Assembly: GCA_002009975.1 (NCBI GenBank)
Contig: MTLP01000028.1
Location: 44,534 to 108,533, forward strand
Length of the DNA stretch: 64,000 nucleotides
Source: Thermococcus sp. JdFR-02
GTDB lineage: Archaea > Methanobacteriota_B > Thermococci > Thermococcales > Thermococcaceae
Direction of reading: 5' to 3'
Below are positions 1 to 64,000 of this stretch, one piece after another. Position 1 is the first letter of the stretch. Every line of letters begins with the position of its first letter. The position numbers and the translations under genes were made by a program. The notes under the pieces are model-generated. The model saw nothing but the letters and a program-made list of their open reading frames with translations, ran no database searches and was not told the DNA's origin.

Positions 1-3000
1 TTAGCTATTATTTCAAAAGAGCCAGAAACAGCAAAAGATCCAATGGAAAAAATTGAACCTAAATTGCTTGACATACTAAAAGGCAAAGTAGAAGTTTATG
101 TCCCAGAAGTGAATGGGAAAAAACTGCTACCTATACATATAGTTACAACTTCTGACATTTCTTCAAAGTTGAGAGGTGTGGAGGTAGTTGGCAAGAGTGA
201 AATTGCGGGAATGACAGTATATTTAGCGTTGGTTCCAATTAAAGAGGAAAGTGAGAGGATAATATTAAAGATTGCGTCCATTCCTGAAGTTGAAGCAGTT
301 ACAAGAACGAATCCCTTTGAACCTATTGGAGACGTTAAGCCTATTGAAGAAAAAGAGAACCGAGAATTTGTTAAGATTCCAAAATCAAAGTTTTCTAAGT
401 TAATAGAATTAAAAGGAGAATGGTTCCCAGAAGAGGTTAATGGTTATAGAGTAGTTAAACTGACAGATCTTCTTCCAGAGAAACTAAAAGAGCTACAGGA
501 TCAAAGTCTTGCAAGAAGAGGGGAGATAACTTTAGAAAAAAGAGAGGTTGAGGTTAAAAACCCAATTCAACCACAAGACTATTTTGCGATCTACCATCAT
601 GGAGCATTAAATACTTGGGTAGATTTGGGCATTACAGGAGCTGGGATCAATGTGGCAATAATTGATAGTGGCGTTGACTTTGGAAATCCAGATTTGCAAG
701 ATGCTTATGCTGTTGAAATGAATCCAGAAAGCCCGTATTATGGATGGCCAATAGCCTTTAGCGGACACTCAATGATTTGGTATCTTTTGATGAACATGAC
801 ATTCCCAGATTATATCTACTCCTGGTATGCTAACACTTCAAGATATGTCTTATCTCCAATAATAATGGAAGGAAACTTTAGCATAGGTTATAAAGGAAAC
901 TTCACCACAGTATTCACTTCTATGGACTTGGCAAACGTTATTGATGATTATGAGAGAGCAGACATAATAAACGCAACACTTGACTGGATTGGAAATGTAA
1001 GCACTATTCTCTTGGTCGATGATGATGGAGAAGATCTTCTAGAAGAATTTTATGTAAATGCTTTAGACATCCTTGGAGTGAACTATACATATTACGAAGT
1101 CCCATATGGCAAGATAGGTCCCAACTCTACCGTAATGAGCAATTACGACTTGGTTATGTGGTTTACTGGAGCAACTTATAAAGACACCTTAACGGTTGAA
1201 GACATTGGAAATCTAACAGAGTATTTAGATAATGGTGGAAAATTATGGTTCATTAGTCAGGACTACCTATATGACAAAGATGATGGTCCAATTTACACCA
1301 ACAGGCATGTAATATACAAGCAGGAGAATGCTACTGCACCACCAGAAGGTAATAGTACAGAACACTACTTCAATGTGACAGCTAGCGCTCCGATTCTTAG
1401 GGTTGTTACAACAAGCGATTATAGCAACTTAGATATTGATATTGAGCTCTATTACTATAATGAAACAAGTGGAGAATGGGAATTTATTGACGATTCAGAT
1501 GGCTTAGATTCAATGGAAGAAATTATCATTGAAAATCCACTAATAGGTCAGTACATGGTTGATGTATATAGCTTTGAAAATCCAGAATATGACAATGCTA
1601 CGTACACTATAAAAGTTGAAACTGCTAACATATCAGGATACTTTACTTATGAATATCTACATGTTGGGAATGTCTCCATAGAGGATATGCCAGTACCTAC
1701 AGTGCTTGAAGACTTTAATGGAGCAAAATATCGCGCAGGTGAGGTGTATTATGGAATTTACGAGAGTCCTACGGACATATGGGCAGACTATATAGTTCCC
1801 GACGAAAATGCTACAGTCTTATTAAGAGGATACACTGCTTATGCAACTAATGGATCTACCATCTACCTTGTTAAATTGCCATTAAATAATAACTTAGAGG
1901 TTCCAACACAAAGCGAAGAAGTCCATTTAGGATTACATCCAGATTTAGCACTTTGGTTCTACTGGTATGGAGGATGGGTATTGGTAACAGATCCAAATAA
2001 TGCAACGGTTTATGACACAGTCTATGTGGACCTTACTCCAGTATGGGGAGTTCCAGATTTCAATGAGGATGTGGGACATACTAAAAATAATCCAGTGGTT
2101 CAATTAGACTTCTGGGATGCATTTAACGATGAATTTGGTCAAGATGGATACGCTGACCTTTCAGGTGGACTAATTTACTTCATAGCAGATGGACAAACAC
2201 CAATACCCTATGCAGATATAGTTGCTTCTAGATGGGGACTTAACCTACCAATTCCAGAAAATGGTGAGTTAGTGGCGTTTATGATAGGTACGGACTGGAT
2301 TGGAGGAGGAGATCACGGTACATTATGTGCAGCTGCAGTTGGAGCAAGAGGAAGAACGTTTATGGGGTTAACATTTGGTACAGCAATTGAGGCAAAAATA
2401 ATAGCTGAAGGTTCTCTCTATTCAGGTGGAAGTTGGTTTGACTACGTTTACTTTGCTGTTCAAGGTTACGATGGAGTCCCAGGCACAGGAGATGAAGCAT
2501 TTGTTGTAAGCAATAGCTATGGAAACTCCTACGTAATTAACAAAGGCTACTACTATGCAGATAGATTTATTGATTTTGTAACAACTCTCTATACTCCATG
2601 GGTAACGTTCCTCTTTGCTGCAGGCAATGGCGGTCCAGGTTATGGAACAGTTACAAGTGAGGGAGCTTCTCCAGGAGTAATTACTGTAGGAGCTGCAGTT
2701 GAATATGGATATAGAAACTTATTTGGATACGATGGTGGTCCTTTAGGATACGAATTTGCAAATTATGGGGACGTTGTGGAGTTCTCTAACAAAGGTCCAA
2801 ACGCATTGGGGCAAGTTGATCCTGACATTTTAGCAGTGGGTGCATTTGCACTGGGAAGTTTACCTGTTAACAGCATAGGAGATGGATTCTGGGCAAGCAC
2901 TTTGTGGTCTGGAACAAGTCTAGCAACTCCAATGGCTGCTGGTATCACGGCTTTGGTTTACCAGGCATACTATCTAGCACATGGAACTTACCCAACAAGC

Positions 3001-5835
3001 CAAGAAGTTAGGGAAATCTTAATGAGTACAGCAGATAATGTAAATCACGATGTCTTTAGCCAAGGTGCAGGATTCCTAAATGCTTATAGAGCCGTTATGG
3101 CGGCATTAAACCAAGAGGGAATAGTTGTATCTCCATCACTATGGCAAGCTGGAGACTATAACGGACAAGAGTATAGGGCATTTGCAAAGATCATGTATCC
3201 TGGAGAAAGTGACTCACAAGAGTTCGTAGTTAAAAACATGAATCAAGCTGCAGATAAAAATGTAAGCGTTTCAGCAGAGATTTTCGAAAAGATAGGAGAG
3301 ACCACATTTGAGGTTTCTGTGGGAGGTTTGTATAGAATAGACCAATATATCCCAGATGATGCAGAATTAATGAAAGTCACAATGTACATTCCATACGAGC
3401 AATTCGATGAGGATTGGGACTATTCATATGACACATACTTATATTTCGAGCTCTTTGCATGGACAGATACAAATGGTAATGGCACAGTCGAGTTCTGGTA
3501 TGAGACAAATAGGATACAACATGCAGCAAAAGCTGGAACTACAGCATCAACAATGCTTGGAAATCCATGGGATAAATTCACAGATGGATTGCTCTTGAGA
3601 ATTAGGGCTGGAGGCTATAACAATATAGTGAAGCTTGAGTTCTACAAGAGGGTTCCATGGGAGTGGGTTACAATTGATAATTCAAGCTTAATAGTTGCAG
3701 CTAATGGAAGTGCTACCTTCACAGCAACATTAACGGTTCCAGAAGATACACCATTTGGAGTATATGAAGGTGCTATTTACTTGAAATATGATGGAACCGA
3801 AACTACAATCCCAATAAGCGTTGTTGTTGCTTCACCAACGCCAGAATTTGAATTTGGTGGCGATATAAACGCAACAGGACTTTATGATAATTCAAATGTC
3901 TACGGCTATATGGACTGGTGGTGGAGATACGAAAGTGGAGACTGGAGATTGTTCTACTTTGACATAGGGGATGAGTACAGTATTGGTGACAACACTTACG
4001 TAGTAGCAGATGTCTCATGGGATGGATCCCTCCCAACTGATATTGACTTACATCTCCTAGGACCTGAAGAAGATGACTGGAGCTATTACTTCCCCGAGAT
4101 TTATGGTCCATACGCACTTAATGTAATTGCATCAAGTAAGGACACCTACATGGGGTCTGGAATATTCCAATTTGCAACTTCAAGCGGTGGAACAAGAGAG
4201 ATAATAGCAGGGAAGGCACAAAATGGTTTGCACGCTTTATGGCTACACAATGTCCTCTTTGATGGAAATGCAAGCTTTAGAACATTCTATGGAAGAGTAG
4301 GTCTGCTTAATGTATATCCAAATGAGTGGAATGAATATATAACCCAAGAAAATGGAACAATGCAGTTCCTAGTTTCAAGAACAATAGACTTTGGAAATAT
4401 CACAGCAAGTGCTAAGTCAGCAATTACTGAAGGATACAAGGATGTTTTGGCTCCTGATACGGGAGATAGCCATTATTATGCATTTAATGTCACCACAGGA
4501 TCTGTGAGATTGCATGTTAAACTAACCAGCATTTACGACGATTTAGCTGGAGTAGACTTAGATTTGTATGTGTACTACAATGGACAATTGATTGGTTCTT
4601 CATTGTCTCCAACTTCAGACGAGGAAGTTGTTGTGGATGACCCAGAGCCAGGAGAGTACATTATTGAGGTTTATTCATGGAATAATCCAGTTCCAGGAGA
4701 AGCTACATATGACCTAGAAATATACGATTTTGGTGGAGAGAAGTTAGAAGTGTTGGACATTACGGAAATTGGGACTGAAGAGTACCAAATTGACCTAGCG
4801 TATCATGATATACCTGTAAATGAGAGTACATTAGGAACTGAAGTGAAAGGCTTAGTATTCATAGGCTCAGACCTAGCGCCAAAGTTAGTTACGGTTCCAG
4901 TAACTCTTATTGTTGGCAACATCAGCTCAAGAGCAGATACGAGAATAGTTAATGTGATCTTAGAAAGTGAGGAAGATGTAATCAAAGTTGGAAGTACCGT
5001 TAGTATAAAAGCTACTATAGTCAATGAAGGTCCAGCAATTGCTTCAAATGCTGAAGTTGTGCTCTTTAAGGACAATGTTCCAATAGATAGGGTAGTGTTA
5101 GGAGACTTTAACATCAGTGAAGTTTATGAAGTGGTATTCAACGTTACTATAACGGACGACATAGCTCATGAATACAAAGTAGTTGTTAGCTCTGACAATG
5201 ACTACAATATGGGCAACAACTACAACATAATGAACATTAAGGGTATGGAAGTTGAAGAATTCTTGTTCTCTGAAACAGGAAATGTCACAATAAACGCAGT
5301 CTTTGATGGAATTGCGGAGGTTACTACGGTAGAGAAGAAGGAGAGAAAGATTGAGGTTACTGTGGATGGAACTCACGGTGCTATAGTTACATTAATGTTT
5401 AACCTACCACGTGACTTACACTACTACGATGTCATAATCTATGATGCAGATTTGATAAGTAGTAGAATAATAAGGGTAGCAACTTCGACAATTCTTGAAG
5501 TTAAAGTGCAACTACATTCACCAGCACAAATTACCGTTGAATACATGACAGCTTCAGAAGCATTATACCAAATAGGAACCCTCTGGTATGTAGTCTACAA
5601 CAAGAAACTTGATACGTTTGAAGAACTCTACAATAAAGCTGTTGAACTTGGAATTGATAATGAAACGATTCAAGAGGCTCTACATCACAAAGAAATCGCT
5701 GAGCAATATTATGAAGAAGCGGGCAAATTCGGTCCTATAATAAGGAATCTAACAAATCCAAAAGTGCTTCCATATTTGAGAAAAGCGTATATTCACATGA
5801 AGAGAGCAGTAGAAATTTTGACAGAAGCTTTGTAA
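1..5835 (+). CDS. Very large secreted S8 subtilisin-like (pyrolysin-type) serine protease with PPC and CARDB-like domains; 5' end lies outside the window
   Basis: Frame is open from base 1 to the ATG at 43, and no signal peptide is visible. Catalytic motifs: IIDSGVD (Asp ~664), DHGTLCA (His ~2314), AAGNGG, SGTSLATP (Ser ~2917). Helical C-terminal tail typical of Thermococcales surface proteins. Confidence 0.92.
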   Translation, partial: LAIISKEPETAKDPMEKIEPKLLDILKGKVEVYVPEVNGKKLLPIHIVTTSDISSKLRGVEVVGKSEIAGMTVYLALVPIKEESERIILKIASIPEVEAVTRTNPFEPIGDVKPIEEKENREFVKIPKSKFSKLIELKGEWFPEEVNGYRVVKLTDLLPEKLKELQDQSLARRGEITLEKREVEVKNPIQPQDYFAIYHHGALNTWVDLGITGAGINVAIIDSGVDFGNPDLQDAYAVEMNPESPYYGWPIAFSGHSMIWYLLMNMTFPDYIYSWYANTSRYVLSPIIMEGNFSIGYKGNFTTVFTSMDLANVIDDYERADIINATLDWIGNVSTILLVDDDGEDLLEEFYVNALDILGVNYTYYEVPYGKIGPNSTVMSNYDLVMWFTGATYKDTLTVEDIGNLTEYLDNGGKLWFISQDYLYDKDDGPIYTNRHVIYKQENATAPPEGNSTEHYFNVTASAPILRVVTTSDYSNLDIDIELYYYNETSGEWEFIDDSDGLDSMEEIIIENPLIGQYMVDVYSFENPEYDNATYTIKVETANISGYFTYEYLHVGNVSIEDMPVPTVLEDFNGAKYRAGEVYYGIYESPTDIWADYIVPDENATVLLRGYTAYATNGSTIYLVKLPLNNNLEVPTQSEEVHLGLHPDLALWFYWYGGWVLVTDPNNATVYDTVYVDLTPVWGVPDFNEDVGHTKNNPVVQLDFWDAFNDEFGQDGYADLSGGLIYFIADGQTPIPYADIVASRWGLNLPIPENGELVAFMIGTDWIGGGDHGTLCAAAVGARGRTFMGLTFGTAIEAKIIAEGSLYSGGSWFDYVYFAVQGYDGVPGTGDEAFVVSNSYGNSYVINKGYYYADRFIDFVTTLYTPWVTFLFAAGNGGPGYGTVTSEGASPGVITVGAAVEYGYRNLFGYDGGPLGYEFANYGDVVEFSNKGPNALGQVDPDILAVGAFALGSLPVNSIGDGFWASTLWSGTSLATPMAAGITALVYQAYYLAHGTYPTSQEVREILMSTADNVNHDVFSQGAGFLNAYRAVMAALNQEGIVVSPSLWQAGDYNGQEYRAFAKIMYPGESDSQEFVVKNMNQAADKNVSVSAEIFEKIGETTFEVSVGGLYRIDQYIPDDAELMKVTMYIPYEQFDEDWDYSYDTYLYFELFAWTDTNGNGTVEFWYETNRIQHAAKAGTTASTMLGNPWDKFTDGLLLRIRAGGYNNIVKLEFYKRVPWEWVTIDNSSLIVAANGSATFTATLTVPEDTPFGVYEGAIYLKYDGTETTIPISVVVASPTPEFEFGGDINATGLYDNSNVYGYMDWWWRYESGDWRLFYFDIGDEYSIGDNTYVVADVSWDGSLPTDIDLHLLGPEEDDWSYYFPEIYGPYALNVIASSKDTYMGSGIFQFATSSGGTREIIAGKAQNGLHALWLHNVLFDGNASFRTFYGRVGLLNVYPNEWNEYITQENGTMQFLVSRTIDFGNITASAKSAITEGYKDVLAPDTGDSHYYAFNVTTGSVRLHVKLTSIYDDLAGVDLDLYVYYNGQLIGSSLSPTSDEEVVVDDPEPGEYIIEVYSWNNPVPGEATYDLEIYDFGGEKLEVLDITEIGTEEYQIDLAYHDIPVNESTLGTEVKGLVFIGSDLAPKLVTVPVTLIVGNISSRADTRIVNVILESEEDVIKVGSTVSIKATIVNEGPAIASNAEVVLFKDNVPIDRVVLGDFNISEVYEVVFNVTITDDIAHEYKVVVSSDNDYNMGNNYNIMNIKGMEVEEFLFSETGNVTINAVFDGIAEVTTVEKKERKIEVTVDGTHGAIVTLMFNLPRDLHYYDVIIYDADLISSRIIRVATSTILEVKVQLHSPAQITVEYMTASEALYQIGTLWYVVYNKKLDTFEELYNKAVELGIDNETIQEALHHKEIAEQYYEEAGKFGPIIRNLTNPKVLPYLRKAYIHMKRAVEILTEAL

Positions 5836-5842
5836 TCTTGAA

Positions 5843-5878
5843 TTTCTCTTTTCTTTTTTAGTTTTTTAATTTTTAATT
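5843..5878 (+). terminator. Oligo-T archaeal terminator region
   Basis: Successive T-tracts immediately after the protease stop codon. Confidence 0.55.
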
Positions 5879-5941
5879 CCGAAAGTTTTATAATGCTATT
5901 TTAATTAACTTAAGTTGGCAAAACTATTTGGGGGTATAGTA

Positions 5942-6841
5942 ATGCTAGGGACCCTTGCAATTGTGGTACTTGGAGTGTTTTTGCTTTTGATGCTTGTTTT
6001 AAGCGTGAAAGTGATACGACCATACCAAAAGGGCTTAGTTGAAAGGCTTGGAAAATTCAACAGAATTTTAGATCCTGGAATACACTTTATTGTGCCTTTT
6101 ATGGAAAGTGTGAAAGTAGTTGACATGAGGGAGCACGTGATAGATGTCCCACCTCAAGAGGTCATTTGTAAGGATAATGTGGTTGTTACAGTAGATGCGG
6201 TTGTTTATTACCAAGTGCTTGATCCAGTAAAAGCTACTTACAACGTGAGCAACTTCTTAATGGCAATAATCAAACTTGCACAGACCAACTTGAGAGCAAT
6301 AATTGGTGAAATGGAGCTTGATGAGACCTTAAGCGGTAGAGATGTAATTAACGCTCGCTTAAGAGAGGAACTTGACAAAATAACCGACAGATGGGGAGTA
6401 AAAATTACGAGGGTTGAAATCCAGAGGATTGACCCACCAAGGGATATTCAAGAGGCAATGGCAAAGCAAATGACAGCTGAGAGAGAAAAGAGAGCAATGA
6501 TTCTCCTAGCAGAGGGTGAGAGGGAGAGTGCAATTAAGAAAGCTGAAGGTGAAAAGCAAGCAAGGATTTTAAGGGCTGAAGGTATGAAACAAGAGCAAAT
6601 TCTCGTTGCAGAGGGTCAAGCTGAAGCAATTAGAAAGGTTTTAGAAGCATTAAAGTTGGCGGATGAGAAGTATTTGGCTTTACAATACATAGAAAGACTA
6701 CCAGAGCTAGCAAAATACGGAAACTTAATTGTGCCTTATGACACTGAGTCTTTAATTGGTCTCCTTAGAGTTCTTCAAAAAATTGGAAAAACAAAAATGC
6801 CTATAAGCACTGAAAACGTAGAAAAAACAGGTGAGCAGTGA
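5942..6841 (+). CDS. SPFH/band-7 (stomatin/prohibitin-like) membrane protein
   Basis: N-terminal TM helix; VERLGKF, QEVICKDNVVVTVDAVVYY and AMAKQMTAEREKRA motifs; ATG 5942 preferred as start. Confidence 0.93.
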   Translation: MLGTLAIVVLGVFLLLMLVLSVKVIRPYQKGLVERLGKFNRILDPGIHFIVPFMESVKVVDMREHVIDVPPQEVICKDNVVVTVDAVVYYQVLDPVKATYNVSNFLMAIIKLAQTNLRAIIGEMELDETLSGRDVINARLREELDKITDRWGVKITRVEIQRIDPPRDIQEAMAKQMTAEREKRAMILLAEGERESAIKKAEGEKQARILRAEGMKQEQILVAEGQAEAIRKVLEALKLADEKYLALQYIERLPELAKYGNLIVPYDTESLIGLLRVLQKIGKTKMPISTENVEKTGEQ

Positions 6842-7254
6842 TGGAATATCTTCCTCTTTTACTTTTAATTTTGGGCTTGCTTATAGTAGTGCTTGATATG
6901 ATGATTACAGCATTTATAACGCCAATTGGAATTGCATTTGCAACCTTAGGGCTTTTGTTAATGTTTAACGTTAATTTTAACGTTGCTTTTGTGATATCAT
7001 TAATAGCCGCAGTTGTGAGCTATCACCTCTTTGCAAAGTTTATAAAAAAGGGCACTGAGGATATTGGAAAACCAAGATACACTTTTGAGCTGAAGGGCAA
7101 GAAAGGAAAAGTGAGTCATGTTAAAGGAGATGAAGTATGGGTAGAGCTTGAAGGAGAAGAATGGCTAGCTAAACCTCTTGAGGATGTGAATGAAGGGGAT
7201 GAAGTAGTGGTTGTTGATGTTGATGGAATAAAATTAATTGTTCGTAAAGCTTGA
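6838..7254 (+). CDS. NfeD-family short membrane protein (stomatin operon partner)
   Basis: TM helices plus C-terminal OB-like GEEWLA...VVVVDVDGIKLIV; GTGA overlap with the SPFH gene. Confidence 0.88.
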   Translation: MMEYLPLLLLILGLLIVVLDMMITAFITPIGIAFATLGLLLMFNVNFNVAFVISLIAAVVSYHLFAKFIKKGTEDIGKPRYTFELKGKKGKVSHVKGDEVWVELEGEEWLAKPLEDVNEGDEVVVVDVDGIKLIVRKA

Positions 7255-7301
7255 ATAAGTTTTTAAATCTCCATCCTCTTTTCTCTATTAAGGTGGATTA
7301 A

Positions 7302-7604
7302 ATGAAGATTTATGTGAAAGTTTATCGCGTTCAGGGAGAGGTACTGTTAGCTGCTTGTGATGAGGAGTTAATTGGAAAAACCCTTAGAGAGGGGGAGCTT
7401 AAGTTAGAGGTCAAAGAACGCTTTTATAAAGGAAAATTGGTTGAAGTTAATGCCTTGGAGGAGCTTTTAGACGAAGCTACTATAGCAAACTTAGTTGGAG
7501 AGAGATGCGTGGGCAAAGCTATTGAGCTCGGTTATGTTGATAAAGATAGGGTACTTTACATCCAAGGAATTCCTCATGCACAGATGGCTAAACTTTTATG
7601 GTAA
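7302..7604 (+). CDS. DUF424 family protein
   Basis: LLAACDEELIGK, FYKG, ANLVGERCV, IPHAQ motifs. Confidence 0.85.
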   Translation: MKIYVKVYRVQGEVLLAACDEELIGKTLREGELKLEVKERFYKGKLVEVNALEELLDEATIANLVGERCVGKAIELGYVDKDRVLYIQGIPHAQMAKLLW

Positions 7605-7612
7605 ACTGAGAG

Positions 7613-8779
7613 GTGATATCGGTGAGATTCTGTTATAGGTGTGGAATTAGTGAGAGTGAGGGAGGTCCTTTAATTGATGGATTATGCCAAGTTTGCTTTA
7701 GAAAGGAAAACCCAGTCCTTTTAATGGAAAGTGAGATAAATACAGAGCTTTGTCAAAACTGTGGAAGTTATAAGAAGAGAGGAGTTTGGGTTGACCCAAA
7801 AACTTATGAGCTCGACGAATTAATATTTGAAGTTGCTGATAATGCTTTAATTGAGAGCTTAACTTTCGATGAGAGGATCAGAGAGTTCCACATTGTTTCA
7901 AAAGAAGAGCTTGAAGAAATTGGTGATTTACCTATTGGAATTGCATATGTTAGCTATGAGCCAATTAACTGGCATATTGAGTATTTCCCAGCAATTGTAA
8001 CTTATAACGTGGAAGTCAAAGCCAGAATTCATGAGCTACAGAGAGAGCTTCACCATGAAAAGAAAGAGATTATTGTCTATGTAAGGCAAACCGTTTGTCC
8101 AAGATGTCAAAAGTTCCTTGGTGGTTACTTTGAGGCTATTTTACAAGTTAGAGCTCAAGAAAGGGAACTGACGAAGGAAGAGAGGGAGGAGATTGCAAAG
8201 CTTGTTCAAGAAAAAGTCGATGAGATAATGAGAAAGGATAGAATGGGTTTTATTCAAGAAACAGTTGAACTTGAAGAAGGGATTGACTTTTACATGGGTT
8301 CGAAAGGCTCTGCAAGGAAATTAGCTCAAGCTATTAGAGATAAGTACGGTGGAGAAATAAGCGAAGCCTATGAGCTGGTTGGCGTGGATAGACAGACGAG
8401 TAAAGAGGTTTATAGAACAAGTGTAAGTGTTAGACTTCCAAAGTTCAGAAAAGGTGATATTGTGGGGGATAAAAGGGGTAATGTTTACAGGGTTGAGGAA
8501 GTAAACGGAAAGGGGATGGGCTTAAGGAACCTCTCTACTCATAAGAGCGAGCATAAAGATTGGAAAGCGATAAAGAGGGAAGAGGTTGATCTAGTAGAAC
8601 ATGAGAAAAAAGAAGCCATGCTCACGAGTTTAACACCTAAAGAGGCTCAGTTTATGGACATGGAAAGTTATGAAACTTTTGAGATTGAGAAGCCGAGTAT
8701 AGAACTTAAAGAGGGCGAAGTTTACAAGCTCGTGAAAATCAGAGGAAGATACTATATCGAAGGCAAAAAGAAAAACTGA
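7613..8779 (+). CDS. nmd3: NMD3-family ribosome biogenesis protein
   Basis: Four CxxC pairs; [19 protein letters not shown]. Confidence 0.9.
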
Positions 8780-8846
8780 TTTTTCCACACTTTTGACCCA
8801 TAATGTTTTTAAATGTCTTTTCTTTTTGAATTTTAGGTGGACCAAA

Positions 8847-10172
8847 ATGACCAGGAGAGTTGTTATTATCGGTGGTGGAGCTGCGGGAATGAGCACAGCT
8901 TCGAGAGTGAAGAAGTTGAAGCCTAGTTGGGATGTTAAAGTTTTTGAAGCAACGGGATGGATTAGTCATGCCCCCTGTGGAGTTCCTTATGTCATTGAAG
9001 GAATTTCACCAAAGGAAAGGTTAATGCACTATCCCCCAGAGTTCTTTATCAAAAAGAGAGGTATTGACCTGCATTTAAATTCTAAGGTTGTTGAAGTCGA
9101 ACAGGGTTATGTTAGAGTACAAGAGGGAGATAGGGAGAAAAAATACGACTGGGATTATCTAGTTTTTGCTAATGGCGCTTCTCCAAAGGTACTGCCAATT
9201 GAGGGTATTGATTTAAAGGGTGTTTTTACAGCTGATCTCCCTCTAGATGCAGTTGCAATCCAAGAATACATGCAAAAATATGATGTTAGAGACGTCGTTG
9301 TAATTGGGACTGGTTACATAGCTTTGGAAATGGCTGAAGCATTTGTTGCTCAAGGTAAAAATGTCACACTAATTGGGAGAAGTGGAAGAGTTTTAAGGAA
9401 AACCTATGACAAGGAGATTACTGATGTAGTTGAGCAAAAACTTAAGGAACACTTAAATCTTAGATTAAAAGAGCTAACAGTTGAAATTAAAGGAAAAGAG
9501 AGGGTTGAAAAAGTAATAACTGATGCAAGCGAATACAAAGCGGATTTGGTTATTATAGCAACTGGAATAAAACCAAATATTGAATTAGCTAAGCAGTTAG
9601 GTGTTAGGATCGGTGAAACTGGGGCAATTTGGACAAATGAAAGGATGGAAACAAGTGTTGAAAATGTTTATGCAGCTGGTGACGTTGCAGAAACAAGACA
9701 TCTAATAACTAAAAGAAGAGTTTGGATTCCTTTAGCCCCAGTAGGTAATAAAATGGGTTATGTCGCTGGCTCCAATATAGCGGGGAATAGTATAACTTTT
9801 CCGGGCATTTTAGGAACTCAAATAACAAAGTTCATGGATTTAGAAATTGGAAAAACAGGTTTAAGTGAGACAGAGGCAATAAAAGAAGGGTATGATGTTA
9901 AAACAGCATTTATTGAAGCGAAAACAAAGCCTCATTACTATCCAGGAGCAAAGGAGATTTGGCTCAAAGCAATAGCAGAGAAAGAAACAAACAAACTCTT
10001 AGGCTTACAAGCAGTTGGAAGCGAAGTTTTACCAAGAATCGATGCCTTTGCAATAGCTTTGCAAGCAGGTTTTACAACTAAGGACTTATTCTTTAGCGAC
10101 TTAGCATACGCACCGCCATTTGCCCCGGTTTGGGATCCATTGATTGTTTTAGCGAGGGTCTTGAAGTTTTAA
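8847..10172 (+). CDS. cdr: CoA-disulfide reductase / NAD(P)H:sulfur oxidoreductase
   Basis: GGGAAG FAD motif, SHAPCG redox Cys, C-terminal [13 protein letters not shown]; AGGTGG RBS before ATG 8847. Confidence 0.9.
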
Positions 10173-10915
10173 ACCCTTATTAAATATTTTTTGCTCTCTT
10201 CTCCAAATCCTCTGAAAGAACCGAGCTTTAGCTTTAACAATGCTTTATCAATATTTATTACCTTCATGGAGGCTATATGGGTAATCCCAGTTTCTTTAAA
10301 GAACTCTGGAAGTGCTTGAGCACTTGGACCGACTAAAATTCTAAGCTTAGCTTTTTTGGAACGTTCTAGAATCAGGTCTAAGGTGTCATTAATCAATGCT
10401 GAGCCGCTAATTAATAATGCATCCATCTTTGGCAGCAAACGATATTCTAAAGCATCGCTAAAGGTTTCTTTATCCATTATCTTTGGATTTCTCTCGAAAA
10501 CATAGACTTCGTAACCTCTTTCCTTCATACTTTTAACCAGTGGGGGCATGTTTCCAATTAATGCTACTCTTCTAATTCCTTCAGTTTTAAAGACAATCTC
10601 ACTCCCATCTTCTTCATTTGCACAGCTTAAATCAATGTAGTACTGGGAGACAGCATTTATTGCTGCTATTCCAAGTGTTCTCTCTATTATGTTCAGGCTG
10701 TTGGATTTTTCTATAAAACTCTCAACGCTAATCTCTTCAAAGCTCGATTTGTAAACCTGTATTTCCTCTGGTAAAGTCATTGCAACTCCAAGGGCTTTTC
10801 CTTTTTTGCCTCCTATTAGAACATATGTGTAAGGCAAAGCAAAAGAGAAATCTAAGATTCTAAGATCTTCATTAATTATTGAGAGGGCTTTTTCCTTTAG
10901 CTCATCAATTATCAT
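10169..10915 (-). CDS. DUF364 Rossmann-like (putative heavy-metal chelation) protein
   Basis: [36 protein letters not shown] motifs. Confidence 0.8.
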
Positions 10916-10933
10916 TAAGCTCACCACTGAATT

Positions 10934-12208
10934 TTAGCATCTTGACCCTTTTAACCCTTTTATTGGTATAAGGCTGAGGAAAACAAAAAGAGATGCTAAT
11001 GCAAAGTTTGTTTGAAAGCCGAAGTGCTGAACTATAAATCCACTTGCAAAGCTTCCTATAATGAATCCGCTTGAATTAACCAAGTTGAAAACTCCCATGA
11101 CAGTTCCTTTTTCATTTTCTCTAGCTAATTTCCCAATTATTGAAGTTGTGGATATGCCAATGAAGGACCATGAGTAGCCAGCCAGGAAATATGAGAGTAT
11201 GGCAATTATAAATGAGGCTACACTGTTGAGAAACACTCCTACAACTAGAAGGCTAATTCCAAAAAATCTCAAAATTAGACCTTCTCTGAGAACTTTGAAT
11301 CCTTCTTTTTCCTTGAGCATAATTCCAACCCTTGTGTACATATATGCCGAAATTGATGAGTTTATTATTGCAGCTAAATAAACGTGGGTTTTTTCAAATC
11401 CCCTGAAGATAAGAAATACTGGGTATTGAGAGAAATATAGACCTGTGGCAATCCAAAAAAGCATAGATGAGGTATAAAATCTTTTAAATCTTGAAAGGCT
11501 TTTTAGGGCGTTGGGTATATGGAGCATGAAGTTTGGCATGTAGCGCATCTTTTCTGTAACATAGTTAACGAAGACTCCAATACTTTGTCTGTTGACATAA
11601 ATTGGGGCTTCTCTAATCCATGAAAGACTTAGGATTATGGAGGGAATATTTAACAATGCAAATAAAATGAAAAGCTGTTTGATAGTCAAGATTCTTGAAA
11701 GGGCAAGCCCTAAGGATAATCCCAGCACCCATCCCCAGCCCCCAATTTCATTAAATTTCCCAATTCCATAGTCCCAGTTGAGCTTTCTTAAGCTCCTTAG
11801 GATGAGAACTATTGAAACGGAAAGGGTTGTTGCTAAAAAGAAGGTATAGATAGAATTGAGGGCTATAACGCCTTCTACACTGTTTATGAATGGGAGTAAC
11901 AATAGAAATAGGGTAACGCTCATGAATCCTGTTATTATGAAAACTTTTCTCTTCAAAGTTCTATCTGAAACTCTTCCCCAAAAGAGAGCACCAAGCATTG
12001 ATGATAAGCTCCCTAGGGAATTCATGATTCCGACATCTTGAGCACTTCCTCCCAGCTGGAGCAGATAGAGAGGCATTAAAATTGAAGTTCCCCCTGTTGA
12101 TACTTTAAATGGAATAAAGGAATAAAACCACTTGGGTACCTTTGTGGTGCCGTAATGTAGCCCTGACATCTTTTTAGCCATCATACTTGCGTGTACTCTC
12201 TTATTCAT
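10934..12208 (-). CDS. MFS transporter
   Basis: About 12 hydrophobic segments; motif A WGRVSDRTLKRK. Confidence 0.88.
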   Translation of the reverse strand: MNKRVHASMMAKKMSGLHYGTTKVPKWFYSFIPFKVSTGGTSILMPLYLLQLGGSAQDVGIMNSLGSLSSMLGALFWGRVSDRTLKRKVFIITGFMSVTLFLLLLPFINSVEGVIALNSIYTFFLATTLSVSIVLILRSLRKLNWDYGIGKFNEIGGWGWVLGLSLGLALSRILTIKQLFILFALLNIPSIILSLSWIREAPIYVNRQSIGVFVNYVTEKMRYMPNFMLHIPNALKSLSRFKRFYTSSMLFWIATGLYFSQYPVFLIFRGFEKTHVYLAAIINSSISAYMYTRVGIMLKEKEGFKVLREGLILRFFGISLLVVGVFLNSVASFIIAILSYFLAGYSWSFIGISTTSIIGKLARENEKGTVMGVFNLVNSSGFIIGSFASGFIVQHFGFQTNFALASLFVFLSLIPIKGLKGSRC

Positions 12209-12449
12209 TTTCCCACCAACTTTCAATTGAGGAATATTCCAATATCGTGCTTTTTATGCGGCTCATTGTAGCGGAGGGTAGAGTAGAGAAGAGTATTTAA
12301 ATCTTTCTATTCTAAAATTATGCCTTTTATCTCCAAATTAGCACGAATGCGACTAAATAAATCTTTGATGGAGAAATAGATGAAAATCCTTCTTCTAGTC
12401 GTTTTAAGAGGCTTATAAAAGGGAGTTCAGTATCTAATTTGGGGGGACA

Positions 12450-13367
12450 TTACTGCACTCTTTTTGATAGTATTATGCTCTTTTCTATGATCTTCGGCTT
12501 AAATTCCCTTATTTTGTTGTAGTCTTCCACAGACACAAGTGTCCTTAAAGTCTTAAATCCTAAATATTTAGCTCTATTTATGGCAAAACTTAGAGCTTCT
12601 TTTGGATTTTTGCCCCAAAGATAAAGATAGACAATTTTTGGGTTAGAGAAACTCTCTTTAAGGGTATAATAGTATTTATGCTCCATTATCCCAGTCTCAT
12701 AATAAATCTTATCGTTAATCCCAAAGATTTTGTCTTTTATAACAAACCAGTGGCAATAAGAGCTTTGAAACTTTCCGAAGATCATCTCTTTAGTTTTTAT
12801 CTTCTCCCATGGAAATTCCTCCATTTTTATGTTGACTTCTCTTTTGGGCGTCTCTGGGAGGTCTATATCTACTGAAAGTCCACTGTAAACCGTCTCATTG
12901 AACCCAAGCTTTGAGTAAAATCCTACAGCGTTGGGATCTGGAGTTACGGTTATTAACTCGCACTCTTTGTCTTTAGCTAACTCGAAGAGATATTCCAGAA
13001 TTGCTCTCCCAATACCCCTTCTCCTAAATTTTTTATGAACTTCTAAGACATCTAATTGGGCTATTCTTTTCATTTCTCCTTTTATTGGTTCCTCACTAAT
13101 TAAAACTTCTGCATGTCCGACTACTTTTCCATTTATCTCAGCCACTATAGGGCACTGATTTTCCAAGAGTAGTGTGTTTAAGTGAATGGCACAGCTTTCA
13201 ACGCTCATCCAAGGACCACCATGCAAATATCTGTCTCTAATCGTCAGGTTTTCATAAGCATCTTCTATCTTTGAGTCTCCGATATGTCTGTACCACTTTT
13301 CAATATCGGAGCAGTGCACTCTAGTAATTCCCTTTGCATCTTCTAACCTTGCCATTCTAATTTTCAT
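12450..13367 (-). CDS. GNAT-family N-acetyltransferase with C-terminal extension
   Basis: LEVHKKFRRRGIGR acetyl-CoA motif; AVGFYSKLGF. Confidence 0.85.
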   Translation of the reverse strand: MKIRMARLEDAKGITRVHCSDIEKWYRHIGDSKIEDAYENLTIRDRYLHGGPWMSVESCAIHLNTLLLENQCPIVAEINGKVVGHAEVLISEEPIKGEMKRIAQLDVLEVHKKFRRRGIGRAILEYLFELAKDKECELITVTPDPNAVGFYSKLGFNETVYSGLSVDIDLPETPKREVNIKMEEFPWEKIKTKEMIFGKFQSSYCHWFVIKDKIFGINDKIYYETGIMEHKYYYTLKESFSNPKIVYLYLWGKNPKEALSFAINRAKYLGFKTLRTLVSVEDYNKIREFKPKIIEKSIILSKRVQ

Positions 13368-13392
13368 AATAATTCACCAAAAAGAAATGAAA

Positions 13393-14358
13393 TTAAAACT
13401 CAGCCTCTGCTAAAAGTTCGAGTAAATTAAGCAATCTCCTATTTTCTACACTAGATATGGCTTCTCTAACCTCATCCTCTTTGATTTTACCATCCTTAAA
13501 GAGTGCAACAGCTTTAACACCTTCAAAGAACTGCTTCATTTCAGGGTCCTCTGAAACCCTTATGAACATATCCATGCTATTGTATATTGTTTCAAATTCA
13601 TCTTCAATCATCAGTTGCCATATAACATCTATCAGCGCTTCAAAAACGATATCTAAATATTCTCCCCTCTTTCCTTCAATCATTGCATATAAACATTCTT
13701 GCAAAGCTGCTTCATAGTTATCCTTATCTTCAAAAATTTCCTCAATAACTAGGTGAGCTTGAGATTTTATCGTTGGTTTGTCAATAAGTTTTGGTAATAG
13801 TTCAGCTATTTCTGCTTTTGCTTCGCTTATTTCACCCTTCTCAAACTTCAAATAAGCAATGTATACAAGCGTATGGAGGTAATCTTCCTCCCTTTCAAGC
13901 TCTTCAAATATTTCAGCAGCCTTTCCCATAAGGTCTATTGCCTTGTCATATTCTGTAAATTCCTCATGGATTAAACCCATGTTGTAGTATATCTTTGCTA
14001 TGTTCTCTTTGTTGCCCTTTTCGGTTTCCTCTTCAAGAATTTGAAGGTATAAATCAAGGGCTTTTTCAAGCTCTCCAATTAGAGCATATAAATCTGCAAG
14101 ATGGAACTTTGCATCAAATGTGTCTTCTTTCTTAACAAAGGCTTCAAATTCTCCTATTCTATCTTCCTCCAAAAATTCCAGATAGAAGTAGACAACCAGT
14201 TTGTAAAGCTCAAAATGTTTGCATTCAACGGCTAATTTTTCTGCCTTTTTCAAGATTTCACTAAGTTGTTCTCCCTCAAGTTCATCTGCTTTGTAATACA
14301 AAAGCTCAACCAACTTATCGCAGTCTTTCGTTTCTATTGCCTTTAAAATCTCTTCCAT
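13393..14358 (-). CDS. Tetratricopeptide-repeat protein
   Basis: Helical repeats such as LADLYALIGELEKALDLY and IYYNMGLIHEEFTEYDKAIDL. Confidence 0.8.
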   Translation of the reverse strand: MEEILKAIETKDCDKLVELLYYKADELEGEQLSEILKKAEKLAVECKHFELYKLVVYFYLEFLEEDRIGEFEAFVKKEDTFDAKFHLADLYALIGELEKALDLYLQILEEETEKGNKENIAKIYYNMGLIHEEFTEYDKAIDLMGKAAEIFEELEREEDYLHTLVYIAYLKFEKGEISEAKAEIAELLPKLIDKPTIKSQAHLVIEEIFEDKDNYEAALQECLYAMIEGKRGEYLDIVFEALIDVIWQLMIEDEFETIYNSMDMFIRVSEDPEMKQFFEGVKAVALFKDGKIKEDEVREAISSVENRRLLNLLELLAEAEF

Positions 14359-14448
14359 ATTTATCCCCAAATTATCATTTGGAAGTTGAGATATTTAACT
14401 TTTGGGAGAGCGATAGCCTTTTTATCTTAACCTTCCTAATCCTTAATC

Positions 14449-15345
14449 ATGCTAGAAATAGTTTTCCTTGGTACTGGTGGGATAATGCCAACTGAAGAGA
14501 GAAACGTTATTAGCATAGCTTTGAGATATGAGGGAGAGATTATTTTGTTTGATGTTGGTGAAGGGACTTTAAGGCAGATGAAAATTGCTAAAATAAGCCC
14601 AATGAAAATTGAAAAGATTTTTATCACGCATTTTCACGGTGATCATTACCTTGGCTTAATGAGTTTAATCCAGACGATGACTCTCTGGAATAGGGAAAAG
14701 CCTTTGCACATTTACGGACCAAAGTACACATACACTTTTATCCAAAATTATTTACAAAGCGGCTTTTTTAGACCTTCATTCCAAATTTATGTGCACGAAC
14801 TTGGTGAAAAAAGGATGGATTTTGATAAATACGAAATTTGGAGCTTTAAAGTTGAGCATGGGGTTCCAGCCTTAGGTTATGTGTTTAAGGAAAAAGATAA
14901 AAGAGGAGCCTTTGATTTGGGGAAAATAGCAGAACTTGGCTTAAAACCAGGTCCTTGGATGAAAGAACTCGAAATTAAAGGAAAAATAACCATAAATGGA
15001 AAAGCTGTTTATTTAGAAGATGTTACAAAGGGAAAGCAGAAGGGAGTTAAAGTTGTTTATAGCGGAGATACTGAACCGTGCGAAAGGATAAAGTTATTTT
15101 CAGAGAAGGCGGACATTTTGATACATGAAGCAACTTATCTAAGTGGAGAGGATAAAAATGAAAGCTATCACTCCACTGTGAGTGAAGCTTGTGAAGTTGC
15201 AAAAAGTTCAAAGGTTAAGCTCTTGGCTTTGGTTCATAGGGCACCAAGGTATAAATATAAGGAGTATTTAGAAAAAGCAAGAGAGCTTTGCAGTGTTCCT
15301 TTCATAGTTCCAAAGGACTTTGATAGGCTAACTTTTAATCGGTGA
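14449..15345 (+). CDS. rnz: Ribonuclease Z
   Basis: FLGTGG, THFHGDH, SGDT, HEAT, HST motifs; GP exosite. Confidence 0.95.
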   Translation: MLEIVFLGTGGIMPTEERNVISIALRYEGEIILFDVGEGTLRQMKIAKISPMKIEKIFITHFHGDHYLGLMSLIQTMTLWNREKPLHIYGPKYTYTFIQNYLQSGFFRPSFQIYVHELGEKRMDFDKYEIWSFKVEHGVPALGYVFKEKDKRGAFDLGKIAELGLKPGPWMKELEIKGKITINGKAVYLEDVTKGKQKGVKVVYSGDTEPCERIKLFSEKADILIHEATYLSGEDKNESYHSTVSEACEVAKSSKVKLLALVHRAPRYKYKEYLEKARELCSVPFIVPKDFDRLTFNR

Positions 15346-15350
15346 GAAGT

Positions 15351-16025
15351 ATGAGCTACTTACGCTACGTTAAAGTTGTTGGAACAATGCACGTTTCACC
15401 TCAAAGTAGAGAGAATGTGATGAAGGCTATTTTAAACGAAAAGCCCAATGCTATAGCTGTTGAACTTGATAATAGGAGATTTATTTCTCTTCAAATGCCA
15501 AAAAAAGAGCTTAAACTCGGGGATGCATTAAAATTTGGGAGGAGAGGAATAGTCCAATACATTTTGACAAAAGTTGAGGAAAAGCTGGGAGAAGAATTTG
15601 GAATGATGCCAGGGGGAGAAATGAAGGCAGCTATAGAGCTTGCCCAAACCTTTAGAATCCCTCTCTTTCTCATTGATGAGGACATAAACTTAATTACTAT
15701 GAAAATCTTGAAAGCGCCATTTAGAGAGAAATTTTTCCTGTTTTTGGAGAGTTTAACTGTGTTTTTGCCTATTTTGCCCTCAAGGGAAGTTAGGGAGAGT
15801 GATATCCTAAGAGAATTTAAGGACATGATGATTCAGTTTAAGCGCCGCTATCCTTACCTTTTCCATATTTTAGTTGAGGAGAGAAATGAGATAATGGCAA
15901 AAAACCTTAAAGCTATTGTTGATGAATTAAAGCGTAGAGGTGTTAAAAAACCGAGAGTATTAGCAGTGGTTGGTTTGGGGCATGTTAAAGGAATTGAGAG
16001 GGTTTTGAACTCTTACGGTGATTAG
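15351..16025 (+). CDS. TraB/PrgY-domain protein
   Basis: GTMHVS, AVELD, ERNEIMA, AVVGLGHVKGI motifs. Confidence 0.88.
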   Translation: MSYLRYVKVVGTMHVSPQSRENVMKAILNEKPNAIAVELDNRRFISLQMPKKELKLGDALKFGRRGIVQYILTKVEEKLGEEFGMMPGGEMKAAIELAQTFRIPLFLIDEDINLITMKILKAPFREKFFLFLESLTVFLPILPSREVRESDILREFKDMMIQFKRRYPYLFHILVEERNEIMAKNLKAIVDELKRRGVKKPRVLAVVGLGHVKGIERVLNSYGD

Positions 16026-16027
16026 CT

Positions 16028-16207
16028 ATGATTCAAAGATTAAGGCAAATGTTAAAAGTTGAGATACTTGAGGTGGAATATGAGGGGGATAAGATTATCG
16101 TTTACGTTCCGAGAGATCAGGTGCGGATTGCAGTTGGAAGTGGAGGTTCGGCAGTAAAAGCTGCAGAACTTGTTTTGGGTAAGAAAATAGAAATTAGGGG
16201 GAGATAA
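16028..16207 (+). CDS. Small single KH-domain protein (59 aa), absent from the ORF track
   Basis: Manual translation MIQRLRQMLKVEILEVEYEGDKIIVYVPRDQVRIAVGSGGSAVKAAELVLGKKIEIRGR; GxxG loop; GGTGA RBS upstream; fills the gap between neighbours. Confidence 0.85.
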   Translation: MIQRLRQMLKVEILEVEYEGDKIIVYVPRDQVRIAVGSGGSAVKAAELVLGKKIEIRGR

Positions 16208-16208
16208 A

Positions 16209-16787
16209 ATGAGATTAAATAAGCAAGAGCTTGAAGATTTAGCAATTTCATATTTTGTTTTACTACTCCTGTTTTCAAACTTTAATATTAAAGTTGTTCC
16301 ATACGTTGCCTTAGCAGTTCTAACTGCCTTTGTTTTTCATGAATTAGCCCATAGGCAAGTGGCTAAGAAATACGGCTATGTTGCATTTTACAAACGTTGG
16401 GACACTGGAATAATGATTGCCTTGCTCCTTGGTATATTAGGAAAAGCAGTTTTTGGTAAAGCAATTGTTTTTGCAGCCCTCGGAGCAGTCTATATTTATG
16501 CTCCCTACCAATATTGGGAGGATAAAGAAGCTGAAGGAAGAATAAGTTTTTCAGGACCTTTAACAAACATTGTAATTGGAATAGTTGCTGTGCTAATTCT
16601 AAAAACTATGAGCTTGCCTTTGGTGGCTACGTTTGCTCTATATTACACAGCGGCAGTTAACTTCTGGTTAGCGTTTTTCAACCTATTGCCAATCCCACCC
16701 TTGGATGGATATAAAGTGCTTAGGTGGAACACCGCATATTGGGCACTTGGGGTTGGATTTTCATATCTAATGTATTCTCTCCTTTAA
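16209..16787 (+). CDS. M50 (site-2) intramembrane metalloprotease
   Basis: HELAH, SGPLTN, FNLLPIPPLDG. Confidence 0.92.
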   Translation: MRLNKQELEDLAISYFVLLLLFSNFNIKVVPYVALAVLTAFVFHELAHRQVAKKYGYVAFYKRWDTGIMIALLLGILGKAVFGKAIVFAALGAVYIYAPYQYWEDKEAEGRISFSGPLTNIVIGIVAVLILKTMSLPLVATFALYYTAAVNFWLAFFNLLPIPPLDGYKVLRWNTAYWALGVGFSYLMYSLL

Positions 16788-16794
16788 TTTGTTT

Positions 16795-16811
16795 TTTCAC
16801 TCTTAGTGATA
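16795..16811 (+). promoter_or_regulatory. Thermococcales glycolytic motif (TGM; TrmBL1/Tgr site)
   Basis: TTTCAC-TCTTA-GTGATA, 1 mismatch to TATCAC-N5-GTGATA, upstream of pgi. Confidence 0.7.
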
Positions 16812-16867
16812 CAATATAGAAAGAGTTTTAACCACTAAAATGATATCCTATGTTGGAGGGAGTTAAT

Positions 16868-17437
16868 GTGGAGTACAAGGAACCTTTTGGAGTTAAACTC
16901 GACTTTGATAGTGGCATCATTGAGAAAGCTAAGAAAATCGTTAGAAGACTAAGCGATATGAAAGGCTATTATGTCAACGAGGAAGCATACGAAGAGCTTT
17001 TAAAGGAGAATCCAGTGATTTACGAAGTTTATGCAATTGAGCAGGAGGAAAAGGAAGGCGACTTAAACTTTGCGACAACTGTGTTACATCCGGGTAAAGT
17101 TGGCAATGAGTTCTTTATGACCAAAGGTCATTATCACGCGAAATTGGACAGGGCAGAAATTTATGTAGGGCTTAAAGGGAAGGGTGGAATGCTTTTACAG
17201 ACACCAGAAGGGGAAGCAAGATGGATTGAAATGGAAGAAGGAACAATCGTTTATGTTCCACCATACTGGGCACATAGGACAATAAATATTGGGAAGGAAC
17301 CATTTATATTCCTAGCTATTTATCCAGCAGATGCTGGTCACGACTATGGAACAATAGCAGAGAAAGGCTTTTCAAAGATTGTGGTGGAAGAAGAAAATAG
17401 AATCGTCGTGAAAGACAATCCAAAATGGAAGGATTGA
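16868..17437 (+). CDS. pgiA: Cupin-type glucose-6-phosphate isomerase
   Basis: FFMTKGHYHAKLDRAEIY, VYVPPYWAHRT, AGHDYG; GTG start after GGAGGG. Confidence 0.95.
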   Translation: MEYKEPFGVKLDFDSGIIEKAKKIVRRLSDMKGYYVNEEAYEELLKENPVIYEVYAIEQEEKEGDLNFATTVLHPGKVGNEFFMTKGHYHAKLDRAEIYVGLKGKGGMLLQTPEGEARWIEMEEGTIVYVPPYWAHRTINIGKEPFIFLAIYPADAGHDYGTIAEKGFSKIVVEEENRIVVKDNPKWKD

Positions 17438-17487
17438 ATTTTCTTTGATTTTATTTAATAATCTTCGTTTAATTTAAATCTTTCTAG

Positions 17488-18900
<1,413 letters not shown>

Positions 18901-18932
18901 CTCTTTTTTAATTTATTTTTAATATGGATAAA

Positions 18933-18941
18933 TTTTATATA
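18933..18941 (+). promoter_or_regulatory. TATA box of the mannosylglycerate operon
   Basis: TTTTATATA preceded by a purine-rich BRE, ~95 bp upstream of mpgS. Confidence 0.5.
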
Positions 18942-19034
18942 CGTCAATTGCCTAAAATACTATTGGTCAATTTTATGCCCCCTTGGTGGCTTAGCTGAGT
19001 TGAATAAAATTCTAATTCATTTGGAGGTGATGTT

Positions 19035-20219
19035 ATGCTTTTAGAGGCTCCTGTTTATAAAGAACTCTTTGGAGCGGTTGAAATATATGAGGTTCAAAAG
19101 GTGATAAAGCTTGATACAGAAACTGAAGATATTCACAGTTTCACAGTTAAGAATTTGCCCAGGGGTGATATATATAAAACCCTTGGAGAGATGGCGATTG
19201 TTGTTCCAATGAAAAATGAGAAGCTACAGCTTGTTGATGGTGTTTTAAAAGCAATCCCTCATAAATGTCCAATCATAATTGTTTCAAGCAGCAAAAGAGA
19301 GGGTCCAAACTTGTTTAAACAAGAAGTCGACTTAGTGAAGCACTTTTACAACTTAACGCACTCAAAGATAATTATGATTCATCAAAAGGATATTGGATTA
19401 GCAAAAGCCTTCAAAGAAGTAGGTTACACGGATATTTTAGATAGTAGTGGTAACATTAGAAGTGGAAAAGGGGAAGGTATGTTAATTGGTATTCTCTTAG
19501 CTAAAGCTATAGGTGCAAAGTATGTTGGATTTGTTGATGCCGACAACTACATTCCGGGAGCTGTCAATGAGTACGTTAAAGACTATGCTGCTGGCTTTTT
19601 AATGAGTGAAAGCGATTATGCAATGGTACGCCTAAGCTGGCGTCACAAACCAAAAGTAGGTAAGAGAGGATTGTATTTCAGAAAATGGGGAAGAGTTAGT
19701 GAAATAACCAACCGCTACATGAACATGCTTCTTGGGGAGGGTACAAACTTTGAAACGAACATAATTGTAACAGGGAATGCTGGGGAGCATGCAATGACAA
19801 CAAAATTAGCTGAAATACTACCTTTCTCCACTGGTTACTCTATTGAGCCTTTTGAACTTGTTTATTTATTTGAGAGATTTGGACGCTGGGAGAACGTTGA
19901 GGAGTATCAAGATATTTATGACCAAGGAATTGAAGTCTTCCAGATTGAAACCTTGAATCCGCACTTGCATGAAGAAAAGGGTCAGGAACATGTTAAAGAC
20001 ATGATACTAATGTCATTGGCGACGATTTATCACTCAAAGCTGGCATCTGAACGCTTAAGGCAAAGAATCCTTGATGATCTTAAAATGCATGGAATCTTGG
20101 GAGATGATGAAGAGCCAAAGAAGCCCATTGTAATGAGAGCAATTAAGGATATAGACGTTGAGAAATGGATAAAAGTTCTTGAGAACAACTCTGAGTCGTT
20201 GTTAAAGTTTGAGCTATAA
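19035..20219 (+). CDS. mpgS: Mannosyl-3-phosphoglycerate synthase
   Basis: [43 protein letters not shown]. Confidence 0.95.
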
Positions 20220-20228
20220 GGTGTTAGC

Positions 20229-20963
20229 ATGAAAGTGATTTTCCTTGATTTGGACAAGACTTTGATTGGTGAAGATTATTCACCAGAACCAGCAAAGCCG
20301 ATAATTGAAAAGCTAAAAAAGCTTGAGTTTAAAATAATTTTTAACTCATCAAAGACAAGGGCTGAGCAGGAATACTACAGAGAAGCATTAAATATTAAGG
20401 AGCCATTCATAGTTGAGAACGGAAGTGCAGTTTACATACCAAAGGATTATTTTCCATTTAACTTTAAATTTACGAGAGAGGATGCAGATTACTACATTAT
20501 AGAGCTTGGTGAAAGGTATCCGGTTATTAAGGAAACTTTAGACAAGATCAGTGAAGATTTTGGGCTTAAATATTATGGGAATTCAAGCATTGAGGAAGTC
20601 ATGAAATTTACAAATCTTCCAAGAAAACTTGCCAGACTTGCCATGATAAGAGAATACTCAGAAACCATATTTAAATGGGAAAAAGAAGGATTTGAGAGAG
20701 CTTTAGAGAGAAATGGTTTAAAAGTTGTAAAAGGAAGCAGGTTTTACAATGTAACGGGAAAAACAGATAAAGGAAAAGCTACTAAGATTGTCCTAAGCTT
20801 GTACTCCAAAATTGGAGAAGTTGAGAGCTATGCTGTTGGGGATGGTTTAAATGATGTTCCAATGCTCGATGCTGTTGACTTCGCTTTCATTGTTGGAGAT
20901 CTAAAACATCCGAATGCTAAAAATATAAGATCGATAAAAGAAATCTTGGAGGTGATGGAATGA
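20229..20963 (+). CDS. mpgP: Mannosyl-3-phosphoglycerate phosphatase (HAD IIB)
   Basis: DLDKTL, SSKTRAE, REYSE, GDGLND; adjacent to mpgS. Confidence 0.93.
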   Translation: MKVIFLDLDKTLIGEDYSPEPAKPIIEKLKKLEFKIIFNSSKTRAEQEYYREALNIKEPFIVENGSAVYIPKDYFPFNFKFTREDADYYIIELGERYPVIKETLDKISEDFGLKYYGNSSIEEVMKFTNLPRKLARLAMIREYSETIFKWEKEGFERALERNGLKVVKGSRFYNVTGKTDKGKATKIVLSLYSKIGEVESYAVGDGLNDVPMLDAVDFAFIVGDLKHPNAKNIRSIKEILEVME

Positions 20964-22327
20964 AAACGCTTATTTTAGCTGGAGGAAAGGGAACTCGATT
21001 GTGGCCATTAAGTAGGGAATTAATGCCAAAACAATTTACAAAAATTTTCGACAGTTATTCCCTCTTTCAAAAGACTGTTGAAAGGGCTTTGCTTTTTTCA
21101 AAGCCAAAGGAAATTTATGTTGTGACTAATAAGGAGTATAAGTTTAGAGTTTTAGATGACCTTAGGGAAATAGGCATAGAGCTTTCTGAGGAAAACATTC
21201 TTTTAGAGCCTGTTGGTAAAAACACTCTTCCCGCTATTTATTGGGGAATAAAGACTATTCAAGAGGATTATGGAAAATCAAAAGTCGCTGTTTTACCTTC
21301 AGATCATTTAATAGATGCTAATGAAAATTATATCGAAGCATTTAGCAATGGAGAAAAACTTGCTGGGGAACATCTCGTAACATTTGGAATCAAGCCAACG
21401 AAACCTCACACAGGGTATGGTTATATAAAACCAGGGAAAGCATTAGAGGGTGGATTTAAAGTTGATGAATTTAAAGAGAAGCCAGATTTTGAAACGGCTA
21501 AGAAATATGTTGAAAAAGGCTACTTTTGGAACAGTGGAATGTTCTTATTTGATAGCGAGCTTTTCATAGAAGAAGTGAAAAAATTAGCACCAGAGGTCTA
21601 CAAGGCATTTGAAGAGTCAAACACCATTGAAGAAGCATATGAGAAAATTCATGATGTTTCTGTTGATTATGGAATAATGGAAAAGACAAATAAGGCTGCT
21701 GTTGTGCCTTTAGATACTTACTGGAATGACTTGGGAAGTTTTGATGCAATTTATGAAGTTTTCAAGAAAGATGAAAATGGAAATGCAGTTAAGGGGGAAC
21801 ACATAGGAATTGAGTCCCAAGACAATTTGATAATGACCGAGAGACTGACTGCGACTGTTGGAGTTAAGGATTTGATAATAATTGATACGGGAGATGCTTT
21901 ATTGGTTGCTCAAAGGGGAGAGGCACAGAAAGTTAAGAAAGTTTATAATATCCTTAAAGAGAGAAACGACCAAAGAGCAATTGTTCACAGAACAGCTTAT
22001 AGACCTTGGGGAAGTTACACTGTTTTAGAAGATGGAGAAGGATATAAAATAAAGCGTATAACAGTTCTGCCAAAGCGCAGATTAAGCTTGCAAAGGCACT
22101 ACCACAGAAGTGAACATTGGGTCGTTGTAAGCGGGACTGCTAGAGTTATAGTTGGTGACAAGGAAATCCTCTTGAGACCTGGGGAAAGCACATTTATTCC
22201 TGCTGGAGTGAAGCATAGATTAGAGAATCCTGGGTTGATACCTTTGGAGGTTATAGAAGTTCAAATTGGACAATACTTGGGTGAAGATGACATAGAAAGA
22301 TTTCAAGATGACTTTGGAAGAGACTGA
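20960..22327 (+). CDS. manC: Bifunctional mannose-1-phosphate guanylyltransferase / mannose-6-phosphate isomerase
   Basis: LAGGKGTRLWPLSR, WNSGMF; C-terminal cupin RPWGSY...LQRHYHRSEHW. Confidence 0.93.
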   Translation: MKTLILAGGKGTRLWPLSRELMPKQFTKIFDSYSLFQKTVERALLFSKPKEIYVVTNKEYKFRVLDDLREIGIELSEENILLEPVGKNTLPAIYWGIKTIQEDYGKSKVAVLPSDHLIDANENYIEAFSNGEKLAGEHLVTFGIKPTKPHTGYGYIKPGKALEGGFKVDEFKEKPDFETAKKYVEKGYFWNSGMFLFDSELFIEEVKKLAPEVYKAFEESNTIEEAYEKIHDVSVDYGIMEKTNKAAVVPLDTYWNDLGSFDAIYEVFKKDENGNAVKGEHIGIESQDNLIMTERLTATVGVKDLIIIDTGDALLVAQRGEAQKVKKVYNILKERNDQRAIVHRTAYRPWGSYTVLEDGEGYKIKRITVLPKRRLSLQRHYHRSEHWVVVSGTARVIVGDKEILLRPGESTFIPAGVKHRLENPGLIPLEVIEVQIGQYLGEDDIERFQDDFGRD

Positions 22328-22350
22328 GCTTTAAATGTGAGGTGATTAAA

Positions 22351-23724
22351 ATGGGAAAGCTCTTTGGAACGTTTGGCGTTAGAGGAATTGCAAACGAAAA
22401 AATTACTCCAGAATTTGCATTAAAAATAGGAATGGCATTTGGGACTTTACTAAAGAAAGAGCAACCAAACAAAGAGCTTTGGGTTGTCGTTGGGAGAGAT
22501 ACGAGAGTTAGCGGTGAAATGCTCAAAAACGCCTTAGTTTCTGGACTTTTAAGCGTTGGAGTTAACGTTATAGATGTTGGAGTTGCTCCAACACCAGCGA
22601 TTCAATTTGCGTGTAGATACTTTAACGTAGATGGAGGAGCTGTAATTACAGCATCCCATAATCCTCCAGAATACAATGGGATTAAGCTTTTAGAATCAAA
22701 TGGATTGGGCTTAAAAAAGGAGAGGGAAGCAATAGTTGAGGAAATTTACTTTAAGGAAGATTTTGATAGAGCAACCTGGGACAAGATTGGTCAGTTAGTT
22801 GAGCGCGACATAATAAGACCTTATATTGATGAAATAAAGTCAAGGGTAGATATTGAAGCAATTAAAAAGAGAAAGCCTTTCATTGTAGTTGATACTTCAA
22901 ATGGAGCTGGTTCATTAACTTTACCTTATCTTTTGAGAGAGCTTGGATGTAAGGTTGTAAGCGTAAATGCTCATCCAGATGGTCACTTCCCTGCAAGAAA
23001 TCCAGAGCCAAATGAGGAAAATCTCAGAGGATTTATGAAAATGGTGAAAGCGTTAGGGGCAGATTTTGGTGTTGCTCAAGATGGAGATGCTGATCGTTCA
23101 GTGTTTATTGATGAGAACGGGAACTTTGTTCAAGGAGACAAAACTTTTGCTTTGGTTGTTAAAGCAATGCTTCAGGAACATGATGGTGGTTTGGTCGTTA
23201 CAACAATAGCGACTTCTCACATGATTGACGAGATAGCCAGACAATATGGCGGAAAAGTTATGAAAACAAAGGTTGGTGACCTAATAGTCTCAAGGGCTTT
23301 ACTTGAGCACAATGGTTTAGTTGGTGGGGAAGAAAACGGTGGAGTTATCTTCCCAGACTTCGTTTTGGGAAGGGATGGTGCAATGACCGTGGCAAAGATT
23401 GTTGAAATATTTGCAAAGAGCAACAAAAGGTTCAGCGAACTTATTGATGAACTTCCTAAGTTCTATCAAGTGAAAACAAAGAGGCACATTGAAGGTGATA
23501 GAAAAGCAATAGTTGCGAAAGTAGCAGAGATTGCTAAGGAGAGAGGATTAAACATTAACACAACAGATGGAACAAAAATACTCTTTGATGATGGTTGGGT
23601 TCTCGTCAGGGCGAGCGGAACGGAGCCAATAATAAGGATTTTTGCAGAAGCAAGGAGCGAAGAGAAATCCAAAGAGTACTTAGACTTGGGATTAGAACTT
23701 TTGGATGAGGCTTTGAAGAGCTAA
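22351..23724 (+). CDS. Phosphomannomutase/phosphoglucomutase (alpha-D-phosphohexomutase)
   Basis: TASHNPPEYNG, QDGDADR, GGEENGG, RASGTEP. Confidence 0.93.
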   Translation: MGKLFGTFGVRGIANEKITPEFALKIGMAFGTLLKKEQPNKELWVVVGRDTRVSGEMLKNALVSGLLSVGVNVIDVGVAPTPAIQFACRYFNVDGGAVITASHNPPEYNGIKLLESNGLGLKKEREAIVEEIYFKEDFDRATWDKIGQLVERDIIRPYIDEIKSRVDIEAIKKRKPFIVVDTSNGAGSLTLPYLLRELGCKVVSVNAHPDGHFPARNPEPNEENLRGFMKMVKALGADFGVAQDGDADRSVFIDENGNFVQGDKTFALVVKAMLQEHDGGLVVTTIATSHMIDEIARQYGGKVMKTKVGDLIVSRALLEHNGLVGGEENGGVIFPDFVLGRDGAMTVAKIVEIFAKSNKRFSELIDELPKFYQVKTKRHIEGDRKAIVAKVAEIAKERGLNINTTDGTKILFDDGWVLVRASGTEPIIRIFAEARSEEKSKEYLDLGLELLDEALKS

Positions 23725-23813
23725 TTTTAATTTTTGTCCTTTTAATTCTTAACCAAAAACTTTTAGAGTATATATTCGAATCTTTTTTCATATATTGTGG
23801 AGGAGGGAATTCA

Positions 23814-24296
23814 ATGAATGTGACTACTGTATTTATAAATGCTTTAGCTGCTGTATGCCTGGTTTTTGCTTTAATAAAGGACACGACAAAGACAAAACAA
23901 GCACTAAAGATAGCAATAATATCATTCTTCAGAATCTTCCCCACTGTTCTTGCCATAATAATCATTATAGGCTTGCTTTCTGGTTTTGTGCCGGAAAGTC
24001 AAATTTCTAAGATTGTCGGTGAAAATGCAGGGTTTAGAGGAGTGCTTACTGTTGCATTTTTGGGAGCAATACTCCATATCCCTTCGTTGATATCCTTCCC
24101 GTTGGCGGCATCTCTCCTTGAAAAAGGGGCTTCGATTACCTCAGTTGCTGTCTTTATAACTACACTGACAATGATTGGGATGGTCACTTTACCTCTTGAA
24201 ATAAGGATATTGGGGAAAAAGCTGGCGTTGCTTAGAAATGGGTTGAGCTTTATCATTGCAATTATCATTGGGCTTATCATAGGGGTGATATTATGA
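23814..24296 (+). CDS. Predicted permease half (DUF318/ArsP-like)
   Basis: Hydrophobic; HIPSLISFPLAASLLEKGAS, LPLEIRILGKKLALLRN. Confidence 0.75.
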   Translation: MNVTTVFINALAAVCLVFALIKDTTKTKQALKIAIISFFRIFPTVLAIIIIIGLLSGFVPESQISKIVGENAGFRGVLTVAFLGAILHIPSLISFPLAASLLEKGASITSVAVFITTLTMIGMVTLPLEIRILGKKLALLRNGLSFIIAIIIGLIIGVIL

Positions 24297-24847
24297 AAAA
24301 GATGTCAAAAGAAAAACAGAAAAAGGGACTCGTAAAAGATATGCTCTTTTTAGGGATTATATTAGCGATTGCAATAATTTTGTTATTGATATTCCCTGAA
24401 AAGAAAGAACTTGTAATTTCATCTTCAAAAGGGTTCTTTATGGAAATGATTCTGATACTGCCCGCCGTGATGATACTGATGGGACTTTTTGCGGTGTTTG
24501 TTCCAAATGATGTTATTGTGAAGTATTTGGGAAGAAGTTCTGGAATAAAGGGCATATTCCTTGCTATACTCATGGGAGCATTTCCTACAGGCCCCCTTTA
24601 TGTTGCTTTTCCCATAGCCGCGGCTTTACTTAAAAAAGGTGCTCGCATTTCTAATATCATTGCCTTTCTTTCAGCATGGGCATGTATCAAGATTCCTCAA
24701 GAGCTAGTGGAGCTTCAATTCCTTGGACTGAAGTTCATGATAACGAGACTCCTTTTAACTATACTCTTTGTAATTGTCATGGGAATAGTGATAGAACAAA
24801 TAGTTTTATTGAGCGAAAAGACAACTAAACATGAACAAACCTCATGA
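24293..24847 (+). CDS. Predicted permease half (DUF318/ArsP-like)
   Basis: GPLYVAFPIAAALLKKGA, AWACIKIPQELVELQFLG; ATGA overlap with partner. Confidence 0.78.
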   Translation: MKKMSKEKQKKGLVKDMLFLGIILAIAIILLLIFPEKKELVISSSKGFFMEMILILPAVMILMGLFAVFVPNDVIVKYLGRSSGIKGIFLAILMGAFPTGPLYVAFPIAAALLKKGARISNIIAFLSAWACIKIPQELVELQFLGLKFMITRLLLTILFVIVMGIVIEQIVLLSEKTTKHEQTS

Positions 24848-24887
24848 AGATGCTGCTACTTCCTCTTTATAAAGAAAGTTTGCCTGT

Positions 24888-24906
24888 GGGGGAGAGAAAC
24901 TCCCCC
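24888..24906. repeat. GC-rich hairpin GGGGGAG-AGAAA-CTCCCCC
   Basis: Perfect 7-bp stem between convergent genes. Confidence 0.7.
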
Positions 24907-24915
24907 GTTCATATC

Positions 24916-25386
24916 TCAACCGAAGAAGGCTCCCATCATATCCATTTGCTCTTCGCTAAATGCTTTGACCTTAAATTCGGGCATTTTGTCTAGGAGTTCC
25001 CCATATTTTGTTGCTTCAATCTTCTCAACCTCTTCTCCCTTAACGTGAAACGCTTTTGTTATTCCCTCACTTTTGTAGGCGATTAAGAATTCCTCGCTTT
25101 CAATGTCTCCAGCTTTAACAAAAATAACGTTCCCACCTGTATACGGTTTTTTACACTTAAATGGGAAGCTTGCTGAATTTAGCATGGCATCTCCAAGAGC
25201 CATGTTTGCTTTTTTACCATTGATCTCTGTCCAGAACTTTAACCCTTCAAAGTCACCTTCAACTACGATCAAGAACTTTTCACCATCAAGTTCTGCAATT
25301 GGAGCTCCTTTTTTCTCTAAAAGTTCAAATAGCTGTTCAATTGTTTCAGCATTTCTTAGGCTTGCAACAAATCCCTCAACTTTCAT
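24916..25386 (-). CDS. Hypothetical protein
   Basis: 156-aa ORF with GGAGG RBS and host-like composition; family not recognised. Confidence 0.75.
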   Translation of the reverse strand: MKVEGFVASLRNAETIEQLFELLEKKGAPIAELDGEKFLIVVEGDFEGLKFWTEINGKKANMALGDAMLNSASFPFKCKKPYTGGNVIFVKAGDIESEEFLIAYKSEGITKAFHVKGEEVEKIEATKYGELLDKMPEFKVKAFSEEQMDMMGAFFG

Positions 25387-25413
25387 ATCAAATCCTCCTA
25401 ATGTTACTAAGCT

Positions 25414-26214
25414 TCACTTTGAATTCTGACTTAAAAAGTTGCCGATGCTTTTCTTTGCTTCTTCCAAATCCTTTGGCACTTCTAAACCCAAACTTAAGAA
25501 AAGCTCAATTAGAGGAGGAACGTCTAAGTTATGCTTCCTTAAAAGCTTTACATCACTTAGAACTTGTTTTGGAGTTCCAACTTTAACAATCTTCCCCTCG
25601 TCTATTAGGGCTATTCTATCACAGAGCGTTAGATATTCAACCTCATGGGAAGCTAAAATTATAGTTTTCTCTCCTTTTAATTTTTCAATGATGTTCCTTA
25701 TCATTTGCTTACCTTTGAAGTCAAGGTTTGCAAAAGGTTCATCAAAAACTAAAATCCCTGGCTTCATAGCCAAAACAGTTGCTATTGCAATCCTCTTCTT
25801 TTCGCCAAAGCTTAAATGTTTTATTTCTCTGTGGATATAACTCTCCATTCCAATGAGTTTTAAAGCTTCAAGAACTCTCTCTTTGAGATCTTCTCCTCTT
25901 AATCCGAGATTGTAAGGACCAAATGCAACATCCTCAAAGACTGTTGGAGAAAAAAGCTGATCATTTGGATCTTGAAAAACAATTCCAACTTTTCTTCTAA
26001 CTTCTTTTGAATTTTTGCTTGCATCTAGCCCATCTACAATAACTGTCCCTCTCTTTGGCTTTAAGAGTCCATTTAAATGTAAAAGGAGAGTTGATTTTCC
26101 TGCTCCATTTGGTCCTAAAAGACCAAAAACTTCTCCCTTTCTAATTTTTAAATTGATACCTTTTAGAATCTCGCTCTCTCCATACGAAAAATGCAAATCC
26201 TTGATTTCAATCAT
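25414..26214 (-). CDS. cbiO: ECF transporter ATPase (CbiO/NikO)
   Basis: GPNGAGKST, FQDPNDQLF, LSFGEKKR, VFDEP. Confidence 0.92.
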   Translation of the reverse strand: MIEIKDLHFSYGESEILKGINLKIRKGEVFGLLGPNGAGKSTLLLHLNGLLKPKRGTVIVDGLDASKNSKEVRRKVGIVFQDPNDQLFSPTVFEDVAFGPYNLGLRGEDLKERVLEALKLIGMESYIHREIKHLSFGEKKRIAIATVLAMKPGILVFDEPFANLDFKGKQMIRNIIEKLKGEKTIILASHEVEYLTLCDRIALIDEGKIVKVGTPKQVLSDVKLLRKHNLDVPPLIELFLSLGLEVPKDLEEAKKSIGNFLSQNSK

Positions 26215-26867
26215 AGCAATACACCCAAGAGAACAATCATTGTTAGAGCGATTGGGATTATATCTTTCTTTGTTTCAAACTTGGGAAATTCTCCAAAACC
26301 CCTTGAAAGCATGGACATATAAATTTTTTCGTTTCTCAAATAGGCTCTTGCAAATATTTCTCCAATTAAAGCACCGAGTTTCTTATAATATTCAAGCTTT
26401 CCAATTCCAAATGCCCTTGAGTCTAAGGCGCGCTTCATTCTGAGTGCTTCATCTTTAAACAAATCTAGATAACGATAAGTGAAAGCCAATGTTAGAACTA
26501 AAATTCTCGGAAATTTTAGGGTTTCCATCTCGGCTAAAATTTTTGAAAAACCTAAGGAATTTGAAACCAATACAACAACTGAAGAAGAAAGGAAAGCTCT
26601 TCCAAGTAAGAGAAAGAATGAGTAAATTCCCTCTTTTGTGATTGCACCTATTGGAGTTACCAGAATAACCTCCCCCGGATTAAAAAGTGCCAATATAAAC
26701 AGAAATCCTTCAAAGCCTAAGAGAAATCCTAAATGCTTAAAGATACTTTTCTTTGGCTTAAGCATGAGAATTAAGCAACCTAAAACTACTCCAAAATAAG
26801 CCAACTCTATCAAGCTCTTTCTTGTGACAACAAGAAGGGCATAAATTAAAAGAAATGGGAGATACAA
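26211..26867 (-). CDS. cbiQ: ECF transmembrane T component (CbiQ/NikQ)
   Basis: FTYRYL, ALDSR, MLSRGF. Confidence 0.9.
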   Translation of the reverse strand: MYLPFLLIYALLVVTRKSLIELAYFGVVLGCLILMLKPKKSIFKHLGFLLGFEGFLFILALFNPGEVILVTPIGAITKEGIYSFFLLLGRAFLSSSVVVLVSNSLGFSKILAEMETLKFPRILVLTLAFTYRYLDLFKDEALRMKRALDSRAFGIGKLEYYKKLGALIGEIFARAYLRNEKIYMSMLSRGFGEFPKFETKKDIIPIALTMIVLLGVLL

Positions 26868-26869
26868 AG

Positions 26870-27118
26870 CTAAGCCCCCTTTGTTAACTTAGCTAATCCA
26901 TAACTAACTCCAAAGACTAAGATAATGCCTATTACTCCCATAACCAAACTTTGTCCCCAAGTTTCACCATAGTCAAGAGGAGCTTCATAAATAGGGTTTT
27001 CCTCTAAGCCTACTTTCTCCATGGTTGCCTCTAATCCATCAGGATTTTCAGAGGCAAAAGGTAGAGCAATTGCTAAGAGCACTATGATTACAATCAAACC
27101 TTTAATTATGGTTCTCAT
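26870..27118 (-). CDS. PDGLE-domain protein (NikN-like)
   Basis: ASENPDGLE and APLDY between two TM helices. Confidence 0.9.
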   Translation of the reverse strand: MRTIIKGLIVIIVLLAIALPFASENPDGLEATMEKVGLEENPIYEAPLDYGETWGQSLVMGVIGIILVFGVSYGLAKLTKGA

Positions 27119-27729
27119 GCAGGAACACCCCCTATTTCTGGGAGTTTTGTCTTAACAGCTTTGATTATGAAGAGTGTTAGTATTGCTTCTCCAATTCCAA
27201 TTATAACGTGATATCCAATCATTAATGTCAAGACCTTCATAAATGGCAGACTTTTGCTTAAACCAATTTCAATTGCAGTTAGCGTTGCTCCCACAACAAC
27301 TGAAAGCCAAGAGGCGAATCCTATTGCTATCACCTCGTTCATGTCTTTCAGTTTTGAATAGGTAGCATAACCGAGGGATGCTCCTACGATACCCATGTTC
27401 AAGATATTTGCACCCATTGCAGTTATTCCACCATCTCCAAAGAGTAAAGTTTGGATTATCAAAACTGCCGTCATTACAAGAATCGCGGCATATGGACCTA
27501 AGAGAATTGCCACCAACGTTGCTCCCAATAAATGACCGCTAACTCCCCCAATTATTGGAAAGTTTACCATCTGTGCTGCGAATACTCCCGCTGCAAAAAG
27601 ACCTAAGAGAGGTATTTTGTCTTCCGGGAAATTTTTAAGCTTTCTTAATGAATAAACAATTCCCATTATAGTAATTGCATACGTTATGATGATCATGGGC
27701 ATGCTTAACAATCCATCTGGAATGTGCAA
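27115..27729 (-). CDS. cbiM: ECF substrate component CbiM/NikM
   Basis: TTG start after GGAGGTGA gives MHIPDG; FAAQMVNFP, GVSGHL, FGDGG. Confidence 0.92.
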   Translation of the reverse strand: MHIPDGLLSMPMIIITYAITIMGIVYSLRKLKNFPEDKIPLLGLFAAGVFAAQMVNFPIIGGVSGHLLGATLVAILLGPYAAILVMTAVLIIQTLLFGDGGITAMGANILNMGIVGASLGYATYSKLKDMNEVIAIGFASWLSVVVGATLTAIEIGLSKSLPFMKVLTLMIGYHVIIGIGEAILTLFIIKAVKTKLPEIGGVPA

Positions 27730-27754
27730 ATTTTTCACCTCCTTTTATCAAATG

Positions 27755-27782
27755 ATGTTATCAAAGGCATGATTAGTAACAC
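27755..27782 (-). promoter_or_regulatory. Candidate NikR-type operator
   Basis: TGTTA-N16-TAACA inverted repeat between a TATA-like element (27783-27790) and the RBS of cbiM. Confidence 0.55.
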
Positions 27783-27888
27783 TAAATAAAAGTCTTTCTA
27801 AAACTGTCTTTTGGAAACCAAAGGTTTAAAGAGGTCTTAGTTTTTTCTCAACAATAAAGAAAGAGATAAAAACTTAAATGTCATTATT

Positions 27889-28524
27889 TTGTTGGTGGTT
27901 GAAATTAATCGCTGGAAGCAGATTTTAAATTTATGCCGCTTCATAGTGTTTTTAGGTATAATAAGTGGGTTTATGTATATGAGAATTGATCACATTTATA
28001 GGAGTATTACAGCTTTCATCGGGCTTTTAATTCCAGAATTCTTCCAAAGAAAAGTTAATCCGCCAGAAAAACTAAGACCTTTCTTAAAACCTCTTTATAA
28101 TGACAGCACAATGGCAATTTTGGGGATTTTTATAGCAATCCATGTCTCTCTTGTGAACGTTCCCTTTACAACTATTGATCTTTTTCATAGAGAATGGACC
28201 GATGCAGACATGATAAGCCACTTTTTGGGAGGTTTAACTGTTTGGCTAATTTTAGCAGAAATCTTAAACGAGTTTTCGAAGGTTTATGGCTTTACTCAAA
28301 GGCAAGTTATAATTTATGCATTTGCTCTCCTGTTTGTCCTTAGTATAGGATGGGAGATTGCAGAAAAGTTAAGTGAAAGCGGAATATCTTTTATAAAGGA
28401 AAGCATTGGAAATAAGTTCAGAGACTTAATTATGAACACATTGGGGGCTTTATTAGGTTGTTTTTTAGTTATTAGAAGAGGACTTCCTTTTGAGTTAACA
28501 ACGAAAATCTCTTATAATCATTGA
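27889..28524 (+). CDS. Hypothetical membrane protein
   Basis: Multi-TM; DMISHFLGG, WEIAE, DLIMNTLG (VanZ/DUF2238-like pattern); start uncertain. Confidence 0.7.
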   Translation: MLVVEINRWKQILNLCRFIVFLGIISGFMYMRIDHIYRSITAFIGLLIPEFFQRKVNPPEKLRPFLKPLYNDSTMAILGIFIAIHVSLVNVPFTTIDLFHREWTDADMISHFLGGLTVWLILAEILNEFSKVYGFTQRQVIIYAFALLFVLSIGWEIAEKLSESGISFIKESIGNKFRDLIMNTLGALLGCFLVIRRGLPFELTTKISYNH

Positions 28525-28540
28525 CCTTAGTTGAGGTGTC

Positions 28541-30262
28541 ATGAAAAAGGAGAGCGAGAGATATATCCGGAGATGGATCATAGTTTTGAGCTTTTCCATC
28601 ATTGCTGGCATAGTTGGAGGTTTAGGAGCTTTAGCATTTAGAGGAACAATTATTTTAGCTCAAAGGTTTTTCTTTGGTTTCCTTCTTCCAAAGGTGTCTT
28701 TAAATGTTAACGGCTTAAACTTGGGTTATATTCTCTTGCCAGCTTTGGGTGGTCTTTTAGTTGCTCCTTTAATAAAAAAGGCACCGGAGATTAAGGGAAA
28801 TGGTGTCCCAGAGATCATTGAAGCTGTTATATTTAAAGGTGGTATGATTAAAAGGGAATTGACTTTCTTGAAGATAGTTGCAACATCAATAACAATTGGC
28901 TCTGGGGGAAGTGCTGGTAGGGAAGGTCCCATAGGATTTATAGGTGCTTCTTTAGCCTCAACCTTAGCTCAAGCCTTTAAGCTTTCAAAGGAAATGAGGA
29001 AGCTTTTAACCACCTGTGGACTAGCAGCGGGAATAGCGGGTATTTTTAACACACCCTTGGCTGGGGCTATGTTTGCTTTAGAAGTAATTTACAATGGGGC
29101 ATTTTCAATAAACATAGTCCCAATACTTCTCTCAGCAATTGTTGGAAATTCCGTAACCCTTTTTGTTTTGGGAGATGCCTTTGAGCTTTCTATCCCCCCA
29201 AACTTATCAATAAATCACAGAGAACTCGTGCTCTTTTTCTTAATGGGATTGTTTTTTGGAGTGTTAGCGGCTTTCCTTGTAAAATCTTTTTACATGTTAA
29301 TAGATAAGTTTGAAAACTTAAACCTTCCATTTCTATTAAAACCTGCTTTGGGTGGTTTATTTGTTGGATTTATTGGGATGTTTTTCCCCCATTATGGAAT
29401 TTTTGGGATTGGGTATGAGGGTATGAGGTTAGCCATTAATGGACTCTTGCCTTTAAAGCTCCTAATCCTCCTCGGCATAGCAAAGATTTTAGCAACATCC
29501 TTAACCCTATCATCTGGTCATAGTGGTGGAATATTTGCTCCAAGTTTATATATTGGAACAATGATAGGAGCAGCTTTTGGAGTTTTCTTTAAAATTCTCT
29601 TCCCAGAATTTGTGAGCAGTGAAGCTGTTTATGCATTATCTGGAATGGCTGCTTTGTTTAGTGGTGTTACTCAAGCGCCTATAACTCAAATATTAATGAT
29701 AGCTGAACTAACTAGGAGCTACGCTATTTTACCAGCTGTCATGAGTTCATCGGTAATAAGCTTCTTAGTAGCAAGGTATTTTCTTAAAGGTTCTTCAGTT
29801 TATACTTTAAAGCTTGAAAGGAAGGGACTTCGTGTAAAGGCTGGAAGACCAGCAATTCTTTCAACGATAACTGTTGAGGAAATCATGACAAAAAATCCAG
29901 TGTTTCTGAATATCTCAGACACAATCTCTGATGTTGAACACCTAATAGCCAAAACTGGGCATGATTATTATCCTGTAGTAGATGAAGAGCTTAGAGTCGT
30001 GGGGATAATTGGAATAAGAGATTTAATAAAGTGCTCTCCAGACGCTAAGCTTTTACCAATACGTGAGTTTTTAGATAACAATACTTTTGTCACAATTTAT
30101 CCAAGCGAAACAGCACAAGACGCTTTGGATAAAATGATAAAATGCAATTTGAATCTTATTCCAGTGATTAATAAAGAAGACAAGAGGCTTATTGGAGTTG
30201 TAACGAAGAGTGATATTTACAAAGCATATTATCTAAGTGTCGAAAGGGAGTATATTGAATAA
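28541..30262 (+). CDS. ClC chloride channel/transporter with tandem CBS domains
   Basis: GNGVP, GREGP, GGIFAP motifs; C-terminal CBS pair. Confidence 0.93.
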   Translation: MKKESERYIRRWIIVLSFSIIAGIVGGLGALAFRGTIILAQRFFFGFLLPKVSLNVNGLNLGYILLPALGGLLVAPLIKKAPEIKGNGVPEIIEAVIFKGGMIKRELTFLKIVATSITIGSGGSAGREGPIGFIGASLASTLAQAFKLSKEMRKLLTTCGLAAGIAGIFNTPLAGAMFALEVIYNGAFSINIVPILLSAIVGNSVTLFVLGDAFELSIPPNLSINHRELVLFFLMGLFFGVLAAFLVKSFYMLIDKFENLNLPFLLKPALGGLFVGFIGMFFPHYGIFGIGYEGMRLAINGLLPLKLLILLGIAKILATSLTLSSGHSGGIFAPSLYIGTMIGAAFGVFFKILFPEFVSSEAVYALSGMAALFSGVTQAPITQILMIAELTRSYAILPAVMSSSVISFLVARYFLKGSSVYTLKLERKGLRVKAGRPAILSTITVEEIMTKNPVFLNISDTISDVEHLIAKTGHDYYPVVDEELRVVGIIGIRDLIKCSPDAKLLPIREFLDNNTFVTIYPSETAQDALDKMIKCNLNLIPVINKEDKRLIGVVTKSDIYKAYYLSVEREYIE

Positions 30263-30270
30263 AAGAAAAT

Positions 30271-31134
30271 TTATCCTAGCTTTGCTTTCATTCCAATGAG
30301 ATAGAAAAGCAATTTTGCTCCAGTTAAAGCGGTTATATCACCAAGTTCTGTTCCAGCAACTTCCATTATGTCAATTCCAGCAATTTTCTTATTTTTGATA
30401 AGCCATTCTAAAGCTTCAATTACTTCCCAAAAGCTTAAACCTCCAGCTTCTGGTGTTCCAGTACTTGGAACCATTGAAAGGTCGAAGACATCTATATCAA
30501 TTGACAAGTAGATAGGCTCTGGGAGGTCTTTAACTATTTCAATAAACTTGCCAACATTGTAATCTCTTGCATGAATCCAGTGAATCTTTTTCTCTTTGGC
30601 GTATTCAACTTCTTCTTTTATACCGCTCCTAATTCCAAATTCTGCTATTTCAATTCCAAGCTCTGAAACTCTCCTCGCTATACAAGCATGATCCCATTTT
30701 TCCTCTTGATATGTATCCCTTAAATCTAAATGGGCATCAAAAACGACGTAGCTCTTTGGATTTAGAGCTTTAACTGGTGGATAAGTCATTAAGTGCTCCC
30801 CACCCAAGATTATAGGTAAAGCGTTTGGATTGGCTTCTTTTAACTCTTCAACCGTTGCAATTCCCCTCTTTATAGTTTCTAGCGGATTTCCTGCAACGAT
30901 ATCTAAGTCTCCAATGTCTGCTATTTTTAAATCAGCTAAATCAACATCATAGTCTAAAATATAGCTCTCCAAATTTATCGTTGCTTGCCTTATTAGCGTT
31001 GGTCCAAATCTTGCTCCAGGTTTATATGAAGTAGTTGAATCAAAAGGAATACCTAAAATGACGAAGTCAGCTTTTTCAACATCTACTAATGGCAATGCAG
31101 TTTTTATGGTTTCGTATGTGTAGAAGAATTCCAT
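30271..31134 (-). CDS. speB: Agmatinase / aminopropylagmatine ureohydrolase
   Basis: GARFGP, GGEH, FDAHLD, SIDIDVFD, TGTPEAGG. Confidence 0.93.
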   Translation of the reverse strand: MEFFYTYETIKTALPLVDVEKADFVILGIPFDSTTSYKPGARFGPTLIRQATINLESYILDYDVDLADLKIADIGDLDIVAGNPLETIKRGIATVEELKEANPNALPIILGGEHLMTYPPVKALNPKSYVVFDAHLDLRDTYQEEKWDHACIARRVSELGIEIAEFGIRSGIKEEVEYAKEKKIHWIHARDYNVGKFIEIVKDLPEPIYLSIDIDVFDLSMVPSTGTPEAGGLSFWEVIEALEWLIKNKKIAGIDIMEVAGTELGDITALTGAKLLFYLIGMKAKLG

Positions 31135-31235
31135 TCTCACCACCTAAAGAGGATTTGGTATTTAAGTTATAAGATTTACGAGATTGTTGTTTTTCAAATG
31201 TCCATATATGAACAACTGTGAACTTTCCCATAACA

Positions 31236-31272
31236 TTTATATATTTCTTCTACACTTTGTAGGTATAGTGTA
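31236..31272 (+). promoter_or_regulatory. Promoter of the sugar cassette: TATA box plus downstream inverted repeat
   Basis: TTTATATA at 31236-31243; TACACT-N10-AGTGTA at 31251-31272. Confidence 0.6.
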
Positions 31273-31296
31273 CTAAAAATACAATAGGTGTTGGAC

Positions 31297-32655
31297 ATGA
31301 AGAAAAAAGCCGCGTTTGGAATTTTGTTGTTAGGTGTTTTTGTTTTTGGAGTAATGGCAAGTGGTTGTTTGCAAAAGCAGGGAACTACAACTACCCCTAC
31401 TGAGAGCAAAGCAGAGGAAACAAAAGAAGAAATTAAGATTGTTGAACTTGAATTTTGGCATGGAATTGAAGCTCCAGAAAACCAAAAGGTGTTAGAAGAG
31501 CTTGTTAAGAGGTTTGAGGAAACTCATCCAAATATTAAGATAAAGATTGTTAACTATGGCGCTCAAGATAAGGCAGTGCCAAAGATAATGTCTGCTGTTC
31601 AAGCTGGGACTCCACCTGACTTAGTTTGGCTTAACCCAGCACAAACAGGCTTCTTCGCTGAAGCTGGAGTTTTGGCACCAGTTGAAGATTTTATAAAAAA
31701 TGATCCATCATTTAACAAGGATGACGTATACGAAGGTCTTTGGGAACTTGGAACCTATAAAGGTAAAATTTACACTGCACCTTTTGACACTAACAACTTA
31801 GCTATTTATTATAACAAAGAGCTATTCAAGGAAGCGGGGCTCGATCCAGAGGCTTATATGGGCAAAGCATTAACATGGGAAGAATTTAGGGAATTAGCAA
31901 AGAAGCTTACAAAGGATAAAGATGGGGATGGAAAGATTGATCAATATGGCTTTATGGTCCCATTTGGAAGGTTAGAATGGACAGTTTGGACATGGGAGGT
32001 CTTCTTATGGTCAGCTGGTGGTGAGTTATTGACAGAAGATCAAAGCAAACCAATATTTGCAAGTGAAGCTGGGATAAAAGCTCTTCAATATTGGGTTGAT
32101 TTAGTTTATAAGGACAAAGTTGCGAAGTTAAGTGAAGCAAACGCAGGCTATAAGTTAGATGACTTCTTTGCTGGAAGAGTAGCTATGATGATTAATGGTC
32201 CATGGAATTTCCCAGTTCTTAAGAGTGAAGGATGGCTGGAGAAGACAGGGGTAATGTTAATGCCTTATGACAAGAGAATTGCCACAAACATTGGTGGAGA
32301 AAACTTGTTCATTTTCAAGACAACTCCTGAAAGAGAAAAAGCTGCTTGGGAGTTTGCTAAGTTTGTTATGAGTCCAGAGTTCCAAGTTCCATGGGCATTA
32401 AAAACTGGTTACTTGCCAGTCTGTAAGAGTGCTTTAGAGAATCCAGAATACAAAAAGTTCCTAGAGGAGAACGTGTTCATTAAAATATATGTCGAGAATC
32501 TTCAATATGGTAAAGCAAGACCTCCAGTTCCCCAATACCCCGAGATGTCAGCGGCAATTGGACAAGCTATTGAAGCCGCACTGTTGCAAAAGAAAGACCC
32601 AGAAACTGCTTTAAAAGAAGCTCAAACAAAAATTGAAGAATTGTTTAAGTCTTGA
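31297..32655 (+). CDS. Carbohydrate ABC transporter substrate-binding lipoprotein (CUT1)
   Basis: Signal peptide with MASGC lipobox, Thr-rich linker, LEFWHG, AIYYNKELF, GRVAMMINGPW. Confidence 0.93.
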   Translation: MKKKAAFGILLLGVFVFGVMASGCLQKQGTTTTPTESKAEETKEEIKIVELEFWHGIEAPENQKVLEELVKRFEETHPNIKIKIVNYGAQDKAVPKIMSAVQAGTPPDLVWLNPAQTGFFAEAGVLAPVEDFIKNDPSFNKDDVYEGLWELGTYKGKIYTAPFDTNNLAIYYNKELFKEAGLDPEAYMGKALTWEEFRELAKKLTKDKDGDGKIDQYGFMVPFGRLEWTVWTWEVFLWSAGGELLTEDQSKPIFASEAGIKALQYWVDLVYKDKVAKLSEANAGYKLDDFFAGRVAMMINGPWNFPVLKSEGWLEKTGVMLMPYDKRIATNIGGENLFIFKTTPEREKAAWEFAKFVMSPEFQVPWALKTGYLPVCKSALENPEYKKFLEENVFIKIYVENLQYGKARPPVPQYPEMSAAIGQAIEAALLQKKDPETALKEAQTKIEELFKS

Positions 32656-32686
32656 CATTTTTATTTTTATTTTTGGAGGTGAGGAA

Positions 32687-33571
32687 ATGAGAGCATTTCC
32701 TAATAGAGAGCTGAGACATAACCTTGAAGCTTACACTTTTCTTGCACCTGCTTTAACTATCATGATCATCTTCTTAGCTTACCCAGTTCTGAACCTATTT
32801 TACATAAGCTTTTTTGATTGGAGAGGATTAGGAGCTAGGCATTTCGTCTTCCTTGATAATTATAAGATGCTTTTACGAAATGAGGAGTTTAGATTAGTTT
32901 TTAAAAACACCCTTATCTATATTCTTGGAGTAGTTCCAACCACGATGGTTTTCTCACTTTTTGCAGCTGTTTTGTTAAATTCAAAAATTAAGCTTAGGGG
33001 ATTTTATAGGACTTCAATTTTTTCTCCTACTGCAATATCATTTGTAGCAACTGGTATCATCTGGGTTTGGATGTTTAACTTAGATTATGGGCTTGTTAAT
33101 AGAGTTTTGAATGCTTTAGGTTTTTCAGTAATAGACTGGCTTAGAAGCACACCTTGGGCAATGGTTGCTGTTATAATAGCCACTGTTTGGGCAAGAGTTG
33201 GCTACTTTATGGTAATATACTTAGCAGGACTTCAAACCATTCCAGAGGATTATTACGAAGCATCGGATATTGATGGAGCTAATTCACTTCAAAAATTCCT
33301 TCATGTAACACTACCATTGCTAAAGCCAACCCACGTTTTAGTTCTTGTCATGCTCACAATTTTTTCATTTAGAGACTTTGATCAGATTTACACAATGACA
33401 GGGGGCGGACCTTTGATGTCAACAACAACCTTAGCTTATTATATTTATGTGCTGAGCTTTGAGCGGTTTAGATTCTCCCAAGGAGCTACAGTAGCCGTTA
33501 TTTTACTCTTCCTTGTAATATTAGTACAGTATTTACAGAGGAAAGTGTTTGGAGAGGAGGCAATTTACTGA
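32687..33571 (+). CDS. Carbohydrate ABC permease (MalF-like)
   Basis: LAGLQTIPEDYYEASDIDGA EAA loop. Confidence 0.93.
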   Translation: MRAFPNRELRHNLEAYTFLAPALTIMIIFLAYPVLNLFYISFFDWRGLGARHFVFLDNYKMLLRNEEFRLVFKNTLIYILGVVPTTMVFSLFAAVLLNSKIKLRGFYRTSIFSPTAISFVATGIIWVWMFNLDYGLVNRVLNALGFSVIDWLRSTPWAMVAVIIATVWARVGYFMVIYLAGLQTIPEDYYEASDIDGANSLQKFLHVTLPLLKPTHVLVLVMLTIFSFRDFDQIYTMTGGGPLMSTTTLAYYIYVLSFERFRFSQGATVAVILLFLVILVQYLQRKVFGEEAIY

Positions 33572-33580
33572 GGTGATAAA

Positions 33581-34411
33581 ATGAAGGTTAAGACAAGGAA
33601 ATTTACCTTAAAAAGCTTAGCAATTCATGTATCAACTTGGGTTTTTATAATCATCATTATAGTACCTATCCTTTGGACTTTCTTTACATCACTTAAAACT
33701 CCCGTAGAAATAGCCAAGGGAACGATTTTACCTGAAGCTTGGAAATGGGAAAACTATAGATTAGCTTGGGAACAGGCAGAGTTTCCAAGAAAATTTTTAA
33801 ACAGTTTTATAGTGGCTATAACAGTTACCTTGGGTCAAATAGTTACTTCTGCAATGGCTGGTTATGCATTGGCAAGAATGGAATTTAAAGGGAGAGAGTT
33901 AATATTCAGCATAGCTATTGCGTCAATGCTGATCTCTGAGCAAATAATAATTGTTCCCCTTTATGTTTTATTAGCAAAGCTTGGATGGATAGACAGCTAC
34001 AAAGGATTAATGATTCCTTGGTTTTTCAATGGCTTTGGTGTTTTCTTATTTAGGCAGTTCTTTCTCACGATTCCAAAAGATATAGAAGAAGCAGCAATAG
34101 TTGATGGGGCATCACGCTTTAGAATACTTTGGCAAGTTATGTTACCTCTAGCAACTCCAGCAGTTTTGACGCTTTTCATGTTCACATTTATAGCAGAATG
34201 GAATTCCCTTTTCAAGTGGCTTATCTTGATAAAATCTCCTGAAATGAGGAACGTGCAGCTTGGCTTAACTCTCTTTCAAGAGCAATTCATTGCTCAATAC
34301 AATCTCTTAACAGCTGCAACAATAATTGTTTCTCTACCATCAGTCATACTCTTTCTAATCGGTCAAAGATACTACATCAAGGGTATTGCAATGAGCGGAG
34401 TAAAGGGGTGA
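33581..34411 (+). CDS. Carbohydrate ABC permease (MalG-like)
   Basis: RQFFLTIPKDIEEAAIVDGAS EAA loop. Confidence 0.93.
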   Translation: MKVKTRKFTLKSLAIHVSTWVFIIIIIVPILWTFFTSLKTPVEIAKGTILPEAWKWENYRLAWEQAEFPRKFLNSFIVAITVTLGQIVTSAMAGYALARMEFKGRELIFSIAIASMLISEQIIIVPLYVLLAKLGWIDSYKGLMIPWFFNGFGVFLFRQFFLTIPKDIEEAAIVDGASRFRILWQVMLPLATPAVLTLFMFTFIAEWNSLFKWLILIKSPEMRNVQLGLTLFQEQFIAQYNLLTAATIIVSLPSVILFLIGQRYYIKGIAMSGVKG

Positions 34412-34415
34412 TAAC

Positions 34416-35618
34416 ATGAGAATAGCCATGATAACTCCACATGGAGACCCATTAGGGAAGCTGGGGGAACCAGATACTGGAGGACAATGTGTTTATGTTA
34501 AGGAGTTGAGCAAGCATTTAGGGAAGCTTGGAGCTGAAGTAGATATTTTCACAAGACAAAGAGGTGGAAGAAGGGAAATAGAACAAATAAGCGAAAATGT
34601 TAGAGTTATTAGGATTGAGTGCGGACCGGAGGGATTTATTCCAAAGGAAAAGTTGATGCCATATTTACCAGAGTTTACTGAAAAAGTCGCTGACTATGTC
34701 GAAAAAAGACAGTATGACATAATTCACACCCACTACTGGGACGGTGGCTTTGTTGGGCTGAAGCTTAAAGAGCGCTTTAGGGTTAAACTGGTACACACTT
34801 CCCATTCTCTCGGAGTTTTAAAAGCTAAAGCTCTGGGAAACTTTGAGCCTTATAAAGAGAGGATTGCTCTTGAAAAAGAAATTTATGGGAAGAGTGATGC
34901 GATAATTGCAACAACGAAGATTGAAAAGAATGACATAGCAACGCTTTATGGAATAGATGAAAGTAAAATTTATGTAATCCCCATAGGAGTTGATACAACT
35001 TTTTATAAGCCAATGGGAACCAAAGGCAAACTCAAAAAAGATCTTAACCTGCCACAAATTCCATTGGTCTTTGCATTAGCAAGACTTGATCCAAGAAAGG
35101 GTCTTGACCTTCTTATAAAAAGCGTTCCTTATATTAAGAAACACTACAATGGAGACTTTTTAGTATTGATCAGCACTGGCACGGGAGCTAAGGAAGAGGA
35201 GAAGGAGATGAACAAGCTTTTAACACTAATAAGAGAGCTAGATGTGGAGAAAGAGATTAAGATAATACCAGCAATTAAGCCAATAGACCTTGTGCCGAAA
35301 TACTACTCAGCGGCAGATGTATTTGTTCTTCCATCCCCCTATGAACCCTTTGGAATAGTTATGCTTGAAGCAATGGCGTGCAAAGCTCCAATGGTTGCAA
35401 CGAAGTTTGGAGGACCAGCAGAAGTGATCCAAGATGGCTATGATGGCTTTTTAGTTGATCCAAAGGATTCTGGGGAAATGGGCAAAAAGATTGCAGAGCT
35501 TTTAAGAGATGATAAGAAAAGAGAGCTTTTTGCAGAAAGAGCATATAAAAAGGTCATGGAAAAATACTCATGGAGCAGTGTTGCAAAAGAAGTGTTAAGT
35601 CTGTTCAGGGGTCTTTAG
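34416..35618 (+). CDS. GT4 glycosyltransferase, sucrose-phosphate synthase / sucrose synthase / MfpsA-like
   Basis: PHG...DTGGQCVYVKEL, HTHYWDGG, HTSHSLG, ARLDPRKG, YEPFGIVMLEAMAC...ATKFGGP. Confidence 0.85.
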   Translation: MRIAMITPHGDPLGKLGEPDTGGQCVYVKELSKHLGKLGAEVDIFTRQRGGRREIEQISENVRVIRIECGPEGFIPKEKLMPYLPEFTEKVADYVEKRQYDIIHTHYWDGGFVGLKLKERFRVKLVHTSHSLGVLKAKALGNFEPYKERIALEKEIYGKSDAIIATTKIEKNDIATLYGIDESKIYVIPIGVDTTFYKPMGTKGKLKKDLNLPQIPLVFALARLDPRKGLDLLIKSVPYIKKHYNGDFLVLISTGTGAKEEEKEMNKLLTLIRELDVEKEIKIIPAIKPIDLVPKYYSAADVFVLPSPYEPFGIVMLEAMACKAPMVATKFGGPAEVIQDGYDGFLVDPKDSGEMGKKIAELLRDDKKRELFAERAYKKVMEKYSWSSVAKEVLSLFRGL

Positions 35619-35629
35619 GGGGGATTTTA

Positions 35630-36490
35630 TTGATAGATGTACTTTCAATAGGTGAAGTGCTTGTAGACTTAAAAATCATTGACGGAAAGATAAGCGTGCA
35701 TAGTGGAGGGTCTTGTCTCAACGTTGCTTTCTATTCAGCACAGCTTGGAGCAAGATCATCTTTTATTGGGACGGTGGGCGATGACTTTCTTGGGAGGTAC
35801 ATAACAAAAGAGCTTGAAAGCTTGGATTTTAAAATCCCCCTTTCAGTTATTAACCAAAACACCACATTAGTTCTCATAAAGTCTGAAAAAGAAAAGCTTG
35901 AACCCTTAATTTACAGGGGAGCCGATAGGTTCATAACAGAGGAGCAAATAGTTGAAAGCTGGAAAGATGCAAGAATCGTTCATACTTCAGCTTTTGCCCT
36001 TTCACTCAATCCAAGCAAGGAAGCAATTTTAAATGCATTAAAGCAGGCAAAGGAGAATGGTTCTCTAATTTCAGTTGATCCTAATTATAGAAAGGATATC
36101 TGGAAAAGATGGGGAGCTGACGAGAGGGCACTTTTAGAGGCTATTTCAATAGCCGATATTGTTAAGCCTTCAATAGAAGACGCAAAAGAGCTCTTAGGAA
36201 TAAGGGATCCAATGAAAGCTTTAAAGATTTTTAAGGGGCTTGGTGCTAAAAACGTTATATTAAGCATGGGTGCGAAAGGGGTTATTGCATTAACTGAAGA
36301 CGACAGGCTTATTAATATATCGAGCAAAAGGGTTAATGTCGTGGATCCAACTGGTGCTGGAGATTCACTCCTGGGTACAATATTAGCAAAGTTTTCAAGG
36401 GGTTATGATATAGAAGAAGCAATAGAAGTTGGCACAGAAGTTGCGGCTAAAGTTGTCAGCACAGAAGGTACGCTAGTTAAGGTGGTATAG
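35630..36490 (+). CDS. PfkB-family carbohydrate kinase (fructokinase-like)
   Basis: IGEVLVD, GTVGDDFLG, YRGAD, DPNYR, VVDPTGAGD; probable TTG start after a G-rich RBS. Confidence 0.88.
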   Translation: MIDVLSIGEVLVDLKIIDGKISVHSGGSCLNVAFYSAQLGARSSFIGTVGDDFLGRYITKELESLDFKIPLSVINQNTTLVLIKSEKEKLEPLIYRGADRFITEEQIVESWKDARIVHTSAFALSLNPSKEAILNALKQAKENGSLISVDPNYRKDIWKRWGADERALLEAISIADIVKPSIEDAKELLGIRDPMKALKIFKGLGAKNVILSMGAKGVIALTEDDRLINISSKRVNVVDPTGAGDSLLGTILAKFSRGYDIEEAIEVGTEVAAKVVSTEGTLVKVV

Positions 36491-37492
36491 ATGGAAAGGT
36501 TGCTTGAGAAATTCAAAGAATTCGGCTTTACCAAATATGAAGCCTTGGCTTATCTTACTCTTTTAGCCTATGGATCTCTAACTGCAAGAGGAATTTCAAA
36601 GAGAGCTCAAATACCATACAATAGAACTTACGATGTTCTAGCTTCCTTAATTGAAAAAGGCTTTGTTCAAGAGCTTGAGGGCAAATCAAGGACATTTATA
36701 GCTGTTGAGCCAGATGTTGCTTTTCATAGGTATTCCAAGGCATTAGAGCAGCTTAAAGAGGAAGTTAAAAGAGCAGCTGAAAACTTAAGAGTTGAGGAAA
36801 GGGAATATGCTATTTGGAGGTTTTCTTCTCCAGAAGAAGTTCTTATAAGCCTGAAGAACATGATGAAGAATACTACCTTTGAGTTTACACTTTTAGCTCC
36901 AAACAATTTCTTGTTTCAAATAACGGACGAATTAAAGGAGCTTTTGAAAAGAGGGGTAACGCTTTCTGTTTACACTGATGAAGATGTGGAGCTTGGATTA
37001 GGTGGAAACATTTTTGTTAGGATTACAGATAAAACGGGGCATATAATAGCTTTAAGTGATATAAAAGAGGTTTTGGTTTCTCCAAGCTTGGCTTTTGAGG
37101 TTGGAAGTGAACTACCTTCTGGTTTTAAGTCTAACTTTCCGGAGATACTTTTCTCCTATTACATTTATATTAGGGATGTCTTTAACTCTTCAAAGCTCTT
37201 AGATTTCAATGTAGAAAGCTTCAATGAAAAAGAACTCCGCTTTGTAGTGTGCTATCATATAACCCAGATTCTTGAGAAGTTCTTCAACAAAGGATTTGAT
37301 GTTAAAGCTGAAATCCATACAACAACGGGGAATATTTTGGAGGGGAATGTGGTGGGGTTCATTGACAACAAAGTGGTAAACAACTTCTCTTTGGATATAA
37401 ATGGAACAAAAGTCACTGTTGGGGGTCCATTTTCGATTATTGAAGAGTATGAAGAAGAAGGGACTATCCTTTACCCACAAAAGAGAACATAA
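36491..37492 (+). CDS. TrmB-family sugar-responsive transcriptional regulator
   Basis: FGFTKYEALAYLTLL...IPYNRTYDVLASL winged HTH; C-terminal VTVGG sugar-binding region. Confidence 0.92.
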   Translation: MERLLEKFKEFGFTKYEALAYLTLLAYGSLTARGISKRAQIPYNRTYDVLASLIEKGFVQELEGKSRTFIAVEPDVAFHRYSKALEQLKEEVKRAAENLRVEEREYAIWRFSSPEEVLISLKNMMKNTTFEFTLLAPNNFLFQITDELKELLKRGVTLSVYTDEDVELGLGGNIFVRITDKTGHIIALSDIKEVLVSPSLAFEVGSELPSGFKSNFPEILFSYYIYIRDVFNSSKLLDFNVESFNEKELRFVVCYHITQILEKFFNKGFDVKAEIHTTTGNILEGNVVGFIDNKVVNNFSLDINGTKVTVGGPFSIIEEYEEEGTILYPQKRT

Positions 37493-37501
37493 GGAAGAAA
37501 G

Positions 37502-37912
37502 CTACTCTCCCTTTGTCTTCATGATTTTAATTCTTCCAAGGGTTTCCCAGTATTCTACGTTTATCCCCTCTGTTATCTTATCCTTGATTTCATCGGCAAC
37601 TCCGCTTTCTATTGGAACATCAAATATCTCATAGGTTTCCATATCCATTAGTTGCACTGTATCTGGTGTAATTGCAATAATTTGTCCAGTTCTTTTGTCG
37701 ATGATTGGAACATCAACTTCAGCGCTTGTTGGCTTAACTATGCTCCTTGTCTTTTTGTCAAATATTCCAACGGCATCAATTCTTGCCTTTGCTGAACCGT
37801 GCTTACCTGGGGAAGAAATGGAGATGTTGACTATTCTGCATGGCTCACCATCAATAATAATGTACCTACCAACTTTAAGCTTTCCAACTACAGCTCTTGT
37901 TTTGTCTCCCAT
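37502..37912 (-). CDS. eif5a: Translation factor aIF5A
   Basis: [12 protein letters not shown] hypusine loop. Confidence 0.97.
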
Positions 37913-37991
37913 ATTCAAACCTCCATAAGCGCTCTAAGAGTGCTTCGATATAGTTCTTTAAAAAATTTTTGAAGGAGTGTTTGGGTATTTT

Positions 37992-38651
<660 letters not shown>

Positions 38652-38663
38652 TCATGCTCACCT

Positions 38664-39740
38664 CTATAGCTCTCTTTCAAACCTTTCAATCACAATTTCT
38701 CTCTCTTTAAGCCCTGAAATGATTTCATTGTAAGTGTCGTCTCTCATACCAAATATTTCTGGAGGAATAACACCAAAGGCACATCGCTGTTCCGCTATTA
38801 AACGAGCTATAATTGCCGCTGTAAACCCCGTAACTCTTGCCATAGAGGTAAATCCTCCCTTAGCTTCATCATAGAGGAAATACTTGATTTCTTTCTCTTT
38901 TTCTCCAGTTATGCCTTTTCCATAAACCTCCATTATTGAGAAGTCTTCACTTTCATACTGCATTAGAGGGGAAATAACCTTTAAGGTGAAATCTACATTC
39001 TCTGGCTTAAAGAATCCGAGCTCCCTTAAAACCTTCATCTTTTCTAAATGTCCCTTCCATCTTAAAGTCTTTTCTTCAAGGGTTTTTGCTCTAATAGTTT
39101 CAAGTAAAGTTCTCAATCCATCGCTAACGAACTCCTCGAACTTAAAATCTTTTATTTCAACACTCTCTATTTTTTCCAGAGGATCAACTTTTACAACCTG
39201 TCCCCTTTTAATTATCCTTGCCTCTCTCGTATACTCTTCAATTAAATCGTAAGGAGACCATGTGATCTTGTAATAAAGTGGTGGTTTTGGATCCTTAGGC
39301 AAGCCACCTACTCTAATAATTCCTTCCTCTAACTCATCAAGCTCTTGGTATATTCTTCCCAAAAAAATGTTGCTCAATCCTGGGGCAAAGCCAGCATCAA
39401 CCACTATCGTTATTTGAGCTTTTTCTGCCTCTTCTCTAAGCTCCATTGGATCTTCGGGCATAAAGGAGATATCCACCAAATCCCTCTTAGCTTCTATAGC
39501 AGCTTTTAAAGTTTTGAATCCAAATCTTCCTGGCAAAGCTCCAATAATTAGATCAAACTTTTTCATTGAATTTACTAATTCATCAAATTTGCCTGCATTA
39601 ACTTTTATTGGATTTGCAAACTCTTTAACTGCTTCGAGCCTTTCTTTGCTTATATCTCCAACCCATACTTCAAACTCCTTACTTAAGTCATAAGCTATTG
39701 CCTTCCCAACGTTTCCAGCGCCTAAGACGAGAACTTTCAT
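38664..39740 (-). CDS. Saccharopine dehydrogenase family / L-lysine 6-dehydrogenase
   Basis: VLGAGNVG, DAGFAPGLSN, VGGLP, TWSPYDLIEEY, SMARVTG. Confidence 0.85.
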   Translation of the reverse strand: MKVLVLGAGNVGKAIAYDLSKEFEVWVGDISKERLEAVKEFANPIKVNAGKFDELVNSMKKFDLIIGALPGRFGFKTLKAAIEAKRDLVDISFMPEDPMELREEAEKAQITIVVDAGFAPGLSNIFLGRIYQELDELEEGIIRVGGLPKDPKPPLYYKITWSPYDLIEEYTREARIIKRGQVVKVDPLEKIESVEIKDFKFEEFVSDGLRTLLETIRAKTLEEKTLRWKGHLEKMKVLRELGFFKPENVDFTLKVISPLMQYESEDFSIMEVYGKGITGEKEKEIKYFLYDEAKGGFTSMARVTGFTAAIIARLIAEQRCAFGVIPPEIFGMRDDTYNEIISGLKEREIVIERFEREL

Positions 39741-39800
39741 TTTTTCACCCTCCTGCATTTTGACCAAAGATATATATAAGGTTCATCTAAAATTAAAATC

Positions 39801-40391
39801 ATGCGTCTAAAGCTACCGAACCCATTGAGAAGAAGAAAGCTTCCCAAAGAGCTTCTAGAGAGTGGAGAAGTGAAATTAATGCATTTAAGTGACACTCCCG
39901 ATAACATTTACTCATTCATCTTCAATCTACTTGAAAAAGTTGAACCGGAATATATAATCCACACAGGGGACTTAGTTGATAACATTAAGCTTGAAAGAAA
40001 ACCAGAATTAAGGCAAAGGTATGAGAATTCTTTAAAAGCATTCCTTGAAATATTAGAGAACTCTGATGCTAAGGTTTATATTGTCCCTGGGAATGAGGAT
40101 GATGTTGAAGTTTTAAGGAAATTAGCAAAAAGAACGAGAATTTTAAAGCCGGGAAGCATTTTAGAGATTGAAGGTCTTAAGTTAGCGGTTTCTCACACTC
40201 CAATTGAGCTTTTGGATATAAACAATGTTGACTTAAAGCTCTATGGACATAACTTCAAGATAATCCCAAAGGGTCTCAATGGTCTGCTTAATGTTAACTT
40301 TATACTATTTCCGAGCAAGAGAATTGTTAAGGTTAAATATCCAGATGGTACTAATTTTGAAAGAGGATATAAGCTTATGAGGGGGTTGTGA
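39801..40391 (+). CDS. Calcineurin-like metallophosphoesterase
   Basis: HLSDTP, HTGDLVD, PGNED, SH, GHN (partly divergent ligands). Confidence 0.82.
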   Translation: MRLKLPNPLRRRKLPKELLESGEVKLMHLSDTPDNIYSFIFNLLEKVEPEYIIHTGDLVDNIKLERKPELRQRYENSLKAFLEILENSDAKVYIVPGNEDDVEVLRKLAKRTRILKPGSILEIEGLKLAVSHTPIELLDINNVDLKLYGHNFKIIPKGLNGLLNVNFILFPSKRIVKVKYPDGTNFERGYKLMRGL

Positions 40392-41383
40392 TGAAGTTAT
40401 TGAGATTTGGTGCTTCCTTAGTTTTTGCAAGGGCTTCTGACGTTGAAAAGGCAGAAAAATTCCTGACAAATCTTTTTGGTGTTTCAAAGATATCTGTTGA
40501 CGATGCTCTAAAAAATAGTGGTGAGTTTGAAACCATAATATTCGTGACCCCGCTGGAAGAATGGAAAACGATACTAAACTTGAGGAGAGGAGCATTTTTA
40601 GTTAGAATGCGCTGTGATAGTGTTTTAAAGGAGTTGCTGAATTCTAAAGCCCCGATAGATAGGATAAACCTTGGACCTCATATGATTTTGCTTAGAATCC
40701 CTCAAGGTGTTGAAAAAGTCACAGAGATTATTTCTGAGAGATACAATGGGAAGGTGGTAAGCCTTGCAAGAGGCATTAATGAAGGGGAGGAGAGAGATAC
40801 TCTCTTAATAATTACGGACAAAAAATTGACCTTGCCAGTAGGTGTGAGGGACTTAAAATCCATAGTGCTTGTACATGAGGATTTTGTTGACTTCTACAGA
40901 ACATTGAGCGTAGATTTGCCTATTTTATTATACAAAGCCCTTCCAGAAGGTTGGAAAGAAATCGTCATTAGAATTTATGACACTGAAAAAAGGTATGAGG
41001 AGAACATTGAGAGACTTTTACTCGTGCTGGAAGATTTAGATTTGGGCTTTGTTATAAGTGAAGGCTGGGATTGGGATTACCCAAGACCCTTCATGAGGAT
41101 CAGAGTTTACAAAGTAAAACTTATTACGTGGGAAGATCCTCTGAGAATTAAGTTCCTTCTCAAAGGGCTTGAGTACAAGGGATATAACAGATTTGCCGAT
41201 ATTGATGTTTTTGTTGAAGGTGAAAAGATACCATGGATCAAAGTTTCCAAAAAATTTAACTCAAAATTTGAGCTTGCAAAAGCCGCAAGAGAGGAGCTTG
41301 AAAAACTTTTAAGCGAGGGTGCGAAGAGAAAGCTTCATAAAATTGAAGCTAAGCTTTTGGGAGAAGAGAAAGATCTTCGATAG
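40388..41383 (+). CDS. Hypothetical protein with possible CitX-like C-terminal motif
   Basis: 331-aa ORF with GTGA overlap; IKFLLKGLE...RFADIDV motif. Confidence 0.7.
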   Translation: MMKLLRFGASLVFARASDVEKAEKFLTNLFGVSKISVDDALKNSGEFETIIFVTPLEEWKTILNLRRGAFLVRMRCDSVLKELLNSKAPIDRINLGPHMILLRIPQGVEKVTEIISERYNGKVVSLARGINEGEERDTLLIITDKKLTLPVGVRDLKSIVLVHEDFVDFYRTLSVDLPILLYKALPEGWKEIVIRIYDTEKRYEENIERLLLVLEDLDLGFVISEGWDWDYPRPFMRIRVYKVKLITWEDPLRIKFLLKGLEYKGYNRFADIDVFVEGEKIPWIKVSKKFNSKFELAKAAREELEKLLSEGAKRKLHKIEAKLLGEEKDLR

Positions 41384-42026
41384 GAATTATGAATTCTCTC
41401 TCATGATCTTCAATTTTTGGCGACTTTTTAACTTTAATCATTAGCCTGTTGTCACAGAGTCTAATCGCCAAAACTCTTGTTGATGCCTCTTCCCATTCAG
41501 ATAGTATCTCTTTTGGCAAGATATCCACATTTGCAAAATAAACACCAACTCTTGCTTTGTTTCCCAGGAAATTCTTTGCTATTCTTCCTATGTAGAGCTC
41601 AAAGACATTAATATCGTAACCGTGGAGTTTTGATAACTTATCTCCTCCGAGAATTAAAACGACTATTTTTGGAATTTTTGAATACATCTCGTTCACAGCT
41701 TGAATGAACTTATTTATATAAACCACAGGATCAGTGGATATATCAACCTTTTTTATTATCTTCCCAACTTCTATAGAACCACCACCTTTAATTACAGGCA
41801 GTTCTTCTAGTTTCTCTGTATCTGCACCTATTATCTTAAGGTTCTCAATAATAACATGAAAGCTATCTAAGATATCGATTATAAGTAAGGGAAGCTTTTT
41901 GTATCTAACGAATTCCGCAATACCCTCAAAAATAAGATGTATTGGATCTGTTGAGCTGTATTCGACCAAAACACTCTCTCCAAATTCTATGTTATCGATG
42001 TATTCAATTAGCTCCTTCTTGCTCAC
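41349..42026 (-). CDS. DUF257 family protein
   Basis: FGESVLVEYSS, LIIDILDS, EEASTRVL, VKKSP. Confidence 0.82.
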   Translation of the reverse strand: MSKKELIEYIDNIEFGESVLVEYSSTDPIHLIFEGIAEFVRYKKLPLLIIDILDSFHVIIENLKIIGADTEKLEELPVIKGGGSIEVGKIIKKVDISTDPVVYINKFIQAVNEMYSKIPKIVVLILGGDKLSKLHGYDINVFELYIGRIAKNFLGNKARVGVYFANVDILPKEILSEWEEASTRVLAIRLCDNRLMIKVKKSPKIEDHEREFIIPIEDLSLLPKA

Positions 42027-42670
42027 AGTATCACCTCTATCTTTTTTCCAATTTCAAAAATTATAGGGGATTTTTTAATAGTTAGAGCTTTTCCGTATTC
42101 TCTGATTTCTAGGACTCTCGTAGATAATTCTTCCCATTCTTTTATTGTATCTTTTCTTAGAATTTCGCAATTACTAAAAACTATAGATATCTTTCTTTTC
42201 CTTCCAATGTTTTTACGTGAAAGATTTTCAAAATAGCTCTCTAATGCAATTGGGTCGCTTTCATAGATTCTCAAAAGTTTATCAATCCCAATAACAAATA
42301 TGAATGCAAAATCGCTTTTAACCTTTTTAAAGAATGAAGAAACTAATTGCTTGTATTCTTCTATGTACACAGGTATGTCTTCATGAACTCTGAGCTTTCC
42401 CAAAATTCTTCCAACCTCTATACCACCGCTCCCCTTTATTACATCTAAGTTATCAATTAAACTGACATCAAAACCCGCGATCTCTAAATGTTCCCTCAGC
42501 ACATGCAAAGCATCAAATATATCGATAATTAAAATGGGTAACTCTTGCTCACTTATCCATTTTATAGAGGAATAAAACATCAACTCAGGATGATCAAGAG
42601 ATGTATATTCTATTAATACACTTTCACCAGGCTTTAACCTTTCCAAAAACTCAAAGAGGTTAAATGGCAT
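42023..42670 (-). CDS. DUF257 family protein (tandem paralogue)
   Basis: PGESVLIEYTS, LIIDIFDA, EELSTRVL, IKKSP. Confidence 0.82.
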   Translation of the reverse strand: MPFNLFEFLERLKPGESVLIEYTSLDHPELMFYSSIKWISEQELPILIIDIFDALHVLREHLEIAGFDVSLIDNLDVIKGSGGIEVGRILGKLRVHEDIPVYIEEYKQLVSSFFKKVKSDFAFIFVIGIDKLLRIYESDPIALESYFENLSRKNIGRKRKISIVFSNCEILRKDTIKEWEELSTRVLEIREYGKALTIKKSPIIFEIGKKIEVIL

Positions 42671-42806
42671 TTTGCTCACCTGAATATACTTTAAGTTTAT
42701 TATGCTTTTCAAAACTTATATATTTTTTGTAAAGAGTAAAAGATTCTTACAATATATGTAAAATATGACAAAAATTATGAAAAGAATCTTTGAATAGTGT
42801 ATCCAT

Positions 42807-43739
42807 TTACTCTAATTTTTTAAGTTTTGTAACAAAAAAGCCGCTCGTTCTATGAGTGTCGGGATAAAAACGTCTACTCTTTGCGATATCCTCACTGAGC
42901 TCAATTCCAAAGGGGTTTGTTAAAGCAGGCTCTCCATATTTTAAAGGCAAAATCTCAACTTTAAAGTTATCTAAGACCCATTGGATGACGAATTCATTCT
43001 CTTCTGGCTCAAGAGAACAAGTAGAGTAAACCAAAATCCCTCCCTTTTTTAAATTCTCTAAAGCGACTTTGATCATCTTTATCTGCAAATTTTGACAAAA
43101 TTTAACATCATCTAAGCTTCTGTTTGCCTTTCTCTCTGGATTTTTGTGAATAGTCCCACTACCTGTACATGGGGCATCGAGGAGAATTTTATCAAACTCT
43201 ATATTGAGTTCACTGATATAAAGAGAAGATTTATGAAAGATTACTGTATTTGTAACTCCCAAGCGAGATAAATTGAGACGCATTTCTTTTAATCTCTCTT
43301 CTCCCACATCAAAAGCATAAATAATCCCCTCATTTTTCATTAGCTGAGCTAGGTGGGAGGTTTTTCCTCCAGGAGCAGCAGCCATATCGACAACAACTTC
43401 ACTAGGCTTGGGATCTAGGGCAATAGGTGGATACATAGACGATGCTTCTTGTATATATAAAAGACCACCTAGATATTCAGGCGTTGAGCTTATTGAGAAA
43501 GGCTCTCTTGTTAAGCAAAAGCCCTCTTTAGCCCAAGGCACACGAACGAATTGAAAACCTTTCTTGTTTAGCATTTTTACAAGCTTTGGAACATCAATCC
43601 TTAGAGTGTTTACCCTAAAACATCTTGGTAAAGGCTTTTCCATAGCTTCAGCTATCTTTAAAGCTCTCTCACCCCAAAGCTCATAATAACGTTCAGCAAA
43701 TTCCTTTGAATACCCTAAGCTAAACAGTTTTTCAATCAT
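42807..43739 (-). CDS. NOL1/NOP2/Sun RNA m5C methyltransferase (archaeal Trm4-like)
   Basis: DMAAAPGGKT, DAPCTGSG, YSTCS. Confidence 0.92.
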   Translation of the reverse strand: MIEKLFSLGYSKEFAERYYELWGERALKIAEAMEKPLPRCFRVNTLRIDVPKLVKMLNKKGFQFVRVPWAKEGFCLTREPFSISSTPEYLGGLLYIQEASSMYPPIALDPKPSEVVVDMAAAPGGKTSHLAQLMKNEGIIYAFDVGEERLKEMRLNLSRLGVTNTVIFHKSSLYISELNIEFDKILLDAPCTGSGTIHKNPERKANRSLDDVKFCQNLQIKMIKVALENLKKGGILVYSTCSLEPEENEFVIQWVLDNFKVEILPLKYGEPALTNPFGIELSEDIAKSRRFYPDTHRTSGFFVTKLKKLE

Positions 43740-43774
43740 ATATTGGGAGTTTGAGGCGGAGTTTATAGGTTTTT

Positions 43775-44617
43775 CTACTTTTCTGTGGATGATAGAGCTT
43801 CTTCAAGGGTTGGGAATTCCCTCCTAAGTAGGGAATACTCTTCTTTTTTGAATATACTCTTGGTTATAGGGACTAAAACTATTGTATTATTAAGAACACT
43901 GTAATCTTTGAGCAGAGTTAAAAACTTGAAAATACTATCAAATCCATTTTCTAAAATTAAATACTCAAGACCATCGAGAATTATGACCTTTGGCGTGTTG
44001 TCTCGTTTCATAAAATCTACCAAACTTTGCATCAGATACTCTAATCTACGTGGATGAATATGATTCTCTCCCTCCACTTTAGTTAGCCATAAAATTGGAA
44101 CTCTTCTAAGGTTAATCTGTTTCCTAATTATCTCAGGTGGTTTTCTTGTAATTATAACTCCAGCTCTTCCCTTTAAGAGCTCAAAAACTGCAGAATCTGG
44201 AGTTCTAGGACATTCACAAAGATAAACCCCAACAGGAATTTCTCTCTTTGCTTCACCACTGATTTCAATAACACTTGGAATCAAAGTGTATCTTTTTGTA
44301 AGGGTCTGAATAAGAGATACCCATGCATAGATGAATATTAAAGTAAACAAAAATACAACGGTGTTGGCGAGAAAGTTTAAAAGCTTTGCAATATCTTTGC
44401 TTATACCTATTACACCAGCGCGATCTAAATTCAAGGGTAGGAAGAGAAATTTTGTGATGGCATATAATATAAAACCGAGTGTTATATAATCATAGAATCT
44501 GCCAAGATATGGGAACTTTTCATGGAATATTCTTCTAGCTCTTAGTGTAAATGCTGCAAGAATAACACGCATAATAGCGTTAACAACAGATATTATTGCG
44601 CCTGGCCAATCTGTCAT
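43775..44617 (-). CDS. DUF835-domain membrane protein
   Basis: Three N-terminal TMs; ILWLTK, IILDGLEYLILENGF. Confidence 0.88.
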   Translation of the reverse strand: MTDWPGAIISVVNAIMRVILAAFTLRARRIFHEKFPYLGRFYDYITLGFILYAITKFLFLPLNLDRAGVIGISKDIAKLLNFLANTVVFLFTLIFIYAWVSLIQTLTKRYTLIPSVIEISGEAKREIPVGVYLCECPRTPDSAVFELLKGRAGVIITRKPPEIIRKQINLRRVPILWLTKVEGENHIHPRRLEYLMQSLVDFMKRDNTPKVIILDGLEYLILENGFDSIFKFLTLLKDYSVLNNTIVLVPITKSIFKKEEYSLLRREFPTLEEALSSTEK

Positions 44618-44690
44618 AGCCCATCAATTAGTTTATAACTTGCTTATATTTTAATTTTTTGGCAATAAATTAAAAGAAAAATACGCAAAA

Positions 44691-45635
44691 TCAGAGCTTA
44701 ATTCCACCCATGATTAAAGCTAAGGCGGCTTTTTGTGCGTGTAGTCTGTTTTCTGCTTGATCCCAAACAACGCTATTTGGTGAGTCTATAACTTCATCAA
44801 CTACCTCTTCTCCTCTGTGTGCTGGGAGGCAGTGCATGAATATGTAATCTTTCTTTGCATGCTTTACAAGCTCTGGATTAACCTGGAATGGCTTGAAGAT
44901 TTTCTTTCTCATTTCTGCTTCAGCCTCTTGTCCCATTGAAGCCCAAACATCCGTATAAATTACATCAGCGTCTTTAACGGCTTTTACTGGGTCATGTAAT
45001 AGCTCAAAGCTTCCTCCACTTTCATTGGCATTTTTCTCCGCCCACTTAATGACTTTTTCATCTGGTTCATAACCCTCTGGAGTTGCGACAACTACCTGCA
45101 TTCCCAATTTAGTCCCTGCAATCATCAATGAGTGGGCAACGTTGTTTCCATCACCAACATAAACAAGCTTAATTCCCTCAAGCCTGCCCTTCTTTTCTTT
45201 GATTGTCATTACATCAGCTAAAGCTTGGCATGGATGCGAAAAATCGCTTAGTCCATTAATTACGGGAACACTTGCGTATTTGGCTAAGTCTTCAACATCT
45301 TTGTGGGCATAAACCCTAGCCATAATTCCATCAACGTATCTGCTCAAAACCCTTGCAGTGTCAGCTATTGTTTCTCCTCTCCTTAATTGCAAGTCTTGAG
45401 CACTTAAATACAATGCATAACCGCCCAATTGGTACATTCCAACTTCGAAGCTAATCCTTGTTCTCGTTGAGGGCTTTTGGAAAATCATAGCTAAGGTTTT
45501 ACCTTCCAAAACTCTATGGGGTTTTCCTATTTTGTTCCAGATTTTCATCATTTCAGCTGTTCTAAGAATTGTCTCTATTTCCTCTCTTGTAAAGTCTTGT
45601 AAGCAGAGAATATCTCTTCCAGCTAAGCTTACTAC
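44691..45635 (-). CDS. argF: Ornithine carbamoyltransferase
   Basis: [29 protein letters not shown]. Confidence 0.97.
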
Positions 45636-45831
45636 CATTGATACCACCATTAAAGAGTTGATTGAGCTTTTTAATAACTATTTCGTCGCTAAAAAATATC
45701 ATTTAACGAAATTTTTCAAAAATTCATGGATAATTAGTTGATAAATGTAAAAGTTCGGTTCTCTTTTGCTTGCTTAACTTTTTTGATAAAGCTAATAAGC
45801 TTTTGAGGTAGTTAACCTTTTGGGGATTTTC

Positions 45832-46569
45832 ATGGATAGAATAAAAGTTAAGCTCATAAACTATACTCCAAGACCCTTGGAAACGATAACATGGGCTGCT
45901 TTGATAAGCTACTGGGATAAATGGGAGAGCGAAGCCTTTGAAAGGACAACAAAAGCAGATGTTGAGAAGCATTTACCGAAAATTCTAAGCTTTGGACACG
46001 AAAGCATTTTGGAGCATGCAACGTTTACTTTTGCGATTGAAGGCATTTCTAGGGTGTGTTCTCATCAATTAATTCGCCATAGATTGGCGAGCTACACACA
46101 GCAGAGTCAACGCTATATAAAGCTCAATCTTGAGGATGTCGAGGAGACCTTTGTTGTCCCAAAATCAATTAAGGAGAACCCTGAACTATTTAAAGAGTGG
46201 AAGAAGCTAATGCAAGAGTCTATAGAGCTTTACAGAAAGAGCATCGAGCAAGGGAAGCACCAAGAAGATGCTCGTTACATTCTCCCCCAAGCAGTTAGGA
46301 CAAAAATCGTCGTTACAATGAACCTTAGGGAACTCAAGCATTTCTTTAAGCTTAGAACTTGTGAAAGGGCACAATGGGAAATTAGAGAAATTGCCTGGAA
46401 GATGCTTGAGGAAATAGTGAATGTTGAAGAGCTTAAGCCAATAGTAAAGTGGGCTAAACTTGGACCTTCCTGTATTCAATTGGGGTATTGCCCTGAAGGT
46501 AAATTAATGCCAGAAGGATGCTTTAAGAGAACTAGAGAGAAGTGGAGAAAGGTTGCAGGAGGAGATTAA
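45832..46569 (+). CDS. thyX: Flavin-dependent thymidylate synthase
   Basis: HESILEH, QLIRHRLASYTQQSQRY. Confidence 0.95.
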   Translation: MDRIKVKLINYTPRPLETITWAALISYWDKWESEAFERTTKADVEKHLPKILSFGHESILEHATFTFAIEGISRVCSHQLIRHRLASYTQQSQRYIKLNLEDVEETFVVPKSIKENPELFKEWKKLMQESIELYRKSIEQGKHQEDARYILPQAVRTKIVVTMNLRELKHFFKLRTCERAQWEIREIAWKMLEEIVNVEELKPIVKWAKLGPSCIQLGYCPEGKLMPEGCFKRTREKWRKVAGGD

Positions 46570-47066
46570 TATCTTTCTTCTTTTAAAACCTCTTCTAAGG
46601 CTTTCTTTAGCTCGTCATAACTATCTTCGATTGCTTGTGGGATCACTTTTGTATCGGCTAACACTGGCATGAAGTTTGTATCACCGTTCCATCTTGGCAC
46701 TATGTGCATGTGGATGTGATCCTCTATTCCAGCTCCAGCCACTCTTCCAATGTTGAAACCCATATTAAATCCTTCTGGCTTCATTGCCTTTTTTATAGTT
46801 TTTATCATCAATTGAGCAAGTTTCATGATCTCTAAAAGCTCTTCATCACTCAAATCTTCGAGGTTTCCAACGTGTCTATAAGGGGCGATCATAACATGAC
46901 CGGGGTTGTAGGGATAGTTGTTCATTATTATAAAGGCTTTCTCTCCTCTGTATAGGATAAGCCTTTCCTTATCTCTATTCTCCTTTGGAAAATCACAAAA
47001 TATACAGCCGTCATGCTTTGGAGAGCGGATGTATTCAATGCGCCAAGGTGCAAATATTAGCTTCAT
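46566..47066 (-). CDS. HIT-family hydrolase (Ap4A phosphorylase-like)
   Basis: [21 protein letters not shown]. Confidence 0.93.
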
Positions 47067-47962
47067 ATCCTCACCCCTATGTCTATTCCTTGTTCTTTCA
47101 GCTTCTCAGTTAGCCTTTTCATTAAGTCCTCCATTATTAAACTTACCGTTTTTTCAACTTCAATATTCTCTAAGATGGGTATATTGCACTCCTTAGCTTT
47201 TTCTATTAAAAATTCCTGAATCTCTAAAATCTCATCTAGGTGCTTTATATAGTATTCCGCTGGTCTTAAACTTTGCAATGACCTTGCATAAAATCTAGAG
47301 ATTAAATCCTCTTTGTTCTTCACTATTATTATGTACATAAAGCTTAAGTCTGTCATTTCAACGTATCCTGGAACGAGGTGAATACCTTCAACTATAGCGT
47401 TAAATCCTTCCTTCTGTGAACGTTCTATTATTGCGTTTATACCAACAGATACGTGGCTAACTTGTCTCTCAAAACCATAGATTGTTGGTGAGATACCTTT
47501 TAAAGGAGCTCTGAGAACCTTCCAAACCATGAAGGAGGATGTGTGAATTGAGGGAAGAAGGTCTTCTGTTACAAGCCTTCTCATTACCTCTCTAATAGTA
47601 TCCGTACCAATAACAGTTCTAATTCCTAATCTAAAGGCTAATTCTGTTGCTATTGTGCTTTTCCCAACTCCAGTTGCCCCACCAAGAAGAAGTATTATTG
47701 GCATTTTCAATTTCCTAAAGTTGCTCCAAAATAAATAGCGTTGAGCTTCTTTTTCTAATCCATGCTCTAAAAGTTTTTGATAAGCAGCTTCTCTAATTTC
47801 ATCCTTTGTCACGATTTTTTTCTTCTTTTTTGCAAATTCTTTAAGAACCTCAGTAGCTATAGAATAGGCTATACCAACATCAACACCAGCTGAGGTAATA
47901 GAACGAGTCAAAATTCCTCTTGAAAAGGGCAATCTAATTTTCTCATCTTTAACAATGATCAT
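47063..47962 (-). CDS. pgk2: 2-phosphoglycerate kinase (ATP-cone plus P-loop)
   Basis: PFSRGIL ATP-cone, [25 protein letters not shown]. Confidence 0.9.
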
Positions 47963-48028
47963 GAAACCACCAAAAAGAACTATAAGTGAAGAGTATTAAA
48001 ATTTATTGGTAAAAAGAGAGTAGAAAGC

Positions 48029-48571
48029 TCACAAGGATGAGAGAACCTTGGTTGTCACGTCATTACCTTCTTTGTCATAAATTCTGTAGTAGCTCTTGCA
48101 TGGGAATTTCATGCTTGCTCTTCTCATTGCCTCAAGAGCAAACTTGATGTGTTGTGGATTTACCCACACTGTTAAAATCTTTTGATCTCTCTTTAATCTT
48201 GCGGCTAATCCTATTGGTTTGCCAAATGGTCTTCTCATACCGTTACCGTAACGGTCAGCCTTTCTTCCTGTAGCCATTGGGTTTTCTCTTAAAACTTGGA
48301 ATGGATAGACTCTAATCTTGAAGTGATAGTTACTTCTACCAACGTTCTTTTGGAGATACCTGTTGACTTGAATTCTCACCGCTTCTAAAGCGTTTTGTCT
48401 AATTTGAACTGGTTCAGCAGTATGCAAACTTATCTCATACTCAAACTCAGCACTTAGGTTCCCCATGTCAAACATCGTAATTCTTGGGCCTGGGGCACCT
48501 CTAATATATTCTCTTCTTGTGTAAGCAGGCTTATCAACGTACTTGTCAATTTTTGCTGGTCTTAATCCCAT
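48029..48571 (-). CDS. rpl10e: 50S ribosomal protein L10e (uL16)
   Basis: [32 protein letters not shown]. Confidence 0.97.
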
Positions 48572-48775
48572 CTAACTCACCTCCAGATGAGCATGATACC
48601 TATGTTTAAAAACTTTACAGGGCTTATAAAAGTTTTGGGTTTTAAAGGCATTTAATTTCCAGACTTTCTAACGCTTGAGTGCTGAATTTATAAACTTTTC
48701 TTTACTTCTTAAAGCGTTGGCAACAGTATTCTTTTTATACGATATTGAGAGTATCTTTCTAACGAGGTGACATTT

Positions 48776-49927
48776 ATGCAGTATGAGGATGCAGTCAAGG
48801 AAGTTTACGAAATTGTTAAGCCCAAGTACAAGCTCTTCACAGCTGGACCTGTTGCATGTTTTCCAGAAGTTTTGGAGATAATGAAAGTTCAGATGTTCAG
48901 TCATAGGGCAAAGGAGTATAAGATAATCCATAGAGACACATTGGATAGGCTAAGAAAGTTCCTTGAAGTTGAGGATGGGGAGATAATAATATTCCCAAGC
49001 TCTGGGACTGGATTTATGGAAGCTGCTATTAGGAATGCAGTATCTCTAAATGGTAAAGTTTTGGTTACAATAATTGGTGCTTTTGGAAAAAGATTTGCTG
49101 ATGTAGTTGAGTCCAATGGAAGAGAGGCAATAAAGTTGGAATTTGAACCTGGAAACCCAGTTGATCCAAATGCTTTAGATGAGGCTTTACAAAAAAATAA
49201 AGATGTTGAAGCAGTAACTATTACCTATAACGAAACATCAACAGGTGTTTTAAATCCCCTCCCAGAATTGGCTAAGGTAGTTAAAGAACACGATAAATTG
49301 CTTTTTGTTGATGCTGTCAGTGCGATGGGTGGTGCGGATATTAAGTTTAGTAAGTGGGGAATTGACGTTGTCTTTGGAAGCTCTCAAAAAGCCTTTGGCG
49401 TTCCTCCTGGATTAGCAGTTGCAGCTATAAGTGAAAGGGTTTTTGAAATTGCAGAGAAAATGCCAAACAGAGGCTGGTACTTTGATTTGCCTTTATATAG
49501 GAAGTTTAACAAAGAAAAGGATGGAACTCCTTCAACACCACCAATGCCACAATTATTTGGCTTAAACGTTGTTCTGAGAATCATAGAGAGGATGGGCGGA
49601 AAGGAAGAGTGGCTTAAGATGTATCAAAAGAGGGCTGAGATGATCAGGGAAGGTGTAAAAGAAATAGGTCTGAATCTTTTAGCTAAGCCCGGCTATGAAA
49701 GCCCAACAATCACAGCGGTGCTAACTCCAGAGGGAATAAAAGGTGAGGAAATCTACAACGCAATGAGAGAAAGGGGATTTGAATTAGCAAAGGGTTATGG
49801 TAAAGGAATTAAGGAGAAGACATTTAGGATTGGGCACATGGGCTACATGACCTTTGAAGTTATTCAGGAGATGCTCGACAATCTAAAGGAAGTTATAGAT
49901 GAGTTAAAGAGAAAGAAGGGACTTTAG
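48776..49927 (+). CDS. Class V PLP aminotransferase (serine-pyruvate / alanine-glyoxylate type)
   Basis: NETSTGV, VDAVS, GSSQKAF, FRIGHMG. Confidence 0.92.
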   Translation: MQYEDAVKEVYEIVKPKYKLFTAGPVACFPEVLEIMKVQMFSHRAKEYKIIHRDTLDRLRKFLEVEDGEIIIFPSSGTGFMEAAIRNAVSLNGKVLVTIIGAFGKRFADVVESNGREAIKLEFEPGNPVDPNALDEALQKNKDVEAVTITYNETSTGVLNPLPELAKVVKEHDKLLFVDAVSAMGGADIKFSKWGIDVVFGSSQKAFGVPPGLAVAAISERVFEIAEKMPNRGWYFDLPLYRKFNKEKDGTPSTPPMPQLFGLNVVLRIIERMGGKEEWLKMYQKRAEMIREGVKEIGLNLLAKPGYESPTITAVLTPEGIKGEEIYNAMRERGFELAKGYGKGIKEKTFRIGHMGYMTFEVIQEMLDNLKEVIDELKRKKGL

Positions 49928-50517
49928 GTAATTTTTTCCAATTTTATTTTTCCACTATCTTCAATAACTTTGTAAATTGCATTGACTTTTCTCGCATGGG
50001 TTCTGAAATCAAATGCTAGCTCAACAACTATTTCAAATTCTTTCAAAGTTTCGTCATCAATCCTTAGCCAGTGCTTTATTTCATCAACTAAATCTTTGGA
50101 GAGAACTAATGATGAGATTATGAACGGATAGTCTTCAATAAGCTCTTTTAATATCAGAGGGATGTCAACTGTATGGATGGTATCTATTATAACATAGTCG
50201 GGGTTTAGCTTTTTTATTTCCTCTATGACTTCCTTACTCCTCTCAACCAAGCTTTTTCCATCAAATTCTGTGCTTATTACTTTAATATTTTCCTTAAATG
50301 GCTTAAATTCATTGTAAGCTGTTACAACACTAATCTTCCAATTGTCTGGTATCAAGTGTATAGCTGCCTCTATTAGTTTGGTTTTTCCTGCCCTGTTTCT
50401 TCCAACTACAAGGATATCGCTTTTCTTTAAAAGAGCAGTCTTTATAATTTCAAGCTGCTCGAGGTTAATTGTCCCATATCTAAGTAAATCCTCTGGAGTA
50501 AAAATATACACGCCCAT
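49924..50517 (-). CDS. Small P-loop ATPase resembling the VirB11/TadA C-terminal domain
   Basis: TPEDLLRYGTI, Walker A GRNRAGKT, LNPDYVIID. Confidence 0.7.
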   Translation of the reverse strand: MGVYIFTPEDLLRYGTINLEQLEIIKTALLKKSDILVVGRNRAGKTKLIEAAIHLIPDNWKISVVTAYNEFKPFKENIKVISTEFDGKSLVERSKEVIEEIKKLNPDYVIIDTIHTVDIPLILKELIEDYPFIISSLVLSKDLVDEIKHWLRIDDETLKEFEIVVELAFDFRTHARKVNAIYKVIEDSGKIKLEKIT

Positions 50518-50717
50518 TGTATATCCCCATAAGGATATTCCGCCGCTTTTGTTATAATATTATCGTAATCAGCCTTTAAAAGATGTCAATTATTCTACAA
50601 TTATTCGACATATATTCAAAAATCATAAATACTCACTGTAGATTTTGGTCTTAATTCCGAATTTTTCTGCATAAGTGACATAAACCCCAAGTGCATGTCA
50701 AAGATTAGGTGATAAAT

Positions 50718-51629
50718 ATGAACGCAGTTCAACTTGTTAGTAGGGATATTGCTCCAGCAATTAGTGTACAAACGAAGGTAGTTGACTATATGACAGACTT
50801 TTTCGTGAAGAAGGGCTTCAAATGGCTTTTGCCAGTGATGTTAAGCTCAATAACTGATCCGCTTTGGCCAGATCCAGCAGCAGCAAAGATGAAAGCACCA
50901 GAAATTGAAGCCTATGGAAGTAAGCTTAAGCTAATGCATAGCATGATTTTGCATAAGCAATTAGCCATTGCAATGGGCTTGGAAAAGATATTTGTCCTCT
51001 CACCAAACATAAGACTTGAGGAGAGAGACAGAGATGATGGGAGACATGCATATGAGTTCACACAATTAGATTTTGAGATTGCTTATGCAACGATGGATGA
51101 TGTGATGGGCTTAATTGAAGAATTAATCGTTGGACTTTTCGATTATGCAAGAGGGCTAGAAGAACTTAGTGAGCTTGGCAGGGAGATACCTAAGGTTAAG
51201 GCTCCGTTTAAAAGGTTTACTCTTGGAGAAATTGAGGAAGAGTTTGGTGACGAGGAAAAGGCAAGCAAAGAGATAGGTGAACCATTTTGGATTACAGATA
51301 TTTCAAGAGAGTTCTATGATAGGGAAGACCCAGAAAAGCCAGGGCACTTTAGAAACTACGACTTGATTTTGCCTGAAGGTTATGGAGAAGTTTCAAGCGG
51401 TGGAGAAAGAGAATGGCAATATGATGTTATCCTTAGAAAGCTCAAGAGCGCTGGTTTAAGCTTGGAAGCCTTTAAGCCCTACTTGGAAATTGCAAAGGCT
51501 GGAAAACTTAAGCCCTCAGCCGGTGCAGGGATTGGTGTTGAGAGATTAGTTAGATATCTCGTTGGAGCCAAGCACATAGCTGAAGTTCAGCCCTTCCCAA
51601 GAATTCCTGGAATTCCCGCAATTATTTAA
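50718..51629 (+). CDS. asnA: Archaeal asparagine synthetase A (AsnRS-like, no anticodon domain)
   Basis: ITDPLWPDP, SMILHKQ, GRHAYEFTQLDFE, EVSSGGERE, GAGIGVER. Confidence 0.92.
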   Translation: MNAVQLVSRDIAPAISVQTKVVDYMTDFFVKKGFKWLLPVMLSSITDPLWPDPAAAKMKAPEIEAYGSKLKLMHSMILHKQLAIAMGLEKIFVLSPNIRLEERDRDDGRHAYEFTQLDFEIAYATMDDVMGLIEELIVGLFDYARGLEELSELGREIPKVKAPFKRFTLGEIEEEFGDEEKASKEIGEPFWITDISREFYDREDPEKPGHFRNYDLILPEGYGEVSSGGEREWQYDVILRKLKSAGLSLEAFKPYLEIAKAGKLKPSAGAGIGVERLVRYLVGAKHIAEVQPFPRIPGIPAII

Positions 51630-51670
51630 AGCTTTTAAACCTCTTTTTCTAATCTTTTTTTGGTGGGAAA

Positions 51671-52516
51671 ATGATAATCTTAGATAACCATATGCATGTT
51701 GATCCTTATCACGGATACTTTTTGGAGGCTGTTAAAGACTTTTATAGGGCTGGAGGAACGCATTTAATTGTGGTATACAAAACTGCCCACGACTATGGCT
51801 TTGAAGGAGCAAAAGCTGAAGATTTCATGGGAGCAATGGACTTTCACATAACCTTAGTTAATAAGATAAATAAAGAAACAAAAGTTAGAGCCTTTGCAGT
51901 TGTTGGTGTTCATCCAGCAGAGTTTGTATATTTAGCTGAAAAGAAAGGCTTAGAATACGCCAAAAATGAAGTTATGAAAGCTTTAGAATACTCCCAAAAG
52001 CTCTGTCTTGAGGGGAAAGCGATAGCTATTGGTGAGATTGGAAGACCTCACTTTGAAGTTAGCAAGGAAATTTGGGAAGCTAGCATTGAAATAATGAAAT
52101 ATGGCATGGAATTAGCTAAGGAAATTGACTGTGCTGTTCAATTGCACACGGAGAGTTTCAATGAGGAAAAGTTTAGAGAACTTGGCAGGATTGTTAAAGA
52201 TGTTGGAATAAAGCCTTATAAAGTTGTTAAGCACTATTCACCACCTCTAGTTAAAATTGCCGAGCAGGTGGGAGTTTTCCCTTCGATTTTAGCTAGCAAA
52301 AGGACTATTATGGAAGCGATAATGCAGGGAAATAGATTTTTAATGGAAACGGATTACATCGACGATAAAAAAAGACCGGGAGCAGTTTTAGGACCAAAAA
52401 CAGTGCCAAAGAGAACTAAAGCATTTTTACAACAGGGAATTTTTAGTGAGGAAGATGTTTACAAGATTCATGTTGAGAATCCGAAAAAGGTTTATGGAAT
52501 TGAGCTTGAAGAATAA
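51671..52516 (+). CDS. TatD-family metallohydrolase
   Basis: DNHMH, GVHP, GEIGRPH, QLHTE, METDY. Confidence 0.88.
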   Translation: MIILDNHMHVDPYHGYFLEAVKDFYRAGGTHLIVVYKTAHDYGFEGAKAEDFMGAMDFHITLVNKINKETKVRAFAVVGVHPAEFVYLAEKKGLEYAKNEVMKALEYSQKLCLEGKAIAIGEIGRPHFEVSKEIWEASIEIMKYGMELAKEIDCAVQLHTESFNEEKFRELGRIVKDVGIKPYKVVKHYSPPLVKIAEQVGVFPSILASKRTIMEAIMQGNRFLMETDYIDDKKRPGAVLGPKTVPKRTKAFLQQGIFSEEDVYKIHVENPKKVYGIELEE

Positions 52517-52530
52517 AAGAAAACAAAGGG

Positions 52531-52959
52531 TCACAAGTGTTGAATTGGTGTTTCTGCACCACAGGCTTCACATTTGAGGAAGTGGAACCTTCCTCTCTTA
52601 ATGATTTTTGTATCTGGTGCTCCACAAACTGGACAAATAACATATTCTTTGAGATATTTCTTCATTTTGTTTCCAATTAGATATGGAGTAAAGCGCCCTT
52701 GCAATATTACTCTCCTTCCCTCCAAGCTTCCAGCAGTTGCAACTTCTCTCAAGATAAACTTTAGTAGATGCTGAGGATCTCTATTTAGAGCATCTGCAAT
52801 ATCTTTGAAGTTTTCAATGATTGTTTTATTTCCTTCTATTGTAACAATAGCCGCTGGAACTTCAAATCTTGAATCATGGTGCTTAACATTCTCTGGGAGT
52901 TCATCATAAGCTTTTTCTAAGAGCTTTTCATAATCGTAATAGTCATATCCTCCTGTCAT
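52531..52959 (-). CDS. eif2b: Translation initiation factor aIF2 beta
   Basis: [13 protein letters not shown]; CPVCGAPDT...CEACGA zinc ribbon. Confidence 0.95.
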
Positions 52960-52972
52960 TTAATCACCTCCA

Positions 52973-55900
52973 CTATGCTACACGATAGAATCCATCTTTT
53001 GGCATATAAACCATTCCATCAGTCATCAATCTTTCAATAATTTTTCTCGCCTCACTTCTATGAATGTTATACCTCTCAGCTTCTTTAAGAATTTCGTCTA
53101 TAGGTGCTCCATTTTCAGTGAAGTTTTCTAACTCTTTAATGATCTCCAATATCCTATCGATCTTATTTATCTGCCTTGAGGATTTGCCCACTTCAAGGAT
53201 TGAAATGTCTAAGAATCCTTCTTCATCCATTGCGACTTGCTTTAACGTGTATTCAATTAGCCTTATTGCATCCTGAGCATCTTCCCTCGTTACAACCTCA
53301 CTTAAACGCATCCTTGCTCTAGCTTCGCTTAGCCTTATTAATGCCTCTAATTGACGGGGTGTTATGGGTATTGGCTTTACTCCTTCTTCATTTCCACTTC
53401 TTATCTTTCTCCTCATCTTCACATAGTAATGCAGAATCTCATCCATTGCTTCTCTGCTCAATACTGGATGAATATTCTTCCTAGCGTAGGCAATGTATTT
53501 TTTGAGCAAGTCATAGGGGATTTTAGGTGCTACTGCCTCTGCTTCTCCCCTTCTAACCTTTAGAATATGCCTGGCTATTTCAGAGTCTAACCTTTCATTT
53601 GGCTCGTCAATTAGGACAAATATTAAATCAAATCTGCTTAAAAGGGTTGGAGGTAAATCGAGTTGTTCTGGTAAAGGCTTGAGCTTATTGAATCTTCCAT
53701 ACTTTGGATTTGCAGCTGCAATAACGGTTGTTCTTGAATTTAGAGTTGCTGTAATACCTGCCTTGGAGATGCTAACACTTTGCTGCTCAAGTGCTTCATG
53801 TATGGCACTCCTATCTTTATCGCTCATTTTGTCGAACTCATCAATACAATTATGGACTATTATACCCTCTGCAACAAAATTGTGAAATTCTGGAACGTAC
53901 AAGTCATATACATAACCATCGTAAGGAACTTCCTCTATACTGATAATTTCATCGAGGAAGTAATCTCTATTAGCTAGAGCTTTAAGCAGATTTAATGTAT
54001 GAACGTCAAGATGTATTGAAAGTTTCTCAAGTAGTTTCTTTATTTGAATTCTACTTGGGGGATATCTTTCATTTGCATAAGCGTATAGCGTACTCCATAA
54101 TCCCTCCTTTTGAAGTATAGTTGAAGGCACACTCCTTATGATCCTTCTTGCTATTTTTGCAACAATTTTTGAAGGAACTTTGTCGCTGGAAGATGAAACT
54201 TTATGCTTCTTGATTGGTAAGTCCTTAACTTTTACACTATATTGCTTAATGGCTTTTATTAGATTTTCAATGTCCTCTCTCCCTGTAATTCTTATTCTAT
54301 TAACACTTTTACTCCTAATTAGTTGTGAATAAATATCAAACCTTCTTAGTGCAAGCATGAATGCTTTGTCTTTTTCTTCATCATTAGAAAGCAGAAATTC
54401 AACATGGACAACTTGATACTCTTTTTTACCATTATTCGAGGTTTTTATTGAAATACATCCGTCAGAGTCTAATGTTCCAGCTATGAAAGCTTTTAGTGCC
54501 TCATCATCAAGTTTAAAGAGATTTTCAAAGTTATTTTGAATTAGATATTTGTATAGGTATACTAGAAGTTGTGAGTCAATATGGAAAATAATATTCTCAC
54601 TTTCGATATTTTGTTCATTAATCTTGTTCTTTGTCCTTCTTTTATATTCTTTAAGATCTCCTTCATAAAACGTGGAGAATACGCTTTTTATAGCTTCTAT
54701 TTGCTTCTTGTGAGCGGTAGATTGAACAATGAATATGGTCGCCCTTCTTTTACTTTCTTGGATCCATCCATCTCCATAAACAAAGCCTAAAAAGTAAGCG
54801 AGTTCAGGTGTTATCGTTGCAACTTTAAGTTTATCTCCCCTAAACTTCCTTCCAAAGGCTAAAGGTCTTTCTTTCCATTTTTCATAAATTCCTAAGTCCT
54901 TTAAAATCTGTTTAAAGGTTTTGACGCTCATTTGGCTTCTTCCTGAAAGAACATCCTTCGAAATATTGTATTTTCTATTAAACTCTGCTAAGTTTTTAAA
55001 CTTCCTTAAAATTTCAATCTTAAGTTCCTCTTTTTCTTCTTTTGTAAGCATGACCTTCCAATTATCTGGAATGATATCAAGGATGTATGTCTTTTCTTTA
55101 ATGCTTGGTAGTTTAAGAGGAGCAACAATCTTATCTCCAGCTTTAAATTTCTGAGCTTCTTTCCATTCTAAAGTCTCACCATCAATTAACAGGTGGTCTG
55201 GTGTTAGGGTTATTTCATTACCCGATTTAAACTTAATTTTCAAAAGTTCCCCTTTCCAATGTTTTCTTCTTAATATCGTTGCTTTGGTTTTTGTTGTTTT
55301 TATATCTCTTAGAGAGAGGGAAATAACATCTTCACTTATTTCTTGGATATCCACTATCTCATCTTTTGTTTTTGCTTTATAGGATTGTGAGAGATCAAAC
55401 AGCTCTTTAATCCTTACATATTTGTTATTCACTAAAACTCTTGAATCTGGATGAAGACATGCGATTCCTCCATCTGCTAAAACCAAAACACCAGCTTCTA
55501 GGACCCAAGAGCCTGTTAGCTCATCGCGTACAGCTGCTGCAGTCAAACCGGCTGCTGAGCTAGACTTGCCACTTGTATAAATTGCTCTCGGAGCTAAGTT
55601 GGCGATATAACGTAAAAGCTGGCTATTATGAACAAAAATGTCATTGGCAATGAAGTTGTGATGTTCTGGAACTTGGAGATCATAAACCCACTTGTCTTTT
55701 GGTGTATAAACTTTAATTTCTTCAATTTCGTCCCATAAGATATCTGAATTAGCGAGGAGCTTTAAAAGTTCTATTTTTTTCTTAATATTTTCATTAGTTC
55801 CTCTGTTACTTGCAGCTTCTTCGAATGTTTCAGCTATTATCATGAGGTTCTTTCTACTTGGTCTTCTATCGTTTCTTTCATAGTGAAGGTAAGTTGAACG

Positions 55901-58069
55901 ATTTATACCAACTTCAAATTGAGAAAGCCCTAAAGATTTCCTTACCTCTTTTAGAATCTCTCCTAAATAGGGCAAAACATCAATGTTTGGATTATTTTTT
56001 AATCCGTTTTTGATTATTTTTTCTAAGCGTTCTTGTTTTTCTTTTACAGTGAACCCAATTTCTTTATAAAACTTTAAAACGTTTCTTCCTGTTATTGTTA
56101 ATCTGTAATATGTTTTTCTAATAGATTTTGGCGAATTTGAGGCTCTTGCTTTTGTCTCATGAAGTTGAGATATTATTCCAAATCTGAGCAATAAATGTCG
56201 AATGTTCTCAAGAAGCTCCTTTGAAGCAGATGTTACTACAATTTTAAATCTATCTTTTGAGAGACTTCCTTCAGCATCAAAATAGGCTGACAGAAATGAT
56301 CTGAGTTCATCTTTACTGCATTTAAAGAGCAACTTTGGAACTTTCTTTTCACTCGATTTTCCAACAGCACCAAGTTTTTCTAAGAAGTTGTAGAGCTCAA
56401 TACTGCTAACATAACTCTCTCTAGCTTTTTTTCCTTTATGCGGTCCTCTGAGTGCGGGATTTAATCCCAAGTTCATTAGATATTCGTAAACTCCACCTAA
56501 CAGACTTTCATCATTATTTGTAAAGAATATTGTTGCACTTCCACTGTTACTCTTTTGAGCATACCCTTCTCCGATTAAGAGTCCAATAAATCTCCAGAAT
56601 TCTGGGTTCGTTTTCTTTGGAACTCTCAAACGAACTGCATTATTTGATTTTGACTTTTCAAAATTAATATTTAATGGTTGTTGTTCCCCGAAATGATAAA
56701 TCCTTCTTGGAACTGCAATTAAATCACCAGCATTTAGATCCCTAGCACTTTTTGTCTTAAATTGTCCATTTTCAAATGTGAAGAAAGGATGTGTTGGCGT
56801 GACGTTTATTTCTCTTCCTGTCTTAGTCTTAATTTTGAGCATTCTCTCTGGTGCTTTTCTTTTCCATGCAATATTTGCTTTAGCTTTTATAACCTTTAGA
56901 GTTCTAGCGTCTAAAGCATAGATCTCTAAATCAATTGGTGCATAAACTCCATCATCCACTTTCCCAAGCGTCCCATCTCTTTCTGCCAGCTTGATCGCTT
57001 CTTCTACTATTTTGCCAATTTTCTCTAGACTTCCATTGGCTAATAGAACCTTTGTATTATAATCAACACACTTAGCTACGCCCGGATCTCCAACCAAAAG
57101 AACATGGCTCTCTCCTCTAAGTTTTGTTCCATCTGGGAGCTGCTTGGTAACTCCTCCAAATAATGCCAAAGCAATTCCTTTCTTCTCTTCCTTTAAGCCA
57201 TAGATAGCCGGGGCAATGGAATCCACTATTGCGTCAATTATATCGGGTCTCTTTGCCAATTCCCTAATCTTTTGCTCGTCTTCTGGCGTTATCTCCAATT
57301 CCTCGATCTCTTTGCTCAATTGTTCAATATGATTGACTTCGAGTATTTTCTTAAAAATCGGTCTCTTCTCTCTAGCTTCAAGGATTACCCTTAAGATTCC
57401 CGTTATTACAACTCTATCACCGGGCAAAGCAACATCCACCAAGTCATCTAGGAGAATTGCATCAATAAAACGTGGCATTTGACCTCCTTTTAAGCTTTCG
57501 GGTCTGTCTTGGAGTCTAAAAGTTTGGAGATTTATAAAGCTGCTCTTATTGACATCTAAATCGATGTTTCTGCTTCCACAATTTTCACATCTACTTGGCT
57601 TTGCTATTTGTTTGAAAGGTCTTTGAATTCTAATCATCTCATTACCACAATCTTTACACACAAAAACTGCTCTATTAACGTAAGGTTTGACCTCACTTAC
57701 TCTCGTTATAATTCCATCAACCTGGATTAGTTTGTTTATATGTTCACTGCCTATTTCTTTAACAAGGAGGGTTTTTGATAGGTTATAGAACCTTGGATGC
57801 AGAATAAATTCCTCATCGAAGTCTTCAATTAGAATGGTTCTTAAAGCGTCTTCAGCAGCTAAGATGGCTTCCTCTGGATTGTCAATTACTTCCTTTGCAA
57901 GTTCAGGATTATAAGAATTCAAATGAGCCCAGTCAATTGAAATTGAGCGTTTGGGAACTGTAGTGAGCACATCTTTTATTCTATTTTTATACACCCTATT
58001 TCCTTTTGAGTCAGAGTAATTCCTAAAGAATTCTAAAAAGCCTTTAATCATCTCTTCCCTTTCCATCAC
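52973..58069 (-). CDS. mcm: Replicative helicase MCM containing two inteins (about 679 aa after splicing)
   Basis: Zn finger CKDC/CENC; GDPGVAK/S Walker A; IDEFDKM Walker B; LSRFD arginine finger. Confidence 0.96.
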   Translation of the reverse strand: MMEREEMIKGFLEFFRNYSDSKGNRVYKNRIKDVLTTVPKRSISIDWAHLNSYNPELAKEVIDNPEEAILAAEDALRTILIEDFDEEFILHPRFYNLSKTLLVKEIGSEHINKLIQVDGIITRVSEVKPYVNRAVFVCKDCGNEMIRIQRPFKQIAKPSRCENCGSRNIDLDVNKSSFINLQTFRLQDRPESLKGGQMPRFIDAILLDDLVDVALPGDRVVITGILRVILEAREKRPIFKKILEVNHIEQLSKEIEELEITPEDEQKIRELAKRPDIIDAIVDSIAPAIYGLKEEKKGIALALFGGVTKQLPDGTKLRGESHVLLVGDPGVAKCVDYNTKVLLANGSLEKIGKIVEEAIKLAERDGTLGKVDDGVYAPIDLEIYALDARTLKVIKAKANIAWKRKAPERMLKIKTKTGREINVTPTHPFFTFENGQFKTKSARDLNAGDLIAVPRRIYHFGEQQPLNINFEKSKSNNAVRLRVPKKTNPEFWRFIGLLIGEGYAQKSNSGSATIFFTNNDESLLGGVYEYLMNLGLNPALRGPHKGKKARESYVSSIELYNFLEKLGAVGKSSEKKVPKLLFKCSKDELRSFLSAYFDAEGSLSKDRFKIVVTSASKELLENIRHLLLRFGIISQLHETKARASNSPKSIRKTYYRLTITGRNVLKFYKEIGFTVKEKQERLEKIIKNGLKNNPNIDVLPYLGEILKEVRKSLGLSQFEVGINRSTYLHYERNDRRPSRKNLMIIAETFEEAASNRGTNENIKKKIELLKLLANSDILWDEIEEIKVYTPKDKWVYDLQVPEHHNFIANDIFVHNSQLLRYIANLAPRAIYTSGKSSSAAGLTAAAVRDELTGSWVLEAGVLVLADGGIACLHPDSRVLVNNKYVRIKELFDLSQSYKAKTKDEIVDIQEISEDVISLSLRDIKTTKTKATILRRKHWKGELLKIKFKSGNEITLTPDHLLIDGETLEWKEAQKFKAGDKIVAPLKLPSIKEKTYILDIIPDNWKVMLTKEEKEELKIEILRKFKNLAEFNRKYNISKDVLSGRSQMSVKTFKQILKDLGIYEKWKERPLAFGRKFRGDKLKVATITPELAYFLGFVYGDGWIQESKRRATIFIVQSTAHKKQIEAIKSVFSTFYEGDLKEYKRRTKNKINEQNIESENIIFHIDSQLLVYLYKYLIQNNFENLFKLDDEALKAFIAGTLDSDGCISIKTSNNGKKEYQVVHVEFLLSNDEEKDKAFMLALRRFDIYSQLIRSKSVNRIRITGREDIENLIKAIKQYSVKVKDLPIKKHKVSSSSDKVPSKIVAKIARRIIRSVPSTILQKEGLWSTLYAYANERYPPSRIQIKKLLEKLSIHLDVHTLNLLKALANRDYFLDEIISIEEVPYDGYVYDLYVPEFHNFVAEGIIVHNCIDEFDKMSDKDRSAIHEALEQQSVSISKAGITATLNSRTTVIAAANPKYGRFNKLKPLPEQLDLPPTLLSRFDLIFVLIDEPNERLDSEIARHILKVRRGEAEAVAPKIPYDLLKKYIAYARKNIHPVLSREAMDEILHYYVKMRRKIRSGNEEGVKPIPITPRQLEALIRLSEARARMRLSEVVTREDAQDAIRLIEYTLKQVAMDEEGFLDISILEVGKSSRQINKIDRILEIIKELENFTENGAPIDEILKEAERYNIHRSEARKIIERLMTDGMVYMPKDGFYRVA
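53849..55459 (-). mobile_element. MCM intein 2 (537 aa) with LAGLIDADG endonuclease
   Basis: A|CLHPD ... IVHN|C junctions just before Walker B; TPDHL; LGFVYGDG and AGTLDSDG. Confidence 0.93.
55625..57070 (-). mobile_element. MCM intein 1 (482 aa) with LAGLIDADG endonuclease and XRE-like HTH
   Basis: K|CVDYNT ... FVHN|S junctions inside Walker A; TPTHPF block B; IGLLIGEG and SAYFDAEG. Confidence 0.93.
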
Positions 58070-58560
58070 TCCTCACCAAGCCAGGATATTCTAATTTTTG
58101 ACATCTTTAAGTAGAGTTCTCTCTCCTTTGGGGCAAGTCTGCTAAGAATCTCTAAGCTATTTGGTCTGAGCATGACGGCTTTTAAAATTTTGTTAAAACG
58201 TATCCTTTTTAAATCGTCATACTTGCTTTTTAAATTGCTTAGCTTTGCTAAATATGCCTTTAATGCTTCTGGAGATAGATATTGAGGATTTTCAAGGATC
58301 CTATTCAGGTAATAAATGTAAAACTCAGCTCTATCGTAGAGAGTCTCATCGATATCAACTAGAGGTCTGTTATCTTTTTCGTCACCAATTGCTTTATCAA
58401 GTTCAATAATTATTTTCTCAACCTCATCAATAATTTCAACTATTCCACTTTCAAAGAGTTCCTTGGCTTTCCAGTCTTCCATGAGAACCATATCTCCTGG
58501 TTTCCATTCTCCAAATGCCTTCAAAATCTTTACAGGTATTACAGCTCTCCCCATAAACAT
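58066..58560 (-). CDS. GINS subunit Gins23
   Basis: Overlaps the mcm start (the usual Thermococcales arrangement); beta-then-alpha organisation, LKRIRFNKILK. Confidence 0.8.
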   Translation of the reverse strand: MFMGRAVIPVKILKAFGEWKPGDMVLMEDWKAKELFESGIVEIIDEVEKIIIELDKAIGDEKDNRPLVDIDETLYDRAEFYIYYLNRILENPQYLSPEALKAYLAKLSNLKSKYDDLKRIRFNKILKAVMLRPNSLEILSRLAPKERELYLKMSKIRISWLGEE

Positions 58561-58726
58561 GAATCTCACCTTTGTTGGAGTAATTTTTTAAGAGTTTATG
58601 GCTATTCGCCACAACTCTATTACCTTGCATAAATGATTGATACTTTAAGATATTAAATGTTGTCCTCAAATACATTATAGTGCAAATGGTTTTAAACGCA
58701 TGGTGTATAGTTTAAACGGTGGTAAT

Positions 58727-59239
58727 ATGAAAATTGGGGTTATGAGTGATACTCATGATAATTTGCCAGCAGCAGAAAAAGCAGTTGAACTGTTTAATAA
58801 GGAAGGCGTGGAATTGGTGATACATTGCGGAGATTATGTAGCACCTTTTGTTAAAAAGGTGTTCTCAAAGTTAAAAGCTCCTCTTAAAGGGGTCTTTGGA
58901 AACAATGATGGAGAGAAAAAGGGTCTGAAGAATGTTTTAGGGATAGAAGATGAAATCCTTGAGTTGAATATTGGGGGAATAAAGATAGCGGTTCTTCATG
59001 GAACTGACGAGAGGATTGTTGAGGCTTTTGTAAGGAGTCAGCTTTATGACATTGTGATAAGAGGACATACCCATAAATACGAAATAAGAGAAGTTGGAAG
59101 GACTATATTACTAAACCCCGGTGAAGTTTGTGGATATGTTACAGGAGTTAAAAGTGTTGCCTTTATTGATATAACAAAAAGGGAGATCAAGATCGTTAAT
59201 TTGGAAACAGGTGAACCTTTAGGCTTTATGAGCATATGA
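58727..59239 (+). CDS. YfcE/MJ0936-family metallophosphoesterase
   Basis: SDTHDN, HCGD, GNND, HG, GHTH, NPGE. Confidence 0.92.
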   Translation: MKIGVMSDTHDNLPAAEKAVELFNKEGVELVIHCGDYVAPFVKKVFSKLKAPLKGVFGNNDGEKKGLKNVLGIEDEILELNIGGIKIAVLHGTDERIVEAFVRSQLYDIVIRGHTHKYEIREVGRTILLNPGEVCGYVTGVKSVAFIDITKREIKIVNLETGEPLGFMSI

Positions 59240-59284
59240 CCCTTAATTTTAAGTATTTTAAGAGAAAAACCTAATAAAATTCAA

Positions 59285-61560
<2,276 letters not shown>

Positions 61561-61658
61561 CTAAACTATGTTCTTTTGTGTTCTTTTGAGCATTTTATAT
61601 CTATAAAAATGCTTTTAAACTTTACAAACTACAAATTTTCAGCGTCGAGGTGATTTTT

Positions 61659-63227
61659 ATGAGCATGGAAGAAAAGGTTAAAGAGCTTATAGAAAAAAGG
61701 GAGAAAATCATTAAAATGGGTGGAGAAGCAAAAGTCAAGAAGCAACATGAAAAAGGAAAGCTTACAGCTAGGGAAAGGATAGAAAAGCTCTTAGATCCGG
61801 GTAGTTTTGTTGAACTTGGCATGTTTGTTAAGCACAGAAATACTGAGTTTGGTCTCGATAAAATGGAACTTCCAGCAGATGGTGTTGTGACAGGCTATGG
61901 AACTATCGATGGAAGATTGGTATTTGTATTTGCTCAAGATTTCACAGTTATGGGTGGTTCTTTGGGAGAGATGCATGCAGCTAAGATAAAGAGGGTTATG
62001 GAACTTGCTATGGAAGTAGGTGCACCAATAATTGGCTTAAATGATTCGGGTGGAGCAAGGATTCAAGAGGGTGTTGATTCGCTAAAGGGTTATGGTGAGA
62101 TCTTTAGAATGAACACTTTAGCAAGTGGAGTTGTCCCACAAATAACTGTTATTATGGGTCCATGTGCTGGTGGAGCAGTTTACAGCCCAGCAATTGGTGA
62201 TTTTATAGTTATGGTAAATAATCCAGCAACGTTCATGTTCATTACAGGTCCACAAGTTGTTAAAGCGGTAACTGGTGTGGAGGTTTCTTCAGAACAATTG
62301 GGTGGAGCATTGGCACATGCTCAAAAGAGCGGACAAGCACATTTAGTAGCCAATAGTGATGAAGAAGCTCTAATGTTAGTTAGGCGTTTGATTAGTTATT
62401 TGCCCTCAAACAACATGGAGAAGCCTCCAAGGATGCAATCAACTGATCCACCATTTAGGAAAACAGAGAAACTCTATGAGATTGTTCCAGATGATCCTAA
62501 CAAAGGTTACGATGTTAGGCAGGTTATTTATGAAATCGTTGATAGAGATGTCAATGGAAACCCAGATTTCCTTGAGGTATTGCCCTACTTTGCTCCAAAC
62601 GCTGTTGTAGGTTTTGGACGCTTTAACGGTCAAACAGTTGGAATTGTAGCAAACAATCCAATTCACTTAGCTGGAGTCTTGGATATTGACTCAAGTGATA
62701 AGATTGCTCGCTTTGTGAGAACTTGTGATGCCTTCAACATTCCAATAGTGACCTTAGTAGATGTTCCAGGTTATTTGCCCGGTGTAAACCAAGAGCATGG
62801 AGGAATAATTAGACACGGTGCAAAAGTTTTGTACGCTTATGCAGAGGCAACTGTTCCAATGGTTACCATAATTTTAAGGAAAGCCTATGGTGGAGCTTAT
62901 TTGGCTATGGGCTCAAAGCATTTGGGTGCTGATATAGTTTATGCATGGCCAACCGCGGAGATAGCGGTTATGGGACCAGAAGGCGCTGCGAACATTATAT
63001 TTAGGAAAGAAATTGCAAAAGCTGAAAATCCAGAGGAGTTTAGGCAACAAAAGATTAGAGAGTACAGGGAAAGGTTCGCAAACCCATATATTGCTGCTTC
63101 AAGGGGATATATCGACGATGTAATTGATCCAGCAGAAACAAGAGCAAGGATAATTCTGGCTTTAGAAGCTTTGGAGAGTAAGAGGGCAAAACTACCACCA
63201 AAGAAACACGGGAATATTCCATTATGA
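61659..63227 (+). CDS. mmdA: Methylmalonyl-CoA decarboxylase alpha (carboxyltransferase) subunit
   Basis: DSGGARIQEG, GPCAGGAVYSP, RKAYGGAY, KHGNIPL. Confidence 0.93.
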   Translation: MSMEEKVKELIEKREKIIKMGGEAKVKKQHEKGKLTARERIEKLLDPGSFVELGMFVKHRNTEFGLDKMELPADGVVTGYGTIDGRLVFVFAQDFTVMGGSLGEMHAAKIKRVMELAMEVGAPIIGLNDSGGARIQEGVDSLKGYGEIFRMNTLASGVVPQITVIMGPCAGGAVYSPAIGDFIVMVNNPATFMFITGPQVVKAVTGVEVSSEQLGGALAHAQKSGQAHLVANSDEEALMLVRRLISYLPSNNMEKPPRMQSTDPPFRKTEKLYEIVPDDPNKGYDVRQVIYEIVDRDVNGNPDFLEVLPYFAPNAVVGFGRFNGQTVGIVANNPIHLAGVLDIDSSDKIARFVRTCDAFNIPIVTLVDVPGYLPGVNQEHGGIIRHGAKVLYAYAEATVPMVTIILRKAYGGAYLAMGSKHLGADIVYAWPTAEIAVMGPEGAANIIFRKEIAKAENPEEFRQQKIREYRERFANPYIAASRGYIDDVIDPAETRARIILALEALESKRAKLPPKKHGNIPL

Positions 63228-63237
63228 GGTGTGAGAG

Positions 63238-63630
63238 ATGATAACTTGGGAGGCATTCCTTCAAGGTCTCTATATTACAATTTTGGGAGTTTCAGTGGTT
63301 TTTGGAGTTCTTATCATTTTAGCTTTAGCTATGGAAGGAATAGGATATATCGAAAGGGTATTGACACTTCCAAAGAAGCCTAAGAAAGAGGAAAAAGTTA
63401 AGGTTAAGGAAGAGAAAGCTGAAGTACCAAAGGTAGAAGAGAAGCCTAAGATTGAACCAAAGAAGCTCGCGATAATTACAGCTGCCATTTTAAGCTATAT
63501 AGCTGAGAAGAATGCCCAACTAAGACCTTTACCTTTTAAGAGAAAGCCTTCTCAAAGTTGGTATATTTATGGTTTACAAACTCAAATGGATGAAGTTGAA
63601 AATTTCAATTATGAATTAGGGAAGTGGTAA
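63238..63630 (+). CDS. mmdD: Methylmalonyl-CoA decarboxylase delta subunit (OadG family)
   Basis: One N-terminal TM, Lys/Glu/Pro linker, AIITAAI. Confidence 0.85.
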   Translation: MITWEAFLQGLYITILGVSVVFGVLIILALAMEGIGYIERVLTLPKKPKKEEKVKVKEEKAEVPKVEEKPKIEPKKLAIITAAILSYIAEKNAQLRPLPFKRKPSQSWYIYGLQTQMDEVENFNYELGKW

Positions 63631-63632
63631 GA

Positions 63633-64000
63633 ATGAAAGGAAAGGTTAAAGTCATTGTTGATGGGGTTACCTATGAAGTTGAGGTTGAAGAAATAGGTGT
63701 AGGAAAGTTTAGGGTTGCGTTTGAAGGCGAAAGCTATGAAGTTGAAGCCAGAGATTTGGGGATCCCATTAAGTGCAATACAAACACCTCAAACTGCTCCA
63801 CAAGTTGCTCCAGTTGCTCCTATTCCTACTCCACAAATCCCTCCTGCTCCTTCCGTGCCTGAAACCCCAAAGGTCGCAGTAGGCGAGGGTGTTGTCTCTG
63901 CTCCTATGCCTGGTAAGGTTTTGAGGGTTTTGGTTAGGGAGGGTGATAGGGTTAGTGTGGGTCAGGGTTTGTTGATTCTTGAGGCTATGAAGATGGAGAA
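63633..64000 (+). CDS. mmdC: Biotin carboxyl carrier (gamma) subunit, truncated by the window end; not in the ORF track
   Basis: Manual translation MKGKVKVIVDG, Pro/Ala linker, SAPMPGKVL...LEAMKME biotinylation motif. Confidence 0.92.
   Translation, partial: MKGKVKVIVDGVTYEVEVEEIGVGKFRVAFEGESYEVEARDLGIPLSAIQTPQTAPQVAPVAPIPTPQIPPAPSVPETPKVAVGEGVVSAPMPGKVLRVLVREGDRVSVGQGLLILEAMKME

Follow-up and report, generated by a model that had tools for sequence, protein, structure and literature searches.

What does a compact sugar-import cassette do between the speB and aIF5A genes of Thermococcus sp. JdFR-02? The window, a stretch of 64,000 nucleotides, holds it at positions 31236-37492, where a predicted promoter precedes six genes: one for a binding protein, two for permeases, and one each for a glycosyltransferase of family GT4, a kinase of the PfkB family and TrmB. 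We tentatively read the cassette, as something a little less than probable, as a TrmB-repressed system for the uptake and catabolism of sucrose, or of an alpha-glucosyl fructoside closely resembling it, in which the kinase would act first and the GT4 would run the reaction of sucrose-phosphate synthase (SPS) in reverse. The six genes are co-oriented, close-packed ORFs on the plus strand, and the ORF listing, together with the Pfam and NCBIfam assignments, agrees with the initial annotation on this layout. The features are:

30271..31143, minus strand: speB, agmatinase (TIGR01230, 247.4 bits against a cut-off of 174.3); left flank, outside the cassette
31236..31243, plus strand: TATA-box-like TTTATATA, predicted cassette promoter, with an A/T-rich core conserved upstream
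31271..31281, plus strand: palindrome TACTAAAAATA of the form TACT-N3-AATA, resembling a TrmB operator and lying downstream of the TATA box, ahead of the start codon
31297..32655, plus strand: CUT1-family substrate-binding protein (Pfam SBP_bac_8 and SBP_bac_1)
32687..33571, plus strand: ABC permease 1, MalF/UgpA-like (PF00528, 76 bits)
33581..34411, plus strand: ABC permease 2, MalG/GlcU-like (PF00528, 70.8 bits)
34416..35618, plus strand: GT4 retaining glycosyltransferase, SPS-related subfamily (Pfam Glyco_transf_4 and Glycos_transf_1; solved relatives, ligand-residue map, tree, AF2 model)
35630..36490, plus strand: PfkB-family sugar kinase, fructokinase-like (PF00294, 167 bits)
36491..37492, plus strand: TrmB-family sugar-sensing repressor with effector domain (PF01978 and PF11495)
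37502..37918, minus strand: aIF5A (NF003076, 191.5 bits; cut-off 138); right flank, outside the cassette

speB and aIF5A are directly adjacent in 17 of the 30 Thermococcaceae loci examined, which indicates that the cassette is an insertion into this pair; 9 bases separate the stop of trmB from that of aIF5A, and the GC content of the cassette (0.36-0.40) does not differ from that of its flanks. The same gene order recurs in four other Thermococcales genomes, with proteins 59-88% identical, and this recurrence argues that the arrangement is more than chance. As had been noted initially, the families of the six ORFs (Pfam, NCBIfam) include no glycoside hydrolase or phosphatase. Nor is there an ABC ATPase gene inside the cassette by the same models, and the term 'self-contained' used before does not hold, the ATPase gene being missing from the window. 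malK comes after trmB in all four other loci with the same cassette (L043-L046), and the window copy has either lost it or never had it.

A promoter of its own, also claimed initially, is plausible for the cassette. Upstream of the cassette, an A/T-rich TATATA core lines up between L044-L046 and the window, and both the TATA-like element and the palindrome are kept upstream of the binding-protein gene in all five loci with the cassette. The palindrome has one mismatch to the published TrmB site, TACT-N3-AGTA in the available sections of PMC4158304; L043-L046 carry that very word at the equivalent position, and the extended form GTACT-N3-A[AG]TAC occurs once on the two strands of the 64-kb window. 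The TrmB protein itself matches Pyrococcus furiosus TrmB (3qph) with 189 bits and keeps the DNA-reading residues Y50 and D51. Of the six positions at which TrmB holds the alpha-glucosyl ring of its maltose or sucrose ligand, four are unchanged (N305, G320, I325, E326), with one conservative change besides; V324 is replaced by I, M321 by P and, at the site that holds the second maltose ring, Ser229 by I.

The initial annotation had likened this layout to the TrmB-regulated trehalose/maltose (TM) cluster, and the parallel stands. In Thermococcus litoralis and P. furiosus the cluster reads malE-malF-malG-treT-trmB-malK, with frk beside it (PMC4158304). As in the cassette, an importer of the CUT1 family comes first, then a retaining GT-B glycosyltransferase of the reversible kind, then TrmB, with an operator of the TACT-N3-AGTA type. 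L043-L046 likewise end with malK, and a PfkB kinase is associated with both systems. However, the glycosyltransferase of the TM cluster is TreT, which the cassette GT4 is not, and TMBP (1eu8, 93 bits) is no more than a distant relative of the cassette binding protein. The cassette TrmB, 38% identical to the TM-type TrmB of the same genome, scores 246 bits on NF040851 (cut-off 600) and is therefore a paralogue of the TM-cluster protein, and the window copy is without malK.

Which sugar does the importer carry? The gene neighbourhoods of its bacterial orthologues (binding protein 45-58% identical, permeases 41-56%) point to sucrose. The transporter lies beside a full sucrose synthase and an SPS-SPP fusion in L148, GH13, SPS-SPP and PfkB in L145, SPS-SPP in L152, a GH32-like protein in L150, an amylosucrase-sized GH13 in L133, and a GH15-like protein with a more typical fructokinase in L129 and L130; members of this transporter family also adjoin SPS-SPP genes in Acidobacteriota and Verrucomicrobiota. 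These sucrose gene clusters would fit the earlier proposal of a transporter for a fructose-containing disaccharide. The binding protein, in which an N-terminal hydrophobic segment and Cys precede a Thr-rich linker, probably takes a ligand of the sucrose type. It is present in 5 of 99 Thermococcales genomes, and the GT4 adjoins it in every one. Permease 2 reaches 138 bits on NF040932 GlcU, under the family cut-off.

The GT4 had been described as SPS-like and distinct from TreT, and both statements are borne out. Its best solved sequence relative is an SPS (6kih, 211 bits, about 31% identity), Halothermothrix orenii SPS is among the best four, and a Foldseek comparison with solved structures places four kinds nearest, namely MshA, SPS from two species and GlgM, ahead of sucrose synthase. 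It scores 197.7 bits on the SPS equivalog (cut-off 576) and 92.6-109 bits on the sucrose synthase model TIGR02470 (cut-off 810), and its top NCBIfam match is MshA. In the tree it falls in the SPS/sucrose-synthase clade (31 rows) as a separate subfamily. It is neither TreT nor MshA: the GT4 lies outside the MshA-like rows, and the TreT model is missing from the 25 best NCBIfam families listed (lowest 49.6 bits); the real TreT of the same genome scores 825 bits on that model.

Like the SPS of cyanobacteria and H. orenii (6kih, 2r60), the protein is a GT4 enzyme of GT-B fold, and the residues that contact the fructose ring and its 6-phosphate, the glucose ring and the phosphates of the nucleotide are conserved in it. 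The residues of T. elongatus SPS with bound sucrose-6-phosphate have these counterparts: Q24 for Gln51 (fructose hydroxyl), K77 and R149 for Arg105 and Arg178 (phosphate), H130 for His158 and E310 for Glu331. It differs from SPS in scoring under the equivalog cut-off, in its separate clade and in having no SPP partner. Since it is encoded in one operon with an importer and a repressor, its physiological direction would probably be the reverse of that of SPS, and we propose it as a reverse-acting (hexosyl-)fructose-6-phosphate synthase. Q24, K77, H130, S131, K136 and R149 are present in all 19 kinase-linked GT4s and in all four SPS references, whereas sucrose synthase, a control of a single sequence whose alignment near position 149 shifts by two residues between two alignments, has R at position 77, A at 131 and S/Q at 149. 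S131 and R149 are both phosphate ligands in SPS or MshA. All 19 GT4s also have the GGQ motif common to sucrose synthase, in place of the GGM of MshA-like rows.

The kinase, too, appears fructokinase-like, as first described. The fructose ligands of Vibrio cholerae fructokinase are kept at seven of seven positions, two with conservative changes (D26 to E, D30, G45, A46 to S, N49, R176, D266), the Arg that contacts the anomeric O2' among them. Among proteins of solved structure the best match of the kinase is an H. orenii fructokinase homologue (3hj6, 140 bits), and in NCBIfam it is an IolC domain. We propose either a 6F-kinase of the imported fructoside or a fructokinase.

How widely do these genes travel together? 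The GT4 occurs in 9 of 99 Thermococcales genomes, and with 10 loci from other phyla (L048-L056, L058; GT4s 40-48% identical) these make up the 19 loci, which span Thermococcales, an Asgard archaeon, Thermotogota, Bipolaricaulota, Fidelibacterota and Chloroflexota. In every locus the gene directly 3' of the GT4 gene encodes a kinase (PfkB in 12; in the other 7 a P-loop kinase of uridine-kinase/PRK-like type), 17 of 19 contain a CUT1 permease pair, and a sugar regulator lies in or directly adjoins all of them, namely TrmB in archaea (10 loci) and DeoR in bacteria (9 loci). The two without permeases are L055, a 2.9-kb contig, and L047, where no transporter lies within 8 kb of GT4-PfkB-TrmB. A different transporter stands ahead of the GT4-PfkB pair in L040-L042, from three genomes.

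What we infer from this material is which sugar is handled, in which direction the GT4 works, whether it acts before or after the kinase, and which nucleotide it uses. The binding protein and permeases would import the sugar with energy from a MalK-type ATPase whose gene lies elsewhere in the genome, and the sugar would free TrmB from its TACT-N3-AATA operator. The kinase would phosphorylate the fructosyl 6-OH of the whole disaccharide to sucrose-6F-phosphate, which the SPS-family GT4, acting in reverse with a nucleoside diphosphate, would split into NDP-glucose and fructose-6-phosphate; the latter would enter glycolysis, the glycosidic bond energy being kept in NDP-glucose. If true, a hyperthermophilic archaeon would break down imported sucrose by a relative of plant and cyanobacterial SPS run backwards. 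We found no published description of the cassette in the literature searched, and the earlier remark that no archaeal version is characterised holds within that literature.

Because the 19 GT4s keep the SPS phosphate residues and the one aligned sucrose synthase has lost two of them, a phosphorylated disaccharide is the likelier GT4 substrate, with the kinase first. The initially proposed combination of sucrose-type import, SPS-like glycosyltransferase and kinase is supported, while its placing of the GT4 before the kinase is in doubt. The conserved GT4-kinase-importer triad and the lack of a phosphatase in the cassette, unlike the anabolic Halanaerobacter locus (LacI-PfkB-SPS-HAD-HAD, without transporter), argue for the kinase-first catabolic route, as do the Foldseek neighbours MshA, SPS and GlgM ahead of sucrose synthase. 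MshA and GlgM act on phosphorylated acceptors. DeoR-type regulators usually sense sugar phosphates, and DeoR in the bacterial versions would fit a pathway-specific phosphorylated intermediate. There is also a precedent in Ruminococcus gnavus E1, where, in the available sections of PMC6521584, an ABC importer, the kinase AgaSK producing sucrose phosphate and an energy-conserving cleavage by sucrose-6F-phosphate phosphorylase follow one another as proposed here; we group the phosphorylase of Thermoanaerobacterium thermosaccharolyticum with it as analogous logic. That system differs in using a GH13_18 phosphorylase and phosphate to give glucose-1-phosphate, where the cassette would use the GT4 and NDP to give NDP-glucose.

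Against the kinase acting first, it keeps all fructose ligands, and the lid of V. cholerae fructokinase closes fully over fructose (PMC6240065), so that acceptance of a disaccharide is only putative. The transporter with hydrolase-like protein and fructokinase in L129 and L130 follows a cleave-then-phosphorylate logic, L047 has no transporter nearby and L040-L042 have a different one, and a profile search detected no similarity between the P-loop kinases and AgaSK. The SPS reaction, moreover, favours synthesis, and its reversal needs product removal.

Could the GT4 instead cleave sucrose with NDP to NDP-glucose and fructose, as initially proposed, leaving an ordinary fructokinase to trap fructose-6-phosphate? 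The sucrose synthase reaction is freely reversible, the net stoichiometry is that of the kinase-first route, and sucrose synthase shares with the GT4 its tree clade, the GGQ motif and, if the proposal holds, reversible NDP-dependent cleavage of a glucosyl-fructoside. The seven retained fructokinase positions and the coupling of transporter orthologues to cleavage enzymes and fructokinase in L129, L130 and L145 favour this order, which mirrors the TreT logic of the TM cluster (PMC4158304, available sections); that cluster and a fructokinase-like gene are also carried by the same genome. However, S131 and R149, kept in all 19 GT4s, are missing from the aligned sucrose synthase, an enzyme of about 800 residues with N-terminal regulatory domains that the GT4 lacks, and the GT4 scores far below the cut-off on TIGR02470. 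Seven loci, furthermore, have the nucleoside-kinase-like P-loop kinase, a fold with only a putative fructokinase record (3c8u; E = 0.002, P-loop only). We consider this order rather unlikely, if a serious contender.

A different sugar handled by the same architecture, for example mannosylfructose (giving GDP-mannose), an isomer of the turanose or trehalulose type, or a glycosyl-polyol phosphate, seems unlikely. None of the residues read fixes the donor sugar, which could be mannose rather than glucose because a sister group (L059, L060, L062; 37-41% identity), the nearest relatives without a link to transport, adjoins genes for a mannose-1-phosphate guanylyltransferase (ManC)/PMM fusion and for an S6PP phosphatase, a gene order that would be expected if mannosylfructose-phosphate were made there. 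The MshA and IolC matches point the same way, as does the ketohexose alpha-D-tagatose, rather than sucrose, held by the closest solved binding protein (5CI5, 176 bits; available sections of PMC7676653 and PMC8938411). In L041 and L042 a GH130 beta-mannoside-phosphorylase-like gene precedes the GT4-PfkB pair; however, this GH130 transporter module also stands separately on contig C7 of the source genome, without GT4 or PfkB, so the adjacency looks incidental. The glucosyl-binding subsite retained in TrmB, the sucrose synthase, SPS-SPP and amylosucrase-sized GH13 genes beside transporter orthologues and the invariant GGQ also speak for sucrose.

It is improbable that the cassette is anabolic, with imported or internal fructose phosphorylated and converted by the GT4 to sucrose-6-phosphate and then to sucrose as compatible solute, as proposed for H. 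orenii: the PfkB-SPS pair with phosphatases in Halanaerobacter, the H. orenii relatives of both enzymes, L047 and a possible re-uptake of self-made solute in Acidobacteriota and Verrucomicrobiota would fit, but none of the five cassettes of the window's type has a phosphatase gene, one S6PP query found no relative in the genome, the importer, repressor and operator form the architecture of catabolic TrmB and DeoR systems, and sucrose is not known to be among the solutes of Thermococcales.

Three ORFs open upstream of the starts given here. That of the binding protein opens at GTG 31288, and ATG 31297, behind a conserved GGTG, is the probable start. Permease 1 opens at 32633; relatives align from residue 15-19 and a related strain has a 1-base insertion behind 32657, which makes ATG 32687 the likely start. 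The kinase ORF opens at ATG 35570, overlapping the GT4 gene, and the alignment with its relatives begins at residue 21, TTG 35630.

Six open reading frames on the + strand, separated by at most 10 bases or overlapping, occupy positions 31288-37492 of the window. According to Pfam and NCBIfam, they encode a CUT1 binding protein, two permeases, a 400-aa GT4 glycosyltransferase, a PfkB kinase and a full-length TrmB. The cassette lies between speB (agmatinase) and aIF5A, and its GC content is similar to that of these flanks. The initial annotation described a cassette devoid of glycoside hydrolase or phosphatase, and indeed neither is found among the six frames. Flanks, promoter elements and likely starts are as follows.

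30271-31143, - strand: speB, cassette flank
31236-31243, + strand: TATA-like element TTTATATA, upstream of the binding-protein gene
31271-31281, + strand: operator-like element TACTAAAAATA, 27 bases downstream of the TATA-like element, one mismatch to TACT-N3-AGTA
31297, + strand: likely ATG start of the binding protein, behind a conserved GGTG
32687, + strand: likely ATG start of permease 1
35630 (TTG) or 35570 (ATG), + strand: likely start of the PfkB kinase
37502-37918, - strand: aIF5A, cassette flank

The motif TACT-N3-AGTA, given in passages of PMC4158304 as the TrmB operator of the trehalose/maltose promoter, occurs at the same position in all four other loci with a window-type cassette, and the extended palindrome occurs only once in the window. 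The cassette TrmB scores 189 bits against P. furiosus TrmB and retains the DNA-reading residues Tyr50 and Asp51. The parts of a TrmB-regulated CUT1 operon are present (binding protein, permeases, TrmB and an operator with one mismatch) except for the ATPase, which is missing from the window: the cassette has no ABC ATPase gene, while malK follows trmB in all four sister loci (L043-L046). The nearest MalK in the genome, at 5072-6193 of contig C10, is 77% identical to the sister-locus MalK. A sigma-70 promoter and terminator scan, unsuited to archaea, returned no more sites than in shuffled sequence.

The closest named relatives are Palaeococcus pacificus (87%) and Thermococcus species, and the GT4 gene is present in 9 of 99 Thermococcales genomes (9 of the 80 high-quality ones). 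Cultured holders include a Thermococcus gorgonarius-type strain, whose cassette is complete and has malK, and T. waiotapuensis; P. pacificus represents a transporter variant. The window and L043-L046 share an identical order, binding protein-permease-permease-GT4-PfkB-TrmB, at 59-88% identity, and the binding protein occurs in exactly these five of the 99 genomes. Another locus, L047, has GT4-PfkB-TrmB only. In L040-L042, GT4-PfkB stands behind a different TrmB-controlled transporter with MalK, accompanied in two of them (L041 and L042) by a GH130 gene. Since this other transporter module also occurs, with neither GT4 nor PfkB, on contig C7 of the window's genome, the GT4-kinase pair is the constant core. 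We dropped a mannoside substrate, suggested by the GH130 beside GT4, as the main reading because the C7 module likewise carries GH130 in the absence of the pair.

That module (C7:8928-16093) consists of a TrmB-controlled ABC transporter, MalK, a GH130 protein resembling beta-1,2-mannobiose phosphorylase and a HAD protein of the beta-phosphoglucomutase family; in other genomes it adjoins the GT4-PfkB pair. A second GH130 relative lies at C7:18427-19266. Further along (C7:61000-80500) are a canonical TreT (825 bits, cut-off 775), a TM-type TrmB, a divergent ABC transporter and a fructokinase-like PfkB; beside this TreT are another TrmB-like regulator, an ABC transporter with MalK and an 832-aa GH38 protein resembling mannosylglycerate hydrolase.

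In 17 of 30 Thermococcaceae loci (L216-L244 among those examined), speB and aIF5A stand side by side in the same orientation, and the window's cassette splits this pair. In the genomes of L041 and L042 the same gap is filled by the other sugar island with GT4-PfkB. It looks like a recurrent insertion site, as at least three genomes have different sugar-utilisation islands there. Next to speB, at window 28541-30262, is a ClC chloride channel that has two CBS domains and keeps this position in many Thermococcaceae loci.

The GT4 carries the Glyco_transf_4 and Glycos_transf_1 domains of a retaining GT-B enzyme, with both glutamates of the E-x7-E nucleotide-sugar motif (E310 and E318) invariant. 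Its best solved relatives by sequence are the sucrose-phosphate synthase (SPS) of T. elongatus (211 bits), C. glutamicum MshA (202) and H. orenii SPS (167). The AF2 model (mean pLDDT 94) is closest in Foldseek to MshA, two SPS structures and GlgM, then to sucrose synthase (SuSy), with TM scores of 0.80-0.81 to 6kih and 3c4q; structural similarity to MshA equals that to SPS. Three curated models place it below their cut-offs: 197.7 bits against 576 for SPS (TIGR02472), 257 against 462 for MshA (TIGR03449), and 92.6-109.4 against 810 for SuSy (TIGR02470), in the C-terminal half only. SuSy is about 800 aa long and has SUS_N/EPBD domains.

We built a quick IQ-TREE phylogeny of 44 rows, with SH-aLRT support only; two rows are very long-branched, and L050 and L058 fall outside the main transport-linked clade. 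The nine Thermococcales GT4s form one clade (100), sister (83) to eight bacterial proteins. A 31-row clade (100) unites both groups with the SPS references, one SuSy and a group linked to ManC/PMM and S6PP, while MshA-like rows lie outside. Within it, the GT4 stands on its own branch with bacterial DeoR-GT4-kinase-ABC loci, apart from the SPS references. The SPS-like character proposed in the initial annotation is supported, though the protein scores below the curated SPS and SuSy cut-offs. Grouping with TreT or MshA, which would have spoken against that proposal, is not what we observe: the TreT model (NF041139) is not among the best 25 of 50 matching families, the lowest of these scoring 49.6 bits; the motif is GGQ rather than the GGM of MshA; and MshA-like rows stand apart in the tree. 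A tblastn search with the window GT4 did not match the genome's TreT gene at E <= 1e-6.

What does the active site suggest? Passages of PMC7264703 indicate that in T. elongatus SPS Gln51 contacts a fructose hydroxyl, Arg105 and Arg178 bind the 6-phosphate, and His158 and Glu331 the glucose. In a HMMER alignment, whose offset was checked on Glu331, Pro332, Leu335 and Glu339, SPS residues Gln51, Arg105, Arg178, His158 and Glu331 correspond to Q24, K77 (Arg to Lys), R149, H130 and E310 of the GT4. All 19 kinase-linked GT4s and all four SPS references have Q24, K77, H130, S131, K136 and R149; E310 is likewise found in all 19 kinase-linked homologues, and position 107 holds Tyr in 14 of them and Phe in the other five. 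The only SuSy aligned, a single sequence from locus L148 (none was found in the control genomes), has Arg at 77, Ala at 131 and Ser or Gln at 149. In the MshA-like row, Met stands at 24 and Thr at 131, and outgroup glycosyltransferases lack all four residues at 24, 77, 131 and 149. MshA itself binds inositol-phosphate through the equivalents of K77, Y107, S131 and R149. As the phosphate and fructose residues of SPS are retained where the SuSy and MshA-like rows differ, the acceptor or leaving-group site looks built for fructose-6-phosphate.

A locus scan with a single GT4 protein returned mainly uninformative glycosyltransferases of 24-34% identity and was replaced by an alignment-based scan. 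We examined ten loci from other phyla (L048-L056 and L058), whose GT4s are 40-48% identical. A kinase gene directly follows GT4 in all ten, a PfkB in three and a P-loop protein of about 230 aa in seven; nine have a CUT1 transporter, the tenth being a 2.9-kb contig, and the regulator is DeoR in nine and TrmB in the Asgard locus. The P-loop kinases, which resemble uridine kinase and phosphoribulokinase, are the following.

L048, 4209-4937: P-loop kinase after GT4
L049, 5031-5732: P-loop kinase after GT4
L052, 2924-3553: P-loop kinase after GT4
L053, 6165-6809: P-loop kinase after GT4
L054, 8211-8864: P-loop kinase after GT4
L055, 1735-2364: P-loop kinase after GT4
L056, 8202-8876: P-loop kinase after GT4

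Members of this family, found in Thermotogota, Bipolaricaulota and Fidelibacterota, are 49-55% identical to that of L054 and always follow an SPS-like GT4. They fall below every curated model cut-off, and their best PDB matches are an archaeal phosphoribulokinase (44.7 bits), 1rz3 and uridine kinases. A sequence link to AgaSK was dropped, as 2yfn was not retrieved from PDB at E <= 1 with either a single sequence or a 7-sequence profile. The use of two unlike kinase folds at one position speaks for a kinase step that belongs to the pathway itself.

Some relatives are arranged differently. L057 (GT4 43% identical) has no kinase, transporter or regulator, and an inositol-monophosphatase-family gene and two other glycosyltransferases are adjacent. 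In two gammaproteobacterial MAGs (L060:3286-8251 and L062:3516-8221) the nearest GT4 relatives lie behind a fusion of mannose-1-phosphate guanylyltransferase and phosphomannomutase and, in the former, an S6PP-family phosphatase; this arrangement suggests synthesis of mannosylfructose or a related solute. In the Chloroflexia loci L063 and L068 one PfkB gene lies between two different SPS-related GT4s, one HoSPS-like of about 470-530 aa and the other of about 420-440 aa. Halanaerobacter has an anabolic PfkB-SPS-phosphatase locus.

The best solved relative of the binding protein is 5CI5 (176 bits; 93 for the trehalose/maltose binding protein), crystallised with the ketohexose tagatose (PMC7676653, PMC8938411). 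The family is widespread at 40-60% identity. In a set of 80 loci, tblastn placed orthologous permeases beside the binding protein in most non-cyanobacterial ones, and about 40 cyanobacterial loci have the binding protein alone. A Pfam scan of neighbours in 12 chosen loci out of these 80 was uninformative in five (L131, L135, L139, L142 and L161) and gave the following in the others.

L148: full SuSy and SPS-SPP fusion
L145: 653-aa GH13, SPS-SPP fusion and PfkB
L150: GH32-like protein
L133: 639-aa GH13
L129 and L130: LacI, GH15-like protein of about 630 aa and fructokinase
L146: GalT-like gene

By tblastn, L152 also has SPS and S6PP matches nearby. The proteins of about 630 aa (L129:4374-6260 and L130:11189-13096, from Thermaerobacter and a Bacillaceae MAG) lie between a sucrose-type ABC transporter and the fructokinase; Pfam gives no match for them at 1e-6, their GH15-like matches (trehalase TreH1, oligosaccharide amylase) are weak, and they are candidates for a new fructoside hydrolase.

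Of the six TrmB residues that contact the non-reducing glucosyl ring of maltose or sucrose, the cassette TrmB keeps Asn305, Gly320, Ile325 and Glu326, with Val324 replaced by Ile and Met321 by Pro; at position 229, where Ser touches the second ring of maltose, it has Ile. With the glucosyl subsite mostly kept and Ser229 changed, the effector is probably an alpha-glucoside with a different second moiety. Sucrose is the most likely ligand, as the neighbourhoods of transporter orthologues and the TrmB subsite agree.

In which order would sucrose be processed? All readings here draw on sequence, gene context and homology models. We lean, at a little under an even chance, to the kinase acting first, giving sucrose-6F-phosphate, followed by reverse SPS-type cleavage to NDP-glucose and fructose-6-phosphate. 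The fructose-6-phosphate-type site, the obligatory kinase, the lack of a phosphatase, the DeoR regulators and a precedent, AgaSK with sucrose-6F-phosphate phosphorylase (in passages of PMC6521584), favour this order. An S6PP partner is absent from the cassette, and one S6PP query found no match in the genome at E <= 1e-6. The initial annotation proposed instead a SuSy-like cleavage of sucrose by NDP and then phosphorylation of fructose. The PfkB kinase scores 134.6 bits against the fructokinase model NF006957 (cut-off 450) and 139.8 against an IolC-domain model, and has L and P for the fructokinase lid residues F113 and F115. At 7 of 7 positions it has kept the residues with which V. cholerae fructokinase binds its sugar, two of them with conservative changes, and the O2'-binding Arg is among those kept; L129 and L130 follow a cleave-then-phosphorylate logic; the SuSy control is one sequence; and the SPS equilibrium favours synthesis. 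This counter-evidence keeps our preference for the kinase-first order tentative, with cleavage before phosphorylation as a less likely rival.

The kinase-first order may, with a probability we would set short of even, belong to an unrecognised form of sucrose catabolism that archaea share with several phyla of bacteria. An ATP-dependent sucrose 6F-kinase, a role filled by PfkB or the nucleoside-kinase-like P-loop protein, would be followed by a dedicated reverse-acting SPS subfamily yielding NDP-glucose and fructose-6-phosphate, with both steps tied to CUT1 import and to repression by TrmB or DeoR. Textbooks place SPS at the committed step of sucrose synthesis in plants and cyanobacteria. A catabolic role for this subfamily is supported by the fixed pairing with kinase and importer across phyla, seen in hyperthermophilic archaea, an Asgard archaeon, Thermotogota, Bipolaricaulota, Fidelibacterota and Chloroflexota. 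The trehalose/maltose cluster is well known; compared with it, the cassette is a similar import-and-cleave operon with an SPS-family enzyme in place of TreT. Full-text literature searches found no description of the cassette, and passages of PMC6981617, on the P. pacificus genome, are silent on the PAP_08230 cluster. If true, this would be a third energy-conserving sucrose split besides SuSy and the phosphorylases. It would account for SPS-like genes in non-photosynthetic anaerobes, assign a function to the nucleoside-kinase-like family, point to sucrose-type solutes as carbon sources traded in vents and sediments, and offer thermostable enzymes for NDP-glucose or sucrose-6-phosphate production.

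Contigs from two metatranscriptome libraries (X7 and X8) span nearly the whole cassette at about 97% identity. We rejected them as evidence of transcription and read them as presence of a close strain, because the opposite-strand flanks are equally covered and depth is near that of the same-sample DNA library. In marine sediment libraries, a strain about 97% identical has single-base insertions at window positions 32657, 37497 and 37971, all intergenic or before the likely permease 1 start; its cassette is otherwise intact.
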